A DNA stretch of 64,000 bases from assembly GCA_958296135.2 (NCBI GenBank), contig CATQHZ020000001.1, positions 3,872,001-3,936,000 of the forward strand, given 5' to 3'. Numbering within the stretch: position 1 is the stretch's first letter; the number at the start of each line of letters is the position of its first letter. The translations under genes were made by a program, and so were the position numbers. The notes under the pieces were generated by a model. It was given only the letters and a program-made list of their open reading frames with translations, ran no database searches and was not told the origin of the DNA. The stretch is from an uncultured Poribacteria bacterium (GTDB lineage Bacteria; Poribacteria; WGA-4E; WGA-3G). Positions 1 through 64,000 of the stretch are shown piece by piece.

Positions 1-96
1 GAACGGAAGCGGCCTGTTTTTTCTCATTTTAATTTCACAAATGCCTTCCTATCGGATACCATTAACAGTAAAACTTCGCATGCGATGAGGTGTAAC

Positions 97-1365
97 ATGA
101 AATTCACCGATGCAGTTGCCTCGGGCATTCTTCATCTTCAGCAAAACCGTTTTCGCGCGGGCTTGTCTATTCTCGGCATTTTCATCGGCATCGCGGGGGT
201 GCTTTGCATGATAGCCATCGGCGATGGCGCGAAAAAAATCATCGTCAAAGATATCGAAAAACTTGGAGGGGCGAATCAGTTCACACTCTGGACGCGCACC
301 TCCACTTTCAAACGCGGACGGCTCCGCCGCACCACGGAACGATACACCTTTGAGGACGCTGAGGCACTTGAGGCAGAATGCCCCGATGTCCTCTATGTCT
401 TGCCCTATCATGAATCGTTCGACAACCCTGTTAGCACCCGAACTGGAAATCAAGCCGTGGCATATTTACAAGGGACTACTGAAAACTATGCACTCGGCAT
501 GAACTGGGAACTACAAGTTGGCAGATTTCTCACCGAAAATGATGTAGAGACAGCCACCCAGGTCTGCGTCTTGGGTTCCGGCATCGCGAGGGAGTTGTTT
601 GGATACGCGTCTCCGTTAGGGCAAGAAGTAAAGATCCGGTATTATTATCATCACCGGCAAAAGCCCGTCCGGATGCGCGTTGTCGGTGTGATGAAACCGA
701 AAGGCCGTAGCCTCACCTGGGAGTATTCCTTGGATGATGCCGTCTGTATCCCATTGACAACCTGTCAACAACGGCTAACAGGCACGCGTTACGTTGAAAA
801 CTTGATTGTCTTTTTTCAAAAGGGCACCGATTTTAACAGTGTCATCGATTCTGCTAAGGATGCCCTGCGTAAAAGACACCGGGGGCAAGATGACTTTATC
901 GGGTACTACGTGCCGCAACTGACGTACCATCGGCTGGCGCACATCCAAAAGGTGATAAAGATCGCCCTGGGCAGCATTGCCGGCTTCTCGCTGTTTGTCG
1001 GGGGCATCGGTATCATGAATATCTGTCTCGTCTCTGTTGGTGAGAAGACGCGGGAGATAGGGCTGCGAAAATCGGTGGGCGCAAAACGGAAGGACATTTT
1101 CTGGCAATTCTTAACCGAATCGGTTTGCCTCTGCGTTTGTGGCGCGCTCCTTGGCGTTGGGGGTGGATGGCTCGCGGCACATGGCATGGCCTATCTCGCT
1201 GTCCGGATCGCGCCGGTAGTACCGGTGTGGCCGGTGGTTTTGTCAGGACCCTGGATCGTCATTGCAATAGGTTTTTCATTCTTACTAGGAATTGGTTTTG
1301 GTCTGTATCCGGCAGTTCGGGCTGCACGGATGTCGCCGATAGATGCCCTCCGGACAGATACCTAA
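97..1365 (+). CDS. ABC transporter permease, MacB/FtsX family
   Basis: N-terminal 'NRFRAGLSILGIFIGIAGV' TM, periplasmic domain, C-terminal 'VGGIGIMNICLVSVGEKTREIGLRKSVGA' and 'PAVRAARMSPIDALR' motifs. ATG at 97 preferred over 85. Confidence 0.92.
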   Translation: MKFTDAVASGILHLQQNRFRAGLSILGIFIGIAGVLCMIAIGDGAKKIIVKDIEKLGGANQFTLWTRTSTFKRGRLRRTTERYTFEDAEALEAECPDVLYVLPYHESFDNPVSTRTGNQAVAYLQGTTENYALGMNWELQVGRFLTENDVETATQVCVLGSGIARELFGYASPLGQEVKIRYYYHHRQKPVRMRVVGVMKPKGRSLTWEYSLDDAVCIPLTTCQQRLTGTRYVENLIVFFQKGTDFNSVIDSAKDALRKRHRGQDDFIGYYVPQLTYHRLAHIQKVIKIALGSIAGFSLFVGGIGIMNICLVSVGEKTREIGLRKSVGAKRKDIFWQFLTESVCLCVCGALLGVGGGWLAAHGMAYLAVRIAPVVPVWPVVLSGPWIVIAIGFSFLLGIGFGLYPAVRAARMSPIDALRTDT

Positions 1366-1452
1366 TACCGAATTAAGTTGGTTTTTCGTCAACGAGACAG
1401 TTGAACCTCATTTGGTACTACGGCATTGAAACGGTTCAAACGAATTCGGTAT
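1365..1452. mobile_element. Putative MITE (88 bp, 10-bp terminal inverted repeats)
   Basis: ATACCGAATT (1365-1374) and its exact reverse complement AATTCGGTAT (1443-1452) bound a non-coding stretch. Confidence 0.4.
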
Positions 1453-1460
1453 ACGTGGAC

Positions 1461-1498
1461 AAAAAAAAGAAAAAGGCGAGGGCAATAGCCCTCGCCTT
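1461..1498 (-). terminator. Intrinsic terminator
   Basis: Stem AAGGCGAGGGC/GCCCTCGCCTT with a 4-nt loop, followed on the minus strand by a U-rich run, just past the stop at 1523. Confidence 0.8.
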
Positions 1499-1522
1499 AT
1501 GCATTGTGGCAATCCAACGTGA

Positions 1523-2257
1523 CTACCAAGTGCGCGTGAAACTTAACCTGCCCGTAAGCCCAGTGTCATCTTCGCCCTTTTCCAAGTCATAGCCGACGAG
1601 GACACCGAGGGTGTTATTTTCACCGTAAGCGATGTTGATGCGCCCCCCGATAATCGTACTGAAAGGGGTAACGCCATCAACAAGCCCGAGAACCGTTTCA
1701 AACTGCGGGCCCAGGTCAACGGTATCGTTAATCTTGTAGGTAAGCCGATTCCGAGTATAAACCGTGTTCGTCGCGTCGTCTGAGAAAGACGGGAGAAAGA
1801 ACGTCCCGATCGTCCACGATTGAAAATAAAACTTACCTGCAGGTAAGAAGACAAACATCTGCGGAAAGAGTGTCGCGGGGCCGTTCGCGCCAGCATAGTC
1901 AAACCCAACACCGAGCGTCGGCAAAAGGGTAAGACTCATGCTGTCGCCTTTCACAACCGGGAGGACAACGCCGAAGTCATACTCGCCTCTCGTGCCGCCA
2001 ATATAAATAGTAGAAGCCAGCGGGATACCGCCGACGACATGCGTAGCACCGATGAGGAAGTTCGTCCCTAGCGAATCGGTATCCACGCGGAACCAGCCGG
2101 GAATGCTGGCCTTTTCTTCCGCCGCTGCACCCTCTTCATGCTCAGCGTGGCTCTCTTCAGCCTCATGGCTGTCCGCAAAAGCCGTCGAAAATCCAGCAAC
2201 GGACACAACACAAATGATCACCAAAAGATAGGTTAACCAATGCGCGTTGATTTTCAT
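1523..2257 (-). CDS. Secreted protein, probable outer-membrane beta-barrel
   Basis: Start MKINAHW at 2257 behind AAGGAG. Signal peptide, His/Glu-rich linker, amphipathic beta strands, C-terminal aromatic beta-signal (LSFTRTW). Confidence 0.7.
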   Translation of the reverse strand: MKINAHWLTYLLVIICVVSVAGFSTAFADSHEAEESHAEHEEGAAAEEKASIPGWFRVDTDSLGTNFLIGATHVVGGIPLASTIYIGGTRGEYDFGVVLPVVKGDSMSLTLLPTLGVGFDYAGANGPATLFPQMFVFLPAGKFYFQSWTIGTFFLPSFSDDATNTVYTRNRLTYKINDTVDLGPQFETVLGLVDGVTPFSTIIGGRINIAYGENNTLGVLVGYDLEKGEDDTGLTGRLSFTRTW

Positions 2258-2424
2258 ACAAATCTCCTTATTTTTACCAAGGTTTACGCAAAAATTCACA
2301 GGCACCGGGCAACGCGGCCTCAAACCGCGCCTCTGCCGGGGTGTTACGCGTAAGTCCTATTAACATGTTACGCAAGTTAAAAACGATTTTTCTCGGTTAA
2401 TGATAACAAGAATCGCGCGAAAAT

Positions 2425-3114
2425 TCAAGAGGCTTTTTGAACCTCGGCCATCAGCCGTTCCAATTTCCGCTTATCTTTGATACCTTTCGATGCCTCTACA
2501 CCTGAGCAGAGGTCGATGCCGTGCGGCCGGAGCGTCTCAATCGCCGCTTTGACGTTCTCCGGACGAATGCCGCCAGCGAAGAAAACAGGCAGCGGGCTCT
2601 CCGCAATGAGCTCGCCTGCAACGTGCCAGTCACAGGTTTTGCCAGTGCCACCGTATCGCGGTTTCTCACCGCGCATCTCAACGGTGTCAAAGAGGAGAAA
2701 ATCGGCACCCGCATCGCAATAGGCAGCCATCTCCGCGCGAACGGCGCGAACATCTACGTTCTCTCGGCTTCCCGCGGGGAGATAGACAGATTTCCAGAGC
2801 TGGCACTGAACCCTCCGTCTCAGCGTTTCAACTTGTTGTGGCGGTTCCCGCGCGAGGAGTTGCACTGCAAACGGGTTAATCCGCGATACCGCATCGCAGA
2901 TGTCCGCAGTGGTGCGATTGAAGAGCAAAAGCACCGTCGGAATCGGACTGCCTTTGGCGATTTCCACCGCCTTGGCAGTAGAGAGAGAGCGTTCTGATGC
3001 AGCAACGTCAACGAGCACACCGGCGTAATCCGCACCAGCATCGGCGGCGAGTCGTGCGTCATGAACGGAGGTGATACCGCAGATTTTGACGCTGCAACGT
3101 GTATTTTTGGACAT
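2425..3114 (-). CDS. trpF: Phosphoribosylanthranilate isomerase
   Basis: 'VKICGIT', 'GGTGKTCDW', 'FAGGIRPENV' and 'GIDLCSGVE' motifs. Confidence 0.92.
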   Translation of the reverse strand: MSKNTRCSVKICGITSVHDARLAADAGADYAGVLVDVAASERSLSTAKAVEIAKGSPIPTVLLLFNRTTADICDAVSRINPFAVQLLAREPPQQVETLRRRVQCQLWKSVYLPAGSRENVDVRAVRAEMAAYCDAGADFLLFDTVEMRGEKPRYGGTGKTCDWHVAGELIAESPLPVFFAGGIRPENVKAAIETLRPHGIDLCSGVEASKGIKDKRKLERLMAEVQKAS

Positions 3115-3154
3115 ATCGTAAAATCCTAATCCTATTGGAACCGGAAGGACCCGC

Positions 3155-3514
3155 CTACTCGCAGAAGATTGTCTGCCGGTCGGCATCCGAATAGCAGATA
3201 ATCATCGTGACAGGCTGCCAGCCGGTGTTGACAGCGTTGTGTTTGACGTTCCGCGGAATACGCAACATCATCCCCGGTTTGAGCGGGATAACTTCATCGC
3301 CCAACTTGTGGGCGCACTCCCCAGAGAGGACATAGATGAGCTCCTCACAGTTCGGGTGGTAGTGCGTCGGATTACATTCACATGCGTTAATGTAAACAAT
3401 ACCGAAGGTCATCTCTGCGGCCGGATCGATCTGGTTATTGCAGAGCCACTTGATAGCACCCCACGGAAATTCAAGGGCCCCGGCTTCGTTACTATTCGTT
3501 AAAGTTATTTCCAT
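3155..3514 (-). CDS. Cupin domain protein
   Basis: 'HYHPNCEELIYVLSG' and 'IPRNVKH' cupin metal motifs. Confidence 0.9.
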   Translation of the reverse strand: MEITLTNSNEAGALEFPWGAIKWLCNNQIDPAAEMTFGIVYINACECNPTHYHPNCEELIYVLSGECAHKLGDEVIPLKPGMMLRIPRNVKHNAVNTGWQPVTMIICYSDADRQTIFCE

Positions 3515-3544
3515 ATTCGACTCCTTTGGTAGACAGTAGCAAAA

Positions 3545-4429
3545 TCAGATTGAGAAACAGGTTAATCGACTCTCGGCATACGCTTGCAAGCCGCATGGCG
3601 GTTCTTCATGCAGATAACCGACAGGCGCGCAGAGAGCCCTGACACTGCCAATATCCATGTCAATCTGCCGGTGCGTATGCCCAAAGAGGACATGCGTGAC
3701 AAGCGGCTCCTGCAAGCAGATCGCGCCGAACCGCACGCTCCCCATGAAGGCGCGGAAAAAGTCCCACGGTAATTCCCCGTGGTATCGGATGCACTCCCGA
3801 AACGGAACGTGATGCGTGACGACAATGATACGCGACACCTCTTCACGGAGAACAGTGAACTGTTTGCAGAGTTTCGCAACCAATCGGCGCGTCACGGCAA
3901 GATCGGTGTCTCCCCACTTCGCGTATCGCTTATCATTCCAGACGACACCCATCAGTTGTTTTTGGGCATACTGCGCATCGGAAAACTCATAACCTTCCGG
4001 CGCAAAGGAATAATCATACCAACCGATGGTGCCACAGAAACCGACTTTGGCATCGGAAGGACAGATGTCTCTAGCCACCCGTTGTTTGACAAACGGTGCC
4101 TCCATGAGCGGATGAAACCCGCACTCATAACAGAGTGCTGAGATAATCTGGCATTTCTGTTCACTCGTGACATTCGGCGTCTCAATAGCCCAGATGTCAT
4201 GATTGCCGGGAACGAACACCTTGTCACACGCCAACTCTGCCTCGTGAAAGGCGTTGAGGGTTTCTGAGAGGGCCGTTAAATGGCGCGCCAGGTCGCCGGC
4301 AAGGACGAACACGTCAAGTTCAGCAGCTTTCACTGCGCAAATCAGATGCGGCACGAGCGCCTTATTCTGCGGCGTAACATCCGTGTGCAAATCTGAAATG
4401 AGTCCAATTTTCATGCCGCCTCTCAACAC
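3545..4429 (-). CDS. Metallophosphoesterase (calcineurin-like)
   Basis: SDLH, GD, GNHD, HH and GHTH motifs. Confidence 0.9.
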   Translation of the reverse strand: MLRGGMKIGLISDLHTDVTPQNKALVPHLICAVKAAELDVFVLAGDLARHLTALSETLNAFHEAELACDKVFVPGNHDIWAIETPNVTSEQKCQIISALCYECGFHPLMEAPFVKQRVARDICPSDAKVGFCGTIGWYDYSFAPEGYEFSDAQYAQKQLMGVVWNDKRYAKWGDTDLAVTRRLVAKLCKQFTVLREEVSRIIVVTHHVPFRECIRYHGELPWDFFRAFMGSVRFGAICLQEPLVTHVLFGHTHRQIDMDIGSVRALCAPVGYLHEEPPCGLQAYAESRLTCFSI

Positions 4430-4504
4430 CGAGTTCTTTTCTCTAATCTACATAAGCACCCGATAGAGCCAAGTGGCGCCTGAACCAAAGAGGTTCACCG
4501 GGTA

Positions 4505-5944
4505 TTACCTCGGCTCAGACGCTAAATTCTTGAAGACCTCGGCCAAAAAGATGCGAATGCCGGTGTCGTCTTCTTGGAACCGGGTGCGCTGGCGTTCTAG
4601 TGCCTCAAGTGCCGGTGCATCGCCGATTTTTGCGAGGGCATCGACGAGTGTGAGCTGGATTGCCGGTTCCTCGGCGGATTCTAGCGCGTTAATGAGCAGA
4701 TTCCGCGCCTTGGTACCGCCGATACCGCCGAGCGCGGAAACAGCGATATCCTTCGTGCTTGTATCCGCACCTTCAAAAGCAGCGATGAGTGCGTCAACGG
4801 CCGGGTCGCCAATCTGACTGAGGGCCAACCCCGCTTGAAAACGGATACCGGGAAGCTCCCCCGGATTTTTGAGCACCACGACAAGCGCGTCAATTGCCGA
4901 TGCCGGTCTCAGAATGCCTAGCATTGAGAGGCAGGCACGCCGAATTTCCTGTTCCGGTTCCACCGCACGTTGGATATACCGCTGCGCAAGTGTCACTAAC
5001 TGCCCCTCGTTGATTTTCTGATGCAGTGCCGCGGCACGGTGACGGAATTGTGTACCGAAGGGAGCCTTCAACGTCGCCGTATTTTCGGCAAGATCGACGG
5101 TGAGCAATCCCAGAATCGCGGCAGATTCTAACTGCTGTGCCTGCAGACTATCAGCCGGAAGCTCATCTACGTTCGCGGCCTGGAATTGCTGGAAGAGCTC
5201 ATTGAGCGCGCTCAATTCTACGAGCCGTTCTAAACTGCTCACCGCCGCTTTGCGAAGTGAAAGCTCGGAACTGTTTGTGAAGATATCCATGAGCGGCTCA
5301 ACGGCGCGCGTATCGCCGAGCTCACCAAGCGCGGTGACAGAAGCGATTTTTACACCGATGAGCTCCGAAGTTCGGAAAGTCACCTGCTGTTTTGAAAATT
5401 CGCCGAGCGTCTTCTTGTAGTCGCCAAGGCTGTGGATTTTCCGCTCATCGACGACTTTTTCGACAATATCGCCCACCTCAATATCCAAGTTTGCAGCGGG
5501 AGTACCGGGTTGGATTTCCTTGACGCGGACGGTGCTGCCACCCTCAACCTTCAACCCAATCTTATCGCCAAGCCGACGAATAGCGATGCGAAACGGCGGT
5601 TTGTCTTTGATATAAAGAACTAGGTTATTATCCTCATCAATCGCCTTTTTCATCGCGCTGTTGAAATCCCCAGCGTTTTGGATCGGATATTCCGCAATGA
5701 TATAGGAGATGAGCTCGCCTACCTCCACATCCGCTTTGTCCGCTGGGCCGTTTGGTGTCATGGCCAAGACGACAACACCACTAGTAGACCAGCGGTTCTC
5801 GAGGTCGCTGTCAAGTTGCTGCACCTCCATCTGCATGCGTTCGTCGTAGTAACGGCTGTCACATCCGAGCCCGAAGACGAGCGCGAGAAAGAAGAGCGGC
5901 AAGATAAATGCGTTTGGATTTCGGTCCGCAAATGTTTTAAGCAT
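4505..5944 (-). CDS. Lipoprotein with PDZ domains and HEAT repeats
   Basis: Lipobox GLGC, two PDZ-like segments ('PNGPADKADVEVGE', 'PGTPAANLDIEVGDIV'), HEAT_2 repeats ('ALGELGDTRAVEPL'). Confidence 0.8.
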   Translation of the reverse strand: MLKTFADRNPNAFILPLFFLALVFGLGCDSRYYDERMQMEVQQLDSDLENRWSTSGVVVLAMTPNGPADKADVEVGELISYIIAEYPIQNAGDFNSAMKKAIDEDNNLVLYIKDKPPFRIAIRRLGDKIGLKVEGGSTVRVKEIQPGTPAANLDIEVGDIVEKVVDERKIHSLGDYKKTLGEFSKQQVTFRTSELIGVKIASVTALGELGDTRAVEPLMDIFTNSSELSLRKAAVSSLERLVELSALNELFQQFQAANVDELPADSLQAQQLESAAILGLLTVDLAENTATLKAPFGTQFRHRAAALHQKINEGQLVTLAQRYIQRAVEPEQEIRRACLSMLGILRPASAIDALVVVLKNPGELPGIRFQAGLALSQIGDPAVDALIAAFEGADTSTKDIAVSALGGIGGTKARNLLINALESAEEPAIQLTLVDALAKIGDAPALEALERQRTRFQEDDTGIRIFLAEVFKNLASEPR

Positions 5945-5995
5945 AGAAACTCCTTTCGGACGGTATCAAGACCGGGAGGGCCTGCCTACAAGTCG

Positions 5996-6907
5996 TTAAT
6001 TCGCGAACGGGATAACGACTTCCCGGCTGCTCTGTGCCTTCAGCGCGTCTAAGAGCGGCACCACCGCTTTCTCATCGCCGAGAGAGGACAAAGCGCGGAT
6101 GGCATCAACGCGTAACGACGAACCTTTGTTCTGCACAATTTTGACGAGTTCTGGCACGGCAGCCCCACCGATTTTGCCGAGGGCCTCCACAGCGAGCTGG
6201 CGAACCTCGGGCTTCTCCCGGTCCCGTTTCCATTTGGCAGAACCTGAGTCAATCAGCGCGGCGAGAGACGGAATCGCTTGTTCGCTGCCCACTTCGCCGA
6301 GTGCTTTGACCGCGTTCAGGCGCGTTTCCATTCTGCCGTGGTCCAGCAGTTTGACTAATATCGGAACGAGCGTCCCCGGGTCTTCCTTGCCGAGATGTCC
6401 TAGCACCCAGTGTGCATCGTGCCGGTCGCGATTGTCTTTAGACTTCATCGCTTTTTCGAGTTGGCTCAAGAGTCGGCTCCGGTCGCCTTTTCGGTATACC
6501 TGCTGTAGCGCAACAAGGGCGGCGTTCTGAACATCAGGTTCATCGTCGCGGAGCGTCTCAAAGATAAGCGTCTCAAGGTATTTACGCTGTTCGGTTTGAT
6601 AAGCGCGGAACATGTGATTGCCACGTTCAGCAATAGCGGCTTTCTCCCACTCCGGGGTCCCAGGTTCGTAAAACTCCTGTGAGTCGTAAAAGCCGAGCAG
6701 ATAGTGCGCTTCAGCGATATCCGGCTGTTGCTGGATGGCCAGTTTAAATTCGCGCACGGCGCGCTCCTCTTTTCGCCGTTTGTCGGACTTAATCAACTCC
6801 TTCCCTTTGGACAGGTTTTCGTTCTGAGTGCCGCACGCGACGATGAAAACGGCAAGCCCGAGGGCAAGGCAGAAGGAGCGTAGTGAACTTATCGCGCAAT
6901 TTCTCAT
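5996..6907 (-). CDS. HEAT-repeat lipoprotein
   Basis: Lipobox IVAC and repeated 'ALGEVGSEQAIPSL' / 'ALGKIGGAAVPEL' units. Confidence 0.82.
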   Translation of the reverse strand: MRNCAISSLRSFCLALGLAVFIVACGTQNENLSKGKELIKSDKRRKEERAVREFKLAIQQQPDIAEAHYLLGFYDSQEFYEPGTPEWEKAAIAERGNHMFRAYQTEQRKYLETLIFETLRDDEPDVQNAALVALQQVYRKGDRSRLLSQLEKAMKSKDNRDRHDAHWVLGHLGKEDPGTLVPILVKLLDHGRMETRLNAVKALGEVGSEQAIPSLAALIDSGSAKWKRDREKPEVRQLAVEALGKIGGAAVPELVKIVQNKGSSLRVDAIRALSSLGDEKAVVPLLDALKAQSSREVVIPFAN

Positions 6908-6985
6908 GATAGGTTCTCCATGACATTCGCCAATAAAGGCGGGCTGTAAGGGCGGATGTCCCTATCCACCCTTACACGTTCGCTT

Positions 6986-7507
6986 TTACTGGTCGAGGAG
7001 CTCCTGCTGCTCACCATCAGCGGGTGTATCAGCAGAACTCTCCGGGGCAGGTTCTTCCTCGGCACCGAGCTCCTTTTGGAGGATGACGACCGGTTTTTCA
7101 GAGAACCCCCAGTCCTTATACCGTTGGATAACGGGGCCATCTGTCGGCGCGATTTCGATCTCAAGCGTTTTAACGCCGTTCTCCGCCGCGGTCGCCTCGG
7201 CAGCCTTGATGAGGTAATCTGCCACACCGAGCAGCCGGAACGGACCGGACACGGTGAGGGCACCGACTTGCCCGAGCTCGGCGTTACCGGGGTGCTTTTC
7301 CACCTTGATTTGCCCGATGGCGTAACCGCTGGCTTCTGCGACGAGCCGGAAGGTTTGGCTCCCATCCGTGAGCTCTGCCCTGAGTTCCTCCGTTACCTGC
7401 TTTTTGGTTTTATCCGCGAAGCAATATGTGTGTAAATGTTCAGCATCGTTTTCTTCCGCTGCCCGCACTTGTAGCGTGCCAGTCAGGTCAAAGTTTTGAT
7501 TTGCCAT
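6986..7507 (-). CDS. GNAT family N-acetyltransferase
   Basis: 'LTVSGPFRLLGVADYLI' motif-A-like segment and 'YKDWGF'. RBS AGGAG. Confidence 0.75.
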   Translation of the reverse strand: MANQNFDLTGTLQVRAAEENDAEHLHTYCFADKTKKQVTEELRAELTDGSQTFRLVAEASGYAIGQIKVEKHPGNAELGQVGALTVSGPFRLLGVADYLIKAAEATAAENGVKTLEIEIAPTDGPVIQRYKDWGFSEKPVVILQKELGAEEEPAPESSADTPADGEQQELLDQ

Positions 7508-7692
7508 TGTGATTTCTCCTATTAGGCCTTACGCAACCGCGCCCCGCCGACAGGGCATGGCGCGTACGCGCAAGTCTTAAGCATATAAAATGCACGGCGA
7601 GGGACCGGTTTCCCTCAACTACCCACTATTTTAACATAATTTCGCCCTAAATTACAAGAGAAAAACGTGGGCTGTCAGAAACATTCAGTTTT

Positions 7693-7728
7693 CAAATGCA
7701 CTGTCAAATGCACTGTCAAATGCACTGT
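7693..7728. repeat. 12-bp tandem repeat (CAAATGCACTGT)x3
   Basis: Read directly in the intergenic sequence. Confidence 0.85.
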
Positions 7729-7838
7729 AAGGACAGCCTGCTATATCTGTCCGTGTGCGGGGAGTGTCGGGTGGGAGGCGGAGATAGAAATCCGCCCTGA
7801 CAATTAACCGACAACGAAATGCAGCTGCAGGCGGCGCG

Positions 7839-10274
7839 TTAATTCCCCTCCGAAGAATCGTCAATTTCAGCCGCCGTATCTGTCTCAGGCGCCATATCTG
7901 TCTCAGGCGCCGGCGCGTCTTCTTGCCCGATGCGCAACTGCCGTTCAGCATCGATAACATCCCGATTAATTTTTCCGATGCACCGATTCAGTTTCTCAAT
8001 AAGGACATTATGTCCCATCATCGCGCGGCGCATCTGCCGAAGCTGATCGATGACGAGTCTGAAGGTGCGGACAAAGTCGCCTGCGTCTAAGTCAGCGTAG
8101 CTTTCCAACTGATCAAACTCACAGCCGCGGCTCCACGCCAGCATCGCCGTGCAGAGGCGAAGTTCTAGCATCGGGGTAATCTCGGAGACCTTGTGCCGCA
8201 ATTCCAACCGCTGGAGGCGTGAGAGCTCACCGCTTACTGCGTCCAATGCGCCTAGCAACCGCGCATTCTTGAGCGGTTTATAGTATCCATCTTTACGCGG
8301 TTCAGAGACTATTGCCACCATGAGGCAGTTGATTTCGTCCTCGGTGAGCCGTTCAAAAAAGCCGCTGAACAGCAACTGCGTGAGTTGGAGTTCATACCCG
8401 TAGATGTGTGAGGCGGTGCTGCCGCGCGGGAGCACCGTTTGCCCCTCAATATAACCGAGGGCCTTCAGCACCTTGAGGCGCGCCGCTATCTGGAGGCGCG
8501 GGTAATTCTCGATGACATTCGTCTGCTGTTTGAGTTTCTGAATGCGCTGTTCCCCTCGGCGGATCTTTTTATAGCGCGCGGTGCATTGGCCCAACTGGTG
8601 GCATCCGTCGCACAAACTCTCCGTGCTCCCCCCTTGAACCTTCTTAATCTGCTTGTGAATTGGGGCCAGCCGCTTGATGCGTTGCTTCCGCTGCTTTTTC
8701 CCGCGCGTCTCCGCTTTGATTTTCGCCATGTCTACTTGGAACCGCTGGAGCGCCTTGGCGATATTCCGCTTGACGCGATAATGCATCTCGAGCTGCTCAA
8801 CGCCATCAACGCCATCGTGGATACATGCCGGGCGCGGCAGAGCCTTGCATTTGCCATCAAGCGTCTCAATCTGCGTGTTGAGCTCAGCAATGCGGGTGTA
8901 GTTTTGATGGTTGCTCAGACTCATCGTGTAGACATCGTAAATGTCGTCGCCATATTTCTCATAAAGATTGAGAATACTGGAATAAGAGAGGTTAAACTGA
9001 CTCTCTATCGGTTCAATCTTGTTGGCGATGACTTTGCGGATTTCGTCCGCATCGGCGTAGAACGGCTGAATTTGCGCATAGACGTAGCCGATAGTGTCAA
9101 TGCCGCGTCTTCCCGCACGCCCCGCCATCTGATGATACTCGCGGGACTTGAGATACCGGAACCCGATGCCATCAAATTTTTCAAGGCTATCAAAAACGAC
9201 GGTGCATGCTGGCATGTTGATGCCGACAGCGAACGTCTCTGTCGTGAAGAGGAGCCGAATTAAGCCCGAGGTGAAGAGGCGTTCGACTACCTCCTTGAGC
9301 GTAGGCAGCATCCCAGCATGGTGATAAGCGATGCCTCGGCTCACCAACCGGCGGAACTCGGCGATGTCCTTCTCCTCAACGATGTCAAATTGGATGCAGA
9401 GCGCGTCAAATCTCGCTAAAATCTCGGTTTTCTGCCACGGCTTCAGCAACGTCGGGTGCCTACCGTCCGCGTAATGGGAGGCGTTGGCTTCACAGCCCTT
9501 GCGGCTAAAACAGAAATAGAGGCACGGCAGCCGATTTTCGCGGTGGAGGTAAGGGAGCAGCTGCGTCTCTACCATATCGGAAGGAAGCACACGTTTTCCG
9601 GTATCCTTCTTGTCGCGCCACTCTTTTGCACGCCGCGCCTGCACCGCTTTCTGCTGGATGCCGGCGATATGTTTTAGCGTGCCGATGCCGTAATCGGTGA
9701 AATAGACGTAATGCTCTAGCGGGACGGGACGTTTCAGTTCCTCCACTACCTCAATCTCAATCTCCCGCACACTTTGCATCCACTCGGCGAAGTGCGCGAT
9801 ATTCGGAATCGTGGCACTCAGGCAGACAAATTTGATATGTTGCGGCCCGAAAATGAGGCTCTCCTCCCAAACAGTGCCGCGCGCGATGTCGTTAATATAG
9901 TGGATCTCGTCAAAAATAACGTAGGAGACATCGTCAAGCCGCTCAATGTTATCGAAAATCGTATTACGGAAGATCTCGGTAGTCATCAGCAGCACTTGTG
10001 CGTAAGGATTCAGCACCACATCGCCCGTAACGATGCCGATTTTCTCACCATACTCGGCATAAAAATCGCGGTACTTCTGATTGCTGAGTGCCTTAATCGG
10101 TGCGGTGTAGATAACCCGACGGTTCTCTTGGATACACTTTTCGACAGCATATTCGGCGATTACCGTCTTCCCGGCGCCCGTTGGCGCGGTGACAATCACC
10201 GAGTTATCCCGATTAATCGCCGCAATCGCATCCTCCTGAAACCGATCCAGTTGCAACCCTTTGTATTCCATCAA
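7839..10274 (-). CDS. Ski2/HelY-like DEAD/DEAH-box RNA helicase
   Basis: APTGAGKT, 'PIKALSNQK', DEIH, SAT, 'TETFAVGINMPA', QMAGRAGRRG and a DSHCT-like C-terminus. Confidence 0.93.
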   Translation of the reverse strand: MMEYKGLQLDRFQEDAIAAINRDNSVIVTAPTGAGKTVIAEYAVEKCIQENRRVIYTAPIKALSNQKYRDFYAEYGEKIGIVTGDVVLNPYAQVLLMTTEIFRNTIFDNIERLDDVSYVIFDEIHYINDIARGTVWEESLIFGPQHIKFVCLSATIPNIAHFAEWMQSVREIEIEVVEELKRPVPLEHYVYFTDYGIGTLKHIAGIQQKAVQARRAKEWRDKKDTGKRVLPSDMVETQLLPYLHRENRLPCLYFCFSRKGCEANASHYADGRHPTLLKPWQKTEILARFDALCIQFDIVEEKDIAEFRRLVSRGIAYHHAGMLPTLKEVVERLFTSGLIRLLFTTETFAVGINMPACTVVFDSLEKFDGIGFRYLKSREYHQMAGRAGRRGIDTIGYVYAQIQPFYADADEIRKVIANKIEPIESQFNLSYSSILNLYEKYGDDIYDVYTMSLSNHQNYTRIAELNTQIETLDGKCKALPRPACIHDGVDGVEQLEMHYRVKRNIAKALQRFQVDMAKIKAETRGKKQRKQRIKRLAPIHKQIKKVQGGSTESLCDGCHQLGQCTARYKKIRRGEQRIQKLKQQTNVIENYPRLQIAARLKVLKALGYIEGQTVLPRGSTASHIYGYELQLTQLLFSGFFERLTEDEINCLMVAIVSEPRKDGYYKPLKNARLLGALDAVSGELSRLQRLELRHKVSEITPMLELRLCTAMLAWSRGCEFDQLESYADLDAGDFVRTFRLVIDQLRQMRRAMMGHNVLIEKLNRCIGKINRDVIDAERQLRIGQEDAPAPETDMAPETDTAAEIDDSSEGN

Positions 10275-10577
10275 GACCTCCTTTGCGTAATCTGTTAAAG
10301 CATAGTGTAACCTATTTTCGCTTTTTTGTCAAGAAAAAATTGAATTATTACTAGGTTTATTTCGCTCCCTTGAACCGTAGGGCGAGGGTCTGTCCCTATC
10401 CATGCAGCGAACGTCTCAAAAAGCGTCCGTGGCCTCTGGGTTGCGGACGTTTTTCGTTGCGGTTGGGGGCCCGCGGGGAACAAGCCCCCGCGCTACGGTG
10501 AAAAACGAAATCGTATTGGAAAATTTCGCGCAAATCTGATACAATAGACACATCAAGTCCATAGGAGGAACACGGAG

Positions 10578-11429
10578 ATGAACCAACACAACTTCACCCT
10601 CACTGACTCGGAAATTAACTTTTTCAAGACATTCGGGTATCTCGGCTTCCCACAGCTGATGGCAGACCGGATTTCGGCGATTCAGGACGCATTTGAAGAA
10701 GTCTGGGAAGAGCACGGCGGCGGACATAACGGGCAACCGCACGAAGGCATGGCGCGCTCCTGCATCGTGCCGTTCATCGATCAGCACGAAGAACTCTGCT
10801 CGCTCCTCGATGACCCGAGGATTCTCGCGATTGCTAAGACACTGCTCGGCGACGATTTCAATTACATGGGCAGCGACGGCAACTTCTACGTCGGCGATAC
10901 CGGCTGGCACTCAGATGGCGGACATAAACTGGAAGACCCGAGGCATATCAAGATTGCCTTCTACCTCGACCCGCTGACACGGGACACCGGCGCGCTGCGC
11001 GTCATTCCCGGCAGCCACCTCTTCGGCGATAATTACGCGGATGGACTCTCCAAGCAAATCGGGAAGAGCCAAGAGTTATGGGAATTGCACGGGAAGGATG
11101 TGCCGGCCGTCGCCCTAGAGACAACACCGGGCGATCTGGTGCTGTTTAACCACAACACGAAGCATGCCGCGTTCGGCGGCGGCAAACGGCGGCGCATGTT
11201 TACCATCAATCTCTGCCAACGGTACCCGGCGGAGAAACTGGACGCGCTGCAGGCATACATCAGTGGGGCGGCGCGATTCTGGATCGATCGGAAATACAGC
11301 GAGAAAATGGTGAGAACGGCAACACCAGAACGGAAGATTCACCTCGAACAGGTGAGGGCGAACGATGGGCATCTGGCGGACTTGTCGCGTCAGGCGCGGG
11401 GACGAATGAGCGAACCGTCGCGCGGCTAA
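10578..11429 (+). CDS. Phytanoyl-CoA dioxygenase (PhyH) family protein
   Basis: 'WHSD', 'GALRVIPGSH' and 'PGDLVLFNHNTKH' Fe/2OG motifs. Confidence 0.9.
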   Translation: MNQHNFTLTDSEINFFKTFGYLGFPQLMADRISAIQDAFEEVWEEHGGGHNGQPHEGMARSCIVPFIDQHEELCSLLDDPRILAIAKTLLGDDFNYMGSDGNFYVGDTGWHSDGGHKLEDPRHIKIAFYLDPLTRDTGALRVIPGSHLFGDNYADGLSKQIGKSQELWELHGKDVPAVALETTPGDLVLFNHNTKHAAFGGGKRRRMFTINLCQRYPAEKLDALQAYISGAARFWIDRKYSEKMVRTATPERKIHLEQVRANDGHLADLSRQARGRMSEPSRG

Positions 11430-11456
11430 TACCCAGGAGTACGCCGAACGAATTCC

Positions 11457-11483
11457 GTAGGCGCGGTTTGAAACCGCGCCTAC
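11457..11483. repeat. REP-like palindrome (family C) between convergent genes
   Basis: GTAGGCGCGGTTTGAAACCGCGCCTAC perfect hairpin. Confidence 0.75.
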
Positions 11484-11489
11484 CGGTGT

Positions 11490-12326
11490 TTATGGCGCAG
11501 CAGCTTCTCGCCACGCCTGCCGAACGAACGCAATCGACTGCGCAAACCCTTCCTCGCCTGAGCGGCTCGCCTCTTCAATGCTGAGCCAGCCGTCATAGTT
11601 TGCTGCTCTCATGCGGGCGAAGACTTGGGGGATTGGGGCGGCACCGGTGCCGACGCGCACCGGCTCAAACACCCCAACTTCGCGAAGATCGAAGATATGA
11701 AGCACGACAACCCTGTCAATAACTTCATCTAGCAGCGCGAGGACATCTTCGCCGAGAACAAGCGGATTGGCAGTATCAAAGCAGACACCGAGAGGCGTAT
11801 CGGCGAGGGCCTCCAGGATTTCTAGGAAAATTTCTGTCGGCTGAGAGAAGTCCCAATAGTCCCACGGCGCACCTTTGGTGTGGTTCTCATAAGCGAGAGT
11901 GATGCCGCGCGTGTCCGCCTCATCAAGGGCGCGGCGGAATCCTTCGGTTATCCACTGCACGCCTTCATCGCGCTGGAGGCCGGGGTGGTTTTGTCCCGCC
12001 GTAATGCGGACGAATCTCGCCCCTAACACGTCCGCCAATTCAATGTCCGCCTTGAGTTGCGTCAGTTCAACTTCGCGTCGCGTTGCATCCGGGTGCGTAA
12101 AATCGGAATAGCACGCGAGCATGCAGGGCGCAATACGGTATTTTTCAAAGGCAAGCGCGGCACGCATGATGTTCAAAGTGTCCGCGTTGCGCCGTGGGAA
12201 AAACTTGATGCTAAAATCCACCGCATCAAGCCCCAGTTTCGCGCCCAAACCAATCCAGTCGGCAACGGTGCTTCTCTCGCTGAAGATGTCATCGTAAAGT
12301 GAAACAGGGAGACAGCTCAGTCTCAT
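11490..12326 (-). CDS. Sugar phosphate isomerase/epimerase (xylose isomerase-like TIM barrel)
   Basis: 'LAYENH', 'VCFDTAN', 'LHIFD' and 'YDGWLSIE' motifs. Confidence 0.9.
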   Translation of the reverse strand: MRLSCLPVSLYDDIFSERSTVADWIGLGAKLGLDAVDFSIKFFPRRNADTLNIMRAALAFEKYRIAPCMLACYSDFTHPDATRREVELTQLKADIELADVLGARFVRITAGQNHPGLQRDEGVQWITEGFRRALDEADTRGITLAYENHTKGAPWDYWDFSQPTEIFLEILEALADTPLGVCFDTANPLVLGEDVLALLDEVIDRVVVLHIFDLREVGVFEPVRVGTGAAPIPQVFARMRAANYDGWLSIEEASRSGEEGFAQSIAFVRQAWREAAAP

Positions 12327-13117
12327 TTGTCATCTTCCTCCGGGACAGGTAAAATAGTAACCTTCAAGCCGGGGACAGAACCGCCTGCCTCTTGCACGAT
12401 GTCAATCCCTTTTTGGGCATCCTGTTGTGCGAGCTCTTCGTGCCCGAGGGCCCGGTTCGCTTGGGCGCGGAGGATGTAGCCTCTAGCATCATCGGGCTTG
12501 AGTTTGACGAGTGCTTCGGCATCCTTGAGCGTTGCAGCGGGCATGCCGAGATTGAACTTCGCAGCGGCACGCGACGCGAGCGCATCGATGAGCCCAGGGT
12601 GAAACCGGAGTGCCTTGTCGAAGTCCCGAATGGACTCCCGATATTGCTGAAGATCATATTTTGAATTACCGCGCGCGTGGTAGCCTTCGGCGAAGCGCGG
12701 GTCGATTCGGAGTGACTCGTCAAAGTCCTTAATGGCTGCAGCGTGCCGATTCAGCTGCCTTTTCGCCATGCCACGGGAGTAGTATGCCTCCATGTTATCG
12801 GGGTTGTGTCGGACATCAATGTCATAATCCTTGATGGCCTCCTCGTAGTTGCCCATTTCATAGTTCGCTTGCGCACGAAAATGGTAGGCATCCCGTTCCT
12901 CGGAGTTGAGTTCAATAGACTTATCGTAATCCTTGATGGCCTCTTCATACTGGCCGAGGGAATATTTTGCGATGCCGCGTAGATTGTATGCCTGATTCAG
13001 GTCTGGCGCGCCGAGCTCAATGGCAAGGTCAAAATCGTAGATAGCGTGCTGATAGTGGCCCCTCATATTCTTAGCGAGGCCCTGCTTGATGTAGTAATCG
13101 CCGCTGTGTCGTGCCAT
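12323..13117 (-). CDS. Tetratricopeptide repeat protein
   Basis: About seven 34-aa TPR units (e.g. 'AYNLRGIAKYSLGQYEEAIKDYDKSIEL'). Confidence 0.92.
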   Translation of the reverse strand: MARHSGDYYIKQGLAKNMRGHYQHAIYDFDLAIELGAPDLNQAYNLRGIAKYSLGQYEEAIKDYDKSIELNSEERDAYHFRAQANYEMGNYEEAIKDYDIDVRHNPDNMEAYYSRGMAKRQLNRHAAAIKDFDESLRIDPRFAEGYHARGNSKYDLQQYRESIRDFDKALRFHPGLIDALASRAAAKFNLGMPAATLKDAEALVKLKPDDARGYILRAQANRALGHEELAQQDAQKGIDIVQEAGGSVPGLKVTILPVPEEDDK

Positions 13118-13222
13118 GATGTTCTCCTAAGGCTCTGCCTTTAAAGATGTCGGCTTATTGTAGCATCTTTCCGCAAAATGTGCAAGTTTTTTTGTTAGGT
13201 GCGATGGAGCGATTCAGCTCCC

Positions 13223-13345
13223 CCCGGTAGGAGAGACCTCCTGGTCTCGATAGCTGTAAGCGCGCACTCCCGCGTCTCGATGCCCCGATAGGCGTGCCCT
13301 CCCGCGTCTCGATAGCTGTAAGCGCGCACTCCCGCGTCTCAATGC
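13223..13345. repeat. REP-like cluster (family B, GTAGGAGAGACCTCC..GGTCTCGAT) with degenerate tandem copies
   Basis: CCGGTAGGAGAGACCTCCTGGTCTCGAT, then repeated CTCCCGCGTCTCGAT units. Confidence 0.7.
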
Positions 13346-13363
13346 CAATAAAAAACTTTTTCC

Positions 13364-13393
13364 TTGCACAAAACAGACATTTCAGGTTATACT
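13364..13393 (+). promoter_or_regulatory. Sigma70-like promoter
   Basis: TTGCAC-N18-TATACT upstream of the small-ORF/carbonic anhydrase cluster. Confidence 0.5.
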
Positions 13394-13420
13394 AATTAAC
13401 GGGGGTCCTATGTTGCTTGG

Positions 13421-13555
13421 GTGATTCAAAATTATGGGAAAACCAGTTGGTTTCTCATTATAGCTGGAGTGCTGGGAGCACTTCTGGCCACATTTATACT
13501 TATTCGGATCAATCGTGTTGCCTATCGAAAGATTCATGAATTGGAGGATTTGTAA
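13421..13555 (+). CDS. Small single-TM peptide (44 aa, not in ORF track)
   Basis: GTG start, MIQNYGKTSWFLIIAGVLGALLATFILIRINRVAYRKIHELEDL. Stop overlaps the next ATG (TAATG). Confidence 0.4.
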   Translation: MIQNYGKTSWFLIIAGVLGALLATFILIRINRVAYRKIHELEDL

Positions 13556-13647
13556 TGGAATGGGTTGCCCTTTTCACGCTAGTAATGTTTCTCACAGGGC
13601 TCGGTGTCATCGTCCGAGATGTCATCAAAGAGGCCAATAAAGATTGA
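13555..13647 (+). CDS. Small membrane peptide, copy 1 (30 aa)
   Basis: GGAGGA RBS. MEWVALFTLVMFLTGLGVIVRDVIKEANKD. The paralog downstream differs by synonymous and conservative changes. Confidence 0.7.
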   Translation: MEWVALFTLVMFLTGLGVIVRDVIKEANKD

Positions 13648-13742
13648 AAGCCACATAGGAAACGCGGAAACTAGTCAGGTTCGCCCAGGGTTTCCGCGTC
13701 CATCAAGGCAATCGTTTGCCACTCCCTATCGGAGGATTTGTG

Positions 13743-13835
13743 ATGGAATGGGTTGCAATTCTCACGGTGGTGATTTTTTTCACAGGGCTCGGCATTGTCA
13801 TCCGGGATGTGATAAAAGAGGCCAATAAAGATTGA
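13743..13835 (+). CDS. Small membrane peptide, copy 2 (30 aa)
   Basis: GGAGGA RBS. MEWVAILTVVIFFTGLGIVIRDVIKEANKD. Confidence 0.7.
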   Translation: MEWVAILTVVIFFTGLGIVIRDVIKEANKD

Positions 13836-13890
13836 AAGCCACATAGGAAACGCGGAAACCGTTTTCCGCGTTCTAAGGAGGAAATTTGTT

Positions 13891-14736
13891 ATGCGTATTC
13901 AGTCAAATCAACGCAGGTTTGCAGCACTTCGTTTGCAACTGCATCTCGCAAAATTAGGAATTATCGTAGGAATGCTTATGTGGACAACCGGTTGCAAGAA
14001 GACTATCGAGGGGCCACCCCATGTCCAAAAGGTGGAATGGGGCTACGAAGCAGAAAATGGCCCCGACGTTTGGGGACAACTCAGCCCAGAATATAGCCTG
14101 TGTGCGGTAGGACGGCACCAATCTCCGATCGACTTGGTGAACCCGATGCCGGCAGAACTCCCGGCTATCGCCTTCAACTACCAACCGACACCCCTAGACA
14201 TTCGTCATACCGGGCATACAATTGAGGTGGGATACCCTGTAGGAAAACCCGCTGATTCCGACACAGGAAACTGGCTTGAGGTTGATGGAACGCGGTATCA
14301 ACTCCTGCAATTCCACTTTCACACGCCGAGTGAACACACGGTGGCAGGCGAACTGTTTAATATGGAAATGCACCTCGTTCACAAAAGTGAAGACGACACA
14401 CTGGCTGTCATCGGAGTGCTCATTGAGAAGGGCAGCGAAAACGCCGCTTTTAACCCGATTTGGGCGCATCTGCCAACCGCCCCAGGCGAAGCGAAACGCA
14501 TTGAGAACGTCACCTTCAACGTTGAGGATTTGTTGCCGAACACGCGGCACACCTACCGTTACGAAGGTTCGTTGACGACACCTCCCTGCTCCGAAGGAGT
14601 CAAATGGTTTGTCGTGACAACACCGATTGAGATGTCGGAAGAGCAAATTTCTGCGTTCGCAGCGATTATCCATCGCAACAATCGCCCGGTGCAACCCTTG
14701 AATGGGCGCGAACTGCTCGTAGATGTGATAGAATAA
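13891..14736 (+). CDS. Alpha-class carbonic anhydrase (probable lipoprotein)
   Basis: 'QSPID', 'QFHFHTPSEH', 'EMHLVH', 'YEGSLTTPPCSEGV.W' and 'NNRPVQPLNGR'. Confidence 0.95.
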   Translation: MRIQSNQRRFAALRLQLHLAKLGIIVGMLMWTTGCKKTIEGPPHVQKVEWGYEAENGPDVWGQLSPEYSLCAVGRHQSPIDLVNPMPAELPAIAFNYQPTPLDIRHTGHTIEVGYPVGKPADSDTGNWLEVDGTRYQLLQFHFHTPSEHTVAGELFNMEMHLVHKSEDDTLAVIGVLIEKGSENAAFNPIWAHLPTAPGEAKRIENVTFNVEDLLPNTRHTYRYEGSLTTPPCSEGVKWFVVTTPIEMSEEQISAFAAIIHRNNRPVQPLNGRELLVDVIE

Positions 14737-14795
14737 GGAACCACTCCCGAAAATAAAAAGCCGCTTCGACCGGATTCTTATGGTAAAAATGCTTC

Positions 14796-15830
14796 TTAGT
14801 CCGTAGGGCGCGGTCCTGTGCTGCGCCGTGCTGCGGTGAAAATGCCCCTTAGTCCGTAGGGCGCGGTCCTATGCCGCGCCGTGCATCGGTGAAAAAGCCC
14901 CTTAGTCCGTAGGGCGCGGTCTTGTGCCGCGCCGTGCTTGGGTAAAATGCCCTTAGTCCGTAGGGCGCGGTCCTGTGCCGCGCCATGCATCGGTGAAAAT
15001 GCCCCTTAGTCCGTAGGGCGCGGTCCTGTGCCGCGCCATGCATCGGTGAAAATGCCCCTTAGTCCGTAGGGCGCGGTCCTGTGCCGCGCCATGCTGCGGT
15101 CTAGCGAGAGGGTTCGCGAGGAACAGGTTTTCCCGCGCGCGAGGGTGAAAGGGGGCCTTTCTTATCGGTCGAGAGATCGCGAGGGACAGGCCCTCGCGCT
15201 ACGGTTAAAAGGGGCCGTCGGTGAAGAGGCCCCTTAGTCCGTAGGGCGCGGTCCTGTGCCGCGCCATGCATCGGTCTATCAAGGAGGATCGCGAGGAACA
15301 GGCCCTCGCGCTACGGTGAAAGGGGCCGTTTCGCGGCGAACAGGCCCTCGCGCTACGGTGAAAATGCCCTTAGTCCGTAGGGCGCGGTCCTGTGCCGCGT
15401 CATGCTGCGGTCTATCAAGGAGGATCGCGAGAAACAGGTTTTCCCGCGCGCGAGGGTGAAAGGGGGCCTTTCTTATCGGTCGAGAGATCGCGAGGGACAG
15501 GCCCTCGCGCTACGGTTGAAGGGGCCTGTTTCGCGCGACGATTAAAAGCCCCTTAGTCCGTAGGGCGCGGTCCTGTGCCGCGCCATGCATCGGTCTATTG
15601 AGGAGGATCGCGAGGGACAGGCCGCCGCGCGACGGTGAAAGGGGGGTTCGTGTGGTTCGGACGATCGCGAGGGACAGGCCCTCGCGCTACGGTGAAAGGG
15701 GCCGTTTCGCGGCGAACAGGCCCTCGCGCTACGGTGAAGAGGTGCCTTAGTCCGTAGGGCGCGGTCCTGTGCTGCGCCATGCATCGGTGAAAAGGGGCCT
15801 CTTTCGCGCGAGGGTGAAAAGGGCCGCTCT
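14796..15830. repeat. Mosaic array of GTAG-type REP-like palindromes (BIME-like)
   Basis: About 10 copies of TTAGTCCGTAGGGCGCGGTCCTGTGCCGCGCCATGC (~52-53 bp period at the start), interleaved with inverted CGCGAGGGACAGGCCCTCGCGCTACGG units. Confidence 0.9.
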
Positions 15831-15906
15831 GGACCTGGATGCTGTAACCTAAACCTTGACAAAAACGTTAAGAAATGATAGCATCTAAAAAAATCACATT
15901 TTTAAG

Positions 15907-15935
15907 TTGACAAACACGCAAAAATGTGGTATACT
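15907..15935 (+). promoter_or_regulatory. Strong sigma70 promoter
   Basis: TTGACA-N17-TATACT with an extended -10 TG. A second TTGACA lies at ~15856. Confidence 0.75.
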
Positions 15936-15994
15936 ATTTATGTCATCAATTTGGTTGGGCATGACATTCAACGTCACGAAAAAGGAGCACGAAC

Positions 15995-16156
15995 GTGAAC
16001 ACTCTATTCCGCGCGGATTATCCGATTCGCCTGCAGATATCTGTGAAAGCGACGCAGCAGCCGCCCTGGCTGCGCGCCGTATCCACGTTTGCGTTTGCGC
16101 GTCCCGTTGATGATGCCCTAGACCAGATTACCCCCCCCTCACTTTACGCCAGTTAA
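15995..16156 (+). CDS. Putative leader ORF (53 aa) containing a C8 tract
   Basis: AAGGAG RBS, GTG start, MNTLFRADYPIRLQ...DQITPPSLYAS. Confidence 0.35.
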   Translation: MNTLFRADYPIRLQISVKATQQPPWLRAVSTFAFARPVDDALDQITPPSLYAS

Positions 16157-16591
16157 CCCTTGATAGACTCGGCAGGAAGGGGCTCCGGGGGGATATCCTT
16201 GCTCGCAATTCCAACATAAAAAACCGCGCGCGGTGCATGCGCGCGACTCACATTGCTCCGTGGCAACCGCTCACGTTCGCGTGGACGCGGCTGCCACGGG
16301 GCTTTTCGCGTTGCACCGACGGCTGCAACGTCGAAGTCCACCAGCGTTGTTCTGGGGAAATTTCTGTCCCCACTAGGGATATAAAGGGGCAGGATAACCG
16401 TGGGCCTCCGCCCACGGTTACCCTGTTTTCTCCGAGACTGCGCTACCTGCTGCGCTCCACTGCAATCGGTGGGGCGGAGACGGTATTATCGGGACCAGAG
16501 GTCCCTCCTACTCTTCATGTTTCCGCCGCAATCGGTGCGGCTGAAACCCCCTATTCATTTTATTTCATTTTTCCAAGAGGAGAATTTTCCT

Positions 16592-19500
16592 ATGAAAAGG
16601 CATTCCATCTTTTTCTTATGTTTGCTGCTCGTCGTCGGGATAGTTTCGATGCTCGGCATACCGACAGATGCCTACGCAGCAATAGTCATAGACACGATTG
16701 AGGTTTGGGTGAATCCGGATATGGTGGCCACAACCTCAGAAGATAACACGCCTAACACAATTAGCACGGACTTGGGCTATGGCGCGAATCCGGCTTCAGG
16801 GCAGATAGTCGGCGCAGCCAACGCAGCTCGGCTGCCTAAGTTTGTTGCAAGCACCGGTTTTGCAAACGGTACGCTGAGCGGCGGGACAAAAGTGACCGCG
16901 GCCAACGCAAGTTCAACCACAGCGGTGTTTGGGGACACAATTGCGATTGTGATTAACATGAGCGAATCTAGTAGCAACCTAGACTGGCACTTCGGAAGTA
17001 TACTGATACCGGGTTATGATGGATGGGCAGGAGGAACCCGAACCTTGTATGCTAGCCGCGCTCTTGCAGCACCAAGCGCACCCCTGTATAACCTGAATCT
17101 ATCAGATGCCTCACTAGTTTATGCCTTTACGGTGAGGGCGGATGACTACGACACTGATGGCGGTTGGTTTACGTTTGCTAACGGTGCCTCGCCCTTTAGA
17201 GTAGACGCAAACACCGCACCTCCAGACGGGGGGTTTGACCCAGCCGCCATCCACTACCCCATAGTGGATGGCGGTGCCCCGAATCTGGCAGCGGCAGCCG
17301 AATTCCCGGTGAAGTTCGTTGGTGCCCCGACCCATACCGGACCGTCCCGCTATTACCAGGTGCGCCAAGAGTGTCTCCAATATCACGGTCTCTTCGGCGA
17401 CGCTTACACGACTGCATGCACTTTGGTGCACACGCATGGTTGGGCCCTTGCCGACGAGGTGAATTTGGACAATAGCCCGCAAGCCGCCTTTTACGGCCTA
17501 GGCGACACCATTGCAATTCAGGTGACGTTTAGTAAATCCGTCATCGCCGACGCTGGTGTGACGCTGAAGGTGCAACCCCCGTTCGGCGGATCGGAAACGT
17601 TGTTTGAACTCACCGATGCGGATAGGACTGACGGAGATAAAACGCTCACCTTCCGATACACCGTGAAAGCGGGAGATCGGAAGTTCAGTAGCATCGATAT
17701 CGAGGACCAAAATCTGAGGCATAATACCCGTGCTAGTCGGAATTCTGAAGATTTTATTTTAAACCCGAAGCACATAAGGGGCCAGGGTGGCATCTCTTTT
17801 GATTCGGATTTGAGGTTTACTCACGATTTTGAAACGCCGCTTCGGGCGTTTCTGATCAACGAGCCTATGCTCAGCAGTTGGGAGGATGCGAGTTATAAAT
17901 ATGGGGATTCCGACGCATATGCCGATGAATACGCCCTGGCGGTCATCAAGCACCTTGTGGATGCTGTCCCGCCGACGGTGTGGATTGCCGGCTTGATAAA
18001 GAATGGGGAGACGCACACCGAGGATAGGCGCAACGCGATCGTCAACCTGGATCCCAGTGCATCTGGGTTCCCTGTGACAGATTTCGCGGCAGAGATTACG
18101 GAGTCGGTGTCGCAGTCTGGCGCGTTTGACGTTGAATTCCGCTTTACGAACCATTACAAATCGGATGGTGCCCTCGCCGAGGAAATCGGGACGACGTTTG
18201 GCGCGGAGGACATCGTCCTCACCGATGCAGCTGGGAATTCGCTGGACTGGACGGTTGCTGCCCCGGTTTACATTGGGCTTGACCATCGTGCAGCACAGAA
18301 TTATGGTGACACGACGCCTCCCGATGGGCATGCGCCCGGTGATGCGAAGGGTTCAGCGTCGTTCCTCGTCTACAAAGCGACGATTACGCCGCCGTTCGGT
18401 TTCGTCGGCGATGTCACTATCGCATTGCCGGCGGGTGCCACGATGGACATTGCGGGCAACGCCAGTCTGGCATCGAATACGTTGACGGTGCCGGTGGACA
18501 ATCCGTTGCGCGTGGTGGAACCGCCGGAGATTGTCGAGCCCCCCGCGGGTGTCTATACCGCCGGGGATAAGATTGAAGTGTCGGTGACGTATGCCCAGGA
18601 GAATCTGCGGTATGAAGGGGCGAACCCGCCGTATCTGGTGGTGTATCTGGGTGAACAGGTGTTAGCCAATGCGCGGCATGCTGTTTGGACAGCGGCGGCA
18701 GCCACAAATTCAACAACAGTGACATTCGCGTATACGGTGGCAGCCACGGACACGGTGACGGATGCAGTGCGTGCTCCCTCTGTCGAGATACTGGTGCCGG
18801 AAGAAACGACGTTGCTGTCTGGGCCCCTAGGTGCGCCGGATGGGCAGCAGGTTGGGACAGCGGCACCAGCTGTTGCGTCTGGTGCTGCGCCGGCCTCGGT
18901 GCCGGTGTTAGCCCCGGTGGAAAATACGTCTGGGCGGGAGGTTGCGCCTGTCGTCCGGAAGACACCGGTTATACCGGTTGTGCCGTTTTTCCCCGAGGCG
19001 GCTTCGCCGAAGGCTGCTGCGTCTGCTGTGCCACGTTCGCCCATTGTTTTCAACGAGTTGGGCAATGGCAGCGGTGCTGCAAACGACTGGCTGGAGCTCC
19101 GCAATGTCACGGGTTCGGAGGTATCCCTGAAAGACTATGAGCTTTCGGTTGTGGCCGATGGGCAAAAGGAAGATACATCGCTCGTCGTTTTCGCGGATGT
19201 GAGCGTGCCGGCCCATGGGCTCTTACTCATCACGAACAGTGCGCCGGATAAAACGCCGCTGGCAGGTGGTGAGCAGAGAGGGTTGTCGCATGCGTTTTTG
19301 GTGGATGCGGGGCTCTCGCTGCCGGATGATGGGAAGTTCCTGTTGATTCTGCGGAACGCGAAGGAGAAACTCGGTATGAACGAGGCATTTGTCGATGTCG
19401 CCGGTGGCGGTGGCAGTGACACGGATGCGTTCGTTCGCGAGCAGACAGGGGACTATGATACATACGTGTGGCCGTTGCAAGTGCTACAAGCTCCCGGTGG

Positions 19501-20695
19501 TGATACCGAAGGGGCCCTCGGCTCCGGTAAGGTGTGGCAGCGTGCCAAGGCTGATATTGTGGGTTACCACAAAGATGCCTGGGCAGAAGCCGCCTTCACC
19601 GGTATCGGCTATGACAGGAATGTTTCCCAGTCGGCGGCGACGGGTGGCACACCGGGGTATCCGAATGGTGCCGTGAAAACGGCAGCAGCTACGCCGAAAG
19701 GCAGTATCACCATCAGCGAAGTGATGTTCGATTCGGGTGGTGGGACACTGCCGCAGTGGATAGAGCTGTATAATAAATCCAAAACGGAGGCACTCAATCT
19801 GAACCGGTGGCAATTGGAGTTCCAGAATGTGGATTCCGAGGAGCTCGTCGGTAGGCCGATTGTGGCGTTGACGTTGCAAGAGAAGGTGATTCAACCGAAT
19901 CAGACGCTGCTCATCGTCGCGGGGCCGGCGCGTGCGTCATCAAGCACGGCGTTTCCTGCGGAGCGCGTTTACAACCTGTTGGATTTGCATCAGCGGAACC
20001 TGCGCATTAAGACTGCGCGGGATACGTTCCTGAGCGCGGAAGGCTTCTACCTGAAACTTACCGATAGCAACGGTAACCTCGTAGACGAGGTTGGCAACAC
20101 TGATGGCAATCGTCGGACGAAAGATGCACCGGCGTGGGCGTTACCGGTGAGTGGCGAGGAAGGTGTTCGGAGTTCGCTGATTCGGCGTTACGACAAAGGC
20201 GTGGCACTGAAAGGGAAGGAGCGCGCGAGTTGGGCTCTGGCATCGAACGTCAAGCGACTCGCCGTGTCAGACCTCCACTATGGGCATGCTGAGGACATCG
20301 GCACGCCGGGGTATCGCGCTGGCGGTGCCTTGCCGGTGGAGTTGTCAAGTTTCACCGTGGCGCGCACGGAGGCAGGTGCGGTTGTCGTGACATGGACGAC
20401 GGAGTCCGAAGTTGACAATGCTGGCTTCAACCTGCGCCGCAGCGAGAAACGCGACAGCGGTTTCACGCTGCTGAATGCTGCGCTGATTGCGGGTGCTGGC
20501 ACGACAGGTGAGCGTCAGACGTATACGTTTACGGACACGTCTGCGAAGCCGGGTGTTGAGTATTACTATCAGATCGAGGAGGTCGCGTTTGATGGGCGGC
20601 CGGTGACGTTGGCGACGCGGATGTTGCGGGGGCCAGTCTCTGCGGCAAATCGGATGCTGACGACGTTCGGTGCTGTGAAGCAGCAGGCGAAATAG
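16592..20695 (+). CDS. Large secreted surface protein with Ig-like and lamin-tail domains
   Basis: Start MKRHSIFF behind GAGGAG, signal peptide, 'TDIAGN'-type Ig-like segments, two lamin-tail motifs ('IVFNEL...DWLELRN', 'ITISEVMF...QWIELYN') and an 'LPVELSSF...WTTESEVDNAGFNL' C-terminal module. Confidence 0.85.
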   Translation: MKRHSIFFLCLLLVVGIVSMLGIPTDAYAAIVIDTIEVWVNPDMVATTSEDNTPNTISTDLGYGANPASGQIVGAANAARLPKFVASTGFANGTLSGGTKVTAANASSTTAVFGDTIAIVINMSESSSNLDWHFGSILIPGYDGWAGGTRTLYASRALAAPSAPLYNLNLSDASLVYAFTVRADDYDTDGGWFTFANGASPFRVDANTAPPDGGFDPAAIHYPIVDGGAPNLAAAAEFPVKFVGAPTHTGPSRYYQVRQECLQYHGLFGDAYTTACTLVHTHGWALADEVNLDNSPQAAFYGLGDTIAIQVTFSKSVIADAGVTLKVQPPFGGSETLFELTDADRTDGDKTLTFRYTVKAGDRKFSSIDIEDQNLRHNTRASRNSEDFILNPKHIRGQGGISFDSDLRFTHDFETPLRAFLINEPMLSSWEDASYKYGDSDAYADEYALAVIKHLVDAVPPTVWIAGLIKNGETHTEDRRNAIVNLDPSASGFPVTDFAAEITESVSQSGAFDVEFRFTNHYKSDGALAEEIGTTFGAEDIVLTDAAGNSLDWTVAAPVYIGLDHRAAQNYGDTTPPDGHAPGDAKGSASFLVYKATITPPFGFVGDVTIALPAGATMDIAGNASLASNTLTVPVDNPLRVVEPPEIVEPPAGVYTAGDKIEVSVTYAQENLRYEGANPPYLVVYLGEQVLANARHAVWTAAAATNSTTVTFAYTVAATDTVTDAVRAPSVEILVPEETTLLSGPLGAPDGQQVGTAAPAVASGAAPASVPVLAPVENTSGREVAPVVRKTPVIPVVPFFPEAASPKAAASAVPRSPIVFNELGNGSGAANDWLELRNVTGSEVSLKDYELSVVADGQKEDTSLVVFADVSVPAHGLLLITNSAPDKTPLAGGEQRGLSHAFLVDAGLSLPDDGKFLLILRNAKEKLGMNEAFVDVAGGGGSDTDAFVREQTGDYDTYVWPLQVLQAPGGDTEGALGSGKVWQRAKADIVGYHKDAWAEAAFTGIGYDRNVSQSAATGGTPGYPNGAVKTAAATPKGSITISEVMFDSGGGTLPQWIELYNKSKTEALNLNRWQLEFQNVDSEELVGRPIVALTLQEKVIQPNQTLLIVAGPARASSSTAFPAERVYNLLDLHQRNLRIKTARDTFLSAEGFYLKLTDSNGNLVDEVGNTDGNRRTKDAPAWALPVSGEEGVRSSLIRRYDKGVALKGKERASWALASNVKRLAVSDLHYGHAEDIGTPGYRAGGALPVELSSFTVARTEAGAVVVTWTTESEVDNAGFNLRRSEKRDSGFTLLNAALIAGAGTTGERQTYTFTDTSAKPGVEYYYQIEEVAFDGRPVTLATRMLRGPVSAANRMLTTFGAVKQQAK

Positions 20696-20726
20696 ATGGA
20701 GGGCGGGGCTGTGCCTCGCCATGTAG

Positions 20727-20765
20727 AAAACGGCCGTGGCCCCTTGGGGCTGCGGCTGTTTTTTT
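20727..20765 (+). terminator. Intrinsic terminator
   Basis: Hairpin ACGGCCGTGGCCCC/GGGGCTGCGGCTGT followed by a T run. Confidence 0.7.
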
Positions 20766-20784
20766 CGTGCGTGATGGTAAAAAG

Positions 20785-21390
20785 GCCCTTAGTCCGTAGG
20801 GCGCGGTCCTGTGCCGCGCCATGCTGCGGTAAAAAGGGCCCCTTCTACCGTCGGGCGAGGGCCGTCACGGTCACGCCTACAGAAAACGTGCGTGTGTCGC
20901 TTCGCGAAAGCACGCTACCTTTAACTTTGTCATCTCTGCAGCCTCGCTGCAGAGATGTCCACTGTCCCTCGCCGTGCCTCGCGCGAACGATCTCTGGCGC
21001 GAGGTAAAAAGGGGCCTTTCTTGTCGCGTGGACGATCGCGAGGGGAACCCTCGGCGATTAGTGATCGCCGGGCCCTCGCGCTACGGTGAAAGGGGCCTCT
21101 TTCGCGCGTCGGTGAAAAGGCCCCTTGTCCCGTAGGGCGCGGTCCTGTGCCGCGCCATGCATCGGTGAAAAGGCCCTTAGTCCGTAGGGCGCGGTCCTGT
21201 GCCGCGCCAGGCATCGGTCTATCGAGAGAGATCGCGAGGGACAGGCCCTCGCGCTACGGTGAAAGGGGGGCTGTTTGGGAGGTCAGGCCCTCGCGGCGGA
21301 CAGGCCCCCGCGCTACAGTGAAAAGGGGCCTTCGGTTAAAAGGCTCCTTAGTCCGTAGGGCGCGGTCCTGTGCCGCGCTATGCTTCGGTC
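20785..21390. repeat. REP-like mosaic array, including a nested ~125-bp element
   Basis: Same units as 14796-15830. The element at 20847-20973 recurs at 42422-42548. Confidence 0.88.
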
Positions 21391-21429
21391 TGTAGAGAAG
21401 ATGAAGGAAATTTGTCATTTTTTCAAATT

Positions 21430-21538
21430 TTTCTTGACAAACGCGAGAAATGTGGGTATAATTAAGGGCATAAATGTCACTAATTACCATTTTTCGCGTT
21501 TTTTTCTTGACAAACGCGGGAAATGTGGGTATAATTAA
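21430..21538 (+). promoter_or_regulatory. Tandemly duplicated sigma70 promoter
   Basis: Two near-identical copies of TTCTTGACAAACGCG(A/G)GAAATGTGGGTATAATTAAG. Confidence 0.8.
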
Positions 21539-21727
21539 GATAATGAGATTCGTTATCACGAAATTACGCGCGACTGCAGCGTGCCGCTTACAGAAAATGT
21601 GATGAACGCGGAAATCGTGAACATTATTAAGATAATGAGATTCATTATCAGTTTTATAACGGCACATCAGGAAGGTTTTCCATACCCGCCTGCCTAACGA
21701 AATTTTGTGATAATGAATATCAATATC
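21539..21727 (+). promoter_or_regulatory. Three Fur boxes
   Basis: GATAATGAGATTCGTTATC (21539-21557), GATAATGAGATTCATTATC (21631-21649) and GATAATGAATATCAATATC (21709-21727) versus consensus GATAATGATAATCATTATC, directly upstream of iron-uptake genes. Confidence 0.85.
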
Positions 21728-21741
21728 AAAATAGAGTCAAT

Positions 21742-22968
21742 ATGAAAAAACAACTGGCTTTCCTCACCGTTTGGGGAATGTTTATTTGCATAGGCGCGAC
21801 CGCCGCGGGCGAAGCTAATCCGTTCTCGGTTTCCGGGTACGGCGTGATTCACTATTCTCACTTCAATTGGGAACTTGACCCGGGCCGGCGCGCCGCCATT
21901 GACGTGGAACGCCTCGTCATCGCACCGAAATACCGACTCAACGACACCATCCGCCTCGAAGCGGAACTGGAATTTGAGCACGGCGGCACCGGCAGCACGA
22001 TGGAATTCGACAAATTCGAGGAATTCGGCGAATTTGAGACAGAGATAGAGAAGGGCGGCGAAGTCATCGTCGAGAAAATGGCAGCCGTGTTCTCTCTAAA
22101 GCCAGCACTCAACTTTCGCATCGGACATATTATCGTTCCGGTCGGACTGGTGGCAAAGCGGCACCGGCCGCAGCACTACTTTACCACGACGCGGCCGGAG
22201 GCAGAAACGCATCTCATACCGACTATTTGGCACGAGACCGGGGTTGAACTCTTCGGCACACTCGGCGCGTTCAACTATCAAGCGCAAATCGTCAACGGAT
22301 TAGATTCAACCGGGTTTAGTTCGCGCCACTGGATAGTGCCAGGGCATCAACTGCGGTTTGAGACAATCAACGCCGAGGCACCCGCATTTGTGGGACGACT
22401 CGATTACGCGATGCGTGAAGGAGCAACTATCGGCATCGCCGGCTATTATGGAGACACTGCCGCCAATCGTCCGAAACCCGATGTCGACTTCACTGCAAAC
22501 GTCGGAATTGTCAGCCTGCACGGGTTTTATGAAGTGAACGCCGTGAAGGTGCGCGGTCTGGTGCTTTGGGGAACGCTCGAAAACGCAGACAGGCTCTCCA
22601 AAGTCAACCGCACGCTCTCCAATAACCTCAATGTAAAGCGGACACCTATCGGCAGCACCGCCTTCGGGTGGTATCTTGAAGCAGGTTACGATGTGTTGTC
22701 GCTTTTTAGGGCCGCGCGCGCAAAAAGTGCGACACCTCGTGCAACATTAGATGCATTCGCCCGTTACGATTATTACGATACAATGGCCAGCGTCGAAGGC
22801 GTTATCTTTGACAACCCGCGGTGGGAACGCACCACGTGGACATTCGGCGTGAACTACCACGCACATCCGCAGCTCGTTTTCAAAGCACACTACTCCCTTC
22901 GGCGACTCGCCACAAAGGATAAAAATCGGGAGAATACCTTTTCACTCGGTTTTGGTTTTCAATATTAA
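21742..22968 (+). CDS. Outer-membrane porin-like protein of imelysin iron-uptake loci
   Basis: Signal peptide, 'ELEFEHGG', 'IPTIWHETG', beta-barrel pattern, C-terminal aromatic residue (GFQY). Confidence 0.8.
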   Translation: MKKQLAFLTVWGMFICIGATAAGEANPFSVSGYGVIHYSHFNWELDPGRRAAIDVERLVIAPKYRLNDTIRLEAELEFEHGGTGSTMEFDKFEEFGEFETEIEKGGEVIVEKMAAVFSLKPALNFRIGHIIVPVGLVAKRHRPQHYFTTTRPEAETHLIPTIWHETGVELFGTLGAFNYQAQIVNGLDSTGFSSRHWIVPGHQLRFETINAEAPAFVGRLDYAMREGATIGIAGYYGDTAANRPKPDVDFTANVGIVSLHGFYEVNAVKVRGLVLWGTLENADRLSKVNRTLSNNLNVKRTPIGSTAFGWYLEAGYDVLSLFRAARAKSATPRATLDAFARYDYYDTMASVEGVIFDNPRWERTTWTFGVNYHAHPQLVFKAHYSLRRLATKDKNRENTFSLGFGFQY

Positions 22969-23048
22969 TTCATGTTTCATCAGACGTAGCGCGAGGGAAA
23001 ACCTGTCCCTCGAAATCATCAAAAATACGGAGGAACTAACGCCTGTCA

Positions 23049-24167
23049 ATGACAGGCAAGATAAACGTTATGAAATGCTATAAACTCTGGCACTTGTTCT
23101 CTTGCATGCTACTCGCATTCGCTATAGTTGGCGGATGTGGGAGCGACGACGAAGACGAACAGGATACTGAAGCCAATGTCAGCACGGCAGCCTTTGAAAC
23201 AGGCACGATGCTCAATGACTTCGCCAACACCGTCGTGTTAGCTACCTATACCGAGTTAGACAACAAGGCAGATGAACTGCTGACGGCTGTCAAAGCGTTG
23301 GCGGCGGATACCTCGCAGGCGAACCTCGAAAAAGCGCAAGCAGCATGGAAGGCGACGCGAACGCCCTGGGAACAGAGCGAGTCGTTCCTATTCGGGCCCG
23401 TTGATACCCAAGGACTGGACCCGGCACTTGACAGTTGGCCCGTAGATCACGTGAATCTCCAATCCGTTTTGGACAGCAACGACACGCTCACGGTGGACTT
23501 TGTCAGCGGTTTGGAAGACACACAGAAAGGGTTCCACACGATTGAGTTCCTGCTGTTCCGCGAGGGAAACCAGCGCAAGGCATCGGACATCACCAAGCGC
23601 GAATTGGAATACCTCGTCTCAACGACACAGAATCTCAAAACGAGCACTTCGCAATTGCGCCTCGCGTGGGCACCAGAAGGCGAGAATTTCGGCAGTGCCG
23701 TCGCGCAAGCAGGGGCCGGCAGCGCGATTTACCCATCGCAGAATGCCGCCGTGCAGGAGATGGTGAACGGCATGATAACCATCGCCGATGAAGTCGCCAA
23801 CGGCAAAATCTCCGACCCTTACAACGAATCGAACACTACGCTCGTCGAATCGCAGTTTAGTTTCAATTCCATCTCGGATTTCCAAGACAATATCCGGGGG
23901 ATTCAGAATGTCTACATGGGGAAATTCGTGGCAGATGGACAGGGACTCAACGAATTTGTGAATAGCAAAGATGCAACGTTGGACGCACGCTTCCAAGCGG
24001 AGGTGCAAGCGGCCATTGATACTATCGGTGCCATTCCAACTCCGTTCCGCGATGCAATTACTGCCAATCGTGCCGATGTCCAAGCCGCGATTGACGCTGT
24101 TAGCAAGGTGCAGCAAACGCTAGAACAAGATATCCTCCCGCTTGTCCAAGCGAGTGAGTTTAACTAA
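23049..24167 (+). CDS. Imelysin (peptidase M75 / IrpA-like) iron-regulated lipoprotein
   Basis: Lipobox GGC, 'WEQSESFLFGP', 'LDSWP', GFHTIE (GxHxxE) and 'VESQFSFNS'. Confidence 0.9.
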   Translation: MTGKINVMKCYKLWHLFSCMLLAFAIVGGCGSDDEDEQDTEANVSTAAFETGTMLNDFANTVVLATYTELDNKADELLTAVKALAADTSQANLEKAQAAWKATRTPWEQSESFLFGPVDTQGLDPALDSWPVDHVNLQSVLDSNDTLTVDFVSGLEDTQKGFHTIEFLLFREGNQRKASDITKRELEYLVSTTQNLKTSTSQLRLAWAPEGENFGSAVAQAGAGSAIYPSQNAAVQEMVNGMITIADEVANGKISDPYNESNTTLVESQFSFNSISDFQDNIRGIQNVYMGKFVADGQGLNEFVNSKDATLDARFQAEVQAAIDTIGAIPTPFRDAITANRADVQAAIDAVSKVQQTLEQDILPLVQASEFN

Positions 24168-24233
24168 TCCTTGAAACCGGTAGGGCGAGGGAAACCTGTC
24201 CCTCGCCATGCCACAGACTAGCAAGGCAACGTC

Positions 24234-25643
24234 ATGAAACATCATATTTGGCTATCCTTAACTCTCTTCGGATTACTGCTGCAGGGTGCTTGCGACTCCA
24301 CATCACCCATCGCCGTGGACTCCATGCAGACGTTTTCTACCGGCGCACTTTCCGGGGGCGAAACCACTGTCTTTGACGAATCCAGCCATGCCTTCTCGGT
24401 GCCCGCGCCCAATCTGAGCGCGGAAGCACTGGCAAAACATCTGGAAGGCGACGTTGAATTTGAGGCAGTGTTTGTGACAGCACCTGCAGTGGTGAATCCT
24501 GGGCTCGGACCTGTCTATAACAACGTCTCGTGCATCAACTGCCATGCACGCGATGGCCGGGGCAGACCGCCGCGTACCAACGAGGAACTGGTAGCACTGC
24601 TCTTTCGGCTGAGTCTGCCGCAGACTGACTCCGTGCAAGAAGGAAAACCGCCGATGCCAGTGCCGGGCTTCGGCACACAACTGAACAATCGCGCCATTGT
24701 CGGCACGCCGCCGGAAGGCACCGTCCAGATAGACTGGACTGAAAAACCGTTGACGACAGAAAATGGCACGCGTGTGCATCTGCGCCATCCGAACTACACG
24801 CTTACGGAAACCTATCGTCCGCTGCCAGCTGACGTTGAAGTGTCGCCGCGTGTCGCGCCAGCAGTCTTTGGCCTCGGGTTGCTAGAAGCCATCCCGGCAG
24901 AAGCCATCCTCGCCTATGCAGACGAAGCCGATAGCAACGGTGACGGCATCTCCGGCAAGCCGAATTATGTATGGGATGTGGTGCAACAGCGGAACACCCT
25001 CGGGCGATTCGGGTGGAAGGCGAACCAGCCGACGCTCCTGCAGCAGGTAGCCTCGGCGTATCACGACGACATGGGTATCACCACCGCGCTGTTCCTGCTA
25101 GAAAATTCGGTAGGGCAATACCCCGATAGGAATGAGAGCCCAAGCGCGACAGCAACGCCAGAGGTAAGCGACGATATCCTAGAAGTCGTGACATTCTACG
25201 TTCAAACGTTGGCGGTGCCAGCGCGGCGGAATGTGGATAACTCACAAGTCCAACAAGGGGAACGACTTTTTGCGCAAGCGCAGTGTGCAAGCTGCCACGT
25301 CCCGACATTCAGGACAGGCGTTTTACGCGGTGTACCATCAGTTAGCAATCAGACAATCCATCCCTATACGGATTTGCTGTTACACGATATGGGCCCCGGT
25401 TTGGCAGACAACCGTCCCGATTTTCACGCAAGCGGGACAGAATGGCGAACGCCGCCGCTGTGGGGTATCGGCCTGGTGCAGCGGGTGAACGGCCACACGA
25501 ACTTCCTCCACGATGGCAGAGCGCGCAACTTAATGGAAGCGATCTTCTGGCACGGTGGAGAAGCAGAGGCATCGCGGCGCGCCGTTGAACGGATGTCGCA
25601 GGCAGAACGCGACGCGCTGATTATGTTTTTGGAATCATTGTAA
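24234..25643 (+). CDS. Di-heme oxidoreductase (DHOR) family lipoprotein
   Basis: CINCH and CASCH heme motifs, 'GLGLLEAIP', 'TDLLLHDMG', 'WRTPPLWGIG' and 'LHDGRAR'. Confidence 0.92.
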   Translation: MKHHIWLSLTLFGLLLQGACDSTSPIAVDSMQTFSTGALSGGETTVFDESSHAFSVPAPNLSAEALAKHLEGDVEFEAVFVTAPAVVNPGLGPVYNNVSCINCHARDGRGRPPRTNEELVALLFRLSLPQTDSVQEGKPPMPVPGFGTQLNNRAIVGTPPEGTVQIDWTEKPLTTENGTRVHLRHPNYTLTETYRPLPADVEVSPRVAPAVFGLGLLEAIPAEAILAYADEADSNGDGISGKPNYVWDVVQQRNTLGRFGWKANQPTLLQQVASAYHDDMGITTALFLLENSVGQYPDRNESPSATATPEVSDDILEVVTFYVQTLAVPARRNVDNSQVQQGERLFAQAQCASCHVPTFRTGVLRGVPSVSNQTIHPYTDLLLHDMGPGLADNRPDFHASGTEWRTPPLWGIGLVQRVNGHTNFLHDGRARNLMEAIFWHGGEAEASRRAVERMSQAERDALIMFLESL

Positions 25644-25813
25644 GGGATACTGGCTCTGGCACTTGAGAGCCCCAGGCTTGTTTGTTAGGACAGAATTTAC
25701 GTTGCAATCGCCATTCACGATTTGAATCGCGCCTCAATGTATGCATACCGGTTGCTCATGTTAAAAAACGGCGTTTCAGTCGCGTGCGGCCCCCGAAAAA
25801 TGCCAAAAAAAAC

Positions 25814-25842
25814 TTGACATCCCGCCTCACTTGTGGTATACT
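25814..25842 (+). promoter_or_regulatory. Sigma70 promoter
   Basis: TTGACA-N17-TATACT with TG extension. Confidence 0.75.
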
Positions 25843-25872
25843 ATTAACAATCTAAGCAGAAGGAGGCATATC

Positions 25873-26334
25873 ATGACAGAAGAAAAAAGAGAGACGATTG
25901 TCAAAGAGTTGACTATCGCTTATTGGGCGGAGATGGAAACCACGATTAACTACCTGGCGATTTCTGTCGATTTGGATGGCATTCGCGCCGAAGAGATTAA
26001 GAAGTCTCTCGCAGCGGATATCCAAGCGGAGCTCACGCATGCACAAGAACTCGCGCAACGCATCAAAGAAATCGGCGGCCGCATCCAGGGCTCTCTCGCC
26101 TTTAAACCGGAACAGGCCTCGCTCCAACCGCCTGCAGATACAACAGATGTCGTGGCGGCCATCCACGGGGTTATTGAGGCAGAAAACGGCGCGATCGAAC
26201 AGTATAACAAAATTATTCGGTTGTGCGACGGAATCGACTACGTCACGCAAGATCTCTGCATCAAACTCCTCGCGGATGAGGAAAAGCACCGGCGCGAATT
26301 TGTCGGATTTCTCAAGGAATATGAGAAAGACTGA
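25873..26334 (+). CDS. Ferritin-like (bacterioferritin/DPSL-type) protein
   Basis: AGGAGG RBS. 'ELTHAQELAQRIKEIGG' and 'DYVTQDL...DEEKH' di-iron motifs. Confidence 0.88.
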   Translation: MTEEKRETIVKELTIAYWAEMETTINYLAISVDLDGIRAEEIKKSLAADIQAELTHAQELAQRIKEIGGRIQGSLAFKPEQASLQPPADTTDVVAAIHGVIEAENGAIEQYNKIIRLCDGIDYVTQDLCIKLLADEEKHRREFVGFLKEYEKD

Positions 26335-26436
26335 TTCGGCTGTCCCATTGAGCATGGCGGGGGCCTGTCCCCCGCGCTCGCTCTCAGGAAACGATGAACA
26401 ACGGGTAGCGATGCCCGTTGTTCGCTTTTAACGCCG

Positions 26437-26943
26437 CTATTTCTTTGTCAAAACAGTCTCCGCGCCATCATCGTTGGTTAAGGTGAGGATGTCTCCTTCC
26501 AAACCCCACGTTCCATTCCAATCTTCTAATTCGGCATCTTCCTCGGTCTGCGCGGCGAGCCCTTTAGCAAGACTGTCAAGTTCTTCTCTGGCAACATCAA
26601 TGGATGCTAATGGGAAAGCAAACTCAACAGTTGCATCTGCAGACTCGTGAACCAGCGTCAAAGTTGAACCAGACACGGCATAAGTCCCTTGTATCGCCAG
26701 ATCGACATTGAAAGTTAGCCCATCCTCTTGCCCTTCCACGCGGGCTTTCCAGAGCAATGAACTATCGGCAGCAAAGACAACTTCAATCCATTGGGTTGTT
26801 TCGTCATCGGGCACAACGGTTCCCCAAGTTCCAACCAGGTCTTCTGCAGATGGTTCATCGGCATCGCCGCCGCAACCGCTGAGCACGACTACCAGCGTGA
26901 GACCGGAAAGCAGCATCGCGATAACAACATTCTTCCCAATCAC
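26437..26943 (-). CDS. Lipoprotein, lipocalin-like
   Basis: GTG start behind GGAGG, lipobox LSGC, 'LVGTW' and 'GTWGLEGDILTLT'. Confidence 0.7.
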   Translation of the reverse strand: MIGKNVVIAMLLSGLTLVVVLSGCGGDADEPSAEDLVGTWGTVVPDDETTQWIEVVFAADSSLLWKARVEGQEDGLTFNVDLAIQGTYAVSGSTLTLVHESADATVEFAFPLASIDVAREELDSLAKGLAAQTEEDAELEDWNGTWGLEGDILTLTNDDGAETVLTKK

Positions 26944-27009
26944 TTCTCCACCTCCCATAAAAGGCATTTGAAATGTTTGTTGATTTGATAGCGTGCTACC
27001 TTCGGTTAA

Positions 27010-27205
27010 TTAATTCCGCGGGAGCGGGATTTCATCACCATACTGTTTTGCAGTCTCTATCCAGCAGACAACCGCGTCCCGCCCATTCTCAAGCACCTCC
27101 TCAGGCGTTTCTCCATCAGAGATACATCCTGGAAGATCGGGAAATTCGATTAAATAGCCGCCGCCTTCCTCAGCAGGCAAGACACTCGTAATAAATGGGT
27201 ACCCA
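27010..27205 (-). pseudogene. HicB-like antitoxin N-terminal domain without a clear start or HicA partner
   Basis: 'YPFITSVLPAEEGGGYLIEFPDLPGCISDGETPEE...EIPLP' is a HicB signature. The nearest ATG (in TAATG) is out of frame. Confidence 0.6.
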
Positions 27206-28369
27206 TTACTCCGTCCGCAACCTCGGATCCAAGGCATCACGGACAGCATCGCCGAATAGATTCGCCGGCAACACCAACCCGAACATAAACGTGAACGCCG
27301 CCGCCAGATTCCACCATACAATCGGGTCGCGGGCGAGCTCCAAACGTGCTGTGTTAATCATGTTGCCCCAACTCCCAGTCGTCGGCTCCACGCCGATCTG
27401 AAGATAACTCAGCAGTGCCTCTGTCAGCACCAAACCGCTAAATCGCAAAATGGAGGAGATTAGCACGATGTGCATCAGGTTGGGAATGAGATGCTTCAGG
27501 ATAATCGTGGCACGGTTGACACCGAACGCCTCGGCGGCTTGGACATATTCTAATTCGCGGAGCTTCAACGTTTCGCCGCGCAAGATGCGGCACAAACCTG
27601 TCCAACTGCTAATGCCCATGATGAGGCAGAGGTTGAAGAGCCCCTGTCCGAATAGAAGCATGAAGGCGACGATGAGCAGGATACTGGGAATAGAAGCGAG
27701 CGTGGAGTAGAGGTATTGCACGCCATCGTCAACCCAACCGCCGAAGTAACCGGCAACAACGCCGAATAAAATCGCAAACGGCACGGCGAGCAGCGTCGTA
27801 AATCCGCCGATAATTAGCCCCGTGCGGATGCCTTTCAGCGCGCGATAGAGGACATCACTCCCAACTTTATCCGTGCCCAGCCAGTGGCTCCGTGGATAGT
27901 TTAGCGGCGGGTATTCCCGTCTGCCGGTTTCCGGTGAGGTGCTTTTGGCATACAGATGCGTAGCGAAGGGCGCAGAATAGGTCTTCTCTGTCCTCTCCCG
28001 AAGCGGCGTGCAGAGTCTGTCCAAAATGCTCAGTCCTCTCGGTTTGTAAACCACTTTGCCGCTTTCGTTCCAGATCAGCGTGTTGTCTTTGCCTACCACC
28101 GGGTCGCGCCAACTGATGCTATCCAGCACGCCGATCAGCACATAGAGCGTGAGAATGCCGAGACAGACGAGCGCGAGCCGGTTGTGGCGGAGCTGTCGGG
28201 CAGCATTTCGCCAATACTCGCGGCGGGCGGCGTATCGGATAAGCCATCCGCCAGCGACAAGGCACGCAATGACGACAAGATTCTGATACGCATCAGAGCC
28301 CCATATCCAGCTGAGCCGGTCGCCGATACCGATGTCTTCTGTATCTATTCCAAAAAGAAAAATAGGCAT
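27206..28369 (-). CDS. Oligopeptide/dipeptide ABC transporter permease (OppC/DppC-like)
   Basis: 'HWLGTDKVG.D', EAA loop 'EYVQAAEAFG', 'KHLIPN' and 'GDAVRDALDPR'. Confidence 0.92.
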   Translation of the reverse strand: MPIFLFGIDTEDIGIGDRLSWIWGSDAYQNLVVIACLVAGGWLIRYAARREYWRNAARQLRHNRLALVCLGILTLYVLIGVLDSISWRDPVVGKDNTLIWNESGKVVYKPRGLSILDRLCTPLRERTEKTYSAPFATHLYAKSTSPETGRREYPPLNYPRSHWLGTDKVGSDVLYRALKGIRTGLIIGGFTTLLAVPFAILFGVVAGYFGGWVDDGVQYLYSTLASIPSILLIVAFMLLFGQGLFNLCLIMGISSWTGLCRILRGETLKLRELEYVQAAEAFGVNRATIILKHLIPNLMHIVLISSILRFSGLVLTEALLSYLQIGVEPTTGSWGNMINTARLELARDPIVWWNLAAAFTFMFGLVLPANLFGDAVRDALDPRLRTE

Positions 28370-28452
28370 TTATTCGATAGTTGAAAAATGGCGAGGGGAA
28401 CCCTCGGCGATTCGCGTTCGCCGGGCCCGCGCCCTACGGAGCTACGATGGGC

Positions 28453-29502
28453 CTATTCTGTCTGATAAACCGCCTCGCGCGAGTGGAACCCATCTTTGAT
28501 GACAACCTCATCGAGATTCGCTTTGTCCACCTGAACAGGGGTGAGCAAAATCGATGGCACGTCAACTTTACCGTTGTTGACAGTCTGCGTGGCTTCCGCA
28601 ATCTGTTCTCCCTTTGCGAGGGCGACAGCGGCTTGCGCCGCTTTCGTCGCGATGAGGTGAATCGGCTTGTAGACCGTCATTGTTTGCGTGCCTTTGAGAA
28701 TCCGTTGGCATGCGGATAACTCTGCATCTTGCCCCGATACCAGCACCTTCCCGGCGAGGTTTTGTCCCTCCAATGCTTGAATAACGCCGCCTGCTGTGCC
28801 ATCGTTGGAGGCGACAACGGCATCGATGCGATTGTTCGTCTGCGTCAGCACCTGCTCCGCCTTCTTCAGTGCATCGCGCGGGTCCCAGTTGAACGCCCAG
28901 TGCTTCCCTTCCGCAACCAACCGAATGTCGCCTGCGTCAATCGCCTCTTGCAAGGCACGGAGCTGCCCCTTCCGGAGGAGCTGCGCGTTGTTATCAGTCG
29001 GCGCGCCGCCGAGCAGGAAATAATCCCCCTTGGGTTTTTGGCGCAGCAAGTATTCCGCCTGCAAATAGCCTACCTGCTCGTTGTCAAAGGAAATGTAGAG
29101 GTCTGGTTCACTCTCGCGGATAAGCCTGTCGTAAGCGAGCACCTTGATGCCTTCAGCATGGGCCGCTTGGACAATCTGCGCAGCAGCAACGCTATCCTTC
29201 GGAATAACGACGAGAACATCCACGCCTTGCGTGATCAGGTTCTCAGCCTGCGCGTTCTGTCGCCGTTCGTCGCCATCGGCGGATTGCACGATAACTTCCG
29301 CGCCGAGTTTCTCCGCTTCAGCCTTGAAAATATCCCGGTCCTTCTGCCAGCGTTCAACCCGTAGCGAGTCCATGGAGAGCCCGATTTTAATTTTCTTGGG
29401 TGCAGAAGGATCGGCACACCCGCAAAACAGGGCGAGGCATCCTACCAATAAGATGACGAGTGCGCGCTTGCAAAACGCGCTTATGGGTAATGTGCGGTTC
29501 AT
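28453..29502 (-). CDS. xylF: D-xylose ABC transporter substrate-binding protein
   Basis: 'ERWQKDRDIF', 'VLAYDRLI', 'GGAPTDNNA', 'ASNDGTAGG', 'SGQDA' and 'QTMTVYKPI'. Confidence 0.85.
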   Translation of the reverse strand: MNRTLPISAFCKRALVILLVGCLALFCGCADPSAPKKIKIGLSMDSLRVERWQKDRDIFKAEAEKLGAEVIVQSADGDERRQNAQAENLITQGVDVLVVIPKDSVAAAQIVQAAHAEGIKVLAYDRLIRESEPDLYISFDNEQVGYLQAEYLLRQKPKGDYFLLGGAPTDNNAQLLRKGQLRALQEAIDAGDIRLVAEGKHWAFNWDPRDALKKAEQVLTQTNNRIDAVVASNDGTAGGVIQALEGQNLAGKVLVSGQDAELSACQRILKGTQTMTVYKPIHLIATKAAQAAVALAKGEQIAEATQTVNNGKVDVPSILLTPVQVDKANLDEVVIKDGFHSREAVYQTE

Positions 29503-29512
29503 ATTGCCCTCC

Positions 29513-30832
29513 TTATTGCGATTTGGGCGGGGCCTCTGTCTCTTCCTCGGCGGTTATCTCCTGCACGACATCGCCGATATTCAACGAATCCGTCCCCTCA
29601 ACGAGACGGAAAACCGACATCTTATCGCTCTGAATCTCAACGACGGTGATGATGGCGATTTTGCGGCGCGTGTACGTCAGGATTTCACCCGTGTCTATAT
29701 CGCGGACCGGTTTGCCTTTGGAATAGACAGCAAACTGCTGATTGATGGCCATGCGCTTAGCCGGACCGATTTTGACATAAATGTGGCCCAAGTCCTCGTT
29801 ATCAACGTATTGGATTTTCCCTTTGAGGGAGCCAACTGCTGCCGTTTCTGCGGGTTGCGTATCCTCCTCGGCGGTTGCGGGCCGCGTCTCCCACGGCGTG
29901 ATGAAGTTCGGGCCCACGTTATCGCGGAGCGCGACGACTACCTTGATCAACGCTTCGTTCGTCACCATGCCGAGGAGCGTTTTGTTGTATTCTGGACTTG
30001 CGAACTCAATTTTGTTGAGTGCTATCGGGTTCACAATCGGGTTGGGATTTTTTTGCTCCGTGGCCCGCGTCTGTCCAAAGGATAGATTGGTTCCCTGCTC
30101 CGTCACACTAGCTTCCAAGGCGGCAGCTCTGGTTCCCGCAAGCGAATGGTCTAGGCTCGCGACGATAGGGAGTTCTGTCACCATGATTTTTTGGGTTTTA
30201 TCGTAAAACTTAATGGGTTCGCCGTGAGCATCGTAACCCTTGAGATGCAGCTTCACCGTAGCACGATGGAGATACCCCATCACCTGAATGCCTGTCATAA
30301 AACTCGTGTTGGCTTGGCTCGTTTGCCGCCCGCCTTCTCTCAGCGTGCGTGAAGCGTTGGCTCTCAAACGTTCCTGATTAAAATGTCGAATCTCCCCGGT
30401 AACGAGGACATCGGCGTTGAGCAGTCCGGCAAACTTCGCGCGCTGTACGGTATCTAATTTTTTCAGCATGTCGCGCGAGAGCGTCATCTGTGCCATAGCA
30501 TCCAGCAGTTCATTCCAACTCACCGGTTGATAGACGTTCGTTTCGGCGAGTTTCCGGTTGAGCATCGTCACGAACCCTATCTTCAGATTCCACGGTTCAT
30601 AGATGTTCTCGATGCGTCTCTTCTTGCCGAAGATTTTCCCGATGAAGCCTGGAATGCACCCACAACCGGTGGCAGAAGCAAATTGGGTCCGGTCCGCAAA
30701 ATAGAGGACAGCGATGCGTTTCCCTGCAGGATGCGCTTCCTCCTCCGAAGTCGCACCGCTACTGGCGATAACGCCTACCATAAGGCACAAACTGAGCACG
30801 CCTAACAGTGAGAATGCGAAAAAGCGTTTCAT
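29513..30832 (-). CDS. Secreted protein with CsgG/TolB_N-like region and FlgT C-terminal-like domain
   Basis: Signal peptide, 'KRIAVLYF', 'LNADVLVTGEI' and C-terminal 'DIDTGEIL...LNIGDVV'. Confidence 0.65.
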   Translation of the reverse strand: MKRFFAFSLLGVLSLCLMVGVIASSGATSEEEAHPAGKRIAVLYFADRTQFASATGCGCIPGFIGKIFGKKRRIENIYEPWNLKIGFVTMLNRKLAETNVYQPVSWNELLDAMAQMTLSRDMLKKLDTVQRAKFAGLLNADVLVTGEIRHFNQERLRANASRTLREGGRQTSQANTSFMTGIQVMGYLHRATVKLHLKGYDAHGEPIKFYDKTQKIMVTELPIVASLDHSLAGTRAAALEASVTEQGTNLSFGQTRATEQKNPNPIVNPIALNKIEFASPEYNKTLLGMVTNEALIKVVVALRDNVGPNFITPWETRPATAEEDTQPAETAAVGSLKGKIQYVDNEDLGHIYVKIGPAKRMAINQQFAVYSKGKPVRDIDTGEILTYTRRKIAIITVVEIQSDKMSVFRLVEGTDSLNIGDVVQEITAEEETEAPPKSQ

Positions 30833-31064
30833 GTCAGCCTCCTATAAACATTTCGTTTTAACTATCTACTTAGTTAGTCTACTACAAGGTGGGTTTTAAT
30901 TCAATAAAATTCGATTTTGTCAGATTTTTTCATAAAAAAACTTGACAAATGCTATCAAAATATGCTAAACTTATGTTGAAAAGTCGAAGAGTGGCTATTT
31001 TGAAAACGGGCGGCACTTCAGATTTGTAAGTTTCGCCCTCACGAAATTTCACAAGGATAAACTG

Positions 31065-32948
31065 ATGAATACATATCATGTTGAGCGTATTGATGCGCTT
31101 GAAGTTCGGGTTGAACGGGTAGAAGGCTTTTTGGAGCAGATTGTTGCGAACGTCGCTGTGCTCGCAGAAAGCCACGTGAAAATCGATCAGAAGGTTCAGG
31201 TGCTTGTGCAGCAGGTTGGACAACTCGCCCAAGTTGTTGACACCCTTTCCAAGAGCCAAGCGCGAACCGCTGAAGAACTACGTGAGATGCGTATCGCCAC
31301 CGAGCGTGAAATATCGCAACTTCGCGAAAGCCAAGCGCGAACCGACGCACGCTTTGAGGCACTCGCCCAGCGCGAGGTAGCGCGCGACAAACGCAACGAG
31401 CAGCGCGATGCAGCATTCAACCGGAAATTGGACGCTCTCGCCGAAAACCAAGCGCGAACCGATGAACAACTCCGGGAGATGTGTGTCACCGTGGCGCAGG
31501 AGATGGCGAACCTCCATGAAAATCAAGCACGAATCGATGCGCTCTTTGAAGCAGCCGCCCAACGAGATGCAGAACGCACCGAACAAAATGCCGAACGCGA
31601 CGCGGCATTCAACCGGAAATTGGACGCAAGCGATGAAGCCCGAGCCCAAGCCGATGAAGAATACCGCAAAAGCCGAACCAATGCCGAAAGGGAGATGGCT
31701 AAACTCCGCGAAAGCCAAGCACGAACCGACGCACTCTTTGAAGCAGCCGCACAGCGAGATGCAGAACGAGACAAACGCGAAGCAGAACGAGCCGAACAGC
31801 AAGCCGCACGCGACATAGCACTTGACCGGCGACTTGAAAAAATCGCCGCAGACCGAGAGAAAGCCAATCAGGAATACGCTGAGATGCGAGCCAACGCCGA
31901 ACGAGAAATGGCTAAACTTCGCGAAAGCCAAGCACGAACCGACGCACTCTTTGAAGCAGCCGCACAGCGAGATGCAGAACGAGACAAACGCGAAGCAGAA
32001 CGCAACAAACGGGAAGCGGAACGAGCCGAACAAGAAGCCGCACGCGGCACGGCATTCGACCGGCGACTTGAAAAAATCGCCGCAGACCGAGAGAAAGCCA
32101 ATCAGGAATACGCAGCACTCCGCGAAAACGCCGAACGAGAAATGGCTAAACTTCGCGAAAGTCAAGCACGAACTGACGCACTCTTTGAAGCAGCCGCACA
32201 GCGAGACGCAGAACGAGACAAACGCGAAGCAGAACGCAACAAACGGGAAGCGGAACGAGCCGAACAAGAAGCCGCACGCGGCACGGCATTCGACCGGCGA
32301 CTTGAAAAAATTGCCGCAGACCGAGAGAAAGCCAATCAGGAATACGCAGCACTCCGCGAAAGCCAAGCGCGAACCGATGCGCTCTTTAAGGCAGCCGCCC
32401 AACGCGATACAGAACGCACCGAACAAAATGCCGAACGCGACGCACGATTTGAGCGGCAAATGGAGCAACTCAACGCGAATCGGGAACGGGCGGATCGAGA
32501 ACTTGCTAAGCACAGCGAGAACCTCGCACGATTGGAAGCAATGTTTGAGGCAGCCGCCCAACGAGACGCAGAACGCACCGAACAGCAAGCAGCCCGCGAC
32601 GCGGAATTCAACCGGAAATTTGACGAAATCAATGAAGTCCGAGCCCAAGCCGATGAAGAATACCGCAAAAGCCGAACCAACGCCGAACGAGAAATGGCTA
32701 AACTTCGCGAAAGTCAAGCACGAACTGACGCACTCTTTGAGGCAGCCGCCCAACGAGACGCAGAACGCACCGAACAGCAAGCAGCCCGCGACGCGGAATT
32801 CAACCGGAAACTGGACACACTCGCCGAACTGAAAGCGGCACTGAGCCCTTGGAAACTGCTCTTTGGAATCATCGCCACCGTCACAGTCACGCTCCTCCTG
32901 ACAACGCTCGGCGGAGAAGTTATCAAGTACCTCTCAACGCTGTTTTAG
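31065..32948 (+). CDS. Long repetitive coiled-coil protein with C-terminal TM anchor
   Basis: Repeated 'ESQARTDALFEAAAQRDAER' modules, 234-bp DNA repeat, hydrophobic C-terminus, upstream TTGACA promoter at 30942. Confidence 0.85.
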   Translation: MNTYHVERIDALEVRVERVEGFLEQIVANVAVLAESHVKIDQKVQVLVQQVGQLAQVVDTLSKSQARTAEELREMRIATEREISQLRESQARTDARFEALAQREVARDKRNEQRDAAFNRKLDALAENQARTDEQLREMCVTVAQEMANLHENQARIDALFEAAAQRDAERTEQNAERDAAFNRKLDASDEARAQADEEYRKSRTNAEREMAKLRESQARTDALFEAAAQRDAERDKREAERAEQQAARDIALDRRLEKIAADREKANQEYAEMRANAEREMAKLRESQARTDALFEAAAQRDAERDKREAERNKREAERAEQEAARGTAFDRRLEKIAADREKANQEYAALRENAEREMAKLRESQARTDALFEAAAQRDAERDKREAERNKREAERAEQEAARGTAFDRRLEKIAADREKANQEYAALRESQARTDALFKAAAQRDTERTEQNAERDARFERQMEQLNANRERADRELAKHSENLARLEAMFEAAAQRDAERTEQQAARDAEFNRKFDEINEVRAQADEEYRKSRTNAEREMAKLRESQARTDALFEAAAQRDAERTEQQAARDAEFNRKLDTLAELKAALSPWKLLFGIIATVTVTLLLTTLGGEVIKYLSTLF

Positions 32949-33040
32949 CAAACCCAACAGGCGGCGCGCAAAACGCCGCCCCAAATCGACAGGGCGGATG
33001 TCGCTACCCGCCCAACTCATACCGAAAGGAACCATCAACC

Positions 33041-35910
33041 ATGGCACGAAATAGACGGAATACACCGCAGACGCGGCCATACCATCACGAAACCGAAACC
33101 CGAACGAACAACCCATCCGTTGGGCTCGGTGCCGAAGGGGATATCACTGAAATGCCACAAGCGGAATACTACTACAACCCGCATCTCCAACCCATCCTCC
33201 GTTTCAGTTCAGACAATAAGACCCCCCCCCTGCTCAACAAATATATAGTATAATCCAAGATGCGCAACAGCGGCCCCTGACCGCGGACGAAGCACAGCAG
33301 CTGACAGACGCGCTCCACGCGCAGCCGTGGCTCGAATGGGCAAACAAACGCGAGGAAGGCGCGACATTCACCGTAGACCCGGTCTCGCTCTTCATACACG
33401 AACGCCTCAGCGCGCAAGCCATCCTCGAAACCGCCAAACGGAATGACATCCAACGCGACCTGTTCGCTGATCCGCAGCAGAAATATCGGGATGCCGTGAA
33501 ATTCTACGAGCACGATGTGCCGTGGTCCAACCGGCTCATCCTCGGCGATAGTCTGCAGGTGATGGACTCACTCGCGCACCGCGAAGGCCTGGCAGGCCAG
33601 GTGCAAATGGCATACATCGATCCGCCTTACGGCATCAACTTCCGCTCTAACTTCCAACCGGAGGTGTTTGATATGGGCGGCGCCGACAGTGATAGACACC
33701 TCTCGCGCGAAGTGGAACAGATTAAGGCGTATCGCGATACGTGGGAACTCGGCTCCCATTCCTACCTCTCCTATCTGCGGAAACGGTTTGTCGTCACTCG
33801 CGAACTGCTCAAGGATTCAGGGAGCATCTTCGTGCAAATAAGCGTTAAGAATGTCCATCAGGTGCGTTGCTTGCTGGACGATGTATTCGGGGCGGACAAT
33901 TTTGTGGCGGAAATTATCCTGAGAACGCGCAGCACCTCCACGAGTAAGTACCTATCAACCCTAAACGACTTTATCCTCTGGTATGCCAAAGACCGGGAGC
34001 AATTGAAGTTTCGTCAACTGTTCTTGGAGAAGGTGCCTGATAAAAGTAGATTCTCAAAGGCGGAATTGCCAACCGGTGAGATAGTGTCGGCCTCCGCCAC
34101 GCAAAGTTTATCCCAAAACTCGGAACTTTTCACAACCAGTAGTCTGTTCTCTACTTCCGGTGGAAAAAGAGAGAACCAAGTCTTCACCTTCCGTGGTAAG
34201 GAATATAGGCCTTTACCTCCGAGAGGATGGAGGTGCAGCCTTGAGGGATTAGAGAAACTCGCAAGAGCGAACAGGTTAATCCCACTTGATACCAATCTAG
34301 GCTATAAGTACTACTTTATTGACTCGCCCTACACGGAAGTGACAAATCTTTGGAGTGAGCAACTCTCCGAAATAAACAAGATTTATGTAGTGCAAACCAA
34401 CACAACTGCTGTCCAGCGTTGTATGCTGATGAGCACCGACCCGGGCGACATTGTCCTAGATCCGACGTGCGGCAGCGGCACCACGGCTTACGTTGCAGAA
34501 CAATGGGGACGACGGTGGATAACCATCGATACTTCTCGCATCGCAATAACTCTCGCGCGCACCCGTATCCTTACGGCGACGTTTGATTACTACAAACTCA
34601 ACGATGAAACGAAGGGCATCGGCGAAGGGTTCATCCTTGAGTCGGTTCCACACACGCAACTCAGAGACATCGCGAACAACATCGCGCTAGAACCCATCTT
34701 TGAGAAGCACGAACCGATAATAGCGGAGAAGCTAGCCGCTCTCAACGCCGCCTTAAAAAGCGTTACGCCCGCGCTAAGAGAACAACTCAAACTGAAACTG
34801 CGAAAGAAAACGAAACGTGAACTGACGGAAGCAGACCGGCGACGATGGAATTTGCCTGAAACGGCGTGGGAAGAATGGGAGGTGCCGTTTGACACCGAAC
34901 CCGCGTGGCCCGAGGCGTTGCAGAAGGCGTTGACAGATTTCCGGAAAGCATGGAAAGCGAAGATGAAGGCGGTTAACGACTGCATCGCCGCATCAGCAAA
35001 GCAGGAGAAACTCGTCGATCGTCCCGAAGTCCAGAAGGACCTGCTGCGCGTGAGCGGCCCCTTCACGGTAGAGGCGGTGCAACCGCCAGCGGAGTCGTTG
35101 GACGTGGAAGCACGGCATGGCGAATCAGATACGGAGCCGGCGAACGCCGCCGCGTACCTGGAGCGGATGGCGCAGCTACTAAAAACAGACGGTGTCCACT
35201 TTGAAAGTGAACACAAGAATTTCGCACGATTTGAACTGCTGACAGGAGACATTCTCTTTCACGCAGAAGGGCAGTTTGAGGATGATGAACGCGACGTAGG
35301 GGTTGTGTTCGGGCCACAGCACGGGCCCGTAAATGCTTTAATTGTGGAAGAATGCTTGTCGGAGGCGCGCCGCCACTACGATGTGCTGCTGTTCGCAGGC
35401 TTTCACTTTGAAGCGGAGGCACAGGCGATTATTCAGGACAAGCACAAACGCGTGCAGACACATCGCGTGCAAATTGCACCGGATATCGCAATGGCGGACT
35501 TGCTCCGGCACACGCATAGCGATAAACTTTTCACCGTCATCGGCGCACCGCGAACAGAGGTGGAGAAGACTGACGATGGGCAATTCTTTGTCAAGATGGA
35601 AGGCATGGATACCTACAATCCGGTCGATAACACAATCGAACCGACGCAGGCGGATAAAGTCGCGGCCTGGTTCTTGGATACAGATTACGACGGCCGCACC
35701 TTCTGTCCCACGCAATCGTTTTTCCCAAATAAAAAGGCGTGGAATAACATCGCGCGCTCGCTGAAAACAGTCATTGATGAGGAGAGCCTAGCGGCGTTCT
35801 CGGGGATAGAGTCGCTCCCGTTTGCCGCGGGCCAGCACAACCGCATCGCCGTGAAGGTAATCGATCGGCGTGGAAATGAGTTAATGAAGATTCATAGACT
35901 GTCCGCTTAA
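33041..35910 (+). CDS. Type III Mod-like adenine DNA methyltransferase, frameshifted at a C9 tract (33222-33230)
   Basis: DPPY motif IV, then a TRD, then 'VLDPTCGSGTT' motif I (beta class). The ATG at 33041 with RBS reads into C9 and stops at 33253. The catalytic frame is open from the tract onward (…QPWLEWANKRE…LFIHERLS…). Confidence 0.88.
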
Positions 35911-36103
35911 CCGTAGCGCGAGCGCCTCATATGGCGCGCGAAGAACAGGCCCGCGCACGACAGGGACTCGCGCTGCGGAACCTGACAGCCGCAATTTATT
36001 TGCAATTTCCCGCAACATGTAGTATAATTAGTTCATCATTCATTCGGAGGACGAGGGACAGGTTTCCCTCGCCCTACGGTGAAACTAGAGTAAAGGAGCA
36101 ATT

Positions 36104-37132
36104 ATGCTAAAAAAGCCTCGCGCTTTGTGGATACCGCTCGTCTTGATTGCGCTCAGCGTATTCTGTGGGTGTAGCGATAAGAAAAATACCGAAAAAAAAC
36201 GTGCCGATACGCGCGAAACGGAATGGCTATCGATTCTGGGCGGCTCAATCGGCGGAAGCTTCTCGCAGTTTGCGGGTGGCATTAGCCGCATCGTCGGGCA
36301 TCAGGAACCGCACCTAAAAATATCGGTGGTAGCCTCCGCCGGTTCGGTTGAAAATACGCGCCGAGTCAACGGCGATACCGAAGCACTCGGTGTCGTCTTC
36401 GCATCGGAAAGTTACTTGGGTTACCACGGCGAAGAGATTTTCGCCGAGGAGGGACCGAAAACCAACATTCGGATGGTAACGCTGCTCTTTATGGCCTATG
36501 ATCAGCTCTCTACGCTCGCGAACAGCAATGTGCATCAGCTTGAGGACATTGTCGGCAAAAAGGTTGCTAGCGGCCCAAGCGGTTCCGGCACAGCACAGAC
36601 GCTGGAACGGCTCGCGAAGTCGGCTGGTATCTGGGGGAAGTTCACGCCCATTTACAAGGGCGGCACCGCCGCCGCCGAGGCACTACAAGATGGACAAGTC
36701 GCCGCCTTCCAGTGGCTCGTCAGCGTCCCAAACAACGCCATCATTCAATTGACAACCATCAAAACTGTCCGAATGATCGACCTGGATACACCCGCCAAGA
36801 AATACGGGTTCTATGAAAAATATCCGTTTTATCTATCGGGCGCGTTGCCGGAGGGAGCATACGAAGGGAAAGTGGCACCGGTGAAAACGATTCTGATGCC
36901 GACGGTGCTGATAGCCCACAAAGAGGTGCGCGCGGAAACTATCTACGCGCTCCTCAAGCATGTCTACGCGCCGGAGGGGCACCAGGCCATGCTCCAAGTC
37001 AATCAGGCAGCAGCAGACATGACGGTTGAAAACGGCCCGAAAGCGTTTATCATCCCGCTGCACGCAGGTGCCTACCGGTTTTGGAGTGAACAGGAAGTGG
37101 AAATTCCCGAACACGCCAAACCGGTTGACTAA
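36104..37132 (+). CDS. TAXI-family TRAP transporter solute-binding subunit
   Basis: Lipobox, 'SAGSVEN', 'GKKVASGPSGSGT' and 'IPLHAGA.RFW.E'. Confidence 0.9.
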   Translation: MLKKPRALWIPLVLIALSVFCGCSDKKNTEKKRADTRETEWLSILGGSIGGSFSQFAGGISRIVGHQEPHLKISVVASAGSVENTRRVNGDTEALGVVFASESYLGYHGEEIFAEEGPKTNIRMVTLLFMAYDQLSTLANSNVHQLEDIVGKKVASGPSGSGTAQTLERLAKSAGIWGKFTPIYKGGTAAAEALQDGQVAAFQWLVSVPNNAIIQLTTIKTVRMIDLDTPAKKYGFYEKYPFYLSGALPEGAYEGKVAPVKTILMPTVLIAHKEVRAETIYALLKHVYAPEGHQAMLQVNQAAADMTVENGPKAFIIPLHAGAYRFWSEQEVEIPEHAKPVD

Positions 37133-37250
37133 GAATAACGAACGTAACTGACCGGGAGGCGCGCGTTGCAAGCGCGTTCCCCTCGGGTCAAGGAATCGCG
37201 AGGGATAGGTTTTCCCGCGCACTACAAAAAATCACGAAAGGAATTCTAAA

Positions 37251-38354
37251 ATGCAGATTAACTTAGGGCGTTGCTTCGTGCAATCCCTCTCTCTTATTGT
37301 TGTGACAGCGTTCATTATCGCCCTCAGTGGGTGCGATAGGGTTCAGAAAGACCTGGTGCCGACAACGGAAGTAACGGAAACAGAAACACCTCATAAGTTG
37401 ACAATCGCGGCGGGCACCCCGGGCGGCAGTTTCGAGCCGTTCGCGCGCGCGATTGCGGCTATCCTGATGCAACAGGAACCGAGCATGGCAATCGACATTG
37501 AGCCCTCGCCCGGCTCTGTCGAAAACACGCGCCGCGTCCATGACAACCCGAATTCCCTCGGGCTCGCGTTTGCCGCCGAAACCTACCTCGGTTACAACGG
37601 CATGGAGATTTTCGCCGAAGAAGGTGCCAAAACGAATGTTCGCGTCGTGACGTTGCTCTATATCGCGTATGCGCAATTGGCAGTTACCGAAGCCAGCGAG
37701 ATTCAGGAATTCGCAGACCTGGCGGGCAAAAACGTAGCAACCGGGGGACTCGGCTCCGGCACGGCACAGACGCTAGAACGTCTTGCAACAGCGGCTGGCA
37801 TCTGGCAACAGATTACGCCGGTTTACAAAGGCGGCACAGCCGGCGCGATGGCACTCCAAAGTGGCGAAGCAGACGCTTTTCACTGGCTCGTCGGTATTCC
37901 AAACGAGGCAATTAGTGAACTCGCAGCGAATACCCCTATCAGAATGCTGGATTTGGACGCGCCCGCCAAAGCATCCGGTTTCTATAAACAGTATCCGTTC
38001 TACCTCTCCGGGACAATTCCGGCAGGCGCATACGGCGGCGAGGGGCCACCAACTGTCAACGCACTCACAAGTCTGACCCGGCCGCAACCGGAGGCACCCG
38101 TCAACACAATTCTGATGCCGACGCTCCTCATCGCGCACAAGGATGTGCCAGCGGAAACCGTCTATAACTTCCTCACGAGCGTTTACTCGGCAGAGGGGAC
38201 GCAAGAAATCATATCAGCAACGCAAGGCGCCGCCGCGGATATGACTATTGAGAATAGTCCGAAAGCATTTGTCACGCCGCTCCACGCCGGCGCATACACA
38301 TTCTGGCGTGAGCAGGGAGTGGAAATCCCGCAACAGGCGATGCCTATAAAATAA
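37251..38354 (+). CDS. TAXI-family TRAP transporter solute-binding subunit (paralog)
   Basis: 'AAGTPGGSF', 'SPGSVEN' and 'PLHAGAYTFWRE'. Closely similar to the upstream gene. Confidence 0.9.
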   Translation: MQINLGRCFVQSLSLIVVTAFIIALSGCDRVQKDLVPTTEVTETETPHKLTIAAGTPGGSFEPFARAIAAILMQQEPSMAIDIEPSPGSVENTRRVHDNPNSLGLAFAAETYLGYNGMEIFAEEGAKTNVRVVTLLYIAYAQLAVTEASEIQEFADLAGKNVATGGLGSGTAQTLERLATAAGIWQQITPVYKGGTAGAMALQSGEADAFHWLVGIPNEAISELAANTPIRMLDLDAPAKASGFYKQYPFYLSGTIPAGAYGGEGPPTVNALTSLTRPQPEAPVNTILMPTLLIAHKDVPAETVYNFLTSVYSAEGTQEIISATQGAAADMTIENSPKAFVTPLHAGAYTFWREQGVEIPQQAMPIK

Positions 38355-38470
38355 AGTTTTCGCGGGAACCATTGGAAAGCGCGCGGGCCTGTCCCGCGCC
38401 ATCTCCGCTGCAAAAAAATCATTGCAACCGTTTTGGAAATTATGGTATAATTTTTTCTGAATGACATTAT

Positions 38471-38566
38471 GGGGTGCTCAACTAGGTTCGCGCTCGGAAG
38501 ACCGCGCCTACAAAGAGCTGAGAAAACACCCTTTGAACCTGATCTGGATCATGCCAGCGTAGGGAA
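38471..38566 (+). ncRNA. TPP riboswitch
   Basis: GGGGTGCT...GCTGAGA..ACCCTTTGAACCTGATCTGGATCATGCCAGCGTAGGGAA consensus core, upstream of thiamine genes. Confidence 0.93.
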
Positions 38567-38816
38567 ATACAAAATCAACATGTAGCAATATGGGCTGGTA
38601 GGAGCATCGAGACCGGGAGGACTCGCCTACCGGAGGAGCATCGAGACCGGGAGGACTCGCCCACAGCAATGTGTGCTCCTATTGTTTGCATGGCGAGGGA
38701 CAGCCCCTCGCCCTACGGTTGAACGGACAGTGGATGTCCGAAGCTGTCTCCTTTTCGCGCGCCGGTATGTTATCCACACCGGAAACAGGAGATAGCTTTT
38801 TTCTTGGGGATAGGTA

Positions 38817-39599
38817 ATGATGCTAACTTCCGCGAGGCACATCACTACTGTACTGCCGTGGGCAATCCTTTTCGGAATCCTCGGGGCATGGGAAGCCGGG
38901 GTGCATATTTTCAACACACCGCACTATATCTTGCCCACGCCTTCCGACATCGTCGTGACGCTCTTTGAGAAGCGAGCCCTGTTGCTGAAACACACGCTCG
39001 TCACGCTGGAAGAAATGTTGCTCGGCTTTGCGCTCGCCGCGGGCATCGGCATTCCGCTCGCCGTGCTGATGTTTGAATTTCCGGTGCTAGAGAAGGCATT
39101 CTATCCCTATGTCATCGGTTCGCAGACGGTGCCGGTGTTCGCCATCGCGCCGTTGTTGGTGCTGTGGTTCGGCTACGGCATCGCGCCGAAAGTCATCATG
39201 GCCGCGCTCATCGTGTTCTTCGCGATGGTGCTGAATACATTAGACGGGTTAAAGTCTGCCGATCCGGATACGGTAAACCTCTTCCGGATCTTGCGGGCGA
39301 ATCGGTGGCAGATTCTGTGGAAAGTCCATGTGCCATCCGCACTCCCGTCTATTTTCACTGGTGCAAAAATCGGCATATCCATCTCGACGATTGGTGCGGT
39401 GATAGGCGAATGGGTAGGCGCAAGCGCAGGCTTGGGGTATCTCATGTTGTACGCCAACGGCCAACTCCAAGTTGCACTGGTTTTCGCGGCGATTTTTTGC
39501 CTAACACTTTTAGGCCTGGGACTTTTCGGGCTGATGACGCTGTTGGAGGCATACGCTATGCCGTGGCGACGCGCATCAGCACGTCAATCCCGAACATGA
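38817..39599 (+). CDS. ABC transporter permease, ThiX/SsuC-like (thiamine precursor uptake)
   Basis: 'ILPTPSDI', 'QTVPVFAIAPLLVLWFGYG' and 'GAVIGEW...GLGYLM'. Lies downstream of the TPP riboswitch. Confidence 0.88.
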   Translation: MMLTSARHITTVLPWAILFGILGAWEAGVHIFNTPHYILPTPSDIVVTLFEKRALLLKHTLVTLEEMLLGFALAAGIGIPLAVLMFEFPVLEKAFYPYVIGSQTVPVFAIAPLLVLWFGYGIAPKVIMAALIVFFAMVLNTLDGLKSADPDTVNLFRILRANRWQILWKVHVPSALPSIFTGAKIGISISTIGAVIGEWVGASAGLGYLMLYANGQLQVALVFAAIFCLTLLGLGLFGLMTLLEAYAMPWRRASARQSRT

Positions 39600-39704
39600 A
39601 GGGGAGACCCCTCGTTCAGCTTTCACGGACTGTGGCAGGGCAGAACTATCAGCCCAAACACAGCCAAACAACCACTAATAACGAAAAAAAATAGGAGAAT
39701 TCTC

Positions 39705-40685
39705 ATGAAAACGATAATTTGTTTGATTTTTGCTATCAGCTGTGGTATCCTATGGATAGGACAAATTGATGGCCACGCCGACGCACATAAGGCAAACGAA
39801 CTGCAAAAAGTAACGCTCCTGCTGGAGTGGTTTCCAAACGCAGACCACGTCCCGCTCTACGTCGCCCAGGAGAACAAGATTTTCGCCAAGCATGGGCTTG
39901 AGGTAGAACTCCACTGGGGCGGCGACCCGAGCGCGCCGATTAAACTCGTCGCGGCCGGGAAATATCCGTTTGCTATTGATTACCAACACGGAGTGACAAT
40001 CGCGCGAGCGGCAGACTTGCCGGTTAAAGCAATCGGGTTGCTCGTGGAAAAGCCGCTCAACACGATTAGCTTCCTTAAGAAATCCGGCATTAAAACGCCG
40101 GCGGATTTCAAAGGAAAGAAAATCGGCTACACCGTCGCACCACTGGATGTCCTCCTCTTTAACGCCATCGCCGCGGAGGCCGGGTTGGCGGAAAGTGATT
40201 ACGAACTAGTAAACGTCAGCACGAATATCTCCGCATCCCTGATGACAGGCAAGATCGACGCAGTCATCGGCCCGTTTCGGAACTTCGAGATTAACGAGTT
40301 GAAACTTGAAGGCGCGGAAGCCAGTTATTTCCCGCTGGAAGAGCACGGCATCCCAGACTATTATGAGCTCGTTATCATCTCCAACGATGCGTCTTTGCAG
40401 GAGAATCCGATGACTGCCAAAAAACTGATGATGGCGATTCGGGAGGCGATTCAATTCACGAAGGAGAATCCGGACGAAGCACTGAAACACTTTTTCAAGG
40501 CGAATCCGGACATTCGGAAAGATTTGAATGAGCTCGCTTTTCGGGATACGTTGGAGGTATTCGCCACAACGCAGGTTCAATCCGCGGAGAAGTGGGCAGC
40601 CTTCGTGAAGTTTGCCCATGAAAAAGGGTTAATCTCCAAAACAGTCACGGCGGAAGAACTGTTTATCAACGTGTTGGAAGAGTAA
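39705..40685 (+). CDS. NMT1/THI5-like (ThiY) substrate-binding protein
   Basis: 'LEWFPNADHVPLYVAQE', 'TPADFKGKKIGY' and 'HGIPDYYELV'. Confidence 0.88.
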   Translation: MKTIICLIFAISCGILWIGQIDGHADAHKANELQKVTLLLEWFPNADHVPLYVAQENKIFAKHGLEVELHWGGDPSAPIKLVAAGKYPFAIDYQHGVTIARAADLPVKAIGLLVEKPLNTISFLKKSGIKTPADFKGKKIGYTVAPLDVLLFNAIAAEAGLAESDYELVNVSTNISASLMTGKIDAVIGPFRNFEINELKLEGAEASYFPLEEHGIPDYYELVIISNDASLQENPMTAKKLMMAIREAIQFTKENPDEALKHFFKANPDIRKDLNELAFRDTLEVFATTQVQSAEKWAAFVKFAHEKGLISKTVTAEELFINVLEE

Positions 40686-40841
40686 ACTGACTGAAGAAAC
40701 GCCGCTTCACCGTAGGGCGAGGGCCCAGCGAACGCGAATCGCCGAGGGTTCCCCCTCACCATGGTGACAGACAGTTGTAGGAGAGACCTCGGGTCTCGAC
40801 ACCTCGGACGCACTAGCCCGCGCCAGGCACCGGACAAATTC

Positions 40842-42119
40842 ATGGTAGAAAACAGAAACGTTATCATCATCGGCGGCGGCGTAATCGGGCTCGGTATCGG
40901 GTGGCAATTAGCGAAGGCAGGTGCCTCCGTCACGCTATATGAACGCGACCGGGCAGGGCGCGCCGCCTCTTGGGCTGCCGCTGGGATGCTCGCACCACTC
41001 GCCGAGGCACATACCGAAGAACCTGAACTCCTGAAGCTGGGATGCCACAGTTTGGCACGCTACCCGCAGTGGGTGAAGGAATTAGAGGCAGACGCGCAGA
41101 TGTCCATCGGTTATCGCACCGAAGGCACGCTCATCGTCGGGTTGGAGCCTGATGATACGCATCAACTTCAACATCTCTACACGTCGCAAAAACAGTTAGG
41201 GCTAGATGCTGAATGGCTAACCGGACGAGAAGCGCGTGCAATTGAACCCGCACTCTCACCGCGTGTCACGGCAGCAATCCGATGTGCAGCAGACCATCAG
41301 GTAGACAACCGCTGCATGGTTACCGCGTTGCCGCGTGCTTACCAAGCGCGCGGCGGCGTATTATGCGAAAATACCAGCGTAGAACGAATTGAGGTGAATA
41401 ACGGTGTCGCAACGGGAGTGTCAGTAGGAGAGACCCCCCGTTCTCGATGCAATACCGGCGGAGAACCCTCCCCATCTCAATTGCATCCCCCGGTAGGAGA
41501 GTCTCAACTCCCCCCGGTAGGAGAGACCTCCCGTTCTCGATGCAATACTCAGTCTCGATGCAATACCCAGTCTCAACTACATGAGGCTGACGTGATTATC
41601 CTCGCGGCGGGGCCCTGGTCATCGCAGATTCCGGGAATCCCGGATGCCATCCGTCCGCCGGTGCGTCCCGTCAAAGGGCAGATGTTAGCACTCCAGATGG
41701 AGGCAGGCATCGCCGTAGAGACGGTTATCCGCACGGTGCGGGCACGATATCCGACATCGGTGTATCTCGTGCCGAGAACCGATGGCAGACTCATCATCGG
41801 TGCCACAAGTGAGGAAATGGGGTTTGATACGCGCTTAACGGCGGGCGGTATGTTTGAACTCCTCCGCGGCGCGTGGGAGGCTGTCCCCGGCGTTTATGAA
41901 CTGCCGATTTTAGAGACATGGACGGGCTTGCGCCCGGGGAGTCGAGACAACGCGCCCATCCTTGGGCATACGCCCATTGAAAACCTGATTGTGGCGACAG
42001 GACATTATCGGAACGGCATCCTGCTCACGCCTGTCACCGCCTATGAAATATCAAAGTTAATTTTAACAGGCGAACCGTCGCCGATAATCGCGCCGTTCCA
42101 ACTTAAACGCTTTCTTTGA
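40842..42119 (+). CDS. thiO: Glycine oxidase ThiO, with an in-frame repeat-derived insert
   Basis: GxGxxG, 'ASWAAAGMLAP', 'PVKGQML', 'WTGLRPGS.DNAP' and 'TGHYRNGILL'. Confidence 0.93.
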   Translation: MVENRNVIIIGGGVIGLGIGWQLAKAGASVTLYERDRAGRAASWAAAGMLAPLAEAHTEEPELLKLGCHSLARYPQWVKELEADAQMSIGYRTEGTLIVGLEPDDTHQLQHLYTSQKQLGLDAEWLTGREARAIEPALSPRVTAAIRCAADHQVDNRCMVTALPRAYQARGGVLCENTSVERIEVNNGVATGVSVGETPRSRCNTGGEPSPSQLHPPVGESQLPPVGETSRSRCNTQSRCNTQSQLHEADVIILAAGPWSSQIPGIPDAIRPPVRPVKGQMLALQMEAGIAVETVIRTVRARYPTSVYLVPRTDGRLIIGATSEEMGFDTRLTAGGMFELLRGAWEAVPGVYELPILETWTGLRPGSRDNAPILGHTPIENLIVATGHYRNGILLTPVTAYEISKLILTGEPSPIIAPFQLKRFL

Positions 42120-42149
42120 ACGTCGGCAGAAATACCAATTTGCAAAACA

Positions 42150-42356
42150 ATGAGAATACGCATTAACGGTGAAAACAAGAACGTCAACGCCGAGTTAACC
42201 CTCTACGAACTACTGAGTGAAATGGAAATCGAGCCAACCCAAAACGGCATCGCTGTCGCTGTAGACAGAGAAGTTGTGCCCAAAACGGCGTGGCAGAAAA
42301 AGGTGCTCGGTGAAAATAGCGAAGTTGAGATTATCCGCGCTGTTCAGGGTGGATAG
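42150..42356 (+). CDS. thiS: Sulfur carrier protein ThiS
   Basis: 68 aa, 'IAVAVDREVVPK', C-terminal GG. Confidence 0.93.
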   Translation: MRIRINGENKNVNAELTLYELLSEMEIEPTQNGIAVAVDREVVPKTAWQKKVLGENSEVEIIRAVQGG

Positions 42357-42361
42357 CGGCC

Positions 42362-42650
42362 CGTTCAACCGTAGCGCGAGGGAAAACCTGTCCCTCGCGA
42401 GGCTCAGAACCGCCCCCTGCAACCGTAGCGCGAGGGCCGTCACGGTCACGCCTACAGAAAATGTGCGTGTGTCGCCCCGCGTAAACACGCTACCTTTAAC
42501 TTTGTCATCTCTGCAGCCTCGCTGCAGAGATGTCCACTGTCCATCGCGAGGAACAGAACCGCCCCTGCAACCGTAGCGCGAGGGCCGTTACGCCGAAACT
42601 TTGTCATCTCTGCCGCCTCGCTGCAGAGATGTCCACTGTCCCTCGCCATC
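42362..42650. repeat. REP-like cluster with nested hairpin inserts
   Basis: Three ACCGTAGCGCGAGGG...CCCTCGCG-type units, two of which carry the CATCTCTGCAG/CTGCAGAGATG module. Confidence 0.85.
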
Positions 42651-42696
42651 TATGATGGATAATACAAATGAATCTGATGCTAGGAATAGCAAAAAT

Positions 42697-43122
42697 ATGA
42701 ACAGCCAAGAGCCCCGCTGGATACAACGAGCCACTAGTTTTGGCAAGGCTTTATCGCGATTGCGAGCCGCTGTTGAATTGGCGGCGCAACGCGAACTCTC
42801 CGATTTGGAACAGCAAGGGTTGATCCAAGGGTTTGAATATACTCACGAATTGGCATGGAAGACCTTGAAGAATTTCCTTGAAGCCCAAGGCGTGCAAAAT
42901 TTATACGGGGCGAGGGATACAACCCGTGAGGCTTTTAACCGAAGCCTCATTGAAAACGGCGAAGTCTGGATGGATATGATTGACAAACGCAACCTGACTT
43001 CGCATACGTATGATGAGGCAACTGCAGATCAGGTTGGGGACTCTATTCTCAACACTTACTTTGTGGAGTTTGAGACGTTGCTAAAGAGACTCGCTCAACT
43101 GAGGCAGGGAGAATCTTTATGA
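42697..43122 (+). CDS. HEPN-domain protein (HI0074 / nucleotidyltransferase substrate-binding family)
   Basis: 'GLIQGFEYTHELAWKTLK' and Rx4H motif 'RNLTSH'. Confidence 0.88.
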   Translation: MNSQEPRWIQRATSFGKALSRLRAAVELAAQRELSDLEQQGLIQGFEYTHELAWKTLKNFLEAQGVQNLYGARDTTREAFNRSLIENGEVWMDMIDKRNLTSHTYDEATADQVGDSILNTYFVEFETLLKRLAQLRQGESL

Positions 43123-43502
43123 AATACGGATTGTCAACGCGGACGCGCCAAGAGCTCGCCAAGGTCTTCAGTCGCTACCCCGAAGTGGAAGAAGCGGTAT
43201 TATACGGTTCGCGGGCCAAAGGCACATATAGAAACGGGTCTGACATCGATCTGACACTCAACGGCAGTGCAGAACTCACACATACTATTGTCTCTCGCAT
43301 CGCGAATGACTTCTATGAGGGACCCCTGCCCTATAAGATCGATCTCTCCATTTTCAACAAACTTCGTAACCCGGAGATGGTTGCGGAAATTCAGCGCGAT
43401 GGCGTAGTACTTTACAAAAAAGGTGATTTGGGCGAGCCGGTAGGCGCCGTTGAAAACCGCGCCTATGGGGATGTACGAAAACAAAACCCATGCAAAAACT
43501 AA
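43119..43502 (+). CDS. Minimal nucleotidyltransferase (MNT)
   Basis: '[15 protein letters not shown]' and 'LPYKIDL'. ATGA overlap with the HEPN gene. Confidence 0.88.
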
Positions 43503-44269
43503 AAATCGCGGATAAAACCTATCACTCCAGACTGCTCATCGGGACAGCCGGATACCCGAATTTTCACGTGATGACAGAAGCAGTAGCGGCAAGCGGTGCC
43601 GAAATCGCTACCGTCTCAATGCGGCGCGTGAAATTCACCGACGTGTCCGGCGAGAATGTGTTTGCGTTGCTCCGCGAGCGCAGCATCACCATTCTGCCGA
43701 ATACAGCAGGCTGTTTCACGGCGAAGGATGCCATCCTCACGGCGCACCTCGCGCGCGAGGCACTAGAGACACCGCTCATCAAACTGGAAGTCATCGGCGA
43801 TGAACAGACGCTGTTTCCCGATGTCGAGCAGCTGCTCAGTGCAGCGGTGACGCTAGTCAAAGACGGGTTCACGGTGCTGCCCTATTGCAACGATGATCCG
43901 ATTACGTGTAAGAAGTTAGAGGATATCGGGTGTGCCGCCGTAATGCCGCTCGGCGCGCCGATCGGCTCAGGCATGGGCATTCGGAACCCCTATAACCTAC
44001 AGATCATCCGCGGTAGCGTGCAGGTGCCCCTCATCGTCGATGCCGGCGTCGGCACCGCATCAGATGCAGCGGTGGCGATGGAATTAGGATGCGACGGTGT
44101 GCTGCTCAACACCGCGATTGCGAAGGCGCACCGCCCGGTGCTCATGGCAGAAGCAATGAAAAAAGCGATCGAGGCGGGCAGGGCGGCATTTTTAGCGGGC
44201 CGCATCCCGCGCAAACTCTATGCGAACGCCTCTAGCCCGCAAGAGGGGCTCATAGCACCGCTCCTGTAG
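43490..44269 (+). CDS. thiG: Thiazole synthase
   Basis: 'LPNTAGC', 'IKLEVIGD', '[12 protein letters not shown]' and '[11 protein letters not shown]'. Confidence 0.96.
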
Positions 44270-44445
44270 GAGAGACCTAAAGATCGCGGGGACAGGCCCC
44301 CGCGCTACGGTGCTCATAGCACCGCTCCTGTAGGAGAGACATCCCGCGTCTCGACTCCACTTCTGGTAGGAGAGACATCTGGTCTCGATGCAATACCGGC
44401 GGAGAGACATCCCGCGTCTCGATGCAATACCGGCGGAGAGACTCA
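44266..44445. repeat. REP-like cluster (families A and B)
   Basis: Repeated GTAGGAGAGAC...TCTCGA and GATGCAATACCGGCGGAGAGAC units. Confidence 0.8.
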
Positions 44446-44465
44446 ATCTAAAAAAGGAGAACCTC

Positions 44466-45320
44466 ATGAAAAAATCAACGTTACTTTCCCATCTATTCCT
44501 CGCGATGCTCTTTTCGGCAGCGGTGAATATCCCAATCCACGCCGCGAACGTCACCGTCGGCGTATTGGCAGGAAATAATAAACTCGGGGAAGTTGAGGAA
44601 GCCGCTTACGACTGGGTATCCGATAACTTCCAAACGACGCAGTTGCTCGTTGACAAGAGCGGCAAGTTCAAGAATAACAGCGGCACCGCAGTGCCACCTG
44701 AACAATTCGCCGTGCTTTGGCTTTTTTACACGGAAACGGACACGTTGCCAGACCCATTCCTTGCCAATGCGACGAAGGACGTGGTGCGAGACTATGTGGA
44801 GGCAGGGGGCACACTGTTTCTTTCAGCCTTGGCACTCCGCTACGTTGTCGAAATCGGGGTTGAAAAAGGCGGAGACCCGAGAGTCTTTATGCCCCTCGGC
44901 AAGGACCCGCCGGCAATCGGCGTTGTCCCCACCGCCGATGGAAAAAACCATCCTGTTTTTGAAGGGTTTGACACCGCCAAACCCGTTTTCCTCACCAGCA
45001 TGGCACAAGAAGGGTTTACGTCAGATTTCTTCAACTTTGGTGCAGACCCGGGCGGCGTTATCCTCGGCACCAAGACGCGCGGCGGTGGTGCAGGCGGCGG
45101 CGAGCGGCCCTTCGTTGAATATGAAGTCGGCGACGGAAAAATCATCACCCTCGGACATCACAACGGCGTTTTCACCGATGCGAAGTCCAAGGAGGGAGAT
45201 AATCTGAGAAAGCTGACGACGAATATCCTCAACTACCTCGGTGAGAATTCGGCGTTCCTCGCTGTTGAACCTGAGGGAAAGTTGGCAACAACGTGGGGTA
45301 ATCTGAAGACGGTGCAGTAA
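44466..45320 (+). CDS. Secreted protein (class I glutamine amidotransferase-like/DUF4960-like) with 'GKLATTWG' tail
   Basis: AAGGAG RBS, signal peptide, 'YVEAGGTLFLS', C-terminal AVEPEGKLATTWGNLK. Confidence 0.7.
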   Translation: MKKSTLLSHLFLAMLFSAAVNIPIHAANVTVGVLAGNNKLGEVEEAAYDWVSDNFQTTQLLVDKSGKFKNNSGTAVPPEQFAVLWLFYTETDTLPDPFLANATKDVVRDYVEAGGTLFLSALALRYVVEIGVEKGGDPRVFMPLGKDPPAIGVVPTADGKNHPVFEGFDTAKPVFLTSMAQEGFTSDFFNFGADPGGVILGTKTRGGGAGGGERPFVEYEVGDGKIITLGHHNGVFTDAKSKEGDNLRKLTTNILNYLGENSAFLAVEPEGKLATTWGNLKTVQ

Positions 45321-45361
45321 ATTGTCTGGGCGGATGTCGTTACTATCCGCCCACAACGATA

Positions 45362-48300
45362 TTACTTCACCACCAGCATCTTCCGCGTCGCCCTGAAATC
45401 GCCCGCGGTGAACGTGTAGAAATACACCCCACTCGCAACGTGTTCACCTAGCGCGTTTCGGCCATCCCAATACGCCGCACGGCTGCGGATACGATAAACA
45501 CCAGCCGGCTGATACCCGAAGTCTAGCGTCCGAACCAGCTTCCCATCCGCAGAATAGATGGACACCGTCACATCCGCCGGCTTTGCCAACTGATACGGGA
45601 TCCATGTCTCCGGATTGAACGGATTCGGATAGTTCGCGAGCAGCAGCGTCTTATCCGGGACCAGCAATGCCAGAAGTTGTTCCAACTTCGCTATCCCACG
45701 CCGGAACGCAGGCGAACCGGTGTTTTCTGTATGCAAGAGATTCAGTGCCCACTCCACCGTTTCAAGCGTCAGCCCTGCAGGTAGCGCAGCGTTTGATGGC
45801 GCGGCCGCCTCACCCTCACCGAGGTGTGCAGCGACGAGCGCGAAGTCTTCGCCATTCACAACTCCATCCCCATTCACATCCGTGCGAGGGTTCTGGATAG
45901 GCTGCCCCATCGCCTGTGACACAAGTGCCAGATCTGCAAGGTTCGTCACGCCATCCTCGTTCACATCCCAAGCCGGGTGCGCCGCAGCTGCGGATGCTGC
46001 TACTGCACCACCCACATTGATGCTAATTGCGGGAGACGTTGCCGGAATGATCGCACCGGTAGTATCACCGAATTGGAAGTTCCGGACTCGCACGCGCGTT
46101 TCACCCAATGCCTTCACCCGGAACGTCACCGACACCAACCCGCCGGCACCAGTGACACCGCCTGCCGTAAGCCGCGAGCCACTTAACCCAGTAATGGTGC
46201 CGGCCTGGTTGTCAATCGTGCCTTTCCGGAAGAAGGTAGTACCACCGCCGGTTTCCAGAAAACTGCCTTCGCTAACCCGCGTAGCACTGAGCGCGGCAGG
46301 ATCGAACTTCAAATCGAACTGCCACCCCGCCAAACCGGTAACCTCTTCCGCACTGAGATGCAGCGTGAAGGATTGGCCTACCGAAATGCGCGGGGCATAA
46401 GGGGTATAGGCGAGTCTGGCACCGGGCAGCAGCACAGAATAGTCCGTGCCAGCTTCAAATCCAAAAAAGCCGCTCCAGCCGGCGACGTATTCTTCGACAG
46501 CAACTAACAAGATGTTTTTGCCCTGTTTCAGGGAAAGTGAAAATTCAGCTTCGTAATCTTCAGCTCCGCCACTTCCTCCCACACTATAAACCAATTCACC
46601 GTTGAGCCAAACTCTGGAACTATCATCGGTCCCGATGAACATTCGTGTACGCTGCTCTCGCGGCGACACGATAGAAATTAACCCGTATGCAACATGGTCA
46701 TCTACATCGCCTTTGCCCAAGCCAATGGCGTTGACAAGGTTGTTGATGTTATTGCCGCCGTTTGGGGAGAGGGTGCCGGGTGTCCATACCCTATCGCCAA
46801 CAGCATCTCCAGCAGTTGCACCGTCTGTGGCAATCCCTTGTTCTGTCACAGAGCCGCCACTCGCTTGTGCCAACAAATCTGCTTTATCATGTGTTGTGGG
46901 TAAAATCACCCAGAGCCACGGTCCCGTGATTTTCGGCCCGCCGAGTGCGGAACCTGAGACTGGGTTTCCGGATAGACGGATAACTGTCTTTTCGCGTAAC
47001 CCTACCAACGGAGAGACATCGGATATCCGGTTGCCTTCAAGGTTTAACCTTTCCAAGTTGACTAAAGTTGCCAGGGGCGATACGTCCGATATTTTATTCT
47101 CCTGAAGATGCAGTTCTCGCAATCTGGTTAATTTCGCCAGTGGTGAGACATCCGATACGCCGCTTGAATCAATTGTCAACTCTCTCAAACTAGTTAATCC
47201 CGCCAGTGGCGAGAGATCTGATATGGTTCCGCCGCTAATTCCCATCCATCCCAGTTTCCTTAATTTCGCCAGTGGCGAGAGGTCTGTGATGCGGGTATCC
47301 CACGCTGCCAGCCCATCCAGGCTGAGCATGCCTGAAACCCCGGAAATGTCCGAAATCGGATTGCCATTAATCCCTAACCCACCCAACTTGACTAAGCCAG
47401 AGAGTGAGGATAAGTCGGTTATCCGATTCTCCTCCAACCCTAACCACCCCACGTTGATTAACTTTGCGAGTGGAGACACGTCGACAATCAAATTATCTCG
47501 CAGTTTGATGTTCTCGATACGGGTGAGGTTTCGGAGCGGTGTCAGGTCGGTTATCGCATTATGGCGCAGTTCTATCCGTTCGAGATTGGTGGCAACCTCC
47601 AGCCCGGTCAAATCGCGAATGCCCTTGCGATCGGCGTGTAGATTCGTTAACCGCAGCATGTCCGCCCGCGTGAGTTGCGCATTTTCCGCTTTACCCAACG
47701 CCTTATGAATTGCCGTGCGCAACTGCAGATCAGAGATGTGAACGCCGGAAACAGGCGGTGTTTCATCGTCATCGGGAGTGACGACGGTGTCTTCGGAAAA
47801 CAGGGCGGCAACCAGTGTGCTGAATTGCGATGTCCAGGTATCGCGTTGCACGCGCCCGTTGTCCAGCAGCAGTCCCTGCAATCCGGACGTTTGTAACTTT
47901 CCGTTCCGAATTTCTTGGCGAAAGGCAGACGTTGCGAAGCCGACAGCGGCTGCGGCGTGCGCCGCATCGAAGGGTTCTTCAAACCGCTGTTGCAAGCGTT
48001 CCACCGGCTCAACGCCACCAAAGATACCTCCGGCGGCTTCCAATGCCTCTCGGAAGCGTTGCGTATCCTCTGCCACCAGTGCATCCATCGTCGCCTGTTC
48101 GACATAGAGCCGCAGTGCCTGTTCTTTGTCGTAGGCCGGATTCGCTTGCTGCGCGACTACTGCACGCACACCGTCTGTAAACTTTTTCATCCCCTCCGTG
48201 TGGCACCCGATACAGGAGAGCCCATTGTGAACCACCGGATCGCGGGCAGCGGGATTTGAGACGATCTCCACCGGCGCATCGTCCAGCCGCGTCCCTGCCG

Positions 48301-49429
48301 CCGTGGCGAGGTAATATGCCTGCAAACCGTTGGGCAGATTGAAGATAATCTCGCCGCCATCGTGCGTAAAAGAGAGCGGGTGCGTAAAAACATTTTGACT
48401 GCCGACGTTCCCGGCAAAATCGTAGGATTTCCAATACGAGCCATACCGTGAGCGGTGCCGTTCCACCACGCGATTATTCTCGGAGACGCGGGATTCATTG
48501 AACCCGGCACGCCAGACGCGCACGCCCGGCGCACTCTCGATGTTGCGGGCCACGTTCACCTCCAACTGGGTCTCCAATTCCCGGTCCGTCTGCGGCAAAT
48601 CAAGAATGTCGTTGTAGAGGGGCGGCAGGGAGGCAGTCGCCAGGAACCAATCCACATGAATGAACGGCACCTCGGTGTCCGTTTCCTGCTTCAGCGTGGC
48701 CATTTTCTGCCTCAGCGTGGCATAGGTTGGTGAGTTTCCGTAATCAATAGCATAGGGATAGACATCTTCCATCAGGGTCCATGCATCGGTGACATCCCAA
48801 TCGTAGTGGCGCAAATCGATGTAGAAGAGCGTTTGGGCTACGTCAATGGGTTTCGGCTTAAGAATCTCGGCTCCCCAGGAGAGGCTGTTAATCAGTTTAG
48901 AGAGTGCGCGGCGATATGCGCCGAGTGCCTCATTGCTTTCGCCGGCGTTATAGAGATGCGTCATAGTGAAATAGCGCACGTAGGGCCGGTCAAACGGATC
49001 AAGGGAACTCACATGCCGTTCAATAGCGGTGAGCATTGCATTCGGCGTGATGAAGGCGCGTTGTGTGCGCGCAACTTCCCAATTCAGTGCGCCGGCTGCA
49101 ATCCAGCGGCGCACGGTATCAATCTCCGTTGGCGTGAGCGGGTCGCGTCCCAATGGCATTCTTTTGTGATTGGGCTGATTCGGAAGCAGTCGGAGAAAAA
49201 ATTGGGATGCATCAGGACTTCCTGGAACGACTGCCCCGGATGCAATCAACACAGGGTGCTGAATCGAGAGAAACTCCGTGAACGCGCGGTTTTCGCCGTG
49301 GCAAGTCTCGCAGTGCTGCTCAACGATGGCACGCGCTTGTTGTGCGAGGGGCTGTTGCGCGGCAGCGCTCCCAACGCCTAGCACGATGAATGTCAAAATC
49401 GTTAGTGTCCAATAGTTGAAATTTTTCAT
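45362..49429 (-). CDS. Multidomain secreted protein: c-type heme motifs, internalin-like LRR, cohesin, dockerin, FlgD/T9SS-like C-terminal domain
   Basis: CETCH and CIGCH; 22-aa LRRs; 'LAGWQFDLKFDP...VSEGSFL'; 'DVNEDGVTNLADL'/'DVNGDGVVNGEDF'; 'NYPNPFNPETWIPY...RKML'. Confidence 0.88.
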   Translation of the reverse strand: MKNFNYWTLTILTFIVLGVGSAAAQQPLAQQARAIVEQHCETCHGENRAFTEFLSIQHPVLIASGAVVPGSPDASQFFLRLLPNQPNHKRMPLGRDPLTPTEIDTVRRWIAAGALNWEVARTQRAFITPNAMLTAIERHVSSLDPFDRPYVRYFTMTHLYNAGESNEALGAYRRALSKLINSLSWGAEILKPKPIDVAQTLFYIDLRHYDWDVTDAWTLMEDVYPYAIDYGNSPTYATLRQKMATLKQETDTEVPFIHVDWFLATASLPPLYNDILDLPQTDRELETQLEVNVARNIESAPGVRVWRAGFNESRVSENNRVVERHRSRYGSYWKSYDFAGNVGSQNVFTHPLSFTHDGGEIIFNLPNGLQAYYLATAAGTRLDDAPVEIVSNPAARDPVVHNGLSCIGCHTEGMKKFTDGVRAVVAQQANPAYDKEQALRLYVEQATMDALVAEDTQRFREALEAAGGIFGGVEPVERLQQRFEEPFDAAHAAAAVGFATSAFRQEIRNGKLQTSGLQGLLLDNGRVQRDTWTSQFSTLVAALFSEDTVVTPDDDETPPVSGVHISDLQLRTAIHKALGKAENAQLTRADMLRLTNLHADRKGIRDLTGLEVATNLERIELRHNAITDLTPLRNLTRIENIKLRDNLIVDVSPLAKLINVGWLGLEENRITDLSSLSGLVKLGGLGINGNPISDISGVSGMLSLDGLAAWDTRITDLSPLAKLRKLGWMGISGGTISDLSPLAGLTSLRELTIDSSGVSDVSPLAKLTRLRELHLQENKISDVSPLATLVNLERLNLEGNRISDVSPLVGLREKTVIRLSGNPVSGSALGGPKITGPWLWVILPTTHDKADLLAQASGGSVTEQGIATDGATAGDAVGDRVWTPGTLSPNGGNNINNLVNAIGLGKGDVDDHVAYGLISIVSPREQRTRMFIGTDDSSRVWLNGELVYSVGGSGGAEDYEAEFSLSLKQGKNILLVAVEEYVAGWSGFFGFEAGTDYSVLLPGARLAYTPYAPRISVGQSFTLHLSAEEVTGLAGWQFDLKFDPAALSATRVSEGSFLETGGGTTFFRKGTIDNQAGTITGLSGSRLTAGGVTGAGGLVSVTFRVKALGETRVRVRNFQFGDTTGAIIPATSPAISINVGGAVAASAAAAHPAWDVNEDGVTNLADLALVSQAMGQPIQNPRTDVNGDGVVNGEDFALVAAHLGEGEAAAPSNAALPAGLTLETVEWALNLLHTENTGSPAFRRGIAKLEQLLALLVPDKTLLLANYPNPFNPETWIPYQLAKPADVTVSIYSADGKLVRTLDFGYQPAGVYRIRSRAAYWDGRNALGEHVASGVYFYTFTAGDFRATRKMLVVK

Positions 49430-49614
49430 TAAAAAGCTCCTTTTCTCATTCGCATAGGTAGGGCTTTAGCGAACCCTACGGATGAAGGTCAAACGGATTT
49501 TCCTATGCTGAGGCGATAAGCCTATTGGCTCGTAGCGCGGGGGCCTGTCCCTCGCGAGCGTGGCACGCCAAGAGACAGACCCTCGCCCCACGGGCAGTCA
49601 AGTTGGTTTAGCTC

Positions 49615-49890
49615 CTACTTTCCATCGCGCGGGAGCTGCGGCCGGGTTTTCATCGCGTCTAATTCGCCACGCAGCAACGCAATCTCTTCTTGCAGCCGCG
49701 TGATGACAACTTCGGCCTGCTCGCGCGCGTGTTTTTCTGCTTCCAACGCGCGCACGCGTTCTTGCAGCTGCGCGTTGACAGCGGCCGCGACGGCTTCGGC
49801 CTGCTCCCGCGCACGTTGCTCGCGCTCACGCGCACGTTTCTCGCGTAAATACATGATATGCTCCCACACCAAACACGGCGCAACAATCAC
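49615..49890 (-). pseudogene. Truncated tandem duplicate of the 3' part of 49896-50555
   Basis: Near-identical sequence from 'IVAPCLVWEH' to 'MKTRPQ', with fewer REQRA repeats and no N-terminal half. Confidence 0.6.
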
Positions 49891-49895
49891 GGGGG

Positions 49896-50555
49896 TTAGT
49901 TTTCATCCCCCTCGCGCGGCGGCTGCGGCCGGGTTTTCATCGCGTCTAATTCGCCACGCAGCAACGCAATCTCTTCTTGCAGCCGCGTGATGACAACTTC
50001 GGCCTGCTCGCGCGCGTGTTTTTCTGCTTCCAACGCGCGCACGCGTCCTTGAAGCTCCGCAGTGACAGCTTCGGCTTGCTCCCGCGCACGTTGCTCGCGC
50101 TCGCGCGCGTGTTGTTCCTGTTCCAACGCGCGGACTCGTTCTTGCAGCTGCGCGTTGACAGCGGCCGCGACGGCTTCGGCCTGCTCCCGCGCACGTTGCT
50201 CGTGCTCCCGCGCACGTTGCTCGCGCTCACGCGCACGTTTCTCGCGTAAATACATGATATGCTCCCACACCAAACACGGCGCAACAATACCCATACCCAA
50301 ACCGACACCGTAGTGATACATCTGAATGCCGATATTCCGAGCCACCGCCGCCACGGAGGCCACCCACTTCACCTCCGGAAAAATGCCAGAGGCAATTTCA
50401 GATGGCACAACAATGAGCATCGTCGCACAAAAGGCGTAGCCAAAGGCGGCTCGCGCACGGCGTTTCCAAGATTCGGGAAGCTCGCCCAGAAAATTGGAAG
50501 ACGACTCGCGGGGTTGTTCGGTGTTCTCTTGTTGGTTTTCTTGTTCTTCTTTCAA
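49896..50555 (-). CDS. Membrane-anchored coiled-coil hypothetical protein
   Basis: Two hydrophobic segments, then (E/H)EQRARE repeats. Confidence 0.7.
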   Translation of the reverse strand: MKEEQENQQENTEQPRESSSNFLGELPESWKRRARAAFGYAFCATMLIVVPSEIASGIFPEVKWVASVAAVARNIGIQMYHYGVGLGMGIVAPCLVWEHIMYLREKRAREREQRAREHEQRAREQAEAVAAAVNAQLQERVRALEQEQHAREREQRAREQAEAVTAELQGRVRALEAEKHAREQAEVVITRLQEEIALLRGELDAMKTRPQPPREGDEN

Positions 50556-50592
50556 ATATGATACCTTATTTCTCGCGAAAAGTCAAGTGGCC

Positions 50593-50895
50593 CCCGTAGG
50601 AGGGACATCCTTGTCCCGATACTCCTATCCCCGTAGGAGGGACATCCTTGTCCCGATACCGTACCCATCGAGACCAGGAGGTCTCTCCTACCGAGAAAAT
50701 TCAAGACCGGGGGAAGGCAGGATGGCACATCCCCGGCCCGATACCCCCTAGGAGGCACATCCTTGTCCCGACATCCCATCCCCGGTAGGAGGGACATCCT
50801 TGTCCCGATGCCCCCGGTAGGAGAGACCTCCCGGTCTCGATACTCCCATCCCCGGTAGGAGGGACATCCTTGTCCCGATACCCGCCTGTCTCGAT
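50593..50895. repeat. REP-like array (family B, CCGTAGGAGGGACATCCTTGTCCCGAT)
   Basis: At least six copies or variants. Confidence 0.88.
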
Positions 50896-50898
50896 ATC

Positions 50899-53307
50899 CT
50901 ACTTCCGAATGAGCATCTTCCGCGTAGCCCGAAAATCGCCCGCGGTCAGCGTATAAAAATAGATGCCACTCGCCACCGGTTCACCCAGCGCGTTCTTGCC
51001 ATCCCAATACGCCGCACGACTCCGCTCTTCATAGCGACCGGAGGCCTGATACCCCAAATCCAGCGTCCGAATCAGGCGGCCATCCACCGCATAGAGCCAC
51101 ACCGTCACCCGCCCCGGTTCAGACAGGTGATACGGGATCCACGTCTCCGGGTTAAATGGATTCGGATAGTTCGGCAACAAGACAGTCGCTTCCGGGCGCA
51201 GTGTTGCAAGAATCTGTTGGAGTCTCGCGATTCCCTCTCGGAACGCGACAGACCCGTCGGTTTCTAGCTGCGCGAGTTTTATCCACGCCTGAACCATCGC
51301 GGGCGTAAGTCCACTGTCCATCGCCAGAATACTCGGCGCGGCAGCCGATGCCCCATCAATGTGTTGCGCAATCAGCACGAGGTCTGCGATGTTGATTTTC
51401 CCATCACGGTTGACATCCGTTTGCCGGTTCAGGGCTACCGACTTGCCAAACGCTTGGCCCACCATAATCAGGTCCAGCACGCTCACCTGGCCATCACGGT
51501 TCACATCCCAAGCAGGCACGCTCACCACAATGCGCGCATCCGGCGCGTTCACCGTATATTCTGTCCCCGCCTCAAACCCAAAAAAGCCGCTGAATCCTCC
51601 ATGCGCGTGGTTGTCAAGCGCAACCAACAATACATTCGTTCCTCGTTTCAATGAAACCGAGAAAGCGTCTTGGTAATTGTCAGCCCCACGGCCAACGAGT
51701 GCTTGGTGAACCAACTTGCCGTTGAGCCACACTTTGACAGCATCATCGCTGCCCACCAGCATCGTCGTGGTCTGTTCGCGCGGTGACTGCAGGGATATAG
51801 AGCCGTAAACGACATGGTCATAGATTTCGCCACCGCTTCCCCAGCCGAGCGCAGCTGTCATCTCGTTGATGTTATTATCCCCCGTGGGAGAAAGAGCATG
51901 GGCGCGCCATTTGCTACCCCCAACCGCTTTCCCCTCCGTCGCACCGAAGGTTGCTACCTTCACTTCTGTAGCAGCACCACGAGTGACCTCGGCGAGCAAA
52001 TCCCGGTCATCCAATTGGAATGCTGGCACGAGTGCCCACAACCAGGGACCCTCAATTTTTGGACCGGCGGGTGGCGAACCGTGGTAGTTATGAACAGCGG
52101 CCCCCTCATCAAAACCCGGGTTGTCGCTCCAACCGATAGGTATCCTTTCCGCTAACGCCGCCAACGGCGACATGTCAACGATGTTGTTGTGGCGAAGGAC
52201 GAGCCGTTCTAAGCTAACTAACCCCGCAAGAGGTGAAACGTCCGATATCTCATTGCCGGCAAGATAGAGCTCTCTCAACCCGGTTGCCCCCGCCAAGGGC
52301 GTGAGGTCCGATATCCCGCCGCCGCAGATATCTATTGTTCTGAGTTGGGGCAAGTTCGCAAGGCCCGAGAGGTCATATATCGGGGTACCCCACGAGTGAT
52401 AGGTTTCTAGATGGTTCAATCCTGCCAAGGGTGCCAGGCTGAATCCCACGTTTTCGCTTATCCAAAGCCCTTTCAGTTTTTTTAGATTCGCGAGCGGCGT
52501 GATGTCCGATATCACGTTATGACCTAAATTTAACCATTGTAAGTTAACTAAGCCGGCGAGCGGCGTGACATCCGATAGCAAATTCCCATCCAAATCCAAA
52601 TTCCATAATCGGGTTAACCCAGCGAGCGGTGTGATGTCCGATATCAAATTCTCCTCCAAATCCAAATGTCCCAATCGGGTCAAACCGGCAAGCGGCGTGA
52701 TGTCCAATATGGAATTGCCCTCAAGCCTGAGTTCTTCCAAACCGATTAACCCGGCGAGGGGAGAAATATCTGAGGTGGCGCAGTGATCCATATCAAGCCG
52801 ATTCAGGTGGACTAACCCTGAAAGCGGTGCCAAGTCGGATACCGGATTGTGGCTCAGCCCTACCCCGTCCAATTTTGCTAAGCGGGTGAGGGGAGATACG
52901 TCAGTTATGGCGTTCTCCTCCAGTCCCAGCCACGCCACGTTGACGAGTTGCGCGAGCGGCGTGATGTCGGATATCTGGTTGCCGCGCAGCTTGATGTTAT
53001 CCAAAGCGACAAGGTTAGCCATCGGCGCGAGGCTCGATATCGCGTTGTGGCGCAGTTCTATCCGTACCAGATTGACGGCCGCCTCCAACCCGGTCAGCAG
53101 GCGGATCTCCCTGCCATCGGCGCGAAATTCGGTCAGCGTCGCCATCTCCGCGCGCGTAATCTGCGCGCCTTCCTCCTTACCGAGGTGCTCCGCTAGGGCG
53201 GCGCGGAGGTTCAAGTCAGGAATGTTCACGACTTGGGCGGATGTCTGCAATGTCGCGCACAGCATAAGCGCGCTGATGAAAATGAGTGTAGTGTGACGAA
53301 GTCTCAT
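50899..53307 (-). CDS. Internalin-like LRR protein with dockerin and FlgD/T9SS-like C-terminal domain
   Basis: 'IPDLNLRAAL' LRR cap, ~14 LRRs, 'GPKIEGPWLW...SDDAVKVWLNG' domain, 'DVNRDGQVSVLDL' pair and 'NYPNPFNPETWIPY'. Confidence 0.9.
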   Translation of the reverse strand: MRLRHTTLIFISALMLCATLQTSAQVVNIPDLNLRAALAEHLGKEEGAQITRAEMATLTEFRADGREIRLLTGLEAAVNLVRIELRHNAISSLAPMANLVALDNIKLRGNQISDITPLAQLVNVAWLGLEENAITDVSPLTRLAKLDGVGLSHNPVSDLAPLSGLVHLNRLDMDHCATSDISPLAGLIGLEELRLEGNSILDITPLAGLTRLGHLDLEENLISDITPLAGLTRLWNLDLDGNLLSDVTPLAGLVNLQWLNLGHNVISDITPLANLKKLKGLWISENVGFSLAPLAGLNHLETYHSWGTPIYDLSGLANLPQLRTIDICGGGISDLTPLAGATGLRELYLAGNEISDVSPLAGLVSLERLVLRHNNIVDMSPLAALAERIPIGWSDNPGFDEGAAVHNYHGSPPAGPKIEGPWLWALVPAFQLDDRDLLAEVTRGAATEVKVATFGATEGKAVGGSKWRAHALSPTGDNNINEMTAALGWGSGGEIYDHVVYGSISLQSPREQTTTMLVGSDDAVKVWLNGKLVHQALVGRGADNYQDAFSVSLKRGTNVLLVALDNHAHGGFSGFFGFEAGTEYTVNAPDARIVVSVPAWDVNRDGQVSVLDLIMVGQAFGKSVALNRQTDVNRDGKINIADLVLIAQHIDGASAAAPSILAMDSGLTPAMVQAWIKLAQLETDGSVAFREGIARLQQILATLRPEATVLLPNYPNPFNPETWIPYHLSEPGRVTVWLYAVDGRLIRTLDLGYQASGRYEERSRAAYWDGKNALGEPVASGIYFYTLTAGDFRATRKMLIRK

Positions 53308-53627
53308 TCGGTTTTATCTCCTATTTTGTCAGATACGGACGCAAATGCCAGATTTTCGCCCCGGTAAACGCGGCTTGTAACCGCGCAGGCCCGGAAAGCG
53401 CGCTTACAACGCGCGCCTACGGAATTCGTCGTGCGTCCATCCTATTTGCTAAGAATGTGTGCCTAAGGTAGACTGAAAGTCCCATTGCCGAAGCAAAAAA
53501 ACTTAATATGAGATTGATTTTACACAAAATGTGCGCAAATGTCAAGTCTTTTTGTCAAGAAAAAACCTCAAAACTACCCGTTGACAATTTGCAAGATTTC
53601 CTATAGAATACGCCTAGGAAAACCAAC

Positions 53628-55541
53628 ATGCAAAGAAAAAACGTCAGCGCGCGTGCAGTGCTCATCGCGCTCCTCTTTACTATCCCGAACTCCTACTGGC
53701 TCATGATTAACTGGGGCCCCTCCGGTTACGGCACCGGCCAGAGTTTCCCAACCGTCTCTACAGTCTACTTTAACGTCATCTTTATCGTGCTGCTCCTGAT
53801 GGGCATCAATCCGCTGCTTCGCGCTTTCCGGAAAAGCGCGTCTCTCAGCGATGGCGAATTGATGGTAGTCTACCTGCTGCTCTCCATCGCCTCCTCCATC
53901 GCCGGGCACGATACACTCCAAATCTTGTGGCCCCTCCTGACTTATCCGATCTGGTTCGCGAGCCCAGAGAACGAGTGGGGCGAAGTTTTTCAACAACATA
54001 TCCCTGAGTGGCTCTCTATCAAAGAACGGAGCGCGCTAGCGGCCTTCTATCAAGGCGATTCTACACTCCACACAGCGCAACACCTGCAACTCTGGATGAC
54101 ACCGGTGCTGTGGTGGAGTGCCCTGGTCATCGTGCTAACATGCATGATGCTCTGCATCACGCTGCTCATCCGGCACCAGTGGGTAACACACGAGAAGTTA
54201 AGTTATCCCGTGATTCAGATTCCGCTTCACCTCACCGAAAACGGCGGACGTGTGTTGTTGACAAACCGGCTGTTCCTACTCGGCGCTGTGCTGGCGGGCG
54301 GGATAAATTTACTCAACGGGCTCCATTTCCTCTTCCCTGTCGTGCCGGGATTAGGCGGCAGCCTCTACAACCTAGGACAGTATTTCCAGACCAAACCGCT
54401 CAGTGCCATCGGCAGACTCCCCATCGCTGTCTATCCGTTCGCGATTGGGATGAGTTTTTTCATCCCGCTAGAGCTCTCATTTTCGATCTGGTTTTTCTAT
54501 CTCTTCCATAAAATGACGCGCGTGTGGGGGACGATGGCGGGCATCGGGCATCTGCCGGGGTTCCCGTTCCTCGATGCACAGTCGTTCGGTGCGTGGTTCT
54601 GCCTCGGCATCTCGGCTATTTGGCTCACTCGCAAATTCATCGTGCGGCAGGTGAAAATGGCATTCCAAAGCACGGCGAACGGAAACCCTGCTGAACGCAC
54701 GCGCATCCGATACGCGATAATCGGATTGATAGCCGGAAGCATCTTTATCCTCGTTTTCTTCAAAAGCACCGGCACGCCGATTTTCAGCATCTTCGGCTAT
54801 TTCGCGCTCTTCTTCGCGCTGGCGATTGCGATTACACGCATCCGCGCAGAAGTCGGGCCGCCGGCACACGACGTGCCGTGGAGACCGGATAAAGTGCTCG
54901 TCTCTTTCATCGGCACGCGCCGCATCGGCGCGGAGGGGTTGACGACGTTCAGCATGTTCCACGGGTTCAACCGCTCCTACCGTTCGCATCCAATGCCGAT
55001 TATGTTGGAGGGATTCAAGGTGGCGCAAGTGCGCGGGTTGTCGCATAACCGCTTTATTATTGCCATCATCTTGGTGACTATCGTCGGGACGCTCTCCTCG
55101 GCGTGGGCATATTACGCGCAAGGGTATCACTACGGCGGCGCAGTCTACGGCGAACAAGCGCAATGCCGATGGACCTACGAACAGTTGAAGCAGTGGCTAA
55201 TCAACCCGCAGGCCATCGATGTCGGCGCGGTTTCTGCATCCGGCGGGGCAATCGCACTGACGACACTCTTGATGGTGCTGCGCCGACGGTTTATCTGGTG
55301 GCCCTTTCACCCCGCAGGCTACGCGCTGTCGCTCAGTTTTTGGAATACGAGCTGGTACTGGTTCTCGATTTTCTTGTCGTGGGGGATAAAAGCGATTCTG
55401 TTTCAGGCAGGTGGGTTGCGCACGTATCGACGCGCAATGCCGTTTTTCATCGGACTCGTCATCGGCGAATTCATCGTCGGCGCGATTTGGACGCTCATCG
55501 GCATCTCATTAGAGCGCCCGATGTATCGCTTTATGTTCTAA
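53628..55541 (+). CDS. Polytopic membrane protein (DUF6785/DUF6784-like, putative transporter)
   Basis: About 14 TM helices; 'QW..HEKLSYP', 'RIRAEVG', 'WWPFHPAGY' and 'PFFIGLVIGE'. Confidence 0.75.
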   Translation: MQRKNVSARAVLIALLFTIPNSYWLMINWGPSGYGTGQSFPTVSTVYFNVIFIVLLLMGINPLLRAFRKSASLSDGELMVVYLLLSIASSIAGHDTLQILWPLLTYPIWFASPENEWGEVFQQHIPEWLSIKERSALAAFYQGDSTLHTAQHLQLWMTPVLWWSALVIVLTCMMLCITLLIRHQWVTHEKLSYPVIQIPLHLTENGGRVLLTNRLFLLGAVLAGGINLLNGLHFLFPVVPGLGGSLYNLGQYFQTKPLSAIGRLPIAVYPFAIGMSFFIPLELSFSIWFFYLFHKMTRVWGTMAGIGHLPGFPFLDAQSFGAWFCLGISAIWLTRKFIVRQVKMAFQSTANGNPAERTRIRYAIIGLIAGSIFILVFFKSTGTPIFSIFGYFALFFALAIAITRIRAEVGPPAHDVPWRPDKVLVSFIGTRRIGAEGLTTFSMFHGFNRSYRSHPMPIMLEGFKVAQVRGLSHNRFIIAIILVTIVGTLSSAWAYYAQGYHYGGAVYGEQAQCRWTYEQLKQWLINPQAIDVGAVSASGGAIALTTLLMVLRRRFIWWPFHPAGYALSLSFWNTSWYWFSIFLSWGIKAILFQAGGLRTYRRAMPFFIGLVIGEFIVGAIWTLIGISLERPMYRFMF

Positions 55542-55609
55542 GGGCGGATATAGAAATCCGCCCTTACAAACGGATCCGGGCGGATATGGGAATCCGCCCA
55601 CGCAAATCG

Positions 55610-56878
55610 CTAGATTGCGAAAGTTTTCTCATCATCAATCACCGCGAATTCAAACCACGTCTTGGCATCCGTGTGCCCCAGCATCTTCTTCACAAATGCC
55701 CACTCCCTTTCCGAGCTCGGACCGGCTTGAAGCAGCCGTTCGTTATGTGCCGCAATGTCCGCCTCGTCCTTCGGGTAGTTCTCCCGCAGCCACGCGTCAA
55801 CCTCGGCATCGGTTGGCAGCGTCTTGAGTGCTGCCGCGAATGCGTCAGGCGTGAGACCGAGGAATCCCAGCGCAATCCGGTCCATCTTGGAATCCTCGCC
55901 GTAATAGTAAAGCCCCAGCGAGTCGGAGTTTGCGGCGCGACCCTTGTCTACCATCCGGGCAACGTGGACGATGCCGCAAATATCGGTGACGAAGGGGCTG
56001 CGGGGTGCGCGGCGTTCAAGATCGACTATGCCGAAACTGCGTTCATCATCAACGTCTTGAAGCGCGACCCAGGTGGTAATCTCCGTGGGACTTACGCCGA
56101 CTTCGCGGCAGCGCGATTCAAACCGTTCGCGCGTCTCTTCACTAGGCGCGTAGTTGACTAACGTGTGGTTGAACGCATCGACCTCGGCCGTTGATTTGCC
56201 AGAATTTTCCAGCACCCAGTCGCCGAGCTCAAAGTTATTCGGGTTATTAACAGCGGCCTCTTGAAAGTCAGCGGCGGAGATGCCGAGGAATGCCAAAATG
56301 CGGACATCTTGTCCGGAAGCATCGCCATATTTATACTCGCCGATTTTCCCGGCGCGTTCGGCGCGAGCCTTGTCTGCCATGCGTGCAACACCACAGATGC
56401 CGCCGACATCCTTCGCCCGCGCACTGCGCGGGGGCCGCTCGGTGAGAACCACCTGCCAGAAACTGCCCCAATCGTCCAATTCCATGGATTGGAGCCCCGT
56501 CTTAATATCGGTGCGTCCCGGTGCAAACCGAGCGATACGTTCCTGCATCCGCTGTTTGTGCTCATCGGTATCGGGCAGTTGTGTGAGCCTCTCCTCATTA
56601 AACGCCGCTATCTCCGATGCCGTCTTGCCGCTCGTCTCAAGCACCCAGTTGCTGAGGGCGGCATCGTCGTGTTCTTTCACGGCCGCCGCGAATGCATCGG
56701 CGGAGATACCGAGGAACGCGAGGACGCGCCGGTCTAAGCCTGATGTCTCGCCGTAGAGATAGTCACCGAGGGTTTCCTCGTTTGCGGCGCGTGCCTTGTC
56801 TGTCATCCGTGCCGCGCCAACAATACCGGCAATGCCGAGGTTTGTCGGGCGGCGTGGGGGTTGACGTTTCAAATTCAT
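55610..56878 (-). CDS. Protein with three DUF5069-like domains
   Basis: Three ~140-aa repeats of 'PPR....GI...ARM.DK.RA....LG.Y.YG..S..D...L.FLG'. Confidence 0.8.
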   Translation of the reverse strand: MNLKRQPPRRPTNLGIAGIVGAARMTDKARAANEETLGDYLYGETSGLDRRVLAFLGISADAFAAAVKEHDDAALSNWVLETSGKTASEIAAFNEERLTQLPDTDEHKQRMQERIARFAPGRTDIKTGLQSMELDDWGSFWQVVLTERPPRSARAKDVGGICGVARMADKARAERAGKIGEYKYGDASGQDVRILAFLGISAADFQEAAVNNPNNFELGDWVLENSGKSTAEVDAFNHTLVNYAPSEETRERFESRCREVGVSPTEITTWVALQDVDDERSFGIVDLERRAPRSPFVTDICGIVHVARMVDKGRAANSDSLGLYYYGEDSKMDRIALGFLGLTPDAFAAALKTLPTDAEVDAWLRENYPKDEADIAAHNERLLQAGPSSEREWAFVKKMLGHTDAKTWFEFAVIDDEKTFAI

Positions 56879-57041
56879 GAGTCACTCCTTCCGCGTTGCA
56901 AATTTGACGCGAATATAGTATTATATTTTCCATGGATATGGTATCATATTTGCAAAAAATGTCAAGCGCGAATTGTTCAGTGTCCAAAACGATTTCGTTT
57001 TCGGAAAGGGTTATCGTTTTTATCAAAAGTAGGAAGCGAAC

Positions 57042-57539
57042 ATGAAAGTCATTGTTGTTTTGCTCGTGGCGTTGGCTATCTTACAGGGCCCGGCGTTCGG
57101 CGAGTTCTCCGATGCGGATTTGAAAAGGGTAGAACGACTAATGAACGCCGCGCTGGTGCCGGTGATAGAGGAGCTCAACGAACTGAAGACCGAGGTCCAA
57201 GCGGTGAAAACGGAACTCGCCGCTGTGAAAAACGCCGTAAGCGAATTGAAAGGCGAGGTCCGCGTACAAGGAGATCGAATCTCCGATCAAGAAAATCGGA
57301 TCACCTCTCTGCAATCGCAACTGAATTCGCAGACGAACGCCCTGCTGGTTGTGGCAGGATTGCTGGTGACGGTGCTACTGTGGATGCTCAAGTAACAGTG
57401 GGATGCGCGTCGCGAGGATAACAAAACGATTACGTCGCAGCAAGAGACGATTGTGGCACTGCAAGCGGAGATTGAACGCCTCAAATTGGGCATTGTCACG
57501 GGGCAAGGTAAACCGGTTGCGGACAACGTGACATCGTAA
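57042..57539 (+). CDS. Signal-peptide/coiled-coil/TM protein interrupted by an in-frame TAA at 57393-57395
   Basis: 117-aa ORF. The same frame continues for 47 codons of coiled-coil-like sequence to TAA at 57537-57539. Confidence 0.6.
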
Positions 57540-57767
57540 TGTTACGAGGATTAAACGGGCGGATGGCTGCGGAATACCTCTCACGCATTTAGGAATGGGA
57601 GGCTCGGAACGTGGAGCGGGTTCGCGCGCTTATCACCCTCGCCGAAAAGCGTGGCACAACCTTGCGCGGTGTCATGGCACAACAGCGAGGGACAGGCCCT
57701 CGCACTACGGTATAACATCGGCATTGCGAGGGACAGGCCCTCGCACTACGGAACAGAGACAGCGTTT

Positions 57768-58011
57768 ATGGAACGAAACACCCTCTATTACGGCGATTGC
57801 CTCCACGTCATGCAACAATGGCCCGAAAACACCGTCGACATCATCGCCGCCGTTGAAGATGGGGATAAGCGAATACCCGCGTCTGCAGTTCTTCTCGGTT
57901 GAGGACTACTATGCAAATCGTGCGCCGTTGCAATTGCCGGCGTTGTCCAACCCGTGGACAGGCAAACCGAGGCAAGACTCGTTGTTGGATAAATTGGGAG
58001 GGTTAAACTGA
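57768..58011 (+). pseudogene. DNA methyltransferase remnant with internal deletion, copy 1
   Basis: MERNTLYYGDCLHVMQQWPENTVDII (N6/N4-MTase start) joined out of frame to 'YPRLQFFSVEDYY...NPWTGKP'. Confidence 0.65.
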
Positions 58012-58012
58012 T

Positions 58013-64000: not shown

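Follow-up and report, generated by a model that had tools for sequence, protein, structure and literature searches.

Why would a bacterium keep a Type III DNA methyltransferase gene (mod) that has no neighboring restriction gene (res) and whose reading frame is broken at a run of nine cytosines? We address this question for an uncultured Poribacteria bacterium (assembly GCA_958296135.2; genome G000), in which the gene lies on contig CATQHZ020000001.1, forward strand, between positions 3,872,001 and 3,936,000. This whole stretch of 64,000 nt is referred to as the window, and all positions below are those of the window. To our knowledge, work on phase-variable methylases has been confined almost entirely to pathogens with small genomes. 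We found no description in the literature of phase-variable methylase switches in sponge symbionts, in agreement with the initial annotation of this DNA, which knew of none in this presumed sponge-associated lineage. Here, we propose that the res-less mod has been kept as a slippage-switched, solitary N6-adenine methyltransferase, a reading that we consider reasonably probable as a whole. The nine-C run itself is most likely an on/off switch of the kind found in pathogens, driven by slippage.

Organization of the mod locus

The gene is divided between two reading frames that meet at the C run (Table 1). From the ATG at 33041, translation of the C9 allele gives 70 codons, MARNRR...DNKTPPLLNKYIV, before a TAA; the identical 70-aa peptide is recorded on five contigs (protein database search). 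The downstream frame opens directly after a TAA at 33217–33219 and ends with a stop codon at 35908–35910. The frames overlap only over 33220–33250, and the C run falls within this overlap. Adding one C (C10) or removing two (C7) fuses the two frames into about 956 codons. For this gene, the frame is maintained at C7, C10, and C13 and lost at other lengths; C8, for example, leads into the third frame and an immediate stop. The initial annotation had described the same arrangement, i.e., an ATG frame that enters C9 and stops by 33253, with C10 or C7 restoring an intact DPPY/TCGSGTT enzyme that it put at ~955 aa.

The N-terminal motif, R.NNP..G...Y.YNPHL.P.LRF, is also found in full-length relatives with 56–76% overall identity (alignment A1). 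An active short form initiated at GTG 33496 is unlikely, because its product would drop 19 columns upstream of that codon that are invariant among 17 relatives (alignment A1). A 627-aa ORF located 5′ of mod has no match in Pfam, NCBIfam, or PADLOC, and a promoter scan found no sigma-70-like site 5′ of 33041.

Table 1. Features of the mod locus, in window coordinates
Feature	Position	Strand	Evidence or remark
mod N-terminal segment, first 60 codons, upstream frame	33041..33220	+	Translation; motif found family-wide
C9 homopolymer, putative frame switch	33222..33230	+	Within length-variable linker; PPP if in frame
TAA at which the C9 (OFF) allele stops after 70 codons	33251..33253	+	Translation
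Open frame of 896 codons and a stop; predicted Type III Mod, a beta-class N6-adenine methyltransferase	33220..35910	+	PF01555, 3e-32
First canonical in-frame start past the tract, GTG	33496..33498	+	804-aa product, minus about 150 N-terminal residues
Motif IV, DPPY	33619..33630	+	Sequence; invariant in alignment A1
Target-recognition domain (TRD), motif IV to motif I	33913..34419	+	AT-richer; mosaic among alleles
Motif I, DPTCGSGTT, AdoMet binding	34459..34485	+	Sequence; alignment A1
Candidate PD-(D/E)xK nuclease-like fold in C-terminal extension	35134..35541	+	AF2 model and VIA-align
Candidate C-terminal Ig/fn3-like beta-sandwich	35542..35907	+	VIA-align, Z about 7–8, a range that may reflect common arrangement alone
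Short spacer in place of res	35911..36103	.	blastn collinearity with relatives

A Type III Mod without its Res

The predicted product of the fused frames is a full-length Type III Mod. It matches the PADLOC MTase_III profile PDLC03632 (3.4e-156) over positions 129–982 of 983; the PF01555 match covers both catalytic motifs, with a long insert between them; and the best PDB sequence matches are Mod chains, namely 6k0w (1.2e-21) and EcoP15I Mod (4.9e-15). Pfam gave no match to PF12564, the N-terminal Type III methylase domain, in this mod; one paralogue in G000 does have it. As in the Mod chains of EcoP15I (4zcf) and 6k0w, motif order is DPPY, then TRD, then FxGxG. Unlike the Poribacteria protein, these Mods work with Res, have no repeat gating, and lack the Poribacteria family's conserved N-terminal 150 residues and C-terminal domains; similarity to them is confined to about 160 residues in the motif IV region. 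Mods of the EcoP15I type are 620–640 aa long and have no counterpart of the 440-aa C-terminal extension that brings the Poribacteria protein to about 956 aa.

Neither the N-terminal stub nor the C-terminal extension has a match in Pfam or NCBIfam. The AF2 model of the extension has a mean pLDDT of 84.6, and its candidate nuclease-like fold comes from VIA-align, with matches to NucS (2vld; Z 10.1 and an rmsd of 2.4 for 99 residues), AF1548 (Z 8.9), LlaBIII (Z 8.0), and FokI (Z 7.0). Foldseek returned nothing for this model at E ≤ 0.001, and no conserved acidic/lysine triad was seen in the nuclease-like fold.

The initial annotation called the gene an orphan for want of an adjacent res, and comparison with relatives upholds this. 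Pfam annotation of the window neighbors revealed no res near mod; the next gene, 194 nt 3′ of mod, encodes a TAXI solute-binding protein (Pfam). By contrast, a ResIII ORF of 934–976 aa adjoins mod at each of the five loci of close orthologues that were examined (G002, G004, G009, G005, and G027); of seven family loci that are more distant, four have a ResIII gene within a few genes of mod. The additional genes that separate mod from res in these distant relatives have no PADLOC match. In blastn alignments with G002, a relative of the same genus, 166 nt of G000 take the place of 4875 nt that include a ResIII gene. The sister species G001 likewise lacks res, with mod followed by the TAXI gene, and its spacer aligns with that of G000. 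Elsewhere in G000, the closest Res homologue shares 57% identity and sits beside a paralogous mod. Because res is present in the orthologues and missing in G000, mod qualifies as a true orphan: by these comparisons, a Mod by descent and a predicted solitary methylase in its present state.

Length alleles of the C run

The initial annotation had called for tract lengths to be compared across MAGs, and comparison among relatives reveals both ON and OFF states. Frame was scored at 8 of the 30 loci compared, those that matched the N-terminal motif pattern. At the tract site, G000 has C9 (OFF), G001 C9 (OFF), G002 C8 (ON), G004 C8 (OFF), G009 C9 (OFF), and G005 C6 (ON); in two further orthologues, the tract is absent. 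Across three genera, the run has kept its position, at lengths of C6–C9. Length differs even between near-identical genes, since protein P0002, 98% identical to the G002 protein, reads as C9/OFF and G002 itself is C8/ON.

Protein clusters extend this range. One 90%-identity cluster includes six sequences whose first 61 residues are identical and whose tails differ: ...TPPFTNV, ...TPPLHK, ...TPPPSQ (949 aa, ON), ...TPPPFTNV, and ...TPPPLHK. These tails fit a common downstream DNA preceded by C8 to C12, lengths deduced from the proteins. Of the 50 members listed for four clusters, 7 are full-length ON forms, found on 15 contigs, and 14 are stubs of 67–71 aa, found on 42 contigs. One in-frame C10 allele, P0138 (957 aa), occurs in the G001-type cluster. 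A search with the 70-aa stub gave only five clusters because most stubs cluster with full-length proteins. Searching for the exact 35-nt upstream pattern in the genome contig collection returned only G001 and G002; neither this pattern nor a degenerate version matched anything in the metagenome contig collection.

Within the G000 population, variation is less apparent. Contigs from four runs of one sample, the only one in which this organism is present, all have C9 with no gap at the tract, although contigs hide minority variants. They show no differences over 1069 nt at depths of 52–131, with the proviso that the runs are perhaps of the same data type, and no length variant at the tract was seen among the indels listed for them. 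No ON allele of the G000 species itself was found. Thus, the phase-variation reading of the initial annotation gains ON and OFF length alleles among relatives; inside this population, only C9 is seen at the contig level. Over 33824–36000, the X3 and X4 contigs have one unplaced 1-nt gap. No RNA run containing the locus was listed.

The homopolymer is a feature of the DNA rather than of the protein. In the long ORFs of G000, none of 148 PPP triplets is encoded entirely by CCC, which accounts for 22% of proline codons. A need for PPP at the protein level was considered as the cause of the run and rejected, given this codon usage and the SPLPHV-type linkers that occupy the site in other clades.

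Selection on the res-less gene

One alternative to a retained, switching methylase is a dead gene: once res was lost, mod would have become useless, been inactivated at the position most prone to mutation, and begun drifting toward loss. The missing res is compatible with this, as are the OFF state of the representatives of both res-less species and the excess of OFF stubs over ON forms among the listed cluster members. The pattern of substitution, however, argues otherwise. Between the two res-less species G000 and G001, dN/dS is 0.14–0.15 (dS 0.48–0.73), as against 0.12 between G000 and the res-bearing G002. Similarly, the ratio of nonsynonymous to synonymous changes on the G000 branch (60/102, 0.59) is near that on the branch of G002, which has kept res (58/109, 0.53). 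A point against retention is that constraint is weaker over the N-terminal 59 codons (N,S = 13,11 and 13,9). No second stop or frameshift occurs across 956 codons in either G000 or G001, leaving the tract as the sole lesion, and the in-frame P0138 allele belongs to the G001-type cluster. The initial annotation had set against phase variation the case of a fixed C9 with other signs of decay; no such decay was found. By these measures, the gene is not decaying and is under purifying selection. We therefore regard a dead gene as unlikely, with the variant that inactivation may have been very recent.

Exchange of the target-recognition domain

GC content is 0.44–0.49 in the TRD and 0.53–0.60 in its flanks, so the AT-richness suspected from the initial reading is real. 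The initial annotation had further suggested comparing TRD alleles, and these form a mosaic, with several TRD alleles on a conserved backbone. P0005 and P0002 are 98% identical before the TRD, 49% within it, and 87% after it; conversely, P0026 and P0004 are 65% identical before, 83% within, and 64% after. P0011 carries the TRD of P0005 (91%). This pattern points to exchange of TRDs between backbones.

G/C runs across the genome

The mod tract is one of many. For lengths of 6 to 10, G000 has 568, 62, 28, 44, and 10 G/C runs, and 3027, 776, 185, 13, and 6 A/T runs, the latter declining smoothly. Across 61 genomes compared, the number of G9 runs varied from 0 to about 200. G000 has 84 G/C tracts of at least 8 bases, 42 of which were annotated; 27 are in methylase or restriction genes and 8 more in seven giant LTD/fn3/cadherin/LRR surface-protein genes. 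Sixteen of the 27 methylase/restriction-gene tracts are at out-of-frame junctions, with 10 needing +1 nt and 6 needing −1 nt to restore the frame. Besides enzymes of the Type IIG, Type ISP, and DUF1156 kinds, G000 has 68 PF01555 hits. A G/C run of at least 8 bases is found in 20 of 62 PF01555 genes, against 1.65 tracts expected. In two other methylase genes, tract length likewise differs between relatives. This excess of G/C runs is visible genome-wide only. Within the window alone, runs of C8 or longer are no more frequent than chance allows: the three pattern matches compare with a mean of 1.8, and a count of three is attained in 26 of 100 shuffles.

The pattern resembles the poly-G/C contingency loci of Campylobacter jejuni and Neisseria, where many G/C runs of 8–10 bases, with a modal length near 9, occur in few gene classes, i.e., restriction-modification and surface proteins. 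It differs in that one Poribacteria genome has so many tracts in methylase/restriction genes and in giant proteins. mod would be a further case of a known switch type, in an unusually large set of contingency loci. The mismatch repair genes mutS1 and mutL are present in G000, so switching may be slower than in Campylobacter.

Tract length in the assembly and in the transcript

The C9 of mod could be read as a homopolymer error of the assembly, in which case the true tract would be C10, the gene intact, and nothing in the population OFF. The assembly is near-closed (4 contigs, one of 5.01 Mb) and long-read-like, and such assemblies may miscount long runs; the G/C peak at length 9 (44, versus 28 at length 8) is odd; and 16 methylase/restriction genes are broken right at runs. 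However, the corrections needed go both ways, both among these 16 genes and in mod itself, where orthologues G004 and G009 need −1 nt, which argues against any single length bias. Separately assembled contigs from the four runs agree on C9 (albeit from one sample and perhaps one data type), and a C9 that breaks the frame recurs in G001, a fragmented assembly of 210 contigs. Distinct length alleles each recur on several contigs, and even a C10 in a coding region would be hypermutable. We consider assembly error to be very unlikely.

A further alternative accepts the C9 and invokes recoding: either RNA polymerase would slip on the C run or ribosomes would shift by −1 there, yielding some full-length enzyme, with the tract tuning its level. 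Long homopolymers promote transcriptional slippage, and the C run is suitably positioned inside the frame overlap. Yet the shift needed is not constant, being +1 nt in G000 and G001 and −1 nt in G004 and G009, and in-frame alleles exist; recoding is correspondingly improbable as the main explanation. Programmed ribosomal frameshifting as a designed mechanism is rejected, because the orthologues need shifts in opposite directions.

A proposed slippage-switched solitary methylase

We return to the preferred reading, slippage switching of a retained methylase. A Type III mod would have parted from its res and been retained as a solitary N6-adenine DNA methyltransferase. The poly-C run, which follows the first 60 codons in a linker that is not conserved, would change length by slipped-strand mispairing during replication, with C7, C10, and C13 giving the full 956-aa enzyme (ON) and other lengths the 70-aa stub (OFF); the assembled population would be OFF (C9). 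When ON, the enzyme would methylate a TRD-set motif across the chromosome, such that sub-populations differ in methylome. One outcome could be altered gene expression (i.e., a phasevarion). Alternatively, the handling of incoming or outgoing DNA or phage by the community's other restriction systems could be altered. That this strain switches reversibly, that the enzyme is active, and that there is any regulatory effect are all inferences. The dominance of OFF forms among the listed cluster members (42 contigs versus 15), together with 16 of 27 tracts out of frame, is also compatible with a systematic error in tract length or with widespread silencing.

In the 2018 REBASE survey (Atack 2018, PMC5909438), nine-base mononucleotide tracts switch at about 1e-3, and a mononucleotide repeat of nine or more bases serves as the criterion for a phase-variable mod gene. 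Here, nine Cs lie inside the ORF and changes in their number shift the frame. The phase-variable mods of that survey resemble the Poribacteria gene in being beta-class Type III Mods with a homopolymer of at least nine bases in the ORF, conserved 5′ and 3′ parts, a divergent, central, allele-defining TRD, and a strain-variable tract (Atack 2018, PMC5909438). They differ in their hosts and their context: rather than a small-genome pathogen, the Poribacteria host is an uncultured lineage whose genome of 5.2 Mb retains intact mismatch repair; res is physically gone in G000; and the Poribacteria switch is a prediction from sequence. The same survey raised the question of why environmental bacteria have such genes (PMC5909438).

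If the preferred reading is true, this would be a clean natural case, in an uncultured animal symbiont, of a methylase and its slippery run being preserved together across species. That both were kept after the restriction partner was lost argues for a role beyond self-protection from a cognate nuclease.

More tentatively, and with more doubt than confidence, we suggest a combinatorial, stochastic methylome, in which the 27 tract-bearing methylase/restriction genes and the seven giant eukaryote-like surface proteins are switched singly and the res-less mod is the regulatory end of the set. Held by purifying selection through a speciation event with no restriction partner, mod would then serve as an epigenetic switch, a true phasevarion, in a non-pathogenic, large-genome, mismatch-repair-proficient animal symbiont. 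If so, each cell of the lineage within a sponge would carry a different mix of methylation marks, defense specificities, and surface proteins. The distribution of the 27 and 8 tracts suggests that heterogeneity within populations in methylation, defense, and surface proteins could be a major strategy in a dense, phage-rich sponge microbiome. Lastly, gene callers split such genes, as seen from database entries of 797 aa and 70 aa, and inventories of defense and methylase genes in metagenome-assembled genomes of this kind will be distorted as a result.

A methylase gene broken at a poly-C tract

The orphan Type III Mod-like methylase gene, mod, consists of two reading frames whose only overlap contains a run of nine C's (see table). 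Translation of both frames agreed with the anatomy described in the initial annotation: the upstream frame crosses the tract and soon stops, and the addition of one C (C10) or the removal of two (C7) fuses both frames into about 956 codons. Runs of eight or more C's are not beyond chance in the window (three pattern matches against a mean of 1.8, with 26 of 100 shuffles reaching three), so the significance of the tract has to come from other evidence. The proposed candidate phasevarion stands as a gene structure broken at C9 and best read as a slippage switch; probably, this is a slippage-gated Type III Mod without its helicase partner gene (res), caught with its tract out of frame (OFF).

The 60 codons 5' of the tract carry the motif R.NNP..G...Y.YNPHL.P.LRF, which also occurs in full-length relatives of 56–76% overall identity. 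In a protein alignment (A1), the tract falls in a length-variable linker between this motif and the next conserved block, and a product begun at the first canonical start codon in frame beyond the tract would lose 19 columns that do not vary across 17 relatives.

Coordinates of mod and of the other features discussed (window positions unless a contig of the source genome, C1 or C4, is named)
Feature	Position	Detail
Upstream frame of mod	33041–33253	ATG 33041; 70 codons; TAA 33251–33253
C9 tract	33222–33230	
Downstream frame of mod	33220–35910	opens directly after TAA 33217–33219; 896 codons; stop 35908–35910
Overlap of both frames	33220–33250	
First canonical start after the tract	33496	GTG, in frame
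Target-recognition domain (TRD) region	about 33800–34550	GC 0.44–0.49; both flanks 0.53–0.60
Own-sample contigs over the tract	32781–33849	1069 nt each
Extra base in mod, sequencing runs X3 and X4	somewhere in 33824–36000	contigs one base longer than the window; X1 and X2 contigs not
Hairpin-like sequences	36040–36075	CGAGGG...CCCTCG
Element of ~30–40 nt	C1 about 39085–39130	locus L031:740–785
Methylase/restriction tracts (examples)	C1:39277, 171076, 1313638, 1866091, 2822657, 4205321	
Giant-protein tracts	C1:268329, 2331378, 2933748, 3492933, 3733660, 3733822, 4228170, 4477656	4228170 mid-gene
Adjoining C runs	C4:7759–7864	17 and 88 C's
C8 run	16131–16138	at start of ORF 16114–16698 (195 codons)
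Contig depth peaks	about 20700–21400, 22985–23012, 24180–24211, 28388–28440	summed depth about 9,000–31,000

The encoded protein

The long frame matches PF01555 (N6_N4_Mtase; 3e-32) and has a long insert that is preceded by DPPY and followed by DPTCGSGTT. It also matches PDLC03632, the PADLOC model for Type III methyltransferases (3.4e-156; profile positions 129–982 of 983). By sequence, its best relatives of solved structure are Mod chains (6k0w, 1.2e-21; EcoP15I Mod 4zcf, 4.9e-15). In a word-indexed protein search, all 8000 scored candidates had E ≤ 0.001, with a typical length of 950–990 aa; the few that carry a name are labelled Candidatus Poribacteria site-specific DNA-methyltransferase.

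No Pfam family matches the 440-residue C-terminal extension. The extension matches 2257 cluster representatives (E ≤ 0.001) and, among the matches listed, forms the C-terminal end of full-length proteins of roughly 850–1100 aa, many of the listed matches being shorter fragments. Foldseek returned nothing at E ≤ 0.001 for an AlphaFold model of the extension (442 aa; mean pLDDT 84.6). VIA-align placed model residues 185–320 on PD-(D/E)xK nucleases (NucS 2vld, Z 10.1, rmsd 2.4 over 99 residues; AF1548, Z 8.9; LlaBIII, Z 8.0; FokI, Z 7.0) and residues 321–442 on Ig/fn3-like sandwiches (Z about 7–8). The nuclease-like domain is probably non-catalytic, because the invariant columns of a second alignment (A2) include no conserved acidic/lysine triad.

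Preservation of mod

Signs of decay other than the tract were sought, and mod has no stops and no frameshifts in 956 codons. Its dN/dS is 0.14 (463 codons, dS 0.73) and 0.15 (610 codons, dS 0.48) between the two res-less species, and 0.12 between the source genome, G000, and the res-bearing G002. With G004 as outgroup, non-synonymous/synonymous changes number 60/102 on the G000 branch and 58/109 on the G002 branch; the N-terminal 59 codons are less constrained (13/11 and 13/9). A dead gene is the alternative that survives best, as a very recent knock-out, and we think it unlikely; the intact codons, low dN/dS and similar branch counts make long-standing pseudogenisation unlikely.

Tract length among relatives and in the source sample

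A search of 61 related genomes gave a match at E ≤ 1e-50 in 36, from which 30 loci were taken; eight were scored for tract and frame, the other 22 having no match to the N-terminal motif pattern. Comparison of tract length across genomes revealed C6 to C9 at the same site, with both in-frame and out-of-frame alleles. The tract is OFF in G000, G001 and G009 (each C9) and in G004 (C8), and in frame in G002 (C8) and G005 (C6); G021 and G027 are in frame with no tract. The restoring change differs by lineage, being +1 in G000 and G001 and −1 in G004 and G009. A protein from another assembly, P0002, shares 98% identity with that of G002 across 896 residues, and its N-terminus is the out-of-frame reading expected from a C9 run.

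Similar variation was found within four 90%-identity clusters. The 50 members listed (no more than 15 from any one cluster) include seven full-length forms that begin MAR... (15 contigs) and 14 stubs of 67–71 aa (42 contigs). Six sequences of one cluster are identical over their first 61 residues and end in TPPFTNV, TPPLHK (twice), TPPPSQ... (949 aa), TPPPFTNV and TPPPLHK; these tails fit one downstream DNA with C8, C9, C10, C11 and C12, lengths that derive from proteins, not DNA. The G001-type cluster has a C9 stub on 14 contigs and also an in-frame 957-aa form.

Sequence of the G000 organism was found in one sample only. A miscount of the homopolymer, with C9 wrongly called, seems improbable: each of four sequencing runs of this sample yields a contig over the tract with no differences and no gaps relative to the window (depths 131, 123, 53 and 52), a C9 consensus at contig level, where minority lengths stay invisible. 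The identical 70-aa stub is recorded on five contigs, and no in-frame allele of the G000 species was found among database sequences and own-sample contigs. Recoding at the tract is equally improbable.

Loss of res

In the window, mod is preceded by a 627-aa ORF that has no Pfam match and followed by two TAXI solute-binding genes. Twelve family loci were surveyed for res in 7-kb flanks. A 934–976-aa ORF with a ResIII match adjoins mod in all five close orthologue loci (G002, G004, G009, G005 and G027), and a ResIII gene follows one to three extra genes in four of the seven more distant loci (G011, G060, G038 and G043); no ResIII gene lies within these flanks beside the G033 copy, the G052 copy or the intact G000 paralogue. 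Throughout the region G000 is collinear with G002, which belongs to the same genus, and the distance from the mod stop to the TAXI gene is 166 nt in G000 versus 4875 nt in G002. The claimed absence of an adjacent res is thus borne out by neighbour content and collinearity. Elsewhere in G000, the best-matching Res homologue has 57% identity and adjoins a paralogous mod. In G001, another species of the genus, mod is directly followed by a TAXI gene across a spacer that aligns with that of G000, so the res-less state is probably shared by descent.

In three distant relatives (loci L073, L074 and L077, in G011, G060 and G038), one or two conserved genes of 369–462 aa, with no Pfam or PADLOC match, lie between mod and res. 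GC-rich hairpin-like sequences flank the missing-res site, and two lie behind the mod stop of G002. An element of ~30–40 nt recurs dozens of times in G001 and G002, partly as arrays with a spacing of about 52 nt; if it is the same as the hairpin-like sequences, it might have mediated the res deletion.

Exchange of recognition domains

The TRD had been described as AT-richer than its flanks, and GC content confirms this. Comparison of TRD alleles showed a mosaic: identities before, in and after the TRD are 98%, 49% and 87% for P0005 versus P0002, 92%, 91% and 88% for P0011 versus P0005, and 65%, 83% and 64% for P0026 versus P0004. These segment identities indicate that recognition domains are exchanged among backbones, a pattern also seen in published series of mod alleles.

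Comparison with known systems

According to Atack et al. 2018 (PMC5909438), repeats are present in 662 of 3805 Type III mod genes, with up to four repeat-bearing mod genes per genome and examples in environmental species; the mononucleotide-tract criterion is nine bases, and the switching rates cited for tracts of this kind are 1.8–13.5 × 10^-3. The modH, modJ, modL and modU genes described there are G[n]-gated with TRD alleles, so the mechanism proposed for the Poribacteria mod is a known one. Consistent with the earlier claim of novelty in this lineage, the literature searched contained no report of phase variation in either Poribacteria or sponge symbionts. The most notable features are the size of the tract set within one genome and the preservation across species of an orphan, apparently switch-bearing methylase.

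G/C runs across the genome

G/C runs of 6 to 12 bases in G000 number 568, 62, 28, 44, 10, 1 and 1, respectively; A/T runs fall smoothly. Among 84 G/C runs of 8–15 bases, annotation covered the 42 next to large ORFs (53 ORFs in all). Methylase or restriction genes hold 27 of these (20 PF01555, five Eco57I-type, one Type ISP and one DUF1156), giant LTD/fn3/cadherin/LRR proteins hold eight, and seven are next to other genes. The 5.2-Mb genome has 68 PF01555 (N6_N4 DNA methylase) matches, an unusually large methylase complement; 20 of the 62 full-domain genes carry a run, versus 1.65 tracts expected by length (binomial probability 2e-16, with paralogues not independent). At 16 of the 27 methylase/restriction tracts, two ORFs, each at least 100 codons long, would become one if a single base were gained (ten tracts) or lost (six). 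Among the 148 PPP triplets in long ORFs, none is CCC CCC CCC. Beyond the mod tract, these genes contain 26 other runs of 8–10 bases, 15 of them at out-of-frame junctions of two ORFs (each at least 100 codons), in Type IIG Eco57I-like, Type ISP, DUF1156 and canonical Type III mod genes and in an N6_N4_Mtase+Mrr_cat family with seven members in G000.

Conservation of the tracts varies. A canonical Type III mod paralogue keeps its tracts in three genera (G8 to G10). In a Type IIG gene, the run is C9 in G000 and C7 in G002, and is interrupted in G001. An 898-aa paralogue family has a tract, always out of frame, only in G000 (G10, G9) and G002 (G11), its six copies in five other genomes being intact and tract-free. 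G9 counts among the 61 related genomes range from 0 to about 200, in fragmented and closed assemblies alike; mutS1 and mutL are present in G000. The seven giant tract-bearing proteins (1210–2074 aa; lamin-tail, fn3, cadherin or LRR domains), which are eukaryote-like surface proteins, may also be phase-variable; seven of their eight runs lie near the gene 5' end.

The adjoining C runs on C4, a 15-kb contig of 60% GC, may be an assembly artefact or mark a foreign contig. Lengthening the C8 run in the window by one C would extend its ORF, which has no PADLOC match, by 55 codons upstream. The contig depth peaks stand over a baseline of roughly 40–60 (X3, X4) and 100–130 (X1, X2); dozens of joints link the four places, which points to a short interspersed repeat with very many copies.

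What the first reader, a model, noticed from the sequence alone, without database searches (positions are those of the whole stretch)
41424..41580. In-frame ~50-aa insertion of a REP cluster inside ThiO (protein-coding palindromes)
Seen: the DNA reads GTAGGAGAGACCCCCCGTTCTCGATGCAATACCGGCGGAGA...CCCCGGTAGGAGAG...CCCCGGTAGGAGAGACCTCCCGTTCTCGATGCAATAC, closely matching the intergenic cluster at 44366-44445. It encodes VGETPRSRCNTGGEPSPSQLHPPVGESQLPPVGETSRSRCNTQSRCNTQSQL between 'ATGVS' and 'EADVIILAAG', normally a short turn, and all catalytic motifs stay in frame. Established: Rickettsia palindromic elements are the known precedent for such coding insertions. Inference: with the other cases in this window, GTAG-REPs here repeatedly generate new protein loops.
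Basis: partly seen in the sequence, partly recalled or inferred. Interest (0 to 1): 0.8.

Follow-up and report, generated by a model that had tools for sequence, protein, structure and literature searches.

The report
REP repeats coding inside thiO
A cluster of small mobile palindromic DNA repeats sits in frame inside a conserved thiamin-pathway enzyme gene of a sponge-symbiont bacterium and adds a floppy loop of about 47 residues, a tidy example of a phenomenon already described in other bacteria.

Summary
Window 41424-41579 is an in-frame, stop-free cluster of GTAG-headed REP units inside thiO (CDS 40842-42119; TIGR02352 349 bits, cut-off 250.8).

- **Insert is lineage-specific.** 78 of 81 Poribacteria ThiO proteins have 12-13 residues at this beta-hairpin turn. 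The three species of this genus have 16, 31 and 59. Their DNA gains are +12, +57 and +141 nt, all multiples of 3.
- **The gene is under selection.** dN/dS is 0.06-0.09. It lies in a TPP-riboswitch operon with thiS and thiG.
- **The repeat is a true REP family.** It has a GTAG head and a 6-bp hairpin, with 291 exact cores, all on contig C1. A REP-associated tyrosine transposase gene is flanked by these units. The family is expanded only in this genus.
- **Coding insertions are common here.** 44 of 269 REP clusters lie in frame in 42 long ORFs, including ClpB, RsgA, RraA and LeuRS. Unit spacing is a multiple of 3 in 21 of 21 pairs inside ORFs, but random outside.

The most likely reading is a tolerated insertion, translated as a disordered surface loop. 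Translation itself is not shown.

Intragenic GTAG REPs were described by Di Nocera et al. 2013, and RPEs in Rickettsia earlier. This is a new member of a known kind, of moderate interest.

The parts
38460..38582 (+). TPP riboswitch heading the operon that contains thiO
   Evidence: Rfam RF00059, 59.7 bits against a gathering score of 54.3, E 4.9e-10
38817..40685 (+). ABC permease (38817-39599) and NMT1/THI5-like binding protein (39705-40685), upstream genes of the operon
   Evidence: Pfam BPD_transp_1 112 bits; NMT1 224.6 bits
40776..40797 (+). Single REP unit in the spacer just upstream of the thiO start
   Evidence: nhmmer hit, E 0.016. It lies before ATG 40842, the start shared with orthologs
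40842..42119 (+). thiO (glycine oxidase) CDS, 425 aa including the insert
   Evidence: TIGR02352 349.1 bits, cut-off 250.8. Pfam DAO. Best solved-structure matches are glycine oxidases by sequence (6j38, 4ysh, 7cyx) and by fold (6j38, 4ysh, 7cyx, 1ng3). dN/dS 0.06-0.09
41424..41579 (+). In-frame REP cluster (52 codons; net +141 nt against orthologs). Pieces: unit 1 at 41424-41456; degenerate unit at 41457-41488; truncated unit from 41493; unit 4 at 41517-41548; 18-nt tandem duplication at 41535-41570
   Evidence: AF2 pLDDT is about 30 for protein residues 199-242, between strands 189-195 and 245-248
42150..42356 (+). thiS
   Evidence: TIGR01683, 67.1 bits against a cut-off of 37.45
43490..44269 (+). 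thiG; its TAG stop (44267-44269) is the TAG of a REP GTAG head
   Evidence: Pfam ThiG 370.8 bits; sequence read; ORF end
44263..44445 (+). Intergenic REP cluster of the same sub-family (GATGCAATACC spacer) as the thiO insert

Best explanation
A GTAG-type REP element entered the DNA that codes the exposed turn of a beta-hairpin in the FAD-binding domain of ThiO. This happened in an ancestor of this Poribacteria genus. The element belongs to a family tied to a REP-associated tyrosine transposase (RAYT) and amplified in this genus.

The copy survived because it fell in one of the five stop-free reading frames of the element, kept the gene in frame, and sits where extra residues are tolerated. The array then changed in unit number by local duplication, slippage or further REP copying. 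It now holds 1, 2 and about 5-6 units in the three species. Selection passed only length changes that are multiples of 3.

The insert is most likely transcribed and translated as a disordered loop rich in Pro, Ser, Gly and Arg, and is neutral or nearly so for enzyme function. The same process has decorated dozens of other proteins in this genome.

**Shown:** the insert, its REP identity, its restriction to this lineage, frame preservation, and purifying selection on the gene.
**Inferred:** translation of the insert, retained enzyme activity, RAYT as the mobilising enzyme, and growth rather than shrinkage of the array.
For: **1. Insert at one site, only in this genus.**
- 78 of 81 ThiO sequences have 12-13 residues between G192 and D250.
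- G000 has 59, G002 (L083) 31 and G001 (L086) 16.
- DNA between shared anchors is 63 nt in G004, 75 in G001, 120 in G002 and 204 in G000. The gains are +12, +57 and +141 nt, and all frames are open.

**2. REP identity.**
- The core GTAGGAGAGAC occurs 291 times on C1 and never on C2-C4.
- The consensus is a GTAG head followed by the hairpin GAGACC-TCCC-GGTCTC.
- Intergenic units fold at -5.3 to -5.6 kcal/mol as DNA.
- A gene matching NF047646, REP-associated tyrosine transposase (125.4 bits, cut-off 80), is flanked on both sides by these units.

**3. Expansion in this genus.** Counts of an 18-nt pattern with up to 2 mismatches are 466 in G000, 167 in G001 and 1791 in G002. The other 28 relatives have 0-97.

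**4. The gene is functional.**
- dN/dS is 0.061-0.069 among the three insert-bearing orthologs, over 374 codons.
- Conserved residues lie on both sides of the insert.
- The operon has a TPP riboswitch, thiS and thiG.

**5. Position in the fold.** The insert lies between two strands and has pLDDT of about 30.

**6. Frame preservation across the genome.**
- 44 of 269 clusters are spanned in frame by ORFs with at least 100 codons on each side.
- At most 12 clusters have long same-strand flanks in different frames. That count includes ordinary gene boundaries.
- Spacing of adjacent same-strand units is a multiple of 3 in 21 of 21 cases inside long ORFs. Outside ORFs the three classes hold 30, 33 and 28.

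**7. The host ORFs are real genes.** 35 of the 40 ORFs scanned have Pfam families. About 20-22 have a domain across the REP or domains on both sides.

**8. Inserts confirmed against relatives.** The RraA, RsgA and ClpB inserts are missing in the other genera searched.

**9. Not an assembly error.** Logan contigs of four runs hold 41100-41900 with no difference. Two other species, assembled independently, carry REP units at the same site.
Against: - **No direct evidence of expression.** Nothing shows that the insert is in the mRNA or the protein, or that the enzyme is active.
- **Weak structure model.** Mean pLDDT is 61 from a 20-sequence alignment, and much of residues 274-372 falls below 50. 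Surface exposure of the turn is inferred, not measured.
- **Read support is not independent.** The four runs come from one sample, which may be the source of the assembly.
- **A paralog exists.** A second ThiO-like gene scores over the family cut-off (C1:1088435-1089475, 275.5 bits). Redundancy could relax constraint on the loop.
- **Direction of change is unresolved.** By dS, G000 branches first, so shrinkage in G001 is as possible as growth in G000.
- **Degraded hairpins in thiO.** The two full thiO units carry a G-to-T change that breaks one stem pair (-1.3 and -2.9 kcal/mol as DNA, no better than shuffles).
- **Gene calls are approximate.** Genome-wide counts rest on stop-to-stop ORFs, not on a gene caller.
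- **Weak hits may be false.** Some nhmmer hits with E between 0.01 and 1 may not be real REPs.
- **Paralogs inflate the tally.** It includes 7 WD40 proteins, 4 type ISP enzymes and 2 MmeI-like enzymes.
Confidence: 0.85

Rival explanations
1. The intragenic array acts at the RNA or DNA level. Its hairpins would modulate translation speed, mRNA stability or processing within the thiO-thiS-thiG transcript, or supercoiling. On this view it is kept for that reason and the coded loop is a by-product.
For: The 176-nt region folds at -59 kcal/mol, z = -3.0 against shuffles. In-CDS units keep hairpins as stable as intergenic ones across the genome: median RNA MFE -9.35 against -9.40, n = 66 and 215, p = 0.08. 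PMC3733652 argues that many REPs act as RNA elements (passages).
Against: The unit number differs freely among the three species (1, 2, about 5-6). The two full thiO units have weakened stems. 78 of 81 orthologs do without any insert. No expression data are available.
Confidence: 0.08
2. thiO here is a decaying or dispensable gene. The REP array would be tolerated because the ThiO-like paralog, or thiamin uptake, covers the function.
For: A second gene passes the TIGR02352 cut-off (275.5 bits). The operon also encodes an NMT1/THI5-like binding protein and a permease.
Against: dN/dS is 0.06-0.07 among the three REP-bearing orthologs. The frame is open in all three despite three different insert lengths. 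Invariant residues are kept on both sides of the insert. The paralog is only 36-38% identical.
Confidence: 0.04
3. The repeated peptide (PVGETSRSR and similar) is a protein-level motif spread by selection on the protein, not a DNA element that happens to be translated.
For: The VGETSRSR reading is the commonest in-ORF frame, at 17 of 44 clusters by my count.
Against: The same DNA unit is read in five frames and orientations in different genes: VGETSRSR, RRDLPVS, IETGRSLL, NRDREVSPT and RPGGFSY. 82-85% of units lie outside ORFs with at least 100 codons on each side. The units flank a RAYT gene.
Confidence: 0.02
4. The insert is an assembly or consensus artefact, with repeat reads collapsed into thiO.
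For: It is a repeat-rich region in a metagenome-assembled genome. 31-mer depth spikes at 41505-41558 because that unit is multi-copy.
Against: A 6.3-kb Logan contig in each of four runs crosses the whole stretch with 0 differences and no alternative joint. G001 and G002, separate assemblies of other species, carry REP units at exactly the same codon.
Confidence: 0.01

Closest known systems
Intragenic GTAG/CGTC REPs (Di Nocera et al. 2013, BMC Genomics 14:522, PMC3733652; passages read)
   Same: They are short GTAG-headed palindromes linked to RAYT genes. Some copies lie wholly inside ORFs of known proteins as singles, dimers or clusters, and clusters coding 43-82 aa are reported. GTAG ends supply TAG stops to neighbouring ORFs. 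The authors judge the inserts probably neutral and located in modular regions.
   Different: The lineage (Candidatus Poribacteria), the REP sequence family and the host gene (thiO) are different. This report adds a three-species length series at one site, dN/dS, a mod-3 spacing test, and a count against frame-breaking cases. I could not read their Additional file 3 (old .xls format), so I cannot say whether a thiO case or higher per-genome counts are listed there.
Rickettsia palindromic elements (RPE; Ogata et al. 2000, as cited in PMC3733652 and PMC3184786; passages read)
   Same: Palindromic repeats inserted in frame in many genes that likely stay functional.
   Different: RPEs are about 105-146 bp (table in PMC3184786), while the units here are about 25-34 nt. 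PMC3733652 equates the intragenic CGTC REPs of R. conorii with RPE-4 and RPE-6. I made no sequence comparison with RPEs.
Other repeats fused internally to genes: BRE in Bordetella and others, RUP and BOX in S. pneumoniae (review PMC3184786; passages read)
   Same: Small non-autonomous repeats found inside protein-coding sequences. BRE is reported in about 9 genes.
   Different: These are MITE-like elements with other mobilising enzymes, and they are not GTAG REPs.
REPIN/RAYT systems (named from my own recall of Bertels and Rainey's work; only the abstract of PMC8049555 was seen, in the listing)
   Same: A RAYT gene flanked by its REPs, with a lineage-specific population of hundreds of copies.
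   Different: REPINs are described as inverted doublets in extragenic space. Here 177 of 269 clusters are single units, and 15-18% of units lie in long ORFs.

Membership tests
GTAG-type REP family (RAYT-associated) | Short (20-40 bp) imperfect palindrome with a GTAG head | tested here: met
   The consensus of the 291 copies (aligned on their invariant GTAGGAGAGAC core) continues CTCCCGGTCTC, giving the hairpin GAGACC/GGTCTC. Intergenic units fold into a 6-bp hairpin.
GTAG-type REP family (RAYT-associated) | High copy number, dispersed on the chromosome | tested here: met
   There are 291 exact cores. The nhmmer profile gives 259 hits at E<=0.01 and 432 at E<=1, in 269 clusters. The pattern gave no hits in shuffles of the window.
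GTAG-type REP family (RAYT-associated) | A RAYT (Y1 transposase) gene flanked by the same REPs | tested here: met
   PF01797 45.2 bits. NF047646 REP_Tyr_transpos 125.4 bits against a cut-off of 80. REP hits lie on both sides, at C1:3733919-3734390 and 3735027-3735282.
GTAG-type REP family (RAYT-associated) | Mostly extragenic location | tested here: met
   39 of 213 strong units (18%) lie in ORFs with at least 100 codons on each side. The figure for random 27-mers is 47%. The family is depleted from genes but far from excluded.
GTAG-type REP family (RAYT-associated) | Binding, cleavage or mobilisation by the RAYT | not testable with these tools
   This needs biochemistry.
ThiO glycine oxidase (TIGR02352) | Score over the curated equivalog cut-off | tested here: met
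   349.1 bits against 250.8, in two stretches on either side of the insert.
ThiO glycine oxidase (TIGR02352) | Thiazole-synthesis gene context | tested here: met
   thiS and thiG lie downstream, and a TPP riboswitch lies upstream.
ThiO glycine oxidase (TIGR02352) | FAD-dependent glycine oxidase fold and activity | tested here: inconclusive
   The best sequence and fold matches are solved glycine oxidases and the N-terminal GGGVIG motif is present. The model is of low confidence and activity cannot be tested here.
Rickettsia palindromic elements (RPE) | Element length of about 105-146 bp and membership of an RPE sequence family | tested here: not met
   Units here are about 25-34 nt. The RPE size is taken from the table in PMC3184786. 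No sequence comparison with RPEs was run. This element works like an RPE but is not one.

The most novel reading that the evidence does not exclude
In this Poribacteria genus, two RAYT-driven REP families may act as a standing generator of length-variable disordered loops and linkers in proteins. There are 44 in-frame clusters of family 1 and 58 in-ORF units of family 2 in one 5-Mb genome, and unit numbers differ between sister species. The scale would rival Rickettsia RPEs. Some of the variation could be adaptive rather than merely tolerated, for example in secreted WD40 proteins, type ISP and MmeI-like restriction enzymes, or ClpB.
Probability: 0.12. Interest if true: 0.6.

Novelty: new member of a known kind. 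Interest (0 to 1): 0.4.

Why it matters
It is a clean natural experiment on how selfish palindromic repeats add sequence to conserved proteins. One site holds three array lengths in three species, all in frame, in a gene with dN/dS of about 0.07.

It extends intragenic REPs to an uncultivated sponge-symbiont phylum. For that phylum my two literature searches found no REP report.

It also warns annotators that 'extragenic' repeats can be coding, can supply stop codons, and can create spurious ORF extensions.

It does not open a new class of mechanism.

Tried and rejected
- **RNA evidence.** No RNA holder was listed for the stretch, so expression could not be examined.
- **Hairpin decay in genes.** In-CDS units are not weaker or more decayed than intergenic ones. 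Median MFE is -9.35 against -9.40 (p = 0.08), stem pairs differ with p = 0.14, and bit scores are slightly higher in CDS.
- **First screen for frame-broken genes.** It was too narrow because it required stops inside the cluster. I replaced it, which gives only an upper bound of 12, since ordinary gene boundaries are included.
- **Structure.** The AF2 model from 20 orthologs has mean pLDDT 61. I did not compute solvent exposure or distance to the active site. The second fold job was not used.
- **Supplementary table.** Additional file 3 of PMC3733652, the list of intragenic REPs, is an old .xls file and I did not open it.
- **Intein or intron reading.** I considered it but ran no dedicated test. 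The 156 nt are made of REP units and no other family matched the insert.
- **One ORF not scanned.** ORF C1:4626562-4629390, one of the 42, was not sent to Pfam.
- **First submission.** One search was returned for a missing confidence field and was resent unchanged apart from that field.

Full report
**What is in the sequence.**
- ORF 40761..42119 (+) contains the quoted DNA and peptide at 41424-41579.
- The protein is ThiO. It scores 349.1 bits on TIGR02352 against a cut-off of 250.8, in two stretches (residues 34-221 and from about 268 of the 452-aa ORF) that leave out the insert. Pfam DAO gives E 4e-69.
- The probable start is ATG 40842 (MVENRNVIIIGGG...), as in the orthologs. That gives 425 aa.
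- The insert holds two nearly identical 32-nt units, at 41424-41455 and 41517-41548. None of 100 shuffles of the window gave a match.
- It also holds a degenerate unit (41457-41488), a truncated unit starting at GTAG 41493, and an 18-nt tandem duplication (41535-41570).
- Every internal repeat spacing reported (33, 60, 93, 18, 24, 96 and 69 nt) is a multiple of 3.

**It is an insertion, and it is specific to this lineage.**
- In 19 orthologs from relatives, 17 from other genera read GVQTQD-GFQAADV at this place. The two from the same genus carry shorter REP-derived inserts.
- DNA between shared anchors is 63 nt in G004, 75 in G001 (one unit), 120 in G002 (two units) and 204 in G000. The gains are +12, +57 and +141 nt.
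- In all three species the element starts at the same codon (GGN GTN TCA GTA GGA GAG).
- Across 80 further Candidatus Poribacteria ThiO loci plus G000, 78 of 81 have 12-13 residues between G192 and D250. Only G000 (59), L083 = G002 (31) and L086 = G001 (16) differ.

**The repeat is a REP family with its own RAYT.**
- GTAGGAGAGAC occurs 291 times on contig C1 (150 forward, 141 reverse) and never on C2-C4. By my arithmetic about 2-3 copies would be expected by chance.
- The consensus is (CC)GTAGGAGAGACCTCCCGGTCTC(GAT). It has a GTAG head followed by the hairpin GAGACC-TCCC-GGTCTC.
- Canonical intergenic units fold at -5.3 to -5.6 kcal/mol as DNA.
- A profile of the unit finds 259 hits at E<=0.01 and 432 at E<=1, all on C1, in 269 clusters.
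- A Y1 transposase gene at C1:3734478-3734807 matches NF047646, REP-associated tyrosine transposase, with 125.4 bits against a cut-off of 80.
- That gene is flanked on both sides by these units.
- Counts of an 18-nt pattern with up to 2 mismatches are 466 in G000, 167 in G001 and 1791 in G002. The 28 other relatives have 0-97. The burst therefore coincides with the genus that carries the thiO insert.

**The gene looks functional.**
- dN/dS over 374 ungapped codons is 0.069 for G000/G002, 0.061 for G000/G001 and 0.067 for G002/G001. Against G004 it is 0.077-0.086.
- Invariant residues lie on both sides of the insert.
- The gene order is TPP riboswitch (38460-38582), ABC permease, NMT1/THI5-like binding protein, thiO, thiS, a HEPN/MNT-type pair, then thiG.
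- The AlphaFold2 model is mediocre, with mean pLDDT 61 from 20 sequences. It places the insert (residues 199-242, pLDDT about 30) between strands 189-195 and 245-248.
- The best fold matches are solved glycine oxidases: 6j38, 4ysh, 7cyx and 1ng3. The best sequence matches agree (6j38, 4ysh, 7cyx).
- A ThiO-like paralog also passes the family cut-off (275.5 bits). It is 36-38% identical.

**It is not an assembly artefact.**
- Logan contigs of four runs each hold 41100-41900 in a 6.3-kb contig with no difference and no alternative joint. The four runs are from one sample, which may be the source of the assembly.
- Two other species, assembled separately, have REP units at the same codon.

- 118 of 269 clusters are crossed by an open frame with at least 40 codons on each side.
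- 44 clusters, in 42 ORFs, are crossed with at least 100 codons on each side.
- The element is read in five frames: VGETSRSR, RRDLPVS, IETGRSLL, NRDREVSPT and RPGGFSY. The sixth frame contains the TAG stop.
- Pfam was run on 40 of the 42 ORFs. ThiO was scanned separately and one ORF was not scanned. 35 have a family at E<=1e-5 and 5 have none.
- By my reading, 20 of the 40 ORFs clearly have a domain across the REP or domains on both sides, and 2 more are uncertain (L041, L052). A further 13 have a domain on one side only.
- ORFs with a domain across or on both sides of the REP include RsgA, RraA, PfkB, LeuRS editing domain, P-type ATPase, GHL10, GT9, aminotransferase V, MmeI-like, ClpB, type ISP, FGGY, GT4, RecQ and a sugar transferase.
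- The RraA, RsgA and ClpB inserts are missing in the other genera searched.
- Start-to-start spacing of adjacent same-strand units is a multiple of 3 in 21 of 21 cases inside long ORFs. Outside ORFs the three classes hold 30, 33 and 28.
- At most 12 clusters have long same-strand flanks in different frames, and that count includes ordinary gene boundaries such as thiG and its neighbour.
- REPs are still depleted from genes. 18% of strong units lie in long ORFs, against 47% of random 27-mers.
- In-CDS units are not more decayed than intergenic ones.

**Caveats on these counts.**
- The ORFs are stop-to-stop frames, not called genes.
- Paralog families (7 WD40, 4 type ISP, 2 MmeI-like) inflate the tally.
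- Some weak profile hits may be false.

**This window.** Apart from thiO, the window's units of this family are intergenic (13224, 40776, 44263-44419, 50593-50879, 63259) or overlap a stop codon (44263 and 60318). I found no second in-CDS case of this family in the window.

**Mechanism.**
- The best-supported reading is a tolerated REP insertion at an exposed hairpin turn in the ancestor of the genus.
- Unit number then changed by local duplication or further copying, and selection passed only in-frame lengths.
- The product would be a disordered loop.
- Translation, enzyme activity, the role of the RAYT and the direction of length change are inferred, not shown.
- An RNA-level role cannot be excluded. 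The region folds with z = -3.0.
- That role is weakened by three observations. Unit numbers vary freely between the three species. The two full thiO units have broken stems. 78 of 81 orthologs lack any insert.

**Comparison with what is known.**
- Di Nocera et al. 2013 (PMC3733652; passages read) already describe GTAG and CGTC REPs inside ORFs of known proteins in several species.
- They report the most intragenic GTAG copies in Opitutus terrae, and clusters coding 43-82 aa in Thauera and R. conorii.
- They also report GTAG ends that supply TAG stops and RAYT genes flanked by REPs. They argue that the inserts are probably neutral.
- Delihas 2011 (PMC3184786; passages read) reviews RPE, BRE and RUP insertions in genes.
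- Searches for Poribacteria with 'palindromic', and for RAYT/REP/intragenic, gave no report for this lineage or for thiO.
- Their supplementary list of intragenic REPs was not readable to me.

**Verdict.** This is a new member of a known kind. It is well supported and of moderate interest.

Noticed in passing
window 42340-42660, 60350-61476 and 63280-63643; genome C1: There is a second GTAG REP family (GTAGCGCGAGGG...CCCTCGCG) with 548 exact cores on C1. It flanks the second Y1_Tnp hit (C1:4791155-4791397) on both sides. 58 of the 548 units lie in ORFs with at least 100 codons on each side.
   Followed up: partly
window 44267-44269 and 60322-60324: The TAG stop of thiG, and the stop of ORF 58648..60324, is the TAG of a REP GTAG head. 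PMC3733652 reports the same for other species.
   Followed up: partly
window 42601-43502: A pair made of an HI0074-family (HEPN-type) subunit and an MntA-like nucleotidyltransferase sits between thiS and thiG, next to a family-2 REP cluster. The MntA match is below its cut-off (39.6 bits against 60).
   Followed up: no
window 38460-38582: A TPP riboswitch (59.7 bits) lies ahead of the operon of permease, NMT1-like binding protein, thiO, thiS and thiG.
   Followed up: yes
genome contigs C2 (143,886 bp, 36.8% GC), C3 (67.0% GC) and C4 (60.3% GC): These contigs hold no copy of the REP core and differ in GC from C1 (54.4%). They may be a plasmid or binning contaminants.
   Followed up: no
L026:1420-2217 (-) = G000 C1 around 3734397-3735194: The RAYT ORF has an N-terminal extension of about 120 residues made of open REP units. 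The RAYT match starts at residue 121, so the true start is probably the internal MNETPRRGY.
   Followed up: partly
G000 C1:2991704-2993089 (L052): A TPR region and a UPF0175 domain are joined in one open frame by a REP cluster. This is either a REP-mediated fusion or two genes with an open spacer.
   Followed up: no
G000 C1: L029, L030, L033, L035, L042, L049, L060; L037, L040, L053, L056: Seven WD40 proteins carry a REP unit at the same place, about 134 residues from the C-terminus. Three of the four type ISP restriction enzymes carry REP units between the methylase and the specificity domain; in the fourth (L037) the unit lies ahead of the methylase domain. The shared sites could be inherited through gene duplication or could be hot spots.
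   Followed up: no
G000 C1:1090140: A REP unit of the rare GATGCAATACC sub-family lies about 650 bp from the ThiO-like paralog (C1:1088435-1089475). This may be coincidence.
   Followed up: no
G001:C120:8230-8334: A short extra fragment, 91% identical to ThiO residues 417-451, lies just downstream of thiO in G001.
   Followed up: no
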